Of a stretch of DNA of 32,000 bases, positions 1 to 32,000 are shown piece by piece. The stretch is taken from the NCBI RefSeq assembly GCF_014648915.1, contig NZ_BMSA01000020.1:26850-58849 (forward strand). Direction: 5' to 3'. Source of the stretch: Streptomyces phaeofaciens. Lineage in GTDB: Bacteria; Actinomycetota; Actinomycetes; Streptomycetales; Streptomycetaceae. Positions within the stretch are counted from its first letter, which is position 1. Every line of letters begins with the position of its first letter. The notes below the pieces were generated by a model. That model searched no databases, had not been told where the DNA came from, and saw nothing but the letters and a program-made list of their open reading frames with translations. The translations under genes and the position numbers were made by a program.

Positions 1-743
1 CGGTCCAGCAGGTACTGGAGGGGCTCGGTGGTCCAGGGGCCGCGGTGCGCGATCAGTGCGCCGGCATGGCGGCCGAGATCCGCTCCGCTCAGCCAGGCCG
101 GACTGTCCACGCCGATGGCCGCGCGGGGGCGGGTGCGGATGCGGCCGATGACGAGTTCGTAGATCCGCGGGCCCGCGCCGTCGAGTTCGGCGGTCAGGGT
201 GCGCAGCAGGGACTTCTTGGCCGCGTTGGTGGCGCCGACGAGGGCGGCGCCCGGGAACGCGATCTCCGCGCTGAGGCCGGTGAGATGGACGAGGGCGCCG
301 TCCGCGGGGAGCAGCGGGGTGACGACCCTCAGCGCCCGGAAGTGGCTGGTGAGATTGTCGGCGATCATGGCGTCCCAGACCTCGTCGGACACGTCCAGCA
401 AAGACGTCGGGTCCGGCGGGCCCCAGTTGCCGATGGAAAGTACGGCTCCGTCGAACTTCCCGTGCCGGTCCGCGAGTCGGGTGCGCACGGCCGCGCTGTC
501 CGGGTCGGAGAGGTCGATGGCGTGCGGACGCAGATCCCCCGGGCCGGTGCCGGCCGTGTAGTCGGCGAGGCGGTTCAGCCGGGCCTCGCTGCGGCCGGCC
601 GCGACCACGGTGGCGCCCAGTTCCAGCAGTGCGCGGGTGATCCCCTCCCCTATGCCCCCGCTCGCGCCGACGACGAGAACGGTGCGTCCCAGGAGGAAGG
701 GTTCGTCGAGCGGTTCCTCGACAGGTGATGAACTACTGGTCAT
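1..743 (-). CDS. SDR-family oxidoreductase (3' end runs off the window)
   Basis: Own minus-strand translation from the ATG at 743 gives MTSSSSPVEEPLDEPFLLGRTVLVVGASGGIGEGITRALLELGATVVAAGR.... This carries the Rossmann GxSGGIG dinucleotide motif. The frame stays open to base 1, so it is absent from the ORF track. It lies divergent to a TetR gene 37 bp away. Confidence 0.8.
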   Translation of the reverse strand, partial: MTSSSSPVEEPLDEPFLLGRTVLVVGASGGIGEGITRALLELGATVVAAGRSEARLNRLADYTAGTGPGDLRPHAIDLSDPDSAAVRTRLADRHGKFDGAVLSIGNWGPPDPTSLLDVSDEVWDAMIADNLTSHFRALRVVTPLLPADGALVHLTGLSAEIAFPGAALVGATNAAKKSLLRTLTAELDGAGPRIYELVIGRIRTRPRAAIGVDSPAWLSGADLGRHAGALIAHRGPWTTEPLQYLLD

Positions 744-780
744 TTCGAGGAGGTTAGCCACCGTCCGCACTGATGACCAG

Positions 781-1419
781 ATGGACATTAAGCCGCTGTA
801 CATTGGCCGCGTGAGCAAGGAAGCCGCCGACGTCCCGACCCTGGCCAGGAAGCGCGTGCGGGCCCCCGAGGCGCACCGGGCGGCGATCCTGGAGGCGGCG
901 CGGGCCACGTTCGCCGAACGGGGCTACGCCCGGGCCACCATCCGGGAGATCGCGGGCCGGGCCGGGGTCACCCACGGCCTGGTCATGCGGCACTTCGGGT
1001 CCAAGGAGCAGCTGTTTCTCGCGGCCGTGCCCGGACCCCGCGACCTGCCCGAGCTGGTGCCCGGCCCGGCCGAGACCCTGCCGGACCGGATCGCGCGGGC
1101 CTTCGTCGAGCGCATGGAACGCGCCGACGGCAACGACCCGTTCCTCGCGCTGATCCGCAGTGCCGCCTCCGACGAGCGGGCCGCCACCGCGCTCTACGCG
1201 GCGATGCGGCGCAGCAGCACGCAGGCCTACCGGACCGTGCTGACCGGGCCCGACGCGGACGAGCGCATCGATCTGCTCGCCTCGCATCTCATCGGGGTCG
1301 CCTTCAGCCGGTATGTGCTGCGCAGCGGCCCCGTGGCCGAGATGGCACCGGAGCGGCTCGTGGCCTGGCTGACGCGTACGTTGCGGTGTGTCCTGCTGCC
1401 GTTCGAGGACGGGGCCTGA
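781..1419 (+). CDS. TetR/AcrR family transcriptional regulator
   Basis: Track ORF 610..1419. The N-terminal HTH reads HRAAILEAARATFAERGYARATIREIAGRAGVTHGLVMRHFGSKEQLF. Start trimmed to the ATG at 781; an in-frame GTG at 811 is an alternative. The part upstream of 781 overlaps the SDR gene. Confidence 0.85.
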   Translation: MDIKPLYIGRVSKEAADVPTLARKRVRAPEAHRAAILEAARATFAERGYARATIREIAGRAGVTHGLVMRHFGSKEQLFLAAVPGPRDLPELVPGPAETLPDRIARAFVERMERADGNDPFLALIRSAASDERAATALYAAMRRSSTQAYRTVLTGPDADERIDLLASHLIGVAFSRYVLRSGPVAEMAPERLVAWLTRTLRCVLLPFEDGA

Positions 1420-1448
1420 CACCCGCGGTCCGTCACGGCCGGCGGCGG

Positions 1449-2120
1449 TCAGGCTCCGCCCTGTGTACGGGCGCCGTCGAGCGCCGTCTCGTACGACGTG
1501 GCGGCCAGCTCCTTGAACTGGGCGAGCCGGGGCACGTGCGCCGACTTGGTCAGCTCCGCGTGCAGGAAGGTCAGGTCGGCGGCGAGACCGACCATGGCGA
1601 GGGCCGACTTCAGATACGGCTCCTGATGGTCGGAGTCCTGGCGGGGTGTGCCCGGACCGTAGGCGCCGCCTCGGGCGGAGGCCACCACGACCTTCTTCCC
1701 GGACAGGGGTCCCTCGCCGGTGGCCGGGTCGACGATCAGGGGGGCGATCAGGACACGGTCGAACCACGCCTTGAACGTGGACGGCACGGAGAAGTTGTAC
1801 ATCGGCACGCCGAGCAGGATCGTGTCGGCCGCGAGGAGTTCCTCGATCAGGGGCCAGGTCACCGCCCAACTCGCCTTCTCCTCGGCCGACCTGCCCGCGT
1901 CGCGGGCCACCGCGAGGTCGCGCACGCCTTCCGTCTCCAGGCGGTGCATCACCTCGATCTGGGCGTGGTCGACGTGCGGAACCGGGTCGGCGGCCAGGTC
2001 GCGGTGGACATGGGTGCCGTCGGGGTGGGCCTTGCGCCAGGCGTCCGCGAACTCGCCGGAGATCCGGCGGGAGACCGAGCCGCGTCGAGGGCTGGAGTCG
2101 AGGTGAAGGAGGGTGGGCAT
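1449..2120 (-). CDS. azoR: FMN-dependent NADH-azoreductase (AzoR/flavodoxin-like fold)
   Basis: Track ORF 1449..2336, trimmed to the internal ATG at 2120. The protein begins MPTLLHLDSSPRRGSVSRRISGEFADAW and contains LLGVPMYNFSVPSTFKAWFDRV, both typical of AzoR. Divergent to a LysR gene. Confidence 0.85.
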   Translation of the reverse strand: MPTLLHLDSSPRRGSVSRRISGEFADAWRKAHPDGTHVHRDLAADPVPHVDHAQIEVMHRLETEGVRDLAVARDAGRSAEEKASWAVTWPLIEELLAADTILLGVPMYNFSVPSTFKAWFDRVLIAPLIVDPATGEGPLSGKKVVVASARGGAYGPGTPRQDSDHQEPYLKSALAMVGLAADLTFLHAELTKSAHVPRLAQFKELAATSYETALDGARTQGGA

Positions 2121-2250
2121 GCGGAAGTCCTTGTCCTGATCGGCATGTCGGGCCGCGGAGAGCGTCAGCCGTGATCTCCATTGAAGGCGCCGCCCGGGAC
2201 GCTGTCCCGTAATCTGGCGTGATACTTCGTGACCGGACGCGTCAGCGGGA

Positions 2251-3198
2251 GTGACGGTGCTGGACGTACGGAAGCTGGTGCTGCTGCGCGAGGTGGGGGC
2301 GCGGGGGTCGATCGCCGCGGCCGCGCAGGCGCTCAACTACACGCGTTCCGCGGTCTCCCAGCAGTTGTCCGCACTGGAGGCCGAGACGGGCGTGGCACTC
2401 CTCGACCGGGGCAGCAAGCGGGCCGAACTCACGGCCGCGGGACGGTTGTTGGTGACGCACACCGAACGGGTTCTCGCCGAACTCGAAGCGGCTCAGGCGC
2501 AGTTGCTCGGGCGGGACGGCAGGGTGGTCGGCGAGCTGCGGGTCGGGGTGCCGTTGCACGAGGGTCCGGCGCTGCTGGTGCCGGCGCTGACCCGGCTGCG
2601 GGGGCGTCATCCGGAGCTGCGGATCACCCTGCACGGCGTGGCTCCCGACGAGGGCCGGCAGACGGTACGCCTCGGCCGGCTGGACGCGGTGCTGGCCGCC
2701 GGATACCCGCAGGTCCCCGAGGCGCGGGTGCCAGGGCTGTACGAGGAGGAACTGGTCAGCGACCGGATCCGCCTCGCGGTCCCGCCCGGCCATCACCTGG
2801 CCCGGGGTGACGGTCCACGGGACCTCGCCGATTTCGCGGAGGAACCGTGGCTGCTGGACCGGACGTCCCGGCTCGGGCGGCTGGCCCTGCACCTGTGCGC
2901 CGACGCCGGTTTCGTCCCCGACGTCGTGTCCGACATCGGCGACATGCAGGCCGTGTTCGGGCTGGTCTCCCTGGGCTGGGGCGTCGCGCTCGCCCCCGAC
3001 CTGGTACCCGACCGTCCGGGACACCCCGTCGCCCGCATCCCCCTGAAGGGCATCGGCCCCGTCCGCCACATCACCCTCGTCGTACGGGAGGGCACCCTGA
3101 ACAGCCCACCGGTGGCCGCCCTGCTGCCGGCCGTACGGGAGGCCGCCGACGAACTGCGGGCATCGGGCGCGGGGGAAGGCGGGGCACGGGGCGGGTAG
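2251..3198 (+). CDS. LysR family transcriptional regulator
   Basis: N-terminal wHTH LVLLREVGARGSIAAAAQALNYTRSAVSQQLSALEAETGVALLDR, followed by a LysR substrate-binding region. GTG start at 2251. Confidence 0.9.
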   Translation: MTVLDVRKLVLLREVGARGSIAAAAQALNYTRSAVSQQLSALEAETGVALLDRGSKRAELTAAGRLLVTHTERVLAELEAAQAQLLGRDGRVVGELRVGVPLHEGPALLVPALTRLRGRHPELRITLHGVAPDEGRQTVRLGRLDAVLAAGYPQVPEARVPGLYEEELVSDRIRLAVPPGHHLARGDGPRDLADFAEEPWLLDRTSRLGRLALHLCADAGFVPDVVSDIGDMQAVFGLVSLGWGVALAPDLVPDRPGHPVARIPLKGIGPVRHITLVVREGTLNSPPVAALLPAVREAADELRASGAGEGGARGG

Positions 3199-3261
3199 GG
3201 ACGGCCGCGCGGCGGCAGGGCTGCGGGCGAGGGTGGGGCCGGGGAACTGGGACGGCGCGAG

Positions 3262-3340
3262 GCGAGGACGGGGCCGGCCGTCTGTCGAGGCAGGCGGCAG
3301 GCGAGGACGGGGGCCGGCCACCTGTCAAGGCAGGCGGCAG
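3262..3340. repeat. Tandem direct repeat, 39 + 40 bp
   Basis: Copy 1 is gcgaggacggggccggccgtctgtcgaggcaggcggcag (3262-3300). Copy 2 is gcgaggacgggggccggccacctgtcaaggcaggcggcag (3301-3340). It sits in the convergent gap between the LysR and LLM genes. Confidence 0.85.
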
Positions 3341-3351
3341 GCCCGTCGTGG

Positions 3352-4275
3352 CTACGACAGCTGCGCCTGCACCTGGCCGGCGATCAGTTCCAGGTGGTCC
3401 AGATCGCTCAGGTCGAGCATCTGGAGGTAGAAGCGGGTGGAGCCGATCTCGGCGTAGCGGCCGATCTTCTCGACGACCTCGGCCGGGGTGCCGGCGAGAC
3501 CGTTGGTCTTGAGTTCGTCGACCTCGCGGCCGATCGCGGCGGCGCGGCGGGCGACCTCCCGGTCGTCCTTGCCGACGCAGACGACGAGGGCGTTGGAGTA
3601 GGTGAGGGCGTCGGCCGCGCGGCCGGCCTCCTGTGCGGCGGCGCGGACCCGGCCGAACTGGGCGGCGGTGTCCTCGACGGAGGAGAAGGGCATGTTGAAC
3701 TCGTCGGCGTAGCGGGCGGCGAGCCTGGGCGTGCGGCTCGCGCCGTGGCCGCCGATCAGTACGGGGATCTTCTCCTGCGCGGGCTTGGGCAGCGCGGGCG
3801 AGTCCTTGAGCCGGTAGTGCGCGCCCTCGAAGTCGAACGTCTTGCCGACCTCCGTGCCCCACAGGCCGGTGACGATCGCCAGCTGCTCCTCGAGGCGGCC
3901 GAACTTCTCCTTCGGGAACGGGATGCCGTAGGCCGTGTGCTCTTCCTCGAACCAGCCCGCGCCCAGGCCGAGTTCGACGCGGCCGCCGGACATCTGGTCC
4001 ACCTGCGCGACCTGGATGGCGAGGACGCCGGGCAGCCGGAAGGTGCCGGCGGTCATCAGGGTGCCGAGACGGATCCGGCTGGTCTCGCGGGCGAGGCCGG
4101 CGAGGGTGATCCAGGCGTCGGTCGGACCGGGGAGGCCGTCGGCGGAGCCCATCCTGAGGTAATGGTCCGAGCGGAAGAAGGCGTCGAAGCCCAGGTCTTC
4201 GGTGGCCTTCGCCACGGTGAGGAGGGTCTCGTAGTCGGCACCCTGCTGGGGCTCGGTGAAGATACGGAGGTCCAT
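3352..4275 (-). CDS. LLM-class (luciferase-like) F420-dependent oxidoreductase
   Basis: Track ORF 3352..4473, trimmed to the ATG at 4275 with aggatggggg upstream as RBS. Sequence MDLRIFTEPQQGADYETLLTVAKATEDLGFDAFFRSDHY...GRVELGLGAGWFEEEHTAYGIPF is a typical LLM TIM-barrel. Confidence 0.88.
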   Translation of the reverse strand: MDLRIFTEPQQGADYETLLTVAKATEDLGFDAFFRSDHYLRMGSADGLPGPTDAWITLAGLARETSRIRLGTLMTAGTFRLPGVLAIQVAQVDQMSGGRVELGLGAGWFEEEHTAYGIPFPKEKFGRLEEQLAIVTGLWGTEVGKTFDFEGAHYRLKDSPALPKPAQEKIPVLIGGHGASRTPRLAARYADEFNMPFSSVEDTAAQFGRVRAAAQEAGRAADALTYSNALVVCVGKDDREVARRAAAIGREVDELKTNGLAGTPAEVVEKIGRYAEIGSTRFYLQMLDLSDLDHLELIAGQVQAQLS

Positions 4276-4514
4276 GCCCCCATCCTGCACGCCGGCCTCC
4301 CCGCCAACGGCACCGGTCCCCCGGGCCGGGTGTGGCCCCGGTCGGGTGAAAAAGGTCCTCGCCGGGCGCGGGGAGCCGCCCGCCCCAGTGACCCGCCCCT
4401 GCGGTGATCGTTGGCCGGGACGGAGCCGGACCACCCGGCACCCGACCCCGGCCGGCCAGCGCCGGGACGTCACCCGCAGAGGCCTCGTCAGGGGCCCGGT
4501 CCGAGGAGGCCGTC

Positions 4515-4697
4515 ATGTCCGAAGAGACCGTGCCACCACAGGGCGGGAGCCCCGCGCCGGCACTGCCGAAGGGGCTCCTCCAGCAGATGGAGGAGCTGAT
4601 GGCGGCGCTGAACGCGGACCTCACCGCGCTGGACGCGGATCTCCAGTCGGCGGGAAGCGCGAAGCGGCCGCGGGCCGCCGAGGGTGACGTGGGCTGA
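4515..4697 (+). CDS. Small hypothetical protein (60 aa, predicted helical)
   Basis: ATG at 4515 is preceded by gaggagg (4503-4509). Third codon positions are mostly G/C. Sequence: MSEETVPPQGGSPAPALPKGLLQQMEELMAALNADLTALDADLQSAGSAKRPRAAEGDVG. No family recognised. Confidence 0.55.
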   Translation: MSEETVPPQGGSPAPALPKGLLQQMEELMAALNADLTALDADLQSAGSAKRPRAAEGDVG

Positions 4698-4779
4698 GCC
4701 CCACCACGCCGGACTCCGCGGCCCCTGGCGCCGCCCCGACGCCACCTCGCTGCCCACGCACCGCCCACGCACCGCGCAC

Positions 4780-5250
4780 TTACCGCTCCGGCAGCACCCT
4801 CTCCCGTTCCTCCCGGACCGCCAGCTTGCGCAGCATCTCCAGGACGCGGTCCCGGGACTCGTCCGCCGCGTCGATGGCCTCCATGCACTGCCAGTACGTC
4901 CCCTCGTCGGCCGCGGCGCTCGCCACTCCCACGAGGGCGATGCCGACCTCGGCGAGCAGGACGCCCAGGTCGAGCAGGGCCCGGCGGGCGTCGTCGAGGG
5001 CGGTGAGCTGGGCGGCGCGCAGATCCCCGGGATCGAGATCCGGCGCGTCCAGCACCCCGCAGCCCCGGCCGGCCAGCTCGGTCAGGCCCAGGGCCTCGCC
5101 GCGCAGTTCGGGCGGGCCCGAGACGGCGAGCCGGCTGCCTATCGCCTGCGCCAGGGCCTGCGCCTGCCACACCTCCGCGAGGATCGTCCGTCCTTCGCCG
5201 CTGTCCGCCAGCGCGCGCCTGCTCGTCAGGATGAGCCGCACCGCATCCAT
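4780..5250 (-). CDS. Hypothetical protein (156 aa), actinomycete-type, unknown function
   Basis: Track ORF 4780..5307, trimmed to the ATG at 5250 (MDAVRLILTSRRALADSGEGR...). It has a coding-like composition, unlike the R/P/G-rich shadow frames around it. No motif recognised. Confidence 0.6.
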   Translation of the reverse strand: MDAVRLILTSRRALADSGEGRTILAEVWQAQALAQAIGSRLAVSGPPELRGEALGLTELAGRGCGVLDAPDLDPGDLRAAQLTALDDARRALLDLGVLLAEVGIALVGVASAAADEGTYWQCMEAIDAADESRDRVLEMLRKLAVREERERVLPER

Positions 5251-5490
5251 GCGCCGCCCCCGTCTGTCCCGGCGTGCTCTCGCACGTCCGCCCGAGCCCC
5301 CTGGCACACACAGGGAGCATCCACTACCCAGAGTGAGGGCGTGTGGGACGAAAAGCCAGAGGAAGACGGAAATCTGTGGACAACAAATCGGTTTCGGACC
5401 GATGAACGACTCCGGAGAGTGAAAACGGATCGCATCACTCCCCCGGCGCCCGCCGAACTCGTAGCCTGCGCCCGCCGAACCGGTGGTGGT

Positions 5491-5817
5491 CTACGGGGCC
5501 GGGAACCTCCGCTCGTTGCGGTCGATCTTCGCGTCCAGGGCCGCCAGCGGATCCACGCCGAGGACCTCGCACAGTTGCAGCAGATAGGCGAGGACGTCGG
5601 CGACCTCGTCGCTCACCCGGTGCGCGCTCTCCGGGTCGTCCATGACGCGCGCCGATTCCTCCGGCGTCAGCCACTGGAAGATCTCGACCAGCTCGGAGGC
5701 CTCCACGCTGAGCGCGGCGGCGAGGTTCTTGGGGGTGTGGTACGGCTGCCAGTTGCGCGCGGCCGCGAACTCGGCCAGCCGGCGCTGGAGTTTCGCCACG
5801 TCGAGGTGTTCTGTCAC
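5491..5817 (-). CDS. MazG-like all-alpha nucleotide pyrophosphohydrolase (DCTPP1/YpjD-like)
   Basis: GTG start at 5817 overlaps the upstream stop as GTGA. Sequence begins (V)TEHLDVAKLQRRLAEFAAARNWQPYHTPKNLAAALSVEASELVEIFQW and carries the metal-binding pairs EASE (ExxE) and EVAD (ExxD). Confidence 0.85.
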   Translation of the reverse strand: MTEHLDVAKLQRRLAEFAAARNWQPYHTPKNLAAALSVEASELVEIFQWLTPEESARVMDDPESAHRVSDEVADVLAYLLQLCEVLGVDPLAALDAKIDRNERRFPAP

Positions 5818-7064
5818 GGATCCAGGTGTACCACCGTCACGCCGCGGGTCCGGGCGGCCCAGGAGGCGTCGCCGACCGCGCCGGTGCAGCGGATGTGTCC
5901 GCGCTCGGCCATCCGCACGGCCAGCCGCAGCAGTTCGGCGTGCTGGCGGACGTCGAGGCCCCGGTCGAGGTTGTCGGCGAGGAGGGTGAGCGTCTGCATC
6001 GCGGACGGCACCTCGCCGGCCGTGTCCAGGTCGAGGACGCCGGGGCCGGTGAGCAGGACCAGCGCGAGGGCGACGTAGCGCAGTTCGCCGTAGCCGAGCC
6101 GGGCCAGTTCCGTGCGGGTGCCGTCGCCGCGGTCGAGGAGGGCGCGGACCGTTCCGTCGCCGAGCGGCACGGCGAGCAGGTCCGTGACGGGCCGGGAGCA
6201 GCCGGCGGCGAGTGCGCCCACGAGCTGTGCGTGCCGCCGTACGCACTCCTCGCGGGTGCGCCAGAGTACGTCGGCGAGGTTGTCGCAGCCGCCGAGCAGC
6301 CGTCCGGTGCCGGTGGGCACCGGGGCGCCCATCCAGTCGGGCTGGGGGTCGCAGGCGAAGACGGAGCGCAGGGCCACCACCATCTGTTCGGCGGCGGCGA
6401 GCACCCGGCGCTGTCCGTCGGTCTTGCCGGCCACGCGCAGCGGCAGCAGTGCGGTGCCGAGCCGGTCGTCGGGGAGCGGGGCGCGGGTGACGGGCGCGGA
6501 TCCGGCGGTGTGCCAGGCGGCCTGCACCGTACGCCGCCCCGGGTCGCGCAGGGCGGTCTCCAGCAGGACGACGCCGCCCGCGCTCAGCCGCTCCCCCACG
6601 ACGCGCAGCTCGGGTTCGGCCTGTACGGCGACGTCGAGCCGGACCGGCCCCTCGGGTCCGTCGGCCGTACAGCCGATGCGGAAGCCGCGGCGCCGCTGGG
6701 CGTCGGGGCGGGCCCGCTCCGGCACACAGGCGACGGGGTCGGGGAACACCTCACCGAGCGGTGCGCCACCGCCGAGCCGGGCGAGCGCCTCGTAGGCCCG
6801 CAGGGCGGTGGTCTTGCCACTCCCGCTCCGCCCGGCGAACAAGGTCACCGTGCCGAGCGGGAACGCCGCCCGACGGTGCCCGGCGAAGGCGGAGAGCCGC
6901 AGTTCGGTGAGGCAGGGGCGGAGGTGCTGCTCGGGGGCCGGGTCGGGCGGGGCGGCCGACGGTGACGCCTGGGCGGGCACCCGGGCGGGTGCCATGGACG
7001 GCGTCGGGTCGGGGGACGCGGCGCGGGCTGCCGAGGAGGCGGGCGACGGGGGCGGCACGGACAT
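5814..7064 (-). CDS. ABC/SMC-like P-loop ATPase (AAA_15/21-type) with a P/A/S-rich N-terminal tail
   Basis: Shows the RecF/SMC-type N-terminal pattern LTELRLSAFAGHRRAAFPLGTVTLFAGRSGSGKTTAL, including Walker A GRSGSGKT. Signature-like LGYGELRYVALAL is present. The Walker B-like segment TLTLLADNLDRGLDVRQH has D-N where D-E is expected. Confidence 0.8.
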   Translation of the reverse strand: MSVPPPSPASSAARAASPDPTPSMAPARVPAQASPSAAPPDPAPEQHLRPCLTELRLSAFAGHRRAAFPLGTVTLFAGRSGSGKTTALRAYEALARLGGGAPLGEVFPDPVACVPERARPDAQRRRGFRIGCTADGPEGPVRLDVAVQAEPELRVVGERLSAGGVVLLETALRDPGRRTVQAAWHTAGSAPVTRAPLPDDRLGTALLPLRVAGKTDGQRRVLAAAEQMVVALRSVFACDPQPDWMGAPVPTGTGRLLGGCDNLADVLWRTREECVRRHAQLVGALAAGCSRPVTDLLAVPLGDGTVRALLDRGDGTRTELARLGYGELRYVALALVLLTGPGVLDLDTAGEVPSAMQTLTLLADNLDRGLDVRQHAELLRLAVRMAERGHIRCTGAVGDASWAARTRGVTVVHLDP

Positions 7065-7152
7065 ATCCGGACCGTAGGACTCCGGGCGACTGCCGAACCG
7101 TTCCGCCCGCCCGGCTTCCTACGATCGGGCGACGCCGGGACGAATACGGCCA

Positions 7153-7318
7153 CCTTCACCCCGTCCGGGAAGGACGCGGCTCACCTTCACACCGTCCGGG
7201 ACGGACACGGCCGCCTTCACACCGCCCGGGACGGATGCGCGACCCGCCTTCACCCCGCCCGGGACGGACGCGGCCCGCCTTCACCCCTTCCGGGCTCGAA
7301 ACCCGGCCGCGTCCGTCA
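7153..7318. repeat. Array of five ~31-bp tandem repeats (periods 31/30/33/31; last unit degenerate)
   Basis: ccttcac recurs at 7153, 7184, 7214, 7247 and 7278. Each occurrence is followed by c(c/a)ccg(t/c)ccggga(c/a)gga(c/t)(g/a)cg, containing the small palindrome gtcc-g-ggac. A partial unit precedes at about 7131. The array lies between the SepF-like stop (7333) and the ATPase start (7064). Confidence 0.85.
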
Positions 7319-7332
7319 GGCCCGAGTCCCCG

Positions 7333-7713
7333 TCAGACCCCCGCCCCTGCCATGATCCCGCTCACCTCGGTGCCCGGCGGGGTCAGCAGGAAGACGTTGC
7401 GGTCCACGCGGTGCATTCCGCTCGCGAGGCCGAAGACCACGCCGGTGGAGAAGTCGAGGACGCGCTTGGCGACCTCGGTCTCCGCGCCGGTGAGGTCGAG
7501 GAGGACCGGGATGCCTGCCATCAGGGTCTCGGCGACCTCGCGGGCGTCCGCGAAGATGTTGACCCGCATGACGACGAAGCGGCGACGGGTCTCCGTCTCC
7601 GCGTCGGGCAGCGCGCGATGGCCCACCGCCGACGGCCAGGCGTCCCGACCACGCAACGGAACGACCTGGGCGAGCCCCTCCCACTGTTCATCGGTGACGT
7701 CGTATCGGTTCAC
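7333..7713 (-). CDS. sepF: SepF-family (DUF552) cell-division protein paralog, short form
   Basis: Core sequence is FVVMRVNIFADAREVAETLMAGIPVLLDLTGAETEVAKRVLDFSTGVVFGLASGMHRVDRNVFLLTPPG. GTG start at 7713 has gggggag as RBS. The track ORF extends to 7758. Confidence 0.8.
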   Translation of the reverse strand: MNRYDVTDEQWEGLAQVVPLRGRDAWPSAVGHRALPDAETETRRRFVVMRVNIFADAREVAETLMAGIPVLLDLTGAETEVAKRVLDFSTGVVFGLASGMHRVDRNVFLLTPPGTEVSGIMAGAGV

Positions 7714-7973
7714 CGGCTCCCCCCGAATTGACTCGCACTCAATGCCTGCACTGGCCAATTCTTACGCCAAGTCACCCGTTCGGCCCAACAGCGACACGGA
7801 CCGCGACCGTCACACCCGCCCCGAACGGGACTTCTCGCCCGCCTCGCGAAGGTACTCATCACCTGCGGTGACATCAGCTTCGCCGACTGCGACCAGGGAC
7901 CCGGCCCTCCGTGGCGCGGGCACGCTCGCCGCCGTCAGCCTCTTCACCGGCGGGCGACCGCCCCGACAGAAGC

Positions 7974-8002
7974 GGCGAGCCACCGGATCCCGGTGGCTCG
8001 CC
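7974..8002 (-). terminator. Perfect 13-bp GC-rich hairpin downstream of yceI
   Basis: ggcgagccaccgg-atc-ccggtggctcgcc. On the minus strand it is followed by gcttctgtc, a weak U tract. Confidence 0.5.
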
Positions 8003-8049
8003 GGCCATGCCGTCACGTGCCGTGCTGTCAGGCGACCGTCGCCGCGCCG

Positions 8050-8565
8050 TCAGGCGACCGTGCGGGTGAAGCGGAGCGTGGCCGTGACGGTGGTCAGGCC
8101 GCGCATCATGCCCATCTGGTTCCATCCGAGGCCGAACTCCTCGCGGTCCACGGTGAATTCGGCGGCCAGCGTGATCGCGTCACCGTCCACCTGCGTCACC
8201 TGTGCGGTGAGGGTGTGCGGGCGGCTGATGCCGCGGACGGTCAGCCGGCCGGACACGTGGACGGTGTCGCCGTCGCGGAGTTCGGCGGCGCGGACCGCGT
8301 AGGTGATCTCGGGGTGGTTCTCGGCGTCGAAGAAGTCGGCGCTGCGCAGATGTGCGTCCCGCTTGGCGTTCTTGGTGTCGAGGGAGGTCACGTCCAGGTT
8401 CAGGGTGCCGCTGGCGGATCCGTCGGGGCCGACCTCGCCCGCGCCGACGACCGAGGCGAAGGCTCCCTTGACGGTGACCAGGCCCCACATCGTCCGGTGC
8501 TTCAGGCCGACGGTGGAGGCGCCCGTGTCGAGCTGCCAGGTTCCGGTTTCCACGGCGACGGTCAT
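8050..8565 (-). CDS. YceI-family polyisoprenoid-binding protein
   Basis: Contains TSLDTKNAKRDAHLRSADFFDAENHPEITY and the beta-barrel pattern typical of YceI. Full-length ORF of 171 aa. Confidence 0.88.
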   Translation of the reverse strand: MTVAVETGTWQLDTGASTVGLKHRTMWGLVTVKGAFASVVGAGEVGPDGSASGTLNLDVTSLDTKNAKRDAHLRSADFFDAENHPEITYAVRAAELRDGDTVHVSGRLTVRGISRPHTLTAQVTQVDGDAITLAAEFTVDREEFGLGWNQMGMMRGLTTVTATLRFTRTVA

Positions 8566-8586
8566 GGTGATCCCTCACATCGATAG

Positions 8587-8664
8587 TCCAAATTTGGATG
8601 AGCCTGCGACGGTCCACGTTAGTCGGTAATCCAAATCTGAACAACCCGGTACTGCAAATTTGGA
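8587..8664. promoter_or_regulatory. Three AT-rich CCAAATTTGG-type palindromic boxes in the yceI/marR divergent region
   Basis: tccaaatttgga (8587-8598) is a perfect 12-bp palindrome. tccaaatctgaa (8630-8641) and tgcaaatttgga (8653-8664) are imperfect copies. They form an AT-rich island in GC-rich DNA. Confidence 0.6.
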
Positions 8665-8684
8665 CAACGGATAGAATCGACGGC

Positions 8685-9242
8685 ATGGCAGACCCCGAGG
8701 AGCACCCCAGCGACCTGCCCCAATGCCCCTCCATGCCGGGTACCGGCCTACTGCCCCCCGAGCTGCGCGCCTGGATGGTGCTGCTGGCCGCGACGGGCGC
8801 GGTGGAACAGCGGCTGCGCTCGGTGGTGAAGGAGCGGCTCGACGTCTCGCACGACGAGTTCCTGATCCTTTGCCTGCTGGCCGAGCACCCCCGCGAGGGT
8901 CTGCGGATGACCCGCGTGGCCGAGCTGCTGGGCCGCCCCAAGACCCGGCTCACCTACCAGATCGCCTGCCTCCAGCACGCCGGCCTCGTCATCCGCAGGT
9001 CGGCGTGCGGCGACAAGCGGGGCGTCGAGGTCGCGCTCACCGAGAAGGCCCGAGGCCTGCTGCGGGAGGCCTCCGGCGCACTCGCCGAGACGGTCGCCGG
9101 GGCGCTCGGCCATGTGATGGGGCCCGAACAGCGGGCCGCGGTACGCGGGTTGGTCCCGGGGCTGCACGAGGCCGCCCCGGCGACACCGGACGACCACCGG
9201 CAGACGCCGGCCCACCAGGAGGAAGCGCCGGCCCCCGGCTAG
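8685..9242 (+). CDS. MarR family transcriptional regulator
   Basis: Track ORF 8598..9242, trimmed to the ATG at 8685. The wHTH reads HDEFLILCLLAEHPREGLRMTRVAELLGRPKTRLTYQIACLQHAGLVIRRSACGDKRGVEVALTEKA. Confidence 0.85.
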   Translation: MADPEEHPSDLPQCPSMPGTGLLPPELRAWMVLLAATGAVEQRLRSVVKERLDVSHDEFLILCLLAEHPREGLRMTRVAELLGRPKTRLTYQIACLQHAGLVIRRSACGDKRGVEVALTEKARGLLREASGALAETVAGALGHVMGPEQRAAVRGLVPGLHEAAPATPDDHRQTPAHQEEAPAPG

Positions 9243-9310
9243 CCGGCCCGCACGAAGAAGGGTCGGCGCCCGCGCGCACAAGATGCGGTGGGGGCCTCGC
9301 ACGGAACGTC

Positions 9311-9376
9311 GGCGAGGCCGTCCGGCGGCCCCGCCCGACCGGAACGATCGGGGCGGGGCCGCCGGACGGCCTCGCC
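9311..9376. terminator. Perfect 26-bp stem hairpin between convergent marR and MFS genes
   Basis: Left arm ggcgaggccgtccggcggccccgccc (9311-9336). Right arm gggcggggccgccggacggcctcgcc (9351-9376) is its exact reverse complement. The loop is 14 nt. Confidence 0.7.
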
Positions 9377-9477
9377 GGACGGCCTCGCCGGACGGCCTCG
9401 CCGGACGGCCTCGCCGGACGGCCTCGCCGGACGGCCTCGCCGGACGGCCTCGCCGGACGGCCTCGCCGGACGGCCTC
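9361..9477. repeat. 13-bp tandem repeat, 9 perfect copies (gccggacggcctc)
   Basis: Counted directly: 117 nt equals 9 x 13 with no mismatch. The first copy forms part of the right arm of the 26-bp hairpin. Intergenic, between 9242 and 9494. Confidence 0.95.
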
Positions 9478-9493
9478 CGAAGCCTGCGCGCGC

Positions 9494-11128
9494 CTACCGC
9501 GCGTCGGCCAGTTCCTCCGCCGTCGGCTCCGTCGGCTCCGTCGGCTCCGTCGGATCCGCCGGCTGCGACGCTGCCTTGGCGGCGCCCCGGCGGCCCGGCA
9601 GGACCGCGAGGACGACCAGGGTGCCGGCGGCCATGATGATCCCGCCGATCAGACTGGTCCGCGCCACGCCGTGGGCGAAGGACTCGTGGACGGCCTCGAC
9701 CAGGGCCTGGGCCTGCTGCGCCCCGCCGGCCGGATCCTTCGCGACCTGTCCGGCGACCGCGAGACCGCCGCCCACCGAGTCCTTGGCGGTGTCCAGCGCG
9801 GCGGCCGGGAGGTGGCCACCGATCAGGTCGGTCAGCTTGTCGCGGTAGGCGGTGCCGAGCAGCGAACCGAGGACGGCGATGCCGAGCGAGCCGCCCAGCT
9901 CCAGCGCGGTGTCGTTGGCGCCGCCACCCACGCCCAGCTCGTTCTCGGGGAACGTGCCCATGATCGTGTCGGTGGCCGGGGACACGCTCAGGCCGATCGC
10001 GAAGCCGAGCATCATCATCGACGCGAGGAAGTCGGCGTAGGTGGAGCCCGTCTCGATCCGGGTGAGCAGGAAGACCCCCGCGGTGCCGATCAGCATGCCG
10101 GCGACGACCATCGGCTTCACGCCCAGCCTGGGGGTCAGCCTGCCGGTGACGGCGGCGCCGAGGAACACGGCTCCGGCGAGCGGCAGCAGTCGTACGCCGG
10201 TCTCCAGGGCGTCGTATCCGAGGACGAACTGGAGGAACTGGGTGGAGTAGTAGATCGCGCCGAAGGTGCCGAAGAAGAAGAACAGCACCGCCAGCATGGA
10301 GCCGCTGAAGGGGCGCAGCGCGAACTTGCGGACGTCCAGCATGGGGTGCGGGTGGCGCAGCTCCCAGGCGACGAAGGCGACCAGGCCGACGCCCGCGACC
10401 ACGGCGGCGGTGACCGGGCCGGCGCCCCAGCCGAAGTGCGGGCCCTCGATGGTCGCGTAGACCAGGGAGCCGACCGAGACGATCGACAGCAGGCCGCCGA
10501 CGTAGTCGATCCGGCCCATGCCCTCCGCCTTCGACGGCGGGACCAGGATGAAGGCGCCGACGACGGCGAGCAGGGCGATGGGCACGTTGATCAGGAACGT
10601 GGAGCCCCAGGCGTGGTCCTCCAGCAGCCAGCCGGCGACCAGCGGGCCGACCGCGATGGCGAGGCCGGAGGTGGCGGTCCAGGCGGTGATGGCGCGGGCG
10701 CGCTCCCGCCGGGGGAACATCGCGACCAGCAGGGAGAGGGTGGCCGGCATGACGACGGCGGCGCCGACACCCATGATCGCCCGGGCCGTGATGACCAGGC
10801 CGGTCTCGTCGACCAGGCTGCCCATGACCGAGCCGCCCGCGAAGACCAGCAGCCCGGTGACGAGGGCGCCGCGGCGGCTGTACTTGTCGCCGATCGCGCC
10901 CAGGACCAGCATCAGCGCGGCGTACGGGACGGTGTAGCCGTCGATGACCCACTGGAGGTCGCTGCTGGTCAGGCCCAGGTCGGTGGTCATGCCGGGCGCG
11001 GCCACGATCAGCGAGGTGTTCGCCATGACGACGATCAGCAGGCTCAGGCACAGCACGATCAGGGCCCACCAGCGGCGCGCGTACGGCCCGGCGGTGCGGT
11101 CGAGCGGGGTGGTGGCAAGGAAGGGCAT
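9494..11128 (-). CDS. MFS transporter, DHA2 (EmrB/QacA-like, 14-TM) drug/H+ antiporter family
   Basis: 544 aa. N-terminal region WWALIVLCLSLLIVVMANTSLIVAAPGMTTDLGLTSSDLQWVIDGYTVPYAALMLVLGAIGDKYSRR carries DHA2 motifs. Many hydrophobic spans follow, ending in a PTEPTEPTEPT tail. Confidence 0.9.
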   Translation of the reverse strand: MPFLATTPLDRTAGPYARRWWALIVLCLSLLIVVMANTSLIVAAPGMTTDLGLTSSDLQWVIDGYTVPYAALMLVLGAIGDKYSRRGALVTGLLVFAGGSVMGSLVDETGLVITARAIMGVGAAVVMPATLSLLVAMFPRRERARAITAWTATSGLAIAVGPLVAGWLLEDHAWGSTFLINVPIALLAVVGAFILVPPSKAEGMGRIDYVGGLLSIVSVGSLVYATIEGPHFGWGAGPVTAAVVAGVGLVAFVAWELRHPHPMLDVRKFALRPFSGSMLAVLFFFFGTFGAIYYSTQFLQFVLGYDALETGVRLLPLAGAVFLGAAVTGRLTPRLGVKPMVVAGMLIGTAGVFLLTRIETGSTYADFLASMMMLGFAIGLSVSPATDTIMGTFPENELGVGGGANDTALELGGSLGIAVLGSLLGTAYRDKLTDLIGGHLPAAALDTAKDSVGGGLAVAGQVAKDPAGGAQQAQALVEAVHESFAHGVARTSLIGGIIMAAGTLVVLAVLPGRRGAAKAASQPADPTEPTEPTEPTAEELADAR

Positions 11129-11153
11129 CGGAACTCCTCGGGGACGCGTTAAT

Positions 11154-11196
11154 TGCCCACTGATGTGCAGACTAGATTATTGCTCATCACTGTGCA
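11154..11196. promoter_or_regulatory. Two 16-bp near-palindromic operator-like sites TGCNCA-N4-TGTGCA upstream of the MFS gene
   Basis: tgcccactgatgtgca (11154-11169) and tgctcatcactgtgca (11181-11196) start 27 bp apart. They sit in an AT-enriched patch 26-68 bp upstream of the MFS start codon. Confidence 0.6.
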
Positions 11197-11227
11197 AATA
11201 AGGGCGTGCCTGAGTGACCCTGGCGAT

Positions 11228-11314
11228 CCCTTCCGACCCCTCGCCCCCTCAGCCCTCTCGGCCCTCACCCCGTCACCCCCGACCCCTCTCCCCCCGCCCC
11301 CTCATCGGCCCCCC
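11228..11314 (-). repeat. Strand-asymmetric G-tract array (12 runs of at least 3 G on the minus, sense strand)
   Basis: The plus strand shows C runs at 11228, 11237, 11244, 11253, 11262, 11268, 11276, 11283, 11290, 11297, 11309 and so on. It lies between the tetR terminator hairpin and the MFS operators. Confidence 0.8.
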
Positions 11315-11339
11315 GGCCACCTCCAGGCACGGCAAAGAG

Positions 11340-11368
11340 GCGCCCGTGCACCTGTCGCGCACGGACGC
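11340..11368 (-). terminator. Hairpin after tetR (10-bp stem with 1 mismatch, then CUCUUUG)
   Basis: Plus-strand gcgcccgtgc (11340-11349) pairs with gcacggacgc (11359-11368). The minus-strand 3' flank is ctctttgcc. Confidence 0.5.
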
Positions 11369-11397
11369 CTCGAAAGAACGGTGATGAAACCCGCGGA

Positions 11398-12048
11398 TCA
11401 GTCCTCGCCGCCGGACTCCCCCCAGGCCCCGGCGGCCGCGACCTCGGCGACCACCTCGCGCGCCCGCGCCTGCGGCAGGCCGGCCGCGATGAGGGTGGCG
11501 ATCGCGGTGCGGGTGCCGTCGTCCTGGAGCGCCCCGGTGTTGACCTCCTCCAGAAGCGCGACGTGCATGCCCTCCAGGCCCGCGCTCAGGACGGCGGCCG
11601 GCAGATGGGCATGGAAGGCGCCGTCCTGCTGGCCGCGCTCCAGGATGGCCGTGACCACGTCACGGGCCGGCTCCAGGATCGTGGCGACGCGCTCGGCGCC
11701 CAGGTCGCGCCGGGCCAGCGCCAGGAGCAGCCGATAGCGATCACCGACCGGCCAGATCGAGAAGACGAAGTGCGCGAGCCGTCGCTCGGCCGGCCCTTCG
11801 GCCTCCGCGGCCACGGCCAGCGCGCCGCGCAACGCCTCGGACGCCTCCTCCGCGAGCGCCTCCAGCAGGGCCGCGCGCCCGGGGAAGTGGCCGAACAGCG
11901 TCCGCCGTACGACACCGGAGGCGCGCGCCAGCTCCTCCAGGGTGACGTCCGGGTTCCGGCCCAGCTCACGGCGGGCGGTGGCCAGGATGCGCGCCCGGTT
12001 GGACCGCGAATTGCGTCGCTGCGGCTCGCGGGCCACGGAGTTGGTCAC
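11398..12048 (-). CDS. TetR/AcrR family transcriptional regulator (likely controls the adjacent MFS gene)
   Basis: Track ORF 11398..12153, trimmed to the GTG at 12048 with gagga upstream as RBS. The HTH reads RARILATARRELGRNPDVTLEELARASGVVRRTLFGHFPGRAALL. Confidence 0.85.
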   Translation of the reverse strand: MTNSVAREPQRRNSRSNRARILATARRELGRNPDVTLEELARASGVVRRTLFGHFPGRAALLEALAEEASEALRGALAVAAEAEGPAERRLAHFVFSIWPVGDRYRLLLALARRDLGAERVATILEPARDVVTAILERGQQDGAFHAHLPAAVLSAGLEGMHVALLEEVNTGALQDDGTRTAIATLIAAGLPQARAREVVAEVAAAGAWGESGGED

Positions 12049-12273
12049 GGGGAGTCCTCGATGGATCGGTGCGGACGGACGAACGAGGGACGGGGGGCGC
12101 TCATTCTGACACGCGCACCTGGTGACGCCGTGGGGCCCGGGACACCACCCCATACCGCACCACCAGCCCCGTGCGCACCTCTATAACGGTACAAGACCCC
12201 TCAATTACGACACACCAAACTTGGAGTGCTCGTTTTCTTGAACTCTTCGTGTTTATGGAAGTAGGTTGTCTCC

Positions 12274-14951
<2,678 letters not shown>

Positions 14952-14967
14952 CCGACGGGTGACGGGC

Positions 14968-14990
14968 GGTGACGGGCGCGGCCCGTCACC
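14968..14990 (+). terminator. 10-bp perfect hairpin 17 nt after the katG stop
   Basis: ggtgacgggc-gcg-gcccgtcacc. The left arm is duplicated directly upstream at 14958-14967. Confidence 0.5.
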
Positions 14991-15012
14991 CCCGGCCGAT
15001 TCCGTCGACCGC

Positions 15013-15059
15013 CGACAGCCGCCCGGACGGCCCGCGAGGGTCCGTCCGGGCGGCTGTCG
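15013..15059. terminator. 18-bp perfect-stem hairpin between convergent katG and the enoyl-CoA hydratase gene
   Basis: cgacagccgcccggacgg (15013-15030) and ccgtccgggcggctgtcg (15042-15059) are exact reverse complements. The loop is 11 nt. Confidence 0.65.
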
Positions 15060-15072
15060 CGCGTCCGGCGCC

Positions 15073-16131
15073 TCATGCCCCGGGCGCCAGCCCGAGCTCC
15101 CGAGCGCCCAGCGGCGCGAAGAACCGTTCCACGTCGGCGTCGGTGACCTCGGCGAGTGTCGCCGGGGACCAGCGCGGGTTGCGGTCCTTGTCGACGACCT
15201 GGGCGCGGACGCCCTCCACCAGGTCCGCGGTGGTCAGGGCGGCGAGGGAGACCCGGTACTCCTGGTCCAGGACCTGTTCCAGCGTGCCGAGCCGCCGGGC
15301 CCGGCGCAGCGCGACCAGGGTGACCTTGAGCGAGGTGGGCGACTTGGCGAGCAGGGTCTCGGCGGCCTCCTTGGCCGCCGGGTCGCCGTGGTCGAGGAGC
15401 CGTTCGACGATCTCCTCCACGGTGCCGGCGGCGTAACAGCCGTCGATCCACTCCCGCCGGCCGGCCAGCTCCCCCTGCGGCACGGCCCGCGCATGGCGGG
15501 CGAGGGCGTCGCGTACGGGGTGGGCGGCGAGGTCCTCCAGAAGGTGCGGGACCGACGCGGACGGTACGAAATGGTCGGCGAGCCCGCACAACAGGGCGTC
15601 GGCCGCGCCGATCTGAGCACCCGTCAGCCCGAGGTGGATGCCCAGCTCACCCGGCGCGTGGGCGAGCAGCCGGGTGCCGCCGACGTCCGGGACGAAGCCG
15701 ATGCCGGTCTCGGGCATCGCGACGCGCGACCGCTCGGTGACGATCCGGACGCTGCCGTGTGCGGAGATGCCGACGCCGCCGCCCATCACGATCCCGTCCA
15801 TGACGGCGACGTACGGCTTCGGGAAGCGGGCGATCCGGGCGTTCAGCCGGTACTCGTCGCGCCAGAACGCCGCCGAGGCCGTGCCGTCGCCGTCGCGGGC
15901 GTCGTCGTGGACGGCGCGGATGTCACCGCCCGCGCACAGTCCGCGCTCCCCCGCCCCGGTGATCACGACGGTCTCGACGGCCGGGTCCCGCTCCCAGGCG
16001 GTGAGCGCGCGGTCGATGCGGCCGACCATGTCGTGGTTCAGGGCGTTGATGGCTCGGGGGCGGTTGAGGACGAGGTGGGCGGCCCGGCCGGCCCGGTGCA
16101 GGAGAACGGGTTCCTCGGTGCTGCCGCTCAT
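15073..16131 (-). CDS. Enoyl-CoA hydratase/isomerase family protein (3-hydroxyisobutyryl-CoA hydrolase-like)
   Basis: Track ORF 15073..16209, trimmed to the ATG at 16131. Contains LNRPRAINALNHDMV, ITGAGERGLCAGGDIRA, VAVMDGIVMGGGVGIS and PETGIGFVPDVGG. Length is about 352 aa. Confidence 0.9.
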   Translation of the reverse strand: MSGSTEEPVLLHRAGRAAHLVLNRPRAINALNHDMVGRIDRALTAWERDPAVETVVITGAGERGLCAGGDIRAVHDDARDGDGTASAAFWRDEYRLNARIARFPKPYVAVMDGIVMGGGVGISAHGSVRIVTERSRVAMPETGIGFVPDVGGTRLLAHAPGELGIHLGLTGAQIGAADALLCGLADHFVPSASVPHLLEDLAAHPVRDALARHARAVPQGELAGRREWIDGCYAAGTVEEIVERLLDHGDPAAKEAAETLLAKSPTSLKVTLVALRRARRLGTLEQVLDQEYRVSLAALTTADLVEGVRAQVVDKDRNPRWSPATLAEVTDADVERFFAPLGARELGLAPGA

Positions 16132-16238
16132 CCCCACGCCTCCGCCGGCCCGCGGGCCACGATGTCGCACATGATCTCGTCGGTTCCTTCCAGGCTCCGG
16201 AGACCGCACAGGTCACAGGCGGCCCCCTGACCACCGTA

Positions 16239-16338
16239 ACCGCTGCGAGGGGGACGGCCGCGAGGGAGTGTCCACGGCCGCGAGGGCGACTGCCGCGAGC
16301 GAGCATTCACCGCCGCCACGGCGACTGCCGCGAGGGGG
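16239..16338. repeat. Five 15-bp direct repeats AC(G/T/C)GC(C/T)GCGAG(G/C)G(N)G in the divergent region upstream of the toxin operon
   Basis: accgctgcgaggggg (16239), acggccgcgagggag (16254), acggccgcgagggcg (16274), actgccgcgagcgag (16289), actgccgcgaggggg (16324). Confidence 0.75.
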
Positions 16339-16503
16339 CGCCCACCGCCCCCGCGCCGGCCCGGCACCGCCGGAGCAGACGCCTCCACCGCGGCGCGCCC
16401 CCTTGCCGGGGCCGGTGCGGGCCAACCTTCACGAGAACCACCCGCTCCCTCACCATCGTCCTGCTCTACGGTGCCAACAGGCCACGACCACCGGGGAGGA
16501 ACC

Positions 16504-16938
16504 GTGCAGCGGCGGAGGACGGAGCTTGCCGAGCGGATCGCCGGGCGGCGGGAGGGAGGTGACGACCCCCGTGCCCTGGTCGGTGAGATGAGGCGTTCGG
16601 TGCTTCTGGTGCCGGTGTCGGACGGGGGGCTGTGGTCGGTGCGTTCGGGCGGGGTGCGGTGGATCTGCGCCTTCACCGACGAGACCGCCCTGGCGCGGTT
16701 CGCCCTGCGCCACGCGCCGGGTGATCAGCCCATGGACTACGCGGCGTTGCTGGGCGCCCGCATCGTCGACGAGATCGTGCCCGCGCTGGGTGAGCCGGCC
16801 GGGCTCGCGGTCGACATCGCCACCGAGGACGGGTCGATGTTCTTCCCGCCGGTCGTCGGCATCGTCCCGGACGCGGTCGCCGTCGACGCGGGTGCGGGTG
16901 CGGGTGCGGGTGCGGCAGGAGAGGGGCCGCGGTCATGA
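16504..16938 (+). CDS. SseB-like small protein (tentative family), first gene of the Rhs operon
   Basis: GTG at 16504 follows ggggagga. Sequence RSVLLVPVSDGGLWSVRSGGVRWICAFTDETALARFA...GLAVDIATEDGSMFFPP resembles the SseB N-terminal domain pattern. The C-terminal tail is (AG)n. The stop overlaps the next start as ATGA. Confidence 0.75.
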   Translation: MQRRRTELAERIAGRREGGDDPRALVGEMRRSVLLVPVSDGGLWSVRSGGVRWICAFTDETALARFALRHAPGDQPMDYAALLGARIVDEIVPALGEPAGLAVDIATEDGSMFFPPVVGIVPDAVAVDAGAGAGAGAAGEGPRS

Positions 16939-17585
16939 GCGGTGAGGGAGCGGACCTTCGGCTCGGCAAGGAAGCCGTCGCGAAGTTCACGCAAGGGGTC
17001 GGCGCCACCATCGAGCAGCTCGGTGAACTCGGCGGCGCGACCGGTTCGGTGATGGGCAAGGGCTTCTCGGAGCTGGCCATGACCGGGATGGAGGCCGGAC
17101 ACCACGGCCTCTCGGTCGACTTCGAGGACTTCTGCGAGCGCTGGGAGTGGGGTGTGCGCGCCCTGGTGCACGACGCGAGCGAGATCGCGAACCGCCTCGG
17201 TCTGGCGGCGGGCACCCAGTGGGAGCACGACCAGTACGTGGCGGGCTCGCTGAAGGTGGGCGTCAACGCGCTGATGGGCGGCAATCCGCACGCGAGCGAG
17301 GAGGAGATCACCCAGCAGGACTGGGGCGATGTGTTCACGCCGGACTATCTGGACCCGGACTGGAGCGCCGAGTCGTGGGACAAGGCCGGTCAGGACATGG
17401 AGCAGACGTGGAAGGACACCGGCCGCACGGTGCTGACCGAGGGTCAGGGCGGCCGGCAGTCGGAGATGCTGAACGACGCGATGGGCATCTCCGACGACCA
17501 GTGGAACCAGGCGCTGGACGACACCTTCGGCCCGTCGCCGGAGGAACGCGCGCAGCAACAGCAGGGTGAGTCCGGGGGGAACTGA
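16935..17585 (+). CDS. Acidic, Trp-rich hypothetical protein (216 aa), possible WXG/Lap-like secretion partner
   Basis: ATG at 16935 overlaps the upstream TGA. The N-terminal roughly 100 aa look helical and include FEDFCERWEWGVRAL. The C-terminal half is D/E/Q/W-rich (QQDWGDVFTPDYLDPDWSAESWDKAG...DDQWNQALDD). The gene ends 2 nt before the Rhs start. Confidence 0.8.
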   Translation: MSGEGADLRLGKEAVAKFTQGVGATIEQLGELGGATGSVMGKGFSELAMTGMEAGHHGLSVDFEDFCERWEWGVRALVHDASEIANRLGLAAGTQWEHDQYVAGSLKVGVNALMGGNPHASEEEITQQDWGDVFTPDYLDPDWSAESWDKAGQDMEQTWKDTGRTVLTEGQGGRQSEMLNDAMGISDDQWNQALDDTFGPSPEERAQQQQGESGGN

Positions 17586-17587
17586 GC

Positions 17588-20500
17588 GTGGGAATCGGCG
17601 ACTTCATCAGTGACATCACGCCCGACTCGGTCGAGGACGCGGTCGAGGACGGTGTGGAGTGGGTCGGCAACCGGGTCGAGGACGCCGGGAACTGGACCGC
17701 GGACCGGCTGGACGACGCCGGCTGGGAGTCCGGCGCGGACTGGGTGCGCGAGCAGTCCCGTTCGGTCGCCAACCGGCTGGGCGCCGAGGTCGACGAGATG
17801 GACCTCGGGCAGACCGAGGACAAGACCAAGCTGATCTACGGCAGCGCGGACAAGATCCGCTCCACCGCCGAGAAACTCCGCGGCTTCCAGACGGCCTTCG
17901 ACAGCGCCGGCGAGGGCCTCAAGGGCCTGGACTCCTCCCGCCTCAAGGGCGAGACGGCCGGAGCGGTGCGCACCGCGGTGAGCACCCAGCCGCCCAAGTG
18001 GTTCACCGGCGCAGACGCCTGCACGAAGGCGGCCGCCGCGCTGGAGGCGTTCGCCGGCACCGTCACCTGGGCGCAGGGACAGGCGCAGACGGCGATCGAC
18101 CAGTGGAAGAAGGGCGTCAAGGCCTCCGAGGACGCCGCCGACGCCCACCGCAAGAAGGTCGACGACTACAACAGCGCCGTCGACCGCTACAACGCCCAGC
18201 CCTCCGACAAACGCGACCCGGCCACCCTGCCTCCCAAGCCCGCCGCGACGTTCGACGATCCGGGCAAGAAGCTGATGCAGGACGCCCAGGACCTCCTCGC
18301 CGAGGCCCGAAAGCAGCGCAACTCGACGGCGGAGACCGCGCGTACGGCCGTCGCCGCCGCCCGCGACATGGCCCCGAAGAAGCCGGACTACGCCGATCAA
18401 CTGGGCGACGGCTTCGCAGAGTTGCAGATCATGGGCGACCATGTCGGCGGCGGCATCATCAAGGGCACGGCCGGCATCCTGAACTTCGTCCGCAGCGTGA
18501 ACCCGATGGACCCGTACAACATCACGCATCCGGCCGAGTACGCCACGTCGCTGAACAGCCTGGCCGCGGGTCTGGTGGTCGCCGCCAACGACCCGGTCGG
18601 CACCGGCAAGCAGATGATCGGCGACTTCATGAAGGACCCGGCGGAGGGCTTCGGCCGGCTGATCCCCGACCTGGCACTGACGGCCGCCACCGGAGGCGGC
18701 GGCGCCGCCGTGAAGGGCGTGCGCATCGCCGAGGAGGCCGCCGACGCCGCACGGCTGCGCAGACTGCTCGACGACGCCCCGGACGGCACCCACCGTCGGC
18801 CGGACGGTGAGCGCGTCACCGACGGCACGGACCCGGTGGACCTCGCCTCGGGCCGGATGTACCTGCCCCAGACCGACCTCGCGGTCCCGGGCGTCCTGCC
18901 CCTGGTGTTCACCCGCCGCACCGAGTCGGGCTGCACGGCCGGCCGTTTCCTCGGCGTCTCCTGGACCTCCACGGTCGACGAGCGGCTGGAGATCGACGCC
19001 ATCGGCGTCGTCCACGTCACCGCCGACGGTCTGCTCGTCCCCTACCCGCACCCGGTCCCCGGCCTGCCCACCCGGCCGCAGTCGGGCCGCTCCCGCACGC
19101 TCCTCTCCCGGGACGCGGACGGCGACTTCACCCTCACCGACCCCGACACCGGCCTGACCCGCCACTTCACCGCCCCGCCCGGAGGCGAGCCGGGCGGCGA
19201 CGGCACGGCCTGGCTGTCCACCGTCGCCGAGCCCAACGGCCACACCCTCACCGTCGACCGCGGCGAGGACGGCCTGCCGCTGGCGCTCGTCCACTCGGCG
19301 GGCCACCGGGTGACACTGACCACGGCCGAAGGCCTGGTCACCGCCCTGTCCCTGGCCGGCGCGGGCGAGAACGGCGCGGACCTGCCCCTGATGCACTACG
19401 GCTACCAGGACGGCGACCTCACCACGGTCACCAAGCCGTCCGGTGCCGTCACCACCTTCCTCTACGACGACCGCCACCGCGTCATCGCCTGGATCGACTC
19501 CAACGGAAGCCGCTACGACTACGTCTACGACGACCGCGACCGCGTCGTCGCCGAGGGCGGCGAAGCCGGCCACATCCAGATCACCCTCGCCTACACCGAA
19601 CCCGACCCCGAGACGGGTCACCGCGTCACCACGCTGACCACCGCCGAGGGGCACAGCACCCGCCATCTCATCGGCCCCGGCTGCCGCGTCCTGGCCACCA
19701 CGGATCCGCTCGGTCACACCACCCGGTTCACCTACGACACCCGCGGGAACCTCCTCACCCGCACCGACCCGCTCGGCCGCACCACCACCCACACCTACGA
19801 CGAGAACGACCGTATGGTCGCGGTGCTCCGCCCGGACGGCAGCCGGCTCGCCATGAAACCGGGCCCGTTCGGGAGGTACACGGACCTCCACGCCCCGGAC
19901 GGCAGCCGCTGGCTCCAGAGCTTCGACGAGCGCGGCAACCGGGTGACGGTCACCGATCCGGCCGGCCACACGGTCCGGTACGCCTACGACGCCCGGGGAT
20001 GCCTGACCTCGATCACCGACGCGCTGGGAGCCGTCACCACGGTCCGCTGCGACGCCATGGGCCGGCCCGAACAGGTCGTCGACCCGGCCGGCGGGACCAC
20101 TCTGCTCCAGCGCGACGCCCTCGGAAACACCCACCACGTCACCGACCCCACGGGCGGCGTCACGCGTCTCGAGTGGGACGCGGACGGCCATCTGGTCCGC
20201 CGCGAGGCGCCGGACGGCGTCACCGAGTCGTGGACCTACGACGGCGAGGGCAACCGCCTCACCCACACCGACCCGGTCGGCGGGGTGTCCCGCTTCGAAT
20301 ACACCCACTTCGACCTGGTGGCGGCGCGCGTCCAGCCGAACGGGAGCCGGTACGAATTCGGGTACGACGCCTCGCTGCGGCTCGTCCGGGTCACCGACCC
20401 GCAGGGCGCGCGATGGACCTACGCGTACGACGCGGCCGGCCGCACGGTGTCGGAGACCGACTTCGACGGCCGCACCCTCCGCTACCGCCTCGACGCCGCC

Positions 20501-22363
20501 GGACAGCTCGTCTCCCGAACCGACGCGCTCGGCCACGTCATCTCCTTCGAGCGGGACCAGCTCGGCCAGGTGATCCGGAAGGACGCCGACGGCCAGGTGA
20601 CCACCTACGGCTACGACCGGGCCGGACGTCTCCTCCAGGCGTCCGGCCCGGACAGCGAGCTGCTCTACACCTACGACCGCCGGGGACGGGTCAAGTCCGA
20701 ACTCGTCGACGGCCGCGTCATGAGCTACGCGTACAACGCCGCGGGCCGCCGCATCCGCCGCATCACCCCCACCGGCCACGTGACCACGTACGCCTACGAC
20801 GCCAGTGGCCGTCCCGAGCGCCTGACCTCCGGAGGGTCCCCGGTCGTCTTCGCCCATGACGTCGCGGGTCGTGAGACGGCCCGTGTCTTCGCGGACTTCA
20901 CCGACCCTCTCACCGTCACCTCGGCCTGGGACGAGGCCGGCCGGCTCTCCGCCAGCCACCTGACCGCCGGCGGCCGCACCCTCAACAGCCGTGCCTACTC
21001 CTACCGCCCGGACGGCCACCTCAGCTCGGTCAGCGACCTCTTGTCGGGCACCCGCACCTTCGACCTGGACGCGGTCGGCCACGTCACCGCCGTCCACGCG
21101 CAGGGGTGGACCGAGCGGTACGCCTACGACGCGAGCGGCAACCTGACCGAGGCGTCCTGGCCCGCCTCCCACCCCGGCAACGAAGCCACAGGACCGCGGA
21201 CCTACGCCGGCACGGCGATCACCCGCGCCGGAGCGGTCCGCTTCGAACACGACGCCCTCGGCCGCATCACCCTGCGGCAGAAGACCCGCCTGTCCCGCCG
21301 ACCCGACACCTGGCGCTACGCGTGGGACGCCGAGAACCGGCTCACCTCGGTGATCACCCCGGACGGCGCCCGTTGGCGCTACCGCTACGATCCGCTGGGC
21401 CGCCGCGTCGCCAAGCAGCGTCTGGCGGACGACGAGACCGTGGTGGAGGAGACCCGGTTCGCATGGGACGGCATGACCCTCTGCGAACAGACCGTTCACC
21501 ACCCGGACCTGCCCAGCGCGGTCGCCCTCACCTGGGACCACCGGTCCGGCGTCCCCCTCTCGCAGACCGAACGCCTCCTCACGGCGGACACCCGGCAGGA
21601 GGAGGTGGACCGGCGCTTCTTCGCCATCGCCACCGACCTCGTCGGAACCCCCACCGAGCTGATCGGCCAGGACGGCGACATCGCCTGGCGCTCCCGCGCC
21701 ACCCTCTGGGGCACCACCGCCTGGAGCAGCTCCAGCACCGCCTACACCCCGCTCCGCTTCCCCGGTCAGTACTACGACCCGGAAACCGGCCTGCACTACA
21801 ACCTGTTCCGCCACTACGACCCGGAAACGGCGCGCTACCTCACCCCCGACCCCCTCGGGCTCGCTCCCGCGCCCAATCCCGTCGCCTACGTCCACAACCC
21901 CCACACCTGGTCCGACCCCCTCGGACTCAGCCCGTATCCGCGTGGCGAGAAGGGCAACCCCTTCGACAACCGCGCGGATGCGGAAAAGGCGGCGTTCGAC
22001 CTCGCCGGTGTTCGTCACGGCGAGGAACCCATCGCCGAGTGGGTGGTCACCGGGGACAAGCAGCTGAAGCACGTGCCGGGTTACGTCTATTCACCCGACC
22101 CGGCGCACTGGGGCAATTTCCGGCAGTTCGAAACCGAGAGCGGCTCGCGTGTGGTCGTCGAGCACACCCACGACCCGGCGGGCCCGCACTTCCATGCCGG
22201 AAAACCGAAGATCGACGACACCCGAGAGCTCGTCAACTTCGGCTGGGACAACGCGAGAGTGCAGCGTCCCGACGGCAGCCTCGGCTATCCGGAGTCCATG
22301 GAGCGGTATGCCAAGATAAACAAGGAGGGTGGCGATCATCACCTGTTCTACGAAGGCAACTGA
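17588..22363 (+). CDS. Rhs/YD-repeat polymorphic toxin with helical T7SS/LXG-like N-terminal domain and variable C-terminal toxin domain
   Basis: 1591 aa with a GTG start after gggggga. No Sec signal and no PAAR domain. The helical N-terminus contains VTWAQGQAQTAIDQWKKG, and DPVDLASGRMYLPQTDL lies at about aa 415. There are dozens of YD repeats, for example FTYDTRGNLLTRTDPLGRTTTHTYDENDRMV. The Rhs core end reads PLRFPGQYYDPETGLHYNLFRHYDPETARYLTPDPLGL...WSDPLGL, followed by a 144-aa tip. Confidence 0.95.
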   Translation: MGIGDFISDITPDSVEDAVEDGVEWVGNRVEDAGNWTADRLDDAGWESGADWVREQSRSVANRLGAEVDEMDLGQTEDKTKLIYGSADKIRSTAEKLRGFQTAFDSAGEGLKGLDSSRLKGETAGAVRTAVSTQPPKWFTGADACTKAAAALEAFAGTVTWAQGQAQTAIDQWKKGVKASEDAADAHRKKVDDYNSAVDRYNAQPSDKRDPATLPPKPAATFDDPGKKLMQDAQDLLAEARKQRNSTAETARTAVAAARDMAPKKPDYADQLGDGFAELQIMGDHVGGGIIKGTAGILNFVRSVNPMDPYNITHPAEYATSLNSLAAGLVVAANDPVGTGKQMIGDFMKDPAEGFGRLIPDLALTAATGGGGAAVKGVRIAEEAADAARLRRLLDDAPDGTHRRPDGERVTDGTDPVDLASGRMYLPQTDLAVPGVLPLVFTRRTESGCTAGRFLGVSWTSTVDERLEIDAIGVVHVTADGLLVPYPHPVPGLPTRPQSGRSRTLLSRDADGDFTLTDPDTGLTRHFTAPPGGEPGGDGTAWLSTVAEPNGHTLTVDRGEDGLPLALVHSAGHRVTLTTAEGLVTALSLAGAGENGADLPLMHYGYQDGDLTTVTKPSGAVTTFLYDDRHRVIAWIDSNGSRYDYVYDDRDRVVAEGGEAGHIQITLAYTEPDPETGHRVTTLTTAEGHSTRHLIGPGCRVLATTDPLGHTTRFTYDTRGNLLTRTDPLGRTTTHTYDENDRMVAVLRPDGSRLAMKPGPFGRYTDLHAPDGSRWLQSFDERGNRVTVTDPAGHTVRYAYDARGCLTSITDALGAVTTVRCDAMGRPEQVVDPAGGTTLLQRDALGNTHHVTDPTGGVTRLEWDADGHLVRREAPDGVTESWTYDGEGNRLTHTDPVGGVSRFEYTHFDLVAARVQPNGSRYEFGYDASLRLVRVTDPQGARWTYAYDAAGRTVSETDFDGRTLRYRLDAAGQLVSRTDALGHVISFERDQLGQVIRKDADGQVTTYGYDRAGRLLQASGPDSELLYTYDRRGRVKSELVDGRVMSYAYNAAGRRIRRITPTGHVTTYAYDASGRPERLTSGGSPVVFAHDVAGRETARVFADFTDPLTVTSAWDEAGRLSASHLTAGGRTLNSRAYSYRPDGHLSSVSDLLSGTRTFDLDAVGHVTAVHAQGWTERYAYDASGNLTEASWPASHPGNEATGPRTYAGTAITRAGAVRFEHDALGRITLRQKTRLSRRPDTWRYAWDAENRLTSVITPDGARWRYRYDPLGRRVAKQRLADDETVVEETRFAWDGMTLCEQTVHHPDLPSAVALTWDHRSGVPLSQTERLLTADTRQEEVDRRFFAIATDLVGTPTELIGQDGDIAWRSRATLWGTTAWSSSSTAYTPLRFPGQYYDPETGLHYNLFRHYDPETARYLTPDPLGLAPAPNPVAYVHNPHTWSDPLGLSPYPRGEKGNPFDNRADAEKAAFDLAGVRHGEEPIAEWVVTGDKQLKHVPGYVYSPDPAHWGNFRQFETESGSRVVVEHTHDPAGPHFHAGKPKIDDTRELVNFGWDNARVQRPDGSLGYPESMERYAKINKEGGDHHLFYEGN

Positions 22364-22395
22364 ACACCGTAGGGACCGATGAGGGGCCAGACATC

Positions 22396-22836
22396 ATGAA
22401 CGACCGGCAGGCACCGGAGTGGCGCGACACCCTTCGGCGCTGCGGACTCGTCGAGGTGACGGGGGAGACGGCGCCCGACGGCCCGCCGGTGAACGCCGCC
22501 ATCCACGCGGTCAGCGGATTCGAGGTGGAGCCGGTCGCCACCGTCCCCGCGTCCACCCCCCACGCCGCCGACGAGCTGGACGAGACGTGGCACCACCACG
22601 CCGTACAGGCGTCGCTGTACGGGGAGGGCGGCGATTTCCTCATCCTCCCGCCGGTACCCGGCGGGAGCAGGATCGGCTGGGTGCGGGTGAAGGACCCGCT
22701 CGGCAAGAACCTCCCGTCCCGCATTTCCGGCGTGACGGGTTCCCCCGAGTTCGTGGCCGTCTCGGTCGACGGCCGCCACCTGTGTGCCGCCTCGGTCGAG
22801 GAATCCGACTACTGGGTGGTCGTGCACGAATTCTGA
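22396..22836 (+). CDS. Putative cognate immunity protein (146 aa, cytosolic)
   Basis: ATG lies 32 nt after the Rhs stop and is preceded by gaggggc. It sits in-frame at the tail of track ORF 21106..22836. The protein begins MNDRQAPEWRDTLRRCGLVEV. No TM segment or signal peptide, and no family recognised. The call rests on position. Confidence 0.7.
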   Translation: MNDRQAPEWRDTLRRCGLVEVTGETAPDGPPVNAAIHAVSGFEVEPVATVPASTPHAADELDETWHHHAVQASLYGEGGDFLILPPVPGGSRIGWVRVKDPLGKNLPSRISGVTGSPEFVAVSVDGRHLCAASVEESDYWVVVHEF

Positions 22837-22868
22837 GGTCGCACGATCCTCATGGACGACGACCTGGC

Positions 22869-22892
22869 GGGCGGTGGAACGGGCCACCGCCC
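22869..22892. terminator. 9-bp GC hairpin between convergent immunity and methyltransferase genes
   Basis: gggcggtgg-aacggg-ccaccgccc. Confidence 0.4.
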
Positions 22893-22911
22893 CCGGCCGG
22901 AGAGCCGCGGG

Positions 22912-24240
22912 TCAGATCCCCTTCGCCACCGGCTCCAGAATCGCCACGCACTCCACGTGATGCGTCATCGGGAACAGATCGAACGCCCGCAGCGTCCGCA
23001 CCCGGTACCCCCCGTCCCGGAAGTACCCCAGATCCCGCGCCAACGCAGCCGGATCACACGCCACATAGGCGATCTTCCGCGCACCGAGCGACGTCAGTTG
23101 CTCGACCGTCTTCTTGCCGGCCCCCGCGCGCGGCGGGTCGAGGACGATCAGGTCGACCTCCGTGATGCCGGTGCGCGGGAGGACGCTCTCCACCTTGCCC
23201 TGCTCGATCCGGACGCGGTCGAAGCCGGCGAGGTTGTGCCGGGCGTCCTCGACGGCGCGCTTACCGGACTCGATGCCGAGGACCGCGCCCTTGTCGCCGA
23301 GGCGGTCGGCGAGGGCCCCCGCGAAGAGGCCGACGCCGCAGTACAGGTCGAGCGCCATGTCGCCCTTGCGCGGCAGCAGGCCCTGCATGACGGCCTTGAC
23401 CAGGGTGTCGGCGGCCATCGGGTGGACCTGCCAGAAACCGCCGCTGCCGACGCGGTGCGTACGGCCGTCGGCCCGCTCGCGCACGAAGGCGCGGCCGTGG
23501 ACGCGGTGGATGCCGCCGTCCTTCTCCTCGACGCGCATCACGGAGACCGGCTTGTCGAGTTCGACGAGGGGCAGGCGGGCGCCGGGCCGCGGCTCGAGGA
23601 TCACCATGCGGTCCTGGGAGCCCGTCGCGGCGATCGCCTCGACGGAGGCCATGCCGGACCAGTCACGGTTCTCGATACCGAGCTCGCTGACGCCGGGTGC
23701 CGCGATCATGCAGTGCTCGATCGGCTCGACCTCGTGCGAGCGGTGGCGGCGCAGCCCCGCGTTGCCGTCCGGGTCGACCGCGTACTGCACGCGCGTGCGC
23801 CACTGCGGTACCTCGCCGGCCGGCAGCTTGTCGCCCTCGGCCGGCATCACGGTGCCGTCCCAGCCGGCCTCCTCGGGGGTGAGCCCGGCGAGCCGCTGGA
23901 GCTGTTCGGCGATCACCTCGCCCTTGAGCCGGCGCTGGGCGCCGGGCTTGGCGTGCTGCCAGTCGCAGCCGCCGCAGCGGCCGGGGCCGGCGTAGGGGCA
24001 GGGGGCCTCGACCCGGTCCTTGGACGCGTCCAGGATCTGTACGGCGTCGGCGCGCAGGAAGCGCGCGCCCTCCTCGCCGTCCGTCACCCGGGCCACGACC
24101 CGCTCGCCCGGCAGCGCGTGCCGGACGAACAGCACCTGGCCGGAGTCGGTGCGGGCGATGCAGTGGCCGCCGTGGGCGACGGGGCCGATCTCGACCTCGT
24201 ACTCCGTCCCCACCAGCGTTTTCTTCGGTTCTTCCTGCAT
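22912..24240 (-). CDS. TRAM-domain class I SAM-dependent RNA (uracil-5) methyltransferase, RlmD/RumA-like (Rv2689c-like)
   Basis: Track ORF 22912..24291, trimmed to the ATG at 24240. The TRAM region reads EVEIGPVAHGGHCIARTDSGQVLFVRHALPGERV. The Fe-S Cys cluster is CPYAGPGRCGGCDWQH. SAM motifs are LDLYCGVGLF and DLIVLDPPRAG, and the catalytic region is IAYVACDP. Confidence 0.9.
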   Translation of the reverse strand: MQEEPKKTLVGTEYEVEIGPVAHGGHCIARTDSGQVLFVRHALPGERVVARVTDGEEGARFLRADAVQILDASKDRVEAPCPYAGPGRCGGCDWQHAKPGAQRRLKGEVIAEQLQRLAGLTPEEAGWDGTVMPAEGDKLPAGEVPQWRTRVQYAVDPDGNAGLRRHRSHEVEPIEHCMIAAPGVSELGIENRDWSGMASVEAIAATGSQDRMVILEPRPGARLPLVELDKPVSVMRVEEKDGGIHRVHGRAFVRERADGRTHRVGSGGFWQVHPMAADTLVKAVMQGLLPRKGDMALDLYCGVGLFAGALADRLGDKGAVLGIESGKRAVEDARHNLAGFDRVRIEQGKVESVLPRTGITEVDLIVLDPPRAGAGKKTVEQLTSLGARKIAYVACDPAALARDLGYFRDGGYRVRTLRAFDLFPMTHHVECVAILEPVAKGI

Positions 24241-24331
24241 GGCGGGGTGACTCCAGTGACGAGAAAGGGAAACGGCCGGACAACAGCCCACCAGTCTACG
24301 TGGGTGCCGTCCGGCCGTTGACCAGAGAGCC

Positions 24332-26476
24332 TCAGCCCTTGGTGCCCGAGGACTTGCCGGACGAGCCGGTGGAGCCGGACGAGCCCGCCGACTTGCCGGA
24401 CGCGCTGTCCGACGCCTCCTTCGGCCGCGCCGCCTCCGCCGGACCGCGCCGCACCGCGCCCGGCGCGTTCCACTCGGACCGCTTGCGGGCGCGCATGCGG
24501 GCCGCTTCGGAGGATTCGAGCTGGTAGGGGACGGAGGTGACCATGATGCCCGGGGTGAACAGCAGCCGGCCCTTGAGCCGCAGCGCGCTCTGGTTGTGCA
24601 GCAGGTGCTCGTACCAGTGGCCGACCACGTACTCGGGGATGATCACGGACACCGCGTCGCGCGGTGACTCCTTGCGCAGGCTCTTGACGTACTCGATGAT
24701 CGGCCTGGTGATCTCGCGGTAGGGCGAGTCGAGGACCTTCAGCGGTACGTCGATGCCGCGCCGTTCCCACTCCTCGCGCAGCGCCTTCGTCTCGGCCGGG
24801 TCGACGTTGACGGTGAGTGCCTCCAGGGTGTCGGAGCGCATCAGCTTGGCGTAGGCGAGGGCGCGCAGCGTCGGGCGGTGGATCTTGGAGATCAGCACGA
24901 CCGAGTGCACGCGGGAGGGCCGTACGCTGTCGTCGCTGGGGCCCTCGGGCGCCGCGATCTCCTCGGCCACCCGGTCGTAGTGCTTACGGATCGCGGTCAT
25001 CGTCGCGTAGAAGATCACCATGCCGAGCAGGGCGACCCAGGCGCCGTGGGTGAACTTGGTGAGCAGGACGACGACCAGGACCAGGCCGGTGAAGAAGGCA
25101 CCGAAGGTGTTGATCGCGCGCGAGCGGACCATGTGGCGGCGCTTGGCCGGGTCGGTCTCGGTGGCCAGATGGCGGTTCCAGTGGCGGACCATGCCGGTCT
25201 GGCTGAGCGTGAACGACACGAACACACCGACGATGTACAGCTGGATCAGACGCGTGGAGTCGGCGCCGTAGATCACCAGCAGCAGGCTGGCCGCCCCGGC
25301 CAGGAGCACGATGCCGTTGGAGAAGGCGAGGCGGTCGCCGCGGGTGTGCAGCTGGCGGGGCAGGTAGCGGTCCTGGGCGAGGATCGAGCCGAGCACCGGG
25401 AAGCCGTTGTAGGCGGTGTTGGCGGCCAGGAACAGCACCAGGGCCGTGGCGGCCGCGAGCACGACGAAGAAGAAGCTGCCCTTGCCGAAGACGGCCTCGG
25501 CGACCTGGGTGATCACCGGGTTCTGGACGTAGTCGGCGCCGACCGCGACACCGTTGTGCAGCAGGTCGACGGCCGGGTTCTCGGCCATGCGGACATCGGT
25601 GAACAGGGCCAGCACGATGATGCCGCAGAACATGGTGACGGCCAGCAGGCCCATCGCCGCGAGCGTGGTCGCCGCGTTCTTCGACTTCGGCCTGCGGAAC
25701 GCCGGGACGCCGTTGGAGATCGCCTCGACACCGGTGAGCGCCGCACAGCCGGAGGAGAAGGCACGCAGCATCAGGAAGAGCAGCGCGAATCCGGCCAGGC
25801 CCTGGTGCTCGGCCTTGATCGTGTAGTCGGCCGTCGGCGCCCGCAGGTCGTCACCGAGGACCAGCCCCCGGAACGCACCCCAGGCGATCATGATGAAGAC
25901 GCCCGCGACGAACACATAGGTCGGGATCGCGAACAGCTTTCCGGACTCCTTGACGCCGCGCAGGTTCATCAGCGTCAGCAGCACGACCACGGCGACCGCG
26001 CAGGCCACCTTGTGCTCGACGACGAACGGGACCGCGGAGCCGAGGTTCTCGATGCCCGAGGCGATGGAGACGGCCACGGTCAGGACGTAGTCGACGAGCA
26101 GGGCGCTCGCCACGGTCAGGCCGGCCCGGGCACCGAGGTTGGTGGTGGCGACCTCGTAGTCACCACCGCCACTGGGGTAGGCGTGGACGTTCTGCCGGTA
26201 GGAGGCGACCACCGTGAACATCAGTACGACGACCGCGAGGGCGATCCACGGGCTGTAGTGGTAGGCCGACACACCCGCGATGGAGAGGACCAGCAGCACC
26301 TCCCCGGGCGCGTAGGCCACGGAGGACAGCGGGTCGGAAGCGAAGACGGGCAGGGCGATGCGCTTCGGCAGGAGGGTTTCCCCCAGCCGATCACTGCGCA
26401 GTGCGCGCCCGATCAGAATCCGTTTGGGCACGTCGGTCAGTTTGGACACAACAGAGGATCGTAAGCCTTCGAACAC
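24332..26476 (-). CDS. APC-superfamily permease with about 200-aa C-terminal cytosolic domain; KimA-like putative K+ transporter (Rv2690c-like)
   Basis: Contains KRILIGRALRS...LPVFASDPLSSVAYAPGEVL...SYRQNVHAYPSGGGDYEV...LLVDYVLTVAVSIASG...RAFSSGCAALTGVEAISNGVPAF...RGDRLAFSNGI...FTLSQTGM. The C-terminus reads HNQSALRLKGRLLF. By my recollection this pattern matches B. subtilis KimA. The start is ambiguous: GTG at 26449, 26476 or 26488. Confidence 0.85.
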   Translation of the reverse strand: MFEGLRSSVVSKLTDVPKRILIGRALRSDRLGETLLPKRIALPVFASDPLSSVAYAPGEVLLVLSIAGVSAYHYSPWIALAVVVLMFTVVASYRQNVHAYPSGGGDYEVATTNLGARAGLTVASALLVDYVLTVAVSIASGIENLGSAVPFVVEHKVACAVAVVVLLTLMNLRGVKESGKLFAIPTYVFVAGVFIMIAWGAFRGLVLGDDLRAPTADYTIKAEHQGLAGFALLFLMLRAFSSGCAALTGVEAISNGVPAFRRPKSKNAATTLAAMGLLAVTMFCGIIVLALFTDVRMAENPAVDLLHNGVAVGADYVQNPVITQVAEAVFGKGSFFFVVLAAATALVLFLAANTAYNGFPVLGSILAQDRYLPRQLHTRGDRLAFSNGIVLLAGAASLLLVIYGADSTRLIQLYIVGVFVSFTLSQTGMVRHWNRHLATETDPAKRRHMVRSRAINTFGAFFTGLVLVVVLLTKFTHGAWVALLGMVIFYATMTAIRKHYDRVAEEIAAPEGPSDDSVRPSRVHSVVLISKIHRPTLRALAYAKLMRSDTLEALTVNVDPAETKALREEWERRGIDVPLKVLDSPYREITRPIIEYVKSLRKESPRDAVSVIIPEYVVGHWYEHLLHNQSALRLKGRLLFTPGIMVTSVPYQLESSEAARMRARKRSEWNAPGAVRRGPAEAARPKEASDSASGKSAGSSGSTGSSGKSSGTKG

Positions 26477-26622
26477 GGGGCCGCCCACCCTCCCCCGGCC
26501 CCGTTACGCCGCGTCTGCCTCCTGGGTGAAATCAGCCACGGCGCGGCTGCGGATTCCGTGGCCGCGCCGATCGCCATGTCTATATGACAAACCCCGTCCC
26601 GCTGCCGCCCTTCGGAGGTTCC

Positions 26623-26718
26623 ATGCACTCGACCGCGGAGCTGATCGGCGCCGCCGGAACCTTCGTCGGCCTCGGAATCCTCACCTTCCTCAGTCTCTGG
26701 AGCATCAGCCGCCGCTGA
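26623..26718 (+). CDS. Unannotated small ORF, 31-aa hydrophobic (single-TM) peptide
   Basis: ggagg (26614-26618) lies 4 nt before the ATG. Peptide: MHSTAELIGAAGTFVGLGILTFLSLWSISRR, followed by TGA. 27 of 30 sense codons after the ATG end in G/C. Too short for the supplied ORF track. It lies 134 nt upstream of trkA. Confidence 0.5.
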   Translation: MHSTAELIGAAGTFVGLGILTFLSLWSISRR

Positions 26719-26852
26719 TCGCCCGAACCGTGCACAGGGGTGCCCCATGACGACCGCGCGTGTGTAGCTTGGTCGACGGTCTGAGACCCTGTTCAGAGCC
26801 ATGCAAGAGAACTGATTGACCTCTTGACTTCGTGACCCTCGGAAGGACGGTC

Positions 26853-27521
26853 GTGCACATCGTCATCATGGGCTGCGGCAGAGTGGGTTCCGCTCTCGCC
26901 CAGACCCTGGAGCAACAGGGGCACACGGTCGCCGTGATCGACCAGGACCCCACCGCCTTCCGACGACTGGGCTCCGGTTTCGGCGGTCGTCGTGTCACCG
27001 GAGTCGGCTTCGACCAGGACACCCTGCGCGAGGCCGGCATCGAGGAGGCGGGCGCCTTCGCCGCCGTCTCCAGCGGTGACAACTCCAACATCATCGCCGC
27101 CCGGGTGGCCCGCGAGATGTTCGGCATCGAGAACGTCGCGGCCCGTATCTACGACCCCCGGCGTGCCGAGGTCTACCAGCGCCTGGGCATCCCCACCGTC
27201 GCCACCGTCCGCTGGACGGCCGACCAGATGCTGCGCCGGCTGCTGCCCTCGGGCGCCGAGCCGCTGTGGCGCGACCCCACCGGGGGCATCCAGCTCGCCG
27301 AGGTGCACGCCGCCCCGTCCTGGGTCGGCCACAAGATCAGCAAGCTCCAGGAGGAGACGGGCGTCCGCGTGGCGTTCCTGACCCGCCTCGGTGAGGCGAT
27401 CCTGCCGACCTCCCAGACGGTGCTCCAGGAGGGCGATCTGGTGCACGTGATGATGCGCACCGACGAGGTGGAGAAGGTCGAGGCGTCGTTCGCCGAAGGC
27501 CCGAAGGAAGGCGGTCACTGA
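26853..27521 (+). CDS. trkA: TrkA-family K+ uptake regulatory protein (RCK: TrkA-N + TrkA-C), CeoB-like
   Basis: GTG at 26853 lies 5 nt after ggaagga. Begins VHIVIMGCGRVGSALAQTLEQQGHTVAVID (Rossmann GxGxxG) and ends in an RCK_C region. The stop overlaps the next start as TGATG. Confidence 0.9.
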   Translation: MHIVIMGCGRVGSALAQTLEQQGHTVAVIDQDPTAFRRLGSGFGGRRVTGVGFDQDTLREAGIEEAGAFAAVSSGDNSNIIAARVAREMFGIENVAARIYDPRRAEVYQRLGIPTVATVRWTADQMLRRLLPSGAEPLWRDPTGGIQLAEVHAAPSWVGHKISKLQEETGVRVAFLTRLGEAILPTSQTVLQEGDLVHVMMRTDEVEKVEASFAEGPKEGGH

Positions 27522-28198
27522 TGAGGGTCGCCATTGCCGGAGCCGGCGCCGTCGGCCGCTCGATCGCGGGCGAGCTGCTGGAGAACGGCCACGAGATCCT
27601 GCTCATCGACAAGGCGCCGACCGCCATCTCGGTCGAGCGCGTCCCCCAGGCGGAGTGGCTGCTCGCCGACGCCTGCGAGATCACGTCCCTGGACGAGGCG
27701 GCCCTCCAGCGCTGCAACGTCGTGATCGCCGCGACGGGCGACGACAAGGTCAACCTGGTCGTCTCCCTGCTGGCCAAGACGGAGTACGGCGTCCCGCGCG
27801 TCGTCGCCCGCGTCAACAACCCCAAGAACGAGTGGCTCTTCAACGAGTCCTGGGGCGTCGACGTGGCCGTCTCCACCCCGCGTCTGATGTCCGCCCTGGT
27901 CGAGGAGGCGGTGAGCGTCGGCGACCTGGTCCGGCTGCTGCGCTTCAGCCACGGCGACGCCAACCTCGTCGAACTGACCCTCCCCGAGGAGTCGGCCCTG
28001 GCCGGCACCCAGGTCGGCGACGTCGAGTGGCCGGAGGACACCTCCCTGGTCACCATCATCCGCGGCACGCGCGTCCTCACCCCGACCCGCGAGGACTCCC
28101 TGGAGCCGGGTGACGAACTGCTGTTCGTGGCCGCGCAGGCCCGGGAGGAGCAGCTGGAGGACCTGCTGTCGGTACGCAAGGACACCACCGGTAGCTGA
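27521..28198 (+). CDS. trkA: TrkA-family K+ uptake regulatory protein (second RCK subunit), CeoC-like
   Basis: Begins MRVAIAGAGAVGRSIAGELLENGHEILLIDK, followed by a C-terminal RCK_C region. Translationally coupled to the upstream trkA. Confidence 0.9.
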   Translation: MRVAIAGAGAVGRSIAGELLENGHEILLIDKAPTAISVERVPQAEWLLADACEITSLDEAALQRCNVVIAATGDDKVNLVVSLLAKTEYGVPRVVARVNNPKNEWLFNESWGVDVAVSTPRLMSALVEEAVSVGDLVRLLRFSHGDANLVELTLPEESALAGTQVGDVEWPEDTSLVTIIRGTRVLTPTREDSLEPGDELLFVAAQAREEQLEDLLSVRKDTTGS

Positions 28199-28215
28199 CC
28201 GGAGTGGACGACGAC

Positions 28216-28253
28216 GGCGAAGGGCGCCCTGAGATCTCAGGGCGCCCTTCGCC
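28216..28253. terminator. Perfect 38-bp palindrome (19-bp arms) between convergent trkA and DUF3159 genes
   Basis: ggcgaagggcgccctgaga | tctcagggcgcccttcgcc, exact reverse complements. Confidence 0.7.
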
Positions 28254-28309
28254 TATCGGCAGCGCGCGTGCCGGGCGCCGCGAGCCGGACGGGACTGCGG
28301 GGACACGGC

Positions 28310-29056
28310 CTAGCCCTCCCGGCGGTGCCGCCCACCAGCCTCCGCGGCGTCGGCAGCCTTCCGCTCGGCCTCCGCCTTCTCCTCCGCCTCCATCTCCGCG
28401 AACACGTCGATCGGCGCGGGCGCCTTCGCGAGGAAGACCCAGGTCAGCCAGACGGCGAGCAGGAACGGCGGGATCTTCAGCGCGACCAGCACCCAGCCGA
28501 GCTGGGCCGTGTCGGCCCACCAGTACAGCGGGAAGAGGATCGCGCACTTGGCGAGCAGGATCAGGCCCCACGCCCAACTGGCCTTGGCGTACGCCGTCTT
28601 GCGGCCCGGGTTGCGGGTGCGCCAGGAGAGGTTCTCCTTGAAGACCGGGCCGAGGATCAGACCGATCAGCGGAACCCCGCACAGCGTCGTGATGATGTAC
28701 GCCAGCGCCAGGCCCAGCGTGTAGATCATGCCGGGCAGGTAGAAGTCCTTGGCGTTGCCGGTCATCATCGCGAAGACGACACCGAAGGCGACGCCGAAGA
28801 CCCCGCTGAAGGCGTGCTTGACGGTGTCCTTCATCACCAGGCGGACCACGACCAGGATCACCGAGACCACCAGGGCGGCGATCGCCGCCATGTGGAGGTC
28901 CTTGTTGATCGTGAAGATCGTGACGAAGAGGAGGCCGGGCATCACCGTCTCGACCATGCCCCGCACCCCACCGAACGCCTCGAACAAGGCGGCCTCGGTC
29001 ACCGCCCGGGCGTCGTCCTGCTGAGTGTCTTCGGTCGGCTTGTCGAGCGACGTCAC
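28310..29056 (-). CDS. DUF3159-type integral membrane protein (Rv2693c-like)
   Basis: 248 aa with multiple hydrophobic spans (GLLFVTIFTI, AAIAALVVSVILVVV, GVFGVAFGVVFAMM, LIGLILGPVF...) and a charged EAEEKAEAERK tail. It starts 3 nt after the OB-fold gene. Confidence 0.85.
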   Translation of the reverse strand: MTSLDKPTEDTQQDDARAVTEAALFEAFGGVRGMVETVMPGLLFVTIFTINKDLHMAAIAALVVSVILVVVRLVMKDTVKHAFSGVFGVAFGVVFAMMTGNAKDFYLPGMIYTLGLALAYIITTLCGVPLIGLILGPVFKENLSWRTRNPGRKTAYAKASWAWGLILLAKCAILFPLYWWADTAQLGWVLVALKIPPFLLAVWLTWVFLAKAPAPIDVFAEMEAEEKAEAERKAADAAEAGGRHRREG

Positions 29057-29059
29057 CGG

Positions 29060-29458
29060 CTACTCCCTACCGAGGGGTCTCAGTTCGTACTTCGGATTGA
29101 AGAGCACCCGGCGGCCTCTGCTCATGGAGATCCGGCCCGATGCGATGAGCTTGCGTCCCGGTTCTATCCCCACGATGGAGCGCCTGCCCAGCCACACCAC
29201 GTCCAGTGCGGCGCTGCCGTCGAACAGCTCCGCCTCCAGGGCCGGGACTCCGGCCCTCGGGCGCAGGGTGACCGTGCGCAAGGTACCAGTAACCGTCACG
29301 ATCTGGCGGTCCTGGCAGTCTCCGATCCGGGTGCACCCGGCCGTCTCGGCGTCCTCTCGCAGCTCCTCCGACTCCAGGTCCTCCTGGGACGAGGAGAGCC
29401 GGTCGAGCATGCGCCGGAACCGGCCCGCCGGCTTTTCGGAACGAGGAACAGCACTCAT
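29060..29458 (-). CDS. OB-fold domain protein (Rv2694c-like)
   Basis: 132 aa. Sequence IGDCQDRQIVTVTGTLRTVTLRPRAGVPALEAELFDGSAALDVVWLGRRSIVGIEPGRKLIASGRI shows the OB-fold (tRNA_anti-like) pattern. Synteny with DUF3159 supports the call. Confidence 0.8.
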   Translation of the reverse strand: MSAVPRSEKPAGRFRRMLDRLSSSQEDLESEELREDAETAGCTRIGDCQDRQIVTVTGTLRTVTLRPRAGVPALEAELFDGSAALDVVWLGRRSIVGIEPGRKLIASGRISMSRGRRVLFNPKYELRPLGRE

Positions 29459-29503
29459 ATCTGAAGCGTACCGGTGCCCGCCGACACCGCCGTACCCGTG
29501 GTG

Positions 29504-30220
29504 CTACCGCTCGAACCGGTAACCCATCCCCGGCTCGGTGATGAAGTGCTCGGGGTGCGACGGGTCCGCCTCCAGCTTGCGTCTCAGCTGGGCCATGTAC
29601 ACCCGCAGGTAGTTGGTCTCCGTCCCGTAGGACGGCCCCCACACCTCCTGGAGCAGCTGTTTCTGGCTGACGAGCCGGCCGGTGTTGCGCACCAGCACCT
29701 CCAGCAGATGCCACTCGGTGGGCGTCAGCCGGACGTCCTTCCCGGCCCGGTGGACCTTCTTCGCGGCGAGGTCGACGGTGAATTCGCCGGTCTCCACCAG
29801 GACGTCGTCCTCCTCGCCCCCGGCGGGCTCGGCGCGGCGCACGGCGGCCCGCAGCCGGGCCAGCAGCTCGTCCATGCCGAAGGGCTTGGTGACGTAGTCG
29901 TCGGCGCCCGCGTCGAGCGCCTCGACCTTCTCGTCCGAGGAGTGCCGGGCGGACAGCACCAGGATCGGCACCCGGGTCCAGCCGCGGAGCCCCTTGATCA
30001 CCTCGACGCCGTCCATGTCGGGCAGTCCCAGGTCGAGGACGACCACGTCCGGGTGGCGGGCGGCGGCGAGCTTGAGGGCGGTGGCGCCGTCGTGGGCGGC
30101 GTCCACCTCGTACTTGCGCGCCTTGAGGTTGATCACGAGGGCGCGCACGATCTGCGGTTCGTCGTCGATGACGAGCACCCTCGTGGGAGTCTGGGGGATC
30201 CCCCCAGCAGGGCTCACCAT
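29504..30220 (-). CDS. kdpE: OmpR-family response regulator, KdpE-like
   Basis: Receiver domain RVLVIDDEPQIVRALVINLKARKYEV...VVVLDLGLPDMDG...ADDYVTKPF. Winged-helix output domain LTPTEWHLLEVLVRNTGRLVSQKQLLQEVWGPSYGTETNYLRVYMAQLRRKLE. The ATG overlaps the kdpD stop. Confidence 0.9.
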   Translation of the reverse strand: MVSPAGGIPQTPTRVLVIDDEPQIVRALVINLKARKYEVDAAHDGATALKLAAARHPDVVVLDLGLPDMDGVEVIKGLRGWTRVPILVLSARHSSDEKVEALDAGADDYVTKPFGMDELLARLRAAVRRAEPAGGEEDDVLVETGEFTVDLAAKKVHRAGKDVRLTPTEWHLLEVLVRNTGRLVSQKQLLQEVWGPSYGTETNYLRVYMAQLRRKLEADPSHPEHFITEPGMGYRFER

Positions 30221-32000
30221 GAAGCCTGCCTTTCCCGTTCTGCCGAGCTCTTCTCCGCCGCGGCCCGGGCCTCGGCGTCCTCGCCGGGCGGCCGCGATCC
30301 CGCCGCGCGGAGCGTGAGGACCATGGTCAGGCCCCCGCCGGGGGTGTCCTCGGCGTTGAGGGTGCCGCCCATGGCCTCGACGAAGCCGCGCGCCACCGCG
30401 AGGCCGAGTCCCACCCCCGCCCCGCGCGGAGCGTCACCGTACCGCTGGAAGGGCGCGAAGATCCGCTCCTTCGCCTCGTCGGGAACGCCCGGCCCCCGGT
30501 CCACGACGCGCACCTCGACCCGCTCGGAGAGCGCGCTCGCCGAGACCAGCACGGGTTCGCCGGCGGGGCTGTACTTGACCGCGTTCTCCACCAGGTTGGC
30601 CACCGACCGCTCCAGCAGCCCGGCGTCCACGGCGACCATCGGCAGTGTCTCCGGGATGTCCAGCTCCACGCACTCCTCCGGGTCGGGGACCCCGCCGAGT
30701 GCCATCGGCACCACCTCGTCGAGGTCGATCTCCCGGATGATCGGTGTGACCGTGCCGGTCTGGAGGCGCGACATGTCGAGCAGGTTGCCCACCAGGTGGT
30801 CGAGGCGGTCCGCGCCCTCCTCGATGGCTTCGAGCAGCTCGGCGCGGTCCTCCTCGGACCATTCCACGTCGTCGGATCTCAGGCTCGACACCGCCGCCTT
30901 GATCGCGGCCAGCGGCGTCCGCAGATCATGGCTGACGGCGGCCAGCAGGGCGGTGCGGATCCGGTTGCCCTCGGCCAGCGCGCGGGCCCGCTCGGCCTCC
31001 TCCTGGAGCCGCCGCCGGTCCAGCACGACGACCGCCTGCGCGGCGAACGCGGCCAGCACCCGGCGGTCCTCGGCGGGCAGCACGCGGCCGGTGAGGGCCA
31101 GCGCCATGTGGTCGCCGACCGGGACGTCCACGTCCGCCTCCTCCGGCCGCCCGACCATCCGGCCGACGCCCATGTGGCCCGCGCAGGTCCACGGCGCCCG
31201 GTCGTCGGTCCGCTCCAGCAGCGCCGCCGATTCCATCCCGAAGGTCTCCCGCACCCGCTCCAGCAGGGCCTCCAGGCTGGTCTCGCCGCGCAGCACGTTG
31301 CCGGCCAGGTAGGACAGGATCTCGGACTCGGCTCTCAGCCGGGCGGCCTGGTGGGTGCGCCGGGCCGCCAGGTCCACCACCGAGGCCACCGACACCCCGA
31401 CCCCGACGAAGATCACTATGGCGACGATGTTCTTCGGGTCGGCGATCGTCCAGCGGTGCAGGGGCGGGGTGTAGTAGTAGTTCAGCAGCAGGGAGCCGAG
31501 GGCCGCCGAGGCGAGCGCCGGCAGGAGTCCGCCGGCCAGCGCGGCCGCCACGGTCAACGCCAGGAACAGCAGCATGTCGTTGGCGAGGCCCAGGTCGACG
31601 ACGCTCAGCAGGGCCGCGAGGAGCACCGGACCGGCCAGGCCGATCGCCCAGCCCCAGATGATCCGGGCCCGCCCGAGCCGGGCGCCCCGGGCCACCGGCA
31701 GCCCCCGCCCCTTGGCCGCCTCCTCGTGGGTCACGATGTGCACGTCGAGGTCGGGCCCCGACTCCCGGGCGACCGTGGCGCCGACGCCGGGCCCGAAGAC
31801 GTACTGCCAGGCCTTGCGGCGCGAGGAGCCGAGGACGATCTGGGTGGCGTTCACCCCGCGGGCGAAGGCGAGCAGCGCGGCCGGTATGTCGTCGCCGACC
31901 ACGTGGTGGAAGGTGCCGCCCAGGTCTTCCGCGAGGGTGCGCTGGACGGCGAGTTCCTTGGGCGAGGCGGAGGTCAGCCCGTCACTGCGCGCTATGTACA
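30214..32000 (-). CDS. kdpD: Sensor histidine kinase KdpD (5' end beyond window)
   Basis: The frame stays open upstream of the track start at 31902; own translation gives ...LAEDLGGTFHHVVGDDIPAALLAFARGVNATQIVLG (Usp domain). TM helices follow, then the H-box LLAAVSHDLRTPLAAI and the HATPase region VVDRGPGVP...GAGVGLGLAVARGF. Confidence 0.9.
   Translation of the reverse strand, partial: YIARSDGLTSASPKELAVQRTLAEDLGGTFHHVVGDDIPAALLAFARGVNATQIVLGSSRRKAWQYVFGPGVGATVARESGPDLDVHIVTHEEAAKGRGLPVARGARLGRARIIWGWAIGLAGPVLLAALLSVVDLGLANDMLLFLALTVAAALAGGLLPALASAALGSLLLNYYYTPPLHRWTIADPKNIVAIVIFVGVGVSVASVVDLAARRTHQAARLRAESEILSYLAGNVLRGETSLEALLERVRETFGMESAALLERTDDRAPWTCAGHMGVGRMVGRPEEADVDVPVGDHMALALTGRVLPAEDRRVLAAFAAQAVVVLDRRRLQEEAERARALAEGNRIRTALLAAVSHDLRTPLAAIKAAVSSLRSDDVEWSEEDRAELLEAIEEGADRLDHLVGNLLDMSRLQTGTVTPIIREIDLDEVVPMALGGVPDPEECVELDIPETLPMVAVDAGLLERSVANLVENAVKYSPAGEPVLVSASALSERVEVRVVDRGPGVPDEAKERIFAPFQRYGDAPRGAGVGLGLAVARGFVEAMGGTLNAEDTPGGGLTMVLTLRAAGSRPPGEDAEARAAAEKSSAERERQASW

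What the first reader, a model, noticed from the sequence alone, without database searches (positions are those of the whole stretch)
16504..22836. Four-gene Rhs polymorphic-toxin operon inserted between housekeeping genes
Four same-strand genes are packed almost without gaps: an ATGA overlap at 16935-16938, a 2-nt gap at 17585/17588, and a 32-nt gap before the last gene. In order they are an SseB-like protein, an acidic Trp-rich helical protein, a 1591-aa Rhs toxin and a small cytosolic protein in the immunity position. The flanks are core metabolism and translation genes: an enoyl-CoA hydratase on the left and an RNA methyltransferase on the right. The right flank continues into a block that resembles M. 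tuberculosis Rv2689c-Rv2694c. The locus therefore looks like an accessory insertion. No integrase, transposase, tRNA or secretion-machinery gene is present in the window. Rhs toxins are well studied with T6SS and Tc systems. An actinomycete Rhs with this helper set has, to my knowledge, no worked-out export or delivery mechanism.
Basis: partly seen in the sequence, partly recalled or inferred. Interest (0 to 1): 0.8.

Follow-up and report, generated by a model that had tools for sequence, protein, structure and literature searches.

The report
Streptomyces T7SS-type Rhs nuclease toxin operon

Summary
Four same-strand genes at 16504-22836 have exactly the stated junctions. They are an SseB-like protein (g1), an acidic Trp-rich helical protein (g2), a 1591-aa Rhs and a small acidic protein (g4).

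The Rhs N-terminus is a Pfam "putative T7SS secretion signal" domain (PF21725, E 1.5e-89). Its tip is a Tox-HNH-EHHH nuclease. g2 has no Pfam hit itself, but 29 of 66 family members hit ESX EspC and 25 of 66 hit WXG100.

In 80 related Streptomyces loci, g1, g2, the Rhs N-terminus and the Rhs core are always present in the same order. The toxin tip falls into at least 14 types. The window's tip and g4 recur together in only two of those loci. An ECF-sigma-type promoter travels with the operon in 74 of 80 loci.

The operon lies in a variable region. The enoyl-CoA hydratase neighbour is found in 0 of 80 loci, and close relatives lack the operon beside the methyltransferase. No mobility genes or insertion scars were found.

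The window comes from S. phaeofaciens JCM 4814. NCBI already names close relatives of the Rhs "putative T7SS-secreted protein".

Verdict: a new member of a known, computationally predicted kind that remains experimentally uncharacterised. Interest is moderate.

The parts
16435..16462 (+). Conserved ECF-sigma-type promoter: -35 GAACC (16435-16439), 17-nt spacer, -10 CGTCCT (16457-16462)
   Evidence: GAAC[CT]-N15-18-CGTC lies about 69 nt upstream of the g1 start in 74 of 80 loci, against 1.5% of random 150-nt windows. The spacer sequence varies while both boxes are kept. The pattern resembles the sigma-E target promoters listed in PMC6767563. Function is inferred, not shown.
16493..16499 (+). 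Ribosome-binding site GGGGAGG of g1
   Evidence: Conserved with the GTG start in the alignment of upstream regions.
16504..16938 (+). g1: 144-aa SseB-like alpha/beta protein, a candidate secretion chaperone or adaptor
   Evidence: PF07179 at 23.4 bits against a cut-off of 21. Orthologs are named 'SseB family protein' by NCBI. Present in 80 of 80 loci whatever the toxin tip. AF2 core pLDDT is 80-88, and the best PDB folds are TTHA0547 (E 8e-3) and Tic22.
16935..17585 (+). g2: 216-aa acidic, Trp-rich helical protein, a divergent WXG100/EspC-like partner
   Evidence: ATGA overlap with g1. There are 931 homologs at 81-98% identity in Streptomyces and 208 representative clusters. Of 66 family members, 29 hit PF10824 T7SS_ESX_EspC and 25 hit PF06013 WXG100. 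The window protein itself has no hit. The AF2 model is all-helical but low confidence, pLDDT 47.
17588..22363 (+). Rhs polymorphic toxin, 1591 aa
   Evidence: Residues 384-1448 match solved T6SS Rhs cores (8qjc, E 1e-100).
17630..18385 (+). N-terminal T7SS_signal domain (residues 15-266)
   Evidence: PF21725, E 1.5e-89, full-length match to profile positions 1-241 of 241. No Sec or Tat leader and no TM-grade hydrophobic segment.
18386..18829 (+). Conserved Gly/Ala-rich linker (residues 267-414) of unknown role
   Evidence: 77-95% identity to residues 281-420 in most of the 80 loci (66-72% in three), usually higher than the shell. No Pfam hit. Maximum 19-residue Kyte-Doolittle score is 1.0, so it is not a TM segment.
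18830..21928 (+). Rhs cage: DUF6531 plug (415-485), YD-repeat shell, and Rhs-associated core (1373-1447) ending in DPLGL (21914-21928)
   Evidence: Orthologs stop being alignable directly after this motif.
21929..22360 (+). Variable C-terminal toxin (residues 1448-1591) with Tox-HNH-EHHH nuclease (1499-1588); E1525-H1526, H1534 and H1536 present
   Evidence: PF15657 at 33.1 bits against a cut-off of 25. Motif position. GC3 is 0.81 against 0.94 for the rest of the gene. This tip is shared only with L049, L054 and L085.
22396..22836 (+). g4: 146-aa acidic cytosolic protein, the presumed cognate immunity protein
   Evidence: Full-length homologs follow this tip in L049, L054 and L085. They also persist behind decayed tip remnants in L016 and L018. 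Homology between same-tip operons ends about 5 nt after its stop codon. No Pfam, PDB or PADLOC match.

Best explanation
This is a chromosomal polymorphic-toxin module of Streptomyces phaeofaciens. It encodes an Rhs-encapsulated HNH/EndoVII (EHHH) DNase aimed at neighbouring bacteria, its immunity protein g4, and two constant helpers.

Proposed mechanism:
1. An ECF-sigma-type promoter drives one g1-g2-rhs-g4 transcript. (Inferred from conservation and from the tight gene junctions.)
2. g4 neutralises the nuclease in the producer. (Inferred from co-inheritance of g4 with this tip.)
3. The helical N-terminal T7SS_signal domain of the Rhs pairs with the WXG100/EspC-like g2. Together they form the helical-bundle signal recognised by the ESX (type VIIa) secretion system encoded elsewhere in the genome. 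The SseB-like g1 acts as a cytosolic chaperone or adaptor for this roughly 175-kDa cargo. (Inferred by analogy with LXG-Lap, EsaD-EsaE and CpnT-EsxEF.)
4. After export, the YD shell encloses the tip, and autoproteolysis at the DPLGL|SPY junction frees it. (Motif present; cleavage not shown.)
5. Entry into the target cell is unknown.

Over evolutionary time the tip and immunity pair is swapped by recombination just after the DPLGL motif, while g1, g2 and the N-terminal two-thirds of the Rhs stay constant.
For: - Domain content of the Rhs: PF21725 at E 1.5e-89, RHS repeats at E 9.5e-96, the TIGR03696 core and PF15657 EHHH. The cage region matches solved Rhs cores.
- g2-family members hit ESX EspC and WXG100.
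- g1, g2, the Rhs N-terminus and the core are present in 80 of 80 loci with fixed spacing. The tips fall into at least 14 types, including Colicin_D, Ntox28, Ntox30 and ART-HYD1.
- g4 co-occurs with the EHHH tip or its remnants.
- The conserved promoter is present in 74 of 80 loci.
- No Sec or Tat leader is present.
- Public annotation of close relatives reads 'putative T7SS-secreted protein'.
- Literature:
  - T7SS-linked RHS toxins are listed for Actinobacteria (PMC3482391).
  - The cpnT operon carries esxE-esxF (PMC12635105).
  - Streptomyces has a working ESX system that secretes EsxAB (cited in PMC11406982).
Against: - No T7SS gene is in the window or recurrently near the 80 loci.
- The window's own g2 has no significant Pfam, NCBIfam or PDB hit.
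- The g2 model is unreliable (pLDDT 47).
- No conserved YxxxD/E export motif or canonical WxG motif was found by eye in g2 or the Rhs N-terminus.
- The g1 fold match is weak (E 8e-3, TM 0.43-0.63), and only one of five AF2 models was confident.
- A folded Rhs cocoon is thought too large for the T7SS channel (PMC10327511).
- PF21725 is itself only a 'putative' signal.
- No experiment on secretion, toxicity or immunity exists in the literature searched.
Confidence: 0.7

Rival explanations
1. The Rhs toxin is real but leaves the cell by a route other than ESX. Candidates are cell lysis during programmed hyphal death, membrane vesicles, or a contractile injection system. In this reading g1 and g2 serve folding or stability only.
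For: No T7SS genes are linked to the operon in the window or in the 80 loci. An Rhs cocoon is considered too large for folded T7SS export (PMC10327511). PF21725 is only 'putative'.
Against: The strongest match of the N-terminus is to a domain family defined by T7SS association. The g2 family is related to ESX EspC and WXG100. The Rhs lacks a DUF4157-type eCIS domain and a Sec or Tat leader. T7SS substrates are often encoded away from the machinery, as with LXG hotspots in Listeria (PMC10327511).
Confidence: 0.15
2. The operon acts within the producer's own colony rather than against competitors. It could serve kin discrimination, developmental cell death, or abortive infection on phage attack or envelope stress, consistent with the ECF-type promoter.
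For: The conserved ECF-type promoter resembles cell-envelope-stress promoters. Known phenotypes of Streptomyces ESX mutants concern development and phage phiC31 sensitivity, not competition (PMC11406982).
Against: No PADLOC defence-family match. Tip and immunity polymorphism with retained orphan immunity genes is the signature of between-strain antagonism. The Rhs architecture is that of exported toxins.
Confidence: 0.1
3. The locus is a decaying or silent relic: an intact-looking but unexpressed toxin gene kept only because g4 protects against toxins from neighbours.
For: Relatives show decay. L018 keeps only an Rhs N-terminal fragment, a tip remnant and g4. L016 has a frameshifted EHHH remnant with intact g4. 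Several loci have split Rhs ORFs.
Against: In the window all four ORFs are intact and full length, 1591 aa against a family median of 1589. Start sites, ribosome-binding sites and promoter boxes are conserved. The catalytic E/H residues are present. GC3 of 0.87-0.94 shows coding constraint.
Confidence: 0.05

Closest known systems
LXG polymorphic toxins of the type VIIb secretion system with Lap/WXG100-like targeting factors and chaperones (e.g. TelA-LapA3/LapA4, EsaD-EsaE; PMC10801868, PMC9600955, PMC10653861)
   Same: A helical N-terminal trafficking domain. One or two small helical partner genes immediately upstream. A variable C-terminal toxin. An immunity gene immediately downstream. Loci scattered away from the machinery.
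   Different: A different phylum and machine (Actinomycetota T7SSa, not Bacillota T7SSb). The N-terminal domain is PF21725, not LXG PF04740, and no LXG hit was seen even at E up to 10. One helper is an alpha/beta SseB-like protein rather than a helical Lap. The cargo includes a cage of about 1000 residues.
Mycobacterium tuberculosis cpnT operon (esxF-esxE-cpnT-ift), an ESX-dependent NAD+ glycohydrolase toxin (PMC8092274, PMC8593097, PMC12635105)
   Same: An actinobacterial T7SSa context. An operon of small Esx-type proteins, a large two-domain toxin whose N-terminal part is needed for secretion, and a downstream immunity factor.
   Different: CpnT has no Rhs cage and targets host cells across a mycomembrane. 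Its helpers are two canonical WXG100 proteins. No sequence relationship to CpnT was tested or seen here.
T6SS Rhs effectors with Eag (DUF1795) chaperones (e.g. RhsA, Tse5, Salmonella Rhs; PDB 8qjc, 7q97, 8cp6)
   Same: A homologous Rhs cage (E 1e-100 to 8qjc). The DPxGL autoproteolysis motif. A polymorphic tip with downstream immunity. A dedicated small chaperone gene upstream.
   Different: The N-terminus here is a T7SS_signal domain instead of PAAR/prePAAR-TMD or VgrG-binding modules. Delivery by a contractile needle is not available to Streptomyces.
Gram-positive Rhs/YD toxins: Bacillus subtilis WapA (Sec-dependent) and Listeria monocytogenes LrhA (T7SSb-linked; PMC10327511)
   Same: A YD-repeat toxin with a variable tip and immunity gene in a monoderm. 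LrhA is likewise only genetically linked to a T7SS.
   Different: WapA uses a Sec leader and wall-binding domain, both absent here. LrhA sits at the ess locus beside a dedicated EssC variant, whereas this operon is unlinked to machinery.
Streptomyces umbrella toxin particles (UmbA/B/C; PMC11062931)
   Same: The same genus, the same ecological role proposed, and the same pool of polymorphic toxin tips with downstream immunity genes.
   Different: UmbC uses ALF repeats, a Tat signal and lectin partners. None of these are present here.

Membership tests
Rhs/YD-repeat polymorphic toxin | Array of YD/RHS repeats forming the shell | tested here: met
   PF05593 with 17 stretches at E 9.5e-96. TIGR01643 with 15 stretches. 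Residues 384-1448 align to solved Rhs cores (8qjc, E 1.3e-100).
Rhs/YD-repeat polymorphic toxin | Rhs-associated core domain ending in the PxxxxDPxGL autoproteolysis motif | tested here: met
   TIGR03696 at residues 1373-1447, E 7e-23. The sequence ...NPHTWSDPLGL ends at residue 1447. Cleavage itself cannot be tested here.
Rhs/YD-repeat polymorphic toxin | C-terminal tip that varies between otherwise conserved orthologs | tested here: met
   At least 14 tip clusters among 75 orthologs. The core is alignable at 66-89% identity, while the window's tip is found in only 2 of 80 loci.
Rhs/YD-repeat polymorphic toxin | Cognate immunity gene directly downstream that co-varies with the tip | tested here: met
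   g4 homologs of at least 85% identity follow only EHHH tips or their remnants: L049, L054, L085, L016 and L018. Protection itself was not tested.
Rhs/YD-repeat polymorphic toxin | Tip is toxic and is neutralised by the immunity protein | not testable with these tools
   Needs expression experiments.
Type VII (ESX/T7SSa) secretion substrate | N-terminal helical trafficking domain of a T7SS-associated family | tested here: met
   PF21725 T7SS_signal, residues 15-266, covering profile positions 1-241 of 241, E 1.5e-89. The family's link to T7SS is itself labelled 'putative'.
Type VII (ESX/T7SSa) secretion substrate | Small WXG100-superfamily partner encoded alongside | tested here: inconclusive
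   The window's g2 has no Pfam, NCBIfam or PDB hit. However, 29 of 66 diverse family members hit EspC PF10824 (best E 1.6e-7) and 25 of 66 hit WXG100 (best E 2.4e-6).
Type VII (ESX/T7SSa) secretion substrate | WxG turn motif and YxxxD/E export motif | tested here: inconclusive
   The g2 family signature is RWxWG (W70 invariant, W72 nearly invariant), which is not a canonical W-x-G. The only YxxxD (Y138-D142) is not conserved. No motif was seen in the Rhs N-terminus by eye.
Type VII (ESX/T7SSa) secretion substrate | Genetic linkage to EccC/EccB/EccD/MycP machinery | tested here: not met
   None in the 32-kb window. No recurrent neighbour family in the 80 loci. Linkage is not obligatory for T7SS substrates.
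Type VII (ESX/T7SSa) secretion substrate | Secretion depends on the EccC ATPase | not testable with these tools
   Needs an eccC mutant and secretome analysis.
Tox-HNH-EHHH (HNH/EndoVII nuclease toxins) | Profile match above the curated threshold and the [ED]H, H, H residues | tested here: met
   PF15657 at 33.1 bits against a cut-off of 25, residues 1499-1588. E1525-H1526, H1534 and H1536 lie in VEHTHDPAGPHFHAG. Residue pattern as in PMC3482391.
SseB family (PF07179) | Profile match above the gathering score | tested here: met
   23.4 bits against 21, covering profile positions 14-120 of 124. This is marginal. NCBI names many orthologs 'SseB family protein'. The family has no established biochemical function.
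Mobile genomic island (integrative element) | Integrase or transposase, tRNA target, flanking direct repeats, or atypical composition | tested here: not met
   No such genes and no tRNA. GC3 is typical of the genome. The only repeats are a local tandem array at 16239-16349.

The most novel reading that the evidence does not exclude
The invariant trio of SseB-like g1, EspC/WXG-like g2 and the PF21725 domain is a distinct actinobacterial targeting system. It lets the single, genus-wide Streptomyces ESX machine export a cage-forming toxin of about 175 kDa, presumably unfolded and assembled outside the cell. The operon is switched on by an envelope-stress ECF sigma factor, so the toxin is fired in retaliation when the hypha is attacked. 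This would give the Streptomyces ESX system, so far tied only to sporulation and phage sensitivity, an antibacterial role.
Probability: 0.25. Interest if true: 0.65.

Novelty: new member of a known kind. Interest (0 to 1): 0.4.

Why it matters
T7SS-dependent interbacterial killing is established only in Bacillota. In Actinomycetota the one studied exported toxin, CpnT, targets host cells. The Streptomyces ESX system has only developmental and phage-related phenotypes.

This operon family is found in hundreds of Streptomyces species. It is a ready-made, genetically compact test case for three questions:
- Does T7SSa export antibacterial toxins?
- How can a T7SS handle an Rhs cage judged too large for its channel?
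- What does an SseB-like helper do?

The conserved ECF-type promoter also gives a concrete handle on when the toxin is deployed. The window itself adds no new category. It is one ordinary member with a less common nuclease tip.

Tried and rejected
1. Fold-based identification of g2 failed. The AF2 model had pLDDT 47, so no fold search was run. Sequence and profile searches of the PDB gave only noise.
3. g4 has no match in Pfam, NCBIfam, PDB or PADLOC. Its immunity role rests on genomic linkage only.
4. The sigma-70 promoter and intrinsic terminator scan found nothing in 16000-23200. The GC-rich hairpin between g4 and the methyltransferase is not exceptional (z -1.8).
5. A transmembrane segment in the conserved linker (residues 267-414) was rejected. 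The maximum hydropathy of about 1.0 over 19 residues is too low.
6. An anti-phage defence system was rejected. There is no PADLOC hit.
7. An integrative mobile element was rejected. There is no integrase, tRNA or scar.
8. A Pfam census of all neighbouring genes in the 80 loci was abandoned because it was too large for the tool. All-against-all clustering showed no recurrent neighbour beyond the operon and the SepF block.
9. Literature searches found no experimental paper on a Streptomyces T7SS-Rhs toxin and no mention of PF21725.
Full report
**Observation**

g1 runs 16504-16938, g2 16935-17585, the Rhs gene 17588-22363 (1591 aa) and g4 22396-22836. The junctions are an ATGA overlap, a 2-nt gap and a 32-nt gap. 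A GGGGAGG ribosome-binding site and this GTG are conserved across related loci.

The flanks are as described. An ECH_2 enoyl-CoA hydratase lies on the minus strand to the left. To the right are a TRAM/U5 RNA methyltransferase, an APC permease, two TrkA genes, DUF3159, a response regulator and a KdpD-like kinase. The window contains no tRNA, no Rfam family, no integrase or transposase and no T7SS machinery gene. By exact protein identity the window is from Streptomyces phaeofaciens JCM 4814.

**What the proteins are**

The Rhs protein has six parts:
- Residues 15-266 are a full-length match to Pfam PF21725, "Putative T7SS secretion signal domain" (E 1.5e-89).
- Residues 267-414 are a conserved Gly/Ala-rich linker with no family match and no TM-grade hydrophobicity.
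- Residues 415-485 are a DUF6531 plug.
- A YD-repeat shell follows.
- The Rhs-associated core ends in DPLGL at residue 1447.
- Residues 1448-1591 are a tip matching Tox-HNH-EHHH (33.1 bits against a cut-off of 25), with the E-H, H, H residues present.

Residues 384-1448 align to solved T6SS Rhs cages (8qjc, E 1e-100). The first 380 residues match nothing solved. There is no Sec or Tat leader.

g1 is a marginal but above-threshold SseB-family member. Many of its orthologs are named "SseB family protein" by NCBI. An AF2 model has a confident alpha/beta core (pLDDT 80-88 over residues 30-100, though only one of five models). It resembles TTHA0547 and, more weakly, the protein-transport factor Tic22. 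This is weak evidence.

g2 (pI 4.2, 8 Trp) has no Pfam, NCBIfam or PDB hit of its own. It does belong to a family of 208 representative clusters. When 66 diverse members were scanned, 29 hit ESX EspC (PF10824) and 25 hit WXG100 (PF06013). g2 is therefore best read as a divergent, extended WXG100/EspC-type protein. Its AF2 model is all-helical but unreliable (pLDDT 47).

g4 is acidic, has no leader and matches nothing.

**Comparative evidence**

A scan of one genome per species found 360 loci encoding a g2 relative. The best 80 are all Streptomyces, and two genomes appear twice. In all 80, g1 and g2 are present at about 66-92% and 81-91% identity. In all but two truncated or decayed loci (L004, L018) the Rhs N-terminus and core follow in the same order and spacing.

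Directly after the DPxGL motif the proteins stop being alignable. The tips fall into at least 14 clusters. One unannotated type dominates (50 of 75). Others match Colicin_D, Ntox28, Ntox30 and ART-HYD1.

The window's EHHH tip with a full-length g4 homolog recurs only in S. coriariae (L049), S. flaveus (L054) and Streptomyces sp. NBC_00377 (L085). In L016 and L018 an intact g4 homolog sits behind frameshifted or truncated EHHH remnants. This orphan-immunity pattern is expected of a protective gene.

Among same-tip operons, homology ends about 5 nt after the g4 stop. On the left, conservation begins at a GAACC-N17-CGTCCT element about 69 nt upstream of g1. That element is present at the same position in 74 of 80 loci, against 1.5% of random windows, and its spacer varies freely. 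It has the form of the ECF sigma-E-type promoters catalogued in S. coelicolor (PMC6767563). The conserved unit is therefore about 16435-22841.

**Is it an insertion?**

The operon is accessory and sits in a variable region, but not as a clean insertion between two housekeeping genes.

- The right-hand block (methyltransferase, APC permease, TrkA genes and onward) is conserved. What follows the methyltransferase differs between genomes. In the two closest relatives by methyltransferase identity (95%) it is a rhodanese cluster. In S. ambofaciens it is a Fic/lactamase/amidase set. Neither has an Rhs operon.
- The methyltransferase lies within 10 kb of the operon in only 3 of 80 loci. These are L006 (Ntox30 tip), L051 (another tip) and L018 (decayed).
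- The enoyl-CoA hydratase is adjacent in 0 of 80 loci and KatG in 3 of 80. Both are part of the variable segment.
- The recurrent left anchor is SepF-YceI-MarR. It is shared by 12 of 80 loci and by L085, with different genes between it and the operon.
- Most other loci sit in unrelated contexts.
- Codon usage is native (GC3 0.87-0.94), except the toxin tip at 0.81. This fits tip exchange within the genus rather than recent foreign entry.

That condition is clearly not met, so the accessory reading survives.

**Mechanism**

The best-supported reading is a T7SS(ESX)-targeted Rhs DNase toxin with cognate immunity.

The following are shown by computation:
- the domain architecture;
- the constancy of g1, g2 and the Rhs N-terminus against a variable tip;
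- the linkage of g4 to this tip;
- the promoter conservation.

The following are inferred by analogy:
- g2 pairs with the PF21725 domain to form a helical secretion signal;
- g1 acts as a chaperone or adaptor;
- export runs through the ESX system encoded elsewhere;
- the toxin is autocleaved at DPLGL|SPY;
- g4 neutralises the nuclease.

The analogies are to LXG-Lap systems, to EsaD-EsaE, to the cpnT operon with esxE-esxF, and to Eag chaperones of T6SS Rhs effectors.

Because g1 and g2 accompany every tip type, they must serve the constant part (trafficking), not immunity. How the tip enters a target cell is unknown. How a cage of roughly 86 x 65 Å could pass a channel of about 30 Å is an open problem already noted for the Listeria T7SSb-linked Rhs (PMC10327511).

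**Comparison with what is known**

- T7SS-linked RHS toxins in Actinobacteria, including EHHH tips, were catalogued by Zhang et al. in 2012.
- Garrett et al. 2024 state that Rhs toxins are genetically linked with T7SSa and T7SSb.
- Pfam and NCBI models exist for the N-terminal domain. Relatives of this Rhs at 90% identity or more are already named "putative T7SS-secreted protein" or "HNH/endonuclease VII fold putative polymorphic toxin".
- I found no experimental study of such a toxin in Streptomyces. The 2024 umbrella-toxin paper states that polymorphic toxin systems had not previously been identified in the genus.

**Verdict**

The locus is a genuine, intact, ordinary member of a widespread and computationally recognised family that is experimentally untouched. 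Three modestly new points emerge here: the family-level link of g2 to EspC/WXG100, the invariant SseB-like helper, and the ECF-type promoter that travels with the operon. Novelty: new member of a known kind. Interest: 0.4.

Noticed in passing
window 16239-16349: Three tandem units of about 35 nt, each with two GCCGCGAGGG-like boxes, lie in the intergenic region between the hydratase and g1, just upstream of the conserved promoter. The window has 4 CCGCGAG boxes against at most 2 in the equivalent region of the 80 related loci. They are specific to this genome and unexplained; a regulator-binding array is one possibility.
   Followed up: partly
window 16435-16462; same position in 74 of 80 loci L001-L080: An ECF-sigma-type promoter (GAACC-N17-CGTCCT) is conserved with the operon across unrelated genomic contexts. 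It resembles S. coelicolor sigma-E (cell-envelope stress) target promoters. The sigma factor responsible is not identified.
   Followed up: partly
L001 15437-16195; L054 16015-16764; L006 16669-17694: A gene of about 253 aa with no Pfam match follows the dominant toxin-tip type in 51 loci. It also sits as an extra gene after the g4 homolog in L054 and after other genes in L006. It looks like the immunity gene of the ancestral tip, left behind after tip displacement. The window has no copy.
   Followed up: partly
L016 15798-16542; L018 10663-12707: Orphan immunity: intact g4 homologs (85% identity) lie behind frameshifted or truncated EHHH tip remnants. In L018 the Rhs gene is reduced to an N-terminal fragment, next to the same methyltransferase block as in the window.
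   Followed up: yes
KatG neighbours the operon in 3 of 80 loci and the hydratase in none. Other genomes carry different genes between the SepF-YceI-MarR block and g1.
   Followed up: yes
window 18386-18829 (Rhs residues 267-414): The Gly/Ala-rich linker between the T7SS_signal domain and the Rhs plug is usually more conserved across loci (77-95% in most) than the shell (66-89%). It has no family match and no transmembrane character. Its role is unknown.
   Followed up: partly
window 22865-22894: A GC-rich hairpin (GGCGGTGG-N6-CCACCGCC within a longer stem) lies between the convergent g4 and methyltransferase genes. It has no U-tract, and its folding energy is not exceptional against shuffles (z -1.8).
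   Followed up: yes
window 17444-22072, minus strand: A 1542-aa ORF lies antisense to the Rhs gene. It is a shadow ORF typical of high-GC DNA. The plus-strand frame has the GC3 signal and all the homology.
   Followed up: yes
window 5814-7761 and L085 5164-8139: Upstream of the SepF paralog lies a conserved 431-433-aa P-loop protein with no confident family. In the relative L085 it is accompanied by MazG-like and DUF6099 genes. This block was not examined further.
   Followed up: no

Follow-up and report, generated by a model that had tools for sequence, protein, structure and literature searches.

The C-terminal tip of a Streptomyces phaeofaciens Rhs protein is a predicted Tox-HNH-EHHH nuclease toxin encoded beside a probable immunity gene

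The 144-aa toxin tip encoded at positions 21929..22363 (+ strand) of the window, the 32,000-nt stretch of Streptomyces phaeofaciens DNA analysed here, is by its sequence a member of Tox-HNH-EHHH (PF15657), a family of DNA-cutting toxin domains. We consider it probable that this tip is the payload of a Streptomyces Rhs toxin, that it works as a metal-dependent His-Me finger DNase and that it is blocked by the 146-aa protein encoded downstream. The tip comprises residues 1448-1591 of the Rhs protein (coding 21929-22360, then a stop codon), with an N-terminal extension ahead of the nuclease domain.

A Pfam HMM search of residues 1448-1591, which had been suggested as a check on the original prediction, matched the nuclease family PF15657 with 37.8 bits (E 2.4e-9) on the tip alone and with 33.1 bits in the whole Rhs protein, above the curated gathering cut-off of 25 bits. 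Tip residues 52-141 aligned onto profile positions 2-69 of 69; the tip clade additionally has 50 residues at its N-terminal end and an insertion at tip residues 107-124, both outside the Pfam model. Profile searching gave 87 relatives; relatives carry PF15657 and are named "HNH/endonuclease VII fold putative polymorphic toxin" by NCBI. Nearly all carriers have the domain at their C-terminus (median of 1.5 residues beyond it in 138 carriers), and in the Rhs protein the tip directly follows the Rhs core. The original prediction had titled the domain unclassified, a label that fails because the Tox-HNH-EHHH family was already named in 2012 (PMC3482391). Its guess of a His-Me finger nuclease of the HNH/EndoVII type is supported by the PF15657 membership and by H79, H87 and H89, which match by motif the residues mutated in TseI, an Rhs effector of Aeromonas dhakensis.

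Across 138 homologous domains, H79 is conserved in 100%, H87 in 99%, H89 in 97% and D82 in 96%, and position 78 is E in 75% and D in 11% ([ED]H motif). E78-H79, D82 and H87-F88-H89 lie on a predicted catalytic beta-hairpin (tip residues 72-93; 22142..22207, + strand) delimited from the structural model and conservation. The original numbering of E78, H79, H81, H87 and H89 was correct in the translation. H81 had been counted among the key histidines; it is outside the family residues, since His occurs there in 7% of the domains and the usual residue is Asn. Further conserved residues had been overlooked, namely Y127 and the C-terminal H137-H138 pair (22337..22342, + strand; codons cat and cac), a candidate metal ligand by its conservation (87% and 89% respectively, the remainder being mostly gaps in truncated sequences). 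Because the Pfam match lies above the cut-off at E 2.4e-9 and the residues are near-invariant in 138 domains, the histidine arrangement of the tip is more than chance.

The Rhs polymorphic toxin gene (17588..22363, + strand) is an ORF of 1591 aa with Pfam and NCBIfam matches. The Pfam matches in the whole protein were T7SS_signal, DUF6531, RHS, RHS_repeat and Tox-HNH-EHHH. The YD/RHS shell gave 17 RHS_repeat matches (E 9.5e-96) and 17 matches to TIGR01643, and DUF6531 (PF20148, 70.2 bits) occupies residues 415-485 (18830..19042, + strand), N-terminal of the YD-repeat shell. On the strand opposite the Rhs gene, an ORF of 1542 aa (17444..22072) was rejected as a gene and regarded as a high-GC artefact. 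TIGR03696 (Rhs-associated core, 80.9 bits) covers residues 1373-1447, so that the Rhs-core match stops at the final L of the DPLGL that closes a predicted motif for autoprotease activity and cleavage, DPLG-x18-DPLGL (residues 1421-1447; 21848..21928, + strand), identified in the translated sequence. D1421 and D1443 of this motif are spaced by 22 residues, and the predicted cut falls between L1447 and S1448. The TseI autoprotease cuts in a DPLGL/S context, with catalytic D1407 and D1429 likewise 22 residues apart (PMC7170923). The motif points to autoproteolytic release of the tip after L1447. The translation of 21800-22400 (...YLTPDPLGLAPAPNPVAYVHNPHTWSDPLGL up to the predicted cut, then SPYPRGEKGNPFDNRADAEKAAFDLAGV...GSRVVVEHTHDPAGPHFHAGKPKIDD...GGDHHLFYEGN and the stop) was identical to the core end and tip sequence quoted earlier.

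Two accessory genes stand upstream. An SseB-like gene of 155 aa is the first of the module (16471..16938, + strand; PF07179 SseB, 23.4 bits against a cut-off of 21), and its stop overlaps the start of a 216-aa gene (16935..17585, + strand; GC3 0.91) whose protein had no match in Pfam and NCBIfam. Of 46 related loci with the same N-terminal domain as the Rhs protein, 45 keep both genes in this order, and the 216-aa protein might be a secretion adaptor. The N-terminal domain itself, a putative trafficking domain, occupies residues 15-266 (17630..18385, + strand) and matched PF21725, called 'putative T7SS secretion signal' in Pfam, with 300.5 bits (E 1.5e-89). PDB sequence searches with this domain or with the 216-aa protein gave no matches. 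A literature search on PF21725 found no paper, and no experimental study was found on actinobacterial Rhs proteins that carry it. A simple promoter and terminator scan of 16100-23000 gave no matches, and such a scan is uninformative in a 72% GC genome.

The Pfam name suggests that export is possibly through a type VII (ESX) system. The window contains no type VII apparatus genes, so the export route is read from one Pfam domain name; the identifiable neighbours are housekeeping genes (katG, ECH_2, a RumA-like methyltransferase, an APC permease, trkA and a two-component system). The toxin might be as proposed and yet leave the cell by another route or by lysis, the N-terminal domain being otherwise employed, for example in receptor binding. 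The absence of ESX genes from the window and of literature on PF21725 would fit such a release, as would 29 tip loci in which 6 kb or more of upstream DNA contains no homologue of the N-terminal domain; at least two of these have full Rhs trunks (L024 and L064), and others are fragments or non-Rhs carriers. However, the PF21725 match reaches 300 bits, the carrier at L071 has a WXG100-like N-terminus, and type VII substrates are commonly encoded far from the apparatus, linkage not being obligatory. Carriers of the Tox-EHHH clade were also described as having RHS repeats and T7SS-type (WXG/LXG) leaders (Zhang et al. 2012, PMC3482391). We regard release by a route other than type VII as unlikely, if still a serious alternative.

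Activity of the tip can be judged against TseI, the sole characterised PF15657 member, a DNase that degrades plasmid DNA (Pei et al. 2020, PMC7170923). Its activity and toxicity were abolished by H1497A or by HFH1507-1509AAA (PMC7170923). By motif, TseI H1497 corresponds to tip H79 and HFH1507-1509 to tip H87-F88-H89, and we infer DNase activity for the tip. A nuclease of the same family could instead kill through RNA, or through RNA and DNA, rather than through DNA alone: the His-Me finger toxins Tke2 and Tke4 are tabulated as both DNase and RNase (PMC9990079), only one PF15657 member has been assayed, and the 50-residue extension and the 107-124 insertion of the tip clade lie outside the Pfam model. 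Since that one member degrades DNA and all of its mutated residues are conserved in the tip, we consider an RNA substrate quite improbable.

The tip differed from the trunk in composition. Its GC was 0.639 and its GC3 0.81 (trunk means 0.723 and 0.941 respectively), below the trunk minimum over all in-frame 432-nt windows on both measures (GC 0.676, GC3 0.903). The six 60-nt lines from 22021 to 22380 had 68, 58, 75, 57, 62 and 55% GC (mean 62.5%) and line 20401-20460 had 75%, in agreement with the hand counts made earlier. Tip GC and GC3 were also lower than in the trunk in 63-65 of 67 related loci. The tip lies right after a homologous Rhs core in at least 65 species genomes, mainly of Streptomyces and also of other Actinomycetota; carrier strains include S. 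aurantiogriseus JCM 4346 and S. flaveus JCM 3035. The same tip was found on other Rhs trunks, on PT-HINT trunks, on a WXG100_2/Gln_amidase (WXG100-type) protein and in orphan remnants. The low tip GC and GC3, here and in the related loci, and the several unrelated trunks bear out the idea of a lower-GC, exchangeable cassette. Sliding identity against 13 orthologous Rhs proteins resolved no sharp recombination breakpoint. In L013-L015, a divergent lineage, trunk identity was about 45% and rose gradually to 72-97% over the tip; as this rise suits exchange or stronger constraint alike, we claim no breakpoint.

The candidate immunity gene (146 aa; 22396..22836, + strand) begins 32 nt past the toxin stop and has GAGGGG 5' of its ATG. 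In 77 of 80 loci, from several actinobacterial genera, a same-strand homologue was present within 700 nt 3' of the tip; the gap to the tip had a median of 42 nt in related loci, and tip identity correlated with identity of the 146-aa protein across loci (Spearman 0.71). The protein had 69 homologues, and all those with a named source organism came from Streptomyces. At L019 the trunk is deleted and the 146-aa gene still adjoins the tip remnant. The gene table of the S. antibioticus locus L082 had suggested an Rhs with a different tip and an orphan immunity gene; this reading was dropped because alignment identified the tip there as the same one, at about 91% identity, with two paralogues of the immunity gene. 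Homologues were also found with no Rhs gene inside 7 kb. Such orphan and duplicated copies are a usual feature of immunity genes.

None of 40 homologues of the 146-aa protein matched a Pfam family. Immunity families gave no hit even at E up to 10, and the protein is neither Imm8 nor Imm50, the listed partners of Tox-EHHH. The AF2 model of the protein (pLDDT 90.3) had no structural neighbours in the PDB, and the GC3 of the gene (0.91) is host-like, unlike that of the tip. An unrelated conserved gene travelling with the locus could look like this, having neither a known immunity family nor a structural neighbour, a host-like GC3 and homologues away from Rhs genes. It would be hard to reconcile with the same-strand adjacency, short gap and correlated identity, with the retention beside the tip remnant at L019 or with the orphan and duplicated copies, and we consider it very improbable. 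The 146-aa protein is likely to be the immunity protein of the tip, and it would act by binding the tip directly.

The AF2 model of the tip (pLDDT 92.3) has strands at residues 72-79 and 87-93. The beta-hairpin of the original prediction was present in this model; its likeness to a His-Me finger found no structural counterpart, as Foldseek of the model against PDB and BFVD gave no matches to any such fold or to others. The model lacks a helix at the place expected for a beta-beta-alpha finger, and thus a confident model departs from the textbook layout. Comparison of the tip family with the colicin E9/E7 DNases and T4 endonuclease VII by hhalign gave a probability of 0.1, a value that carries no weight either way. 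Searching PDB chains with the tip sequence returned noise only (E above 0.3), and no solved structure was found for PF15657. Hits from a profile search against PDB chains were set aside, being only Rhs cores matched via trunk columns of the alignment. That the histidine cluster binds metal in a non-nuclease or catalytically dead domain, as the lack of a nuclease structural match and of a helix after the hairpin might suggest, is scarcely credible against a demonstrated DNase in the family, every conserved family residue intact in the tip and a paired immunity gene kept in most loci.

The mechanism proposed for the DNase toxin builds on the family membership, residue conservation, cleavage motif and toxin-immunity synteny observed here. 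The SseB-like gene, the 216-aa gene, the Rhs gene and the 146-aa gene would be expressed as a four-gene module. The YD-repeat shell would enclose the tip, and an internal aspartyl protease (D1421, D1443) would cleave after L1447. The N-terminal domain, perhaps aided by the two upstream proteins, would export the Rhs protein, possibly via type VII (ESX). Once freed, the 144-aa domain would degrade DNA in a competitor cell, with H79 and the hairpin triad H87-F88-H89, together with D82, Y127 and H137-H138, as the predicted active and metal site. In the producer cell the downstream 146-aa protein would bind and block the tip.

TseI shares with the S. phaeofaciens Rhs protein the Rhs/YD shell, the DPLGL/S autoprotease motif, the PF15657 C-terminus, the EH and HFH residues and an immunity gene directly downstream. 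TseI comes from a Gram-negative bacterium and is delivered by type VI secretion, with an N-terminus that binds VgrG and a DUF4123 protein as chaperone, whereas the S. phaeofaciens protein has a PF21725 N-terminus and the SseB-like and 216-aa upstream partners; their tips measure 112 and 144 aa respectively. The Tox-EHHH clade of Zhang et al. has the same [ED]H, H, H motif and occurs in Actinobacteria, but its partners are Imm8 and Imm50 (PMC3482391), while the 146-aa partner matches no Pfam family. RhsB of Dickeya dadantii (HNH, PF01844) and Tse7 of P. aeruginosa (Tox-GHH2) belong to the same Pfam clan as the tip and follow the same logic of a polymorphic C-terminal DNase neutralised by a downstream immunity protein, but they differ in Pfam family and motif and are delivered by type VI secretion (PMC9990079). 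The type VIIb toxins of Bacillota, among them LXG toxins such as YxiD, the nuclease EsaD and a Listeria Rhs toxin associated with an EssC variant, also combine an N-terminal helical trafficking domain and small upstream partners with a toxin at the C-terminus and an immunity gene downstream. They are experimentally supported T7SSb substrates of firmicutes; for actinobacterial Rhs proteins with PF21725, no such work was found.

Because the tip falls in a named family and a probable immunity gene lies next to it, the locus is an ordinary member of a known bacterial weapon. The tip by itself adds little: the toxin family it joins has had a name since 2012 and a demonstrated DNase since 2020. The system has modest value: the tip-Rhs arrangement recurs in at least 65 species genomes and its partner genes are kept in 45 of 46 loci, with no experimental study found. 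The cognate candidate immunity protein represents a family that Pfam lacks, and it has no neighbour among solved structures. The metal-site construction of the clade is of structural interest, given that no solved structure was found for PF15657 and that the model is off the beta-beta-alpha layout. Literature searching found no experimental example of antibacterial Rhs nuclease export by an actinobacterial type VII system. It is conceivable, though doubtful, that the module is such a system and that its immunity protein has an undescribed family and fold. On the same reading the EHHH domain may also represent a His-Me finger that lacks the helix, considered because the pLDDT-92 model has no structural neighbour.

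The Rhs toxin gene (17588..22363, + strand) encodes a 1591-aa protein that is, judged by its predicted domain content, a complete Rhs toxin: a PF21725 T7SS_signal domain (residues 15-266, 300 bits), DUF6531 (residues 415-485), 17 RHS repeats, the RHS core motif and the Rhs-associated core TIGR03696 (residues 1373-1447), whose match ends at the final L of the second DPLGL. The C-terminal part of the translation runs from ...YLTPDPLGLAPAPNPVAYVHNPHTWSDPLGL to SPYPRGEKGN..., then through ...GSRVVVEHTHDPAGPHFHAGKPKIDD... to GGDHHLFYEGN*, reproducing exactly the ending quoted in the original prediction; its coordinates for the 144-aa tip (21929-22363) were also right, as was its numbering of tip residues E78, H79, H81, H87 and H89. 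A 1542-aa ORF antisense to the Rhs gene (17444-22072, - strand) is not a gene; it failed the codon-position GC filter for likely genes and is a stop-free stretch typical of high-GC DNA.

The tip had been described as unclassified. This was wrong: in a Pfam HMM search the tip alone matched PF15657 (Tox-HNH-EHHH) with 37.8 bits (E 2.4e-9), above the curated cut-off of 25 bits, and tip residues 52-141 covered profile positions 2-69 of 69. An initial search with the tip found only 7 close relatives. A profile built from them retrieved 87 proteins, the majority already with PF15657 and many bearing the NCBI name "HNH/endonuclease VII fold putative polymorphic toxin". Exhaustive profile searching of 1.84 billion cluster representatives gave 162 matches at E <=0.001 and 102 at E <=1e-10, and by these sequence matches the family is real but small. 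The clade was defined in 2012 by Zhang et al., who described an HNH/EndoVII fold and the motifs [ED]H, H and H, in Actinobacteria and other phyla, on RHS or filamentous-repeat carriers linked to T2SS, T5SS, T6SS, T7SS (WXG, LXG) and TcdB/TcaC (PMC3482391). Jablonska et al. (2017) list it as group 25 of the His-Me finger superfamily (PMC5714182).

Conservation was analysed with an HMM built from the tip-domain columns, to which 138 domain hits were aligned. Its carriers have the domain at their extreme C-terminal end, followed by a median of 1.5 residues. H79 (100%), H87 and G62 (both 99%), H89 (97%), D82 (96%) and Y127 (94%) are nearly invariant; E78 is E in 75% and D in 11%; H138 (89%) and H137 (87%) are also conserved, and most of the sequences that lack them are truncated and have a gap there. 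Consequently, three of the four histidines highlighted in the original prediction (H79, H87 and H89) are family residues, while H81 is not (7% conserved, usually Asn), and the conserved C-terminal HH (H137-H138) and Y127 were absent from its residue picks. The AlphaFold2 model of the tip (45-sequence alignment) was confident (pLDDT 92.3, pTM 0.86), with a predicted helix at 15-26, predicted strands at 36-41, 62-69, 72-79 and 87-93 and beyond that only short strands; in the predicted hairpin, E78-H79 closes one strand and H87-F88-H89 opens the next. No structural match was obtained with this model, so that the HNH/EndoVII fold is assigned from membership in the Pfam family and from published classifications.

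TseI of Aeromonas dhakensis, a 1545-aa Rhs effector with a C-terminal pfam15657 domain, is a DNase active on plasmid DNA; either of the mutations H1497A and HFH(1507-1509)AAA abolishes this activity, toxicity to E. coli and prey killing (PMC7170923). TseI cleaves itself after ...WVDPLGL, between L1433 and S1434, using D1407 and D1429, and is bound by TsiI, the protective protein encoded directly downstream (PMC7170923). Like TseI, the window tip has an E-H motif followed eight residues later by H-F-H; the full protein has D1421 and D1443, with the same spacing of 22 residues, and a predicted cut at ...WSDPLGL|S (L1447|S1448). This correspondence is one of motifs and a shared family model and not of direct alignment. 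PF15657 membership and the motif match to the TseI DNase residues support the nuclease reading proposed in the original prediction, and the window protein is an Rhs-borne Tox-HNH-EHHH family member, a predicted DNase, with a candidate immunity gene.

The candidate, a 146-aa ORF (22396-22836, + strand), starts 32 nt past the toxin stop and is preceded by a GAGGGG motif. The protein has 69 homologues (48-88% identity), of which only one is named ("PH domain-containing"); wherever a source organism is given, it is a Streptomyces. None of 40 family members searched against Pfam matched any family, including Imm8 and Imm50, the immunity partners given for the Tox-EHHH clade (PMC3482391). Its structural model was confident (pLDDT 90.3) and had no structural neighbour in the PDB. 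Scanning species-representative genomes with the tip profile gave 80 loci, of which 77 encode a homologue of the 146-aa protein on the same strand <=700 nt downstream of the tip (median gap 42 nt); its identity to the window copy correlates with that of the tip (Spearman 0.71). The S. antibioticus locus L082, with Rhs and tip as in the window, has two paralogues (3792-4226 and 7001-7438; 78% and 76% identical to the window copy), one adjoining the tip and the other 3 kb on, with an 841-aa CLIPPER-repeat gene lying between them. In two further Streptomyces genomes an orphan homologue (63%; L084:7001-7447) has no Rhs gene as a neighbour within 7 kb. Such behaviour is what one expects of an immunity gene, the product of which would bind the tip and protect against it.

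The window has a GC content of approximately 72%. The nearest related loci are from Streptomyces, the top one being S. aurantiogriseus (94% identity in the tip, 90% in the adjoining methyltransferase). The hand GC counts in the original prediction were accurate on recount, and its lower-GC tip was borne out: tip GC (0.639) and GC3 (0.81) are below every same-length trunk window (minima 0.676 and 0.903). Tip GC is lower than adjoining core GC in 65/67 loci and GC3 in 63/67, with mean GC3 across loci of 0.71 in the tip, 0.74 in the immunity gene and 0.87 in the core. In the window, GC3 is 0.91 (host-like) in the immunity gene versus 0.81 in the tip; the two values are low together in the majority of related loci.

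Carriers are varied. The window and most Streptomyces have the PF21725-DUF6531-Rhs trunk; loci L024 and L064 have DUF6531-Rhs trunks of approximately 1870 aa without PF21725; proteins P0006, P0013 and P0026 have PT-HINT trunks; and Paractinoplanes ferrugineus (L071:2709-8366) has a 1885-aa WXG100_2 and Gln_amidase protein without Rhs repeats, possibly a multi-toxin substrate of type VII secretion. Remnants were also found. In Streptomyces thermolineatus (L063, 1784-8844) a full 1607-aa Rhs gene ends in another tip, one that matches no Pfam family, and an orphan EHHH tip fragment (8009-8407) lies approximately 1.4 kb downstream, beyond masked N bases, followed by an immunity homologue (8452-8844). 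In Streptomyces bobili (L019, NZ_MUBA01000193, 6662-7841) the entire trunk is missing and a truncated SseB-like gene is fused to a tip fragment that corresponds to residues 43-143 of the window tip at 93% identity and retains EH, HFH and HH, followed by an intact immunity homologue and a RumA-like methyltransferase gene as in the window; this looks like an approximately 5-kb deletion that spared the immunity gene. A third copy (L055) is disrupted by a transposase. Sliding identity between lineages showed tips better conserved than trunks and no sharp breakpoint. The variety of architectures, and not a mapped junction, supports tip exchange between trunks.

Upstream of the Rhs gene lie two small genes (16471-17585, + strand), one SseB-like (155 aa) and one of 216 aa without family match, which are kept in order in 45 of the 46 loci with a PF21725 N-terminus. 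In the window, each stop overlaps or abuts the next start, up to that of the Rhs gene, suggesting one four-gene operon; the two products may act on the Rhs protein as chaperones or secretion adaptors. There are no ESX apparatus genes within the 32-kb window, and no paper on PF21725 or actinobacterial Rhs-T7SS toxins was found in the literature. In a 2026 review, the antibacterial T7SS toxins described are all from Bacillota, and umbrella toxins are cited for Streptomyces. Type VII export is thus a reasonable prediction from the name of the PF21725 domain.

The remainder of the window consists of housekeeping genes: SDR, TetR, LysR, luciferase-like, SepF, YceI, MarR, MFS and ECH_2 genes, a RumA-like methyltransferase, an APC permease, two trkA genes, DUF3159 and a two-component system. 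A Fur-family regulator (PF01475) is located directly upstream of, and overlaps, a catalase-peroxidase (PF00141) at 12265-14951, the furA-katG order familiar in actinobacteria. A 434-aa ORF (5814-7118, - strand) has a strong coding signal (GC3 0.92) and no Pfam family above threshold, its sole match being a sub-threshold P-loop hit (ABC_tran).

The tip itself belongs to a named family, and what remains new is outside it: an uncharacterised delivery module in Streptomyces, an immunity family without annotation or structural neighbour, and the absence of a solved structure for the nuclease clade.
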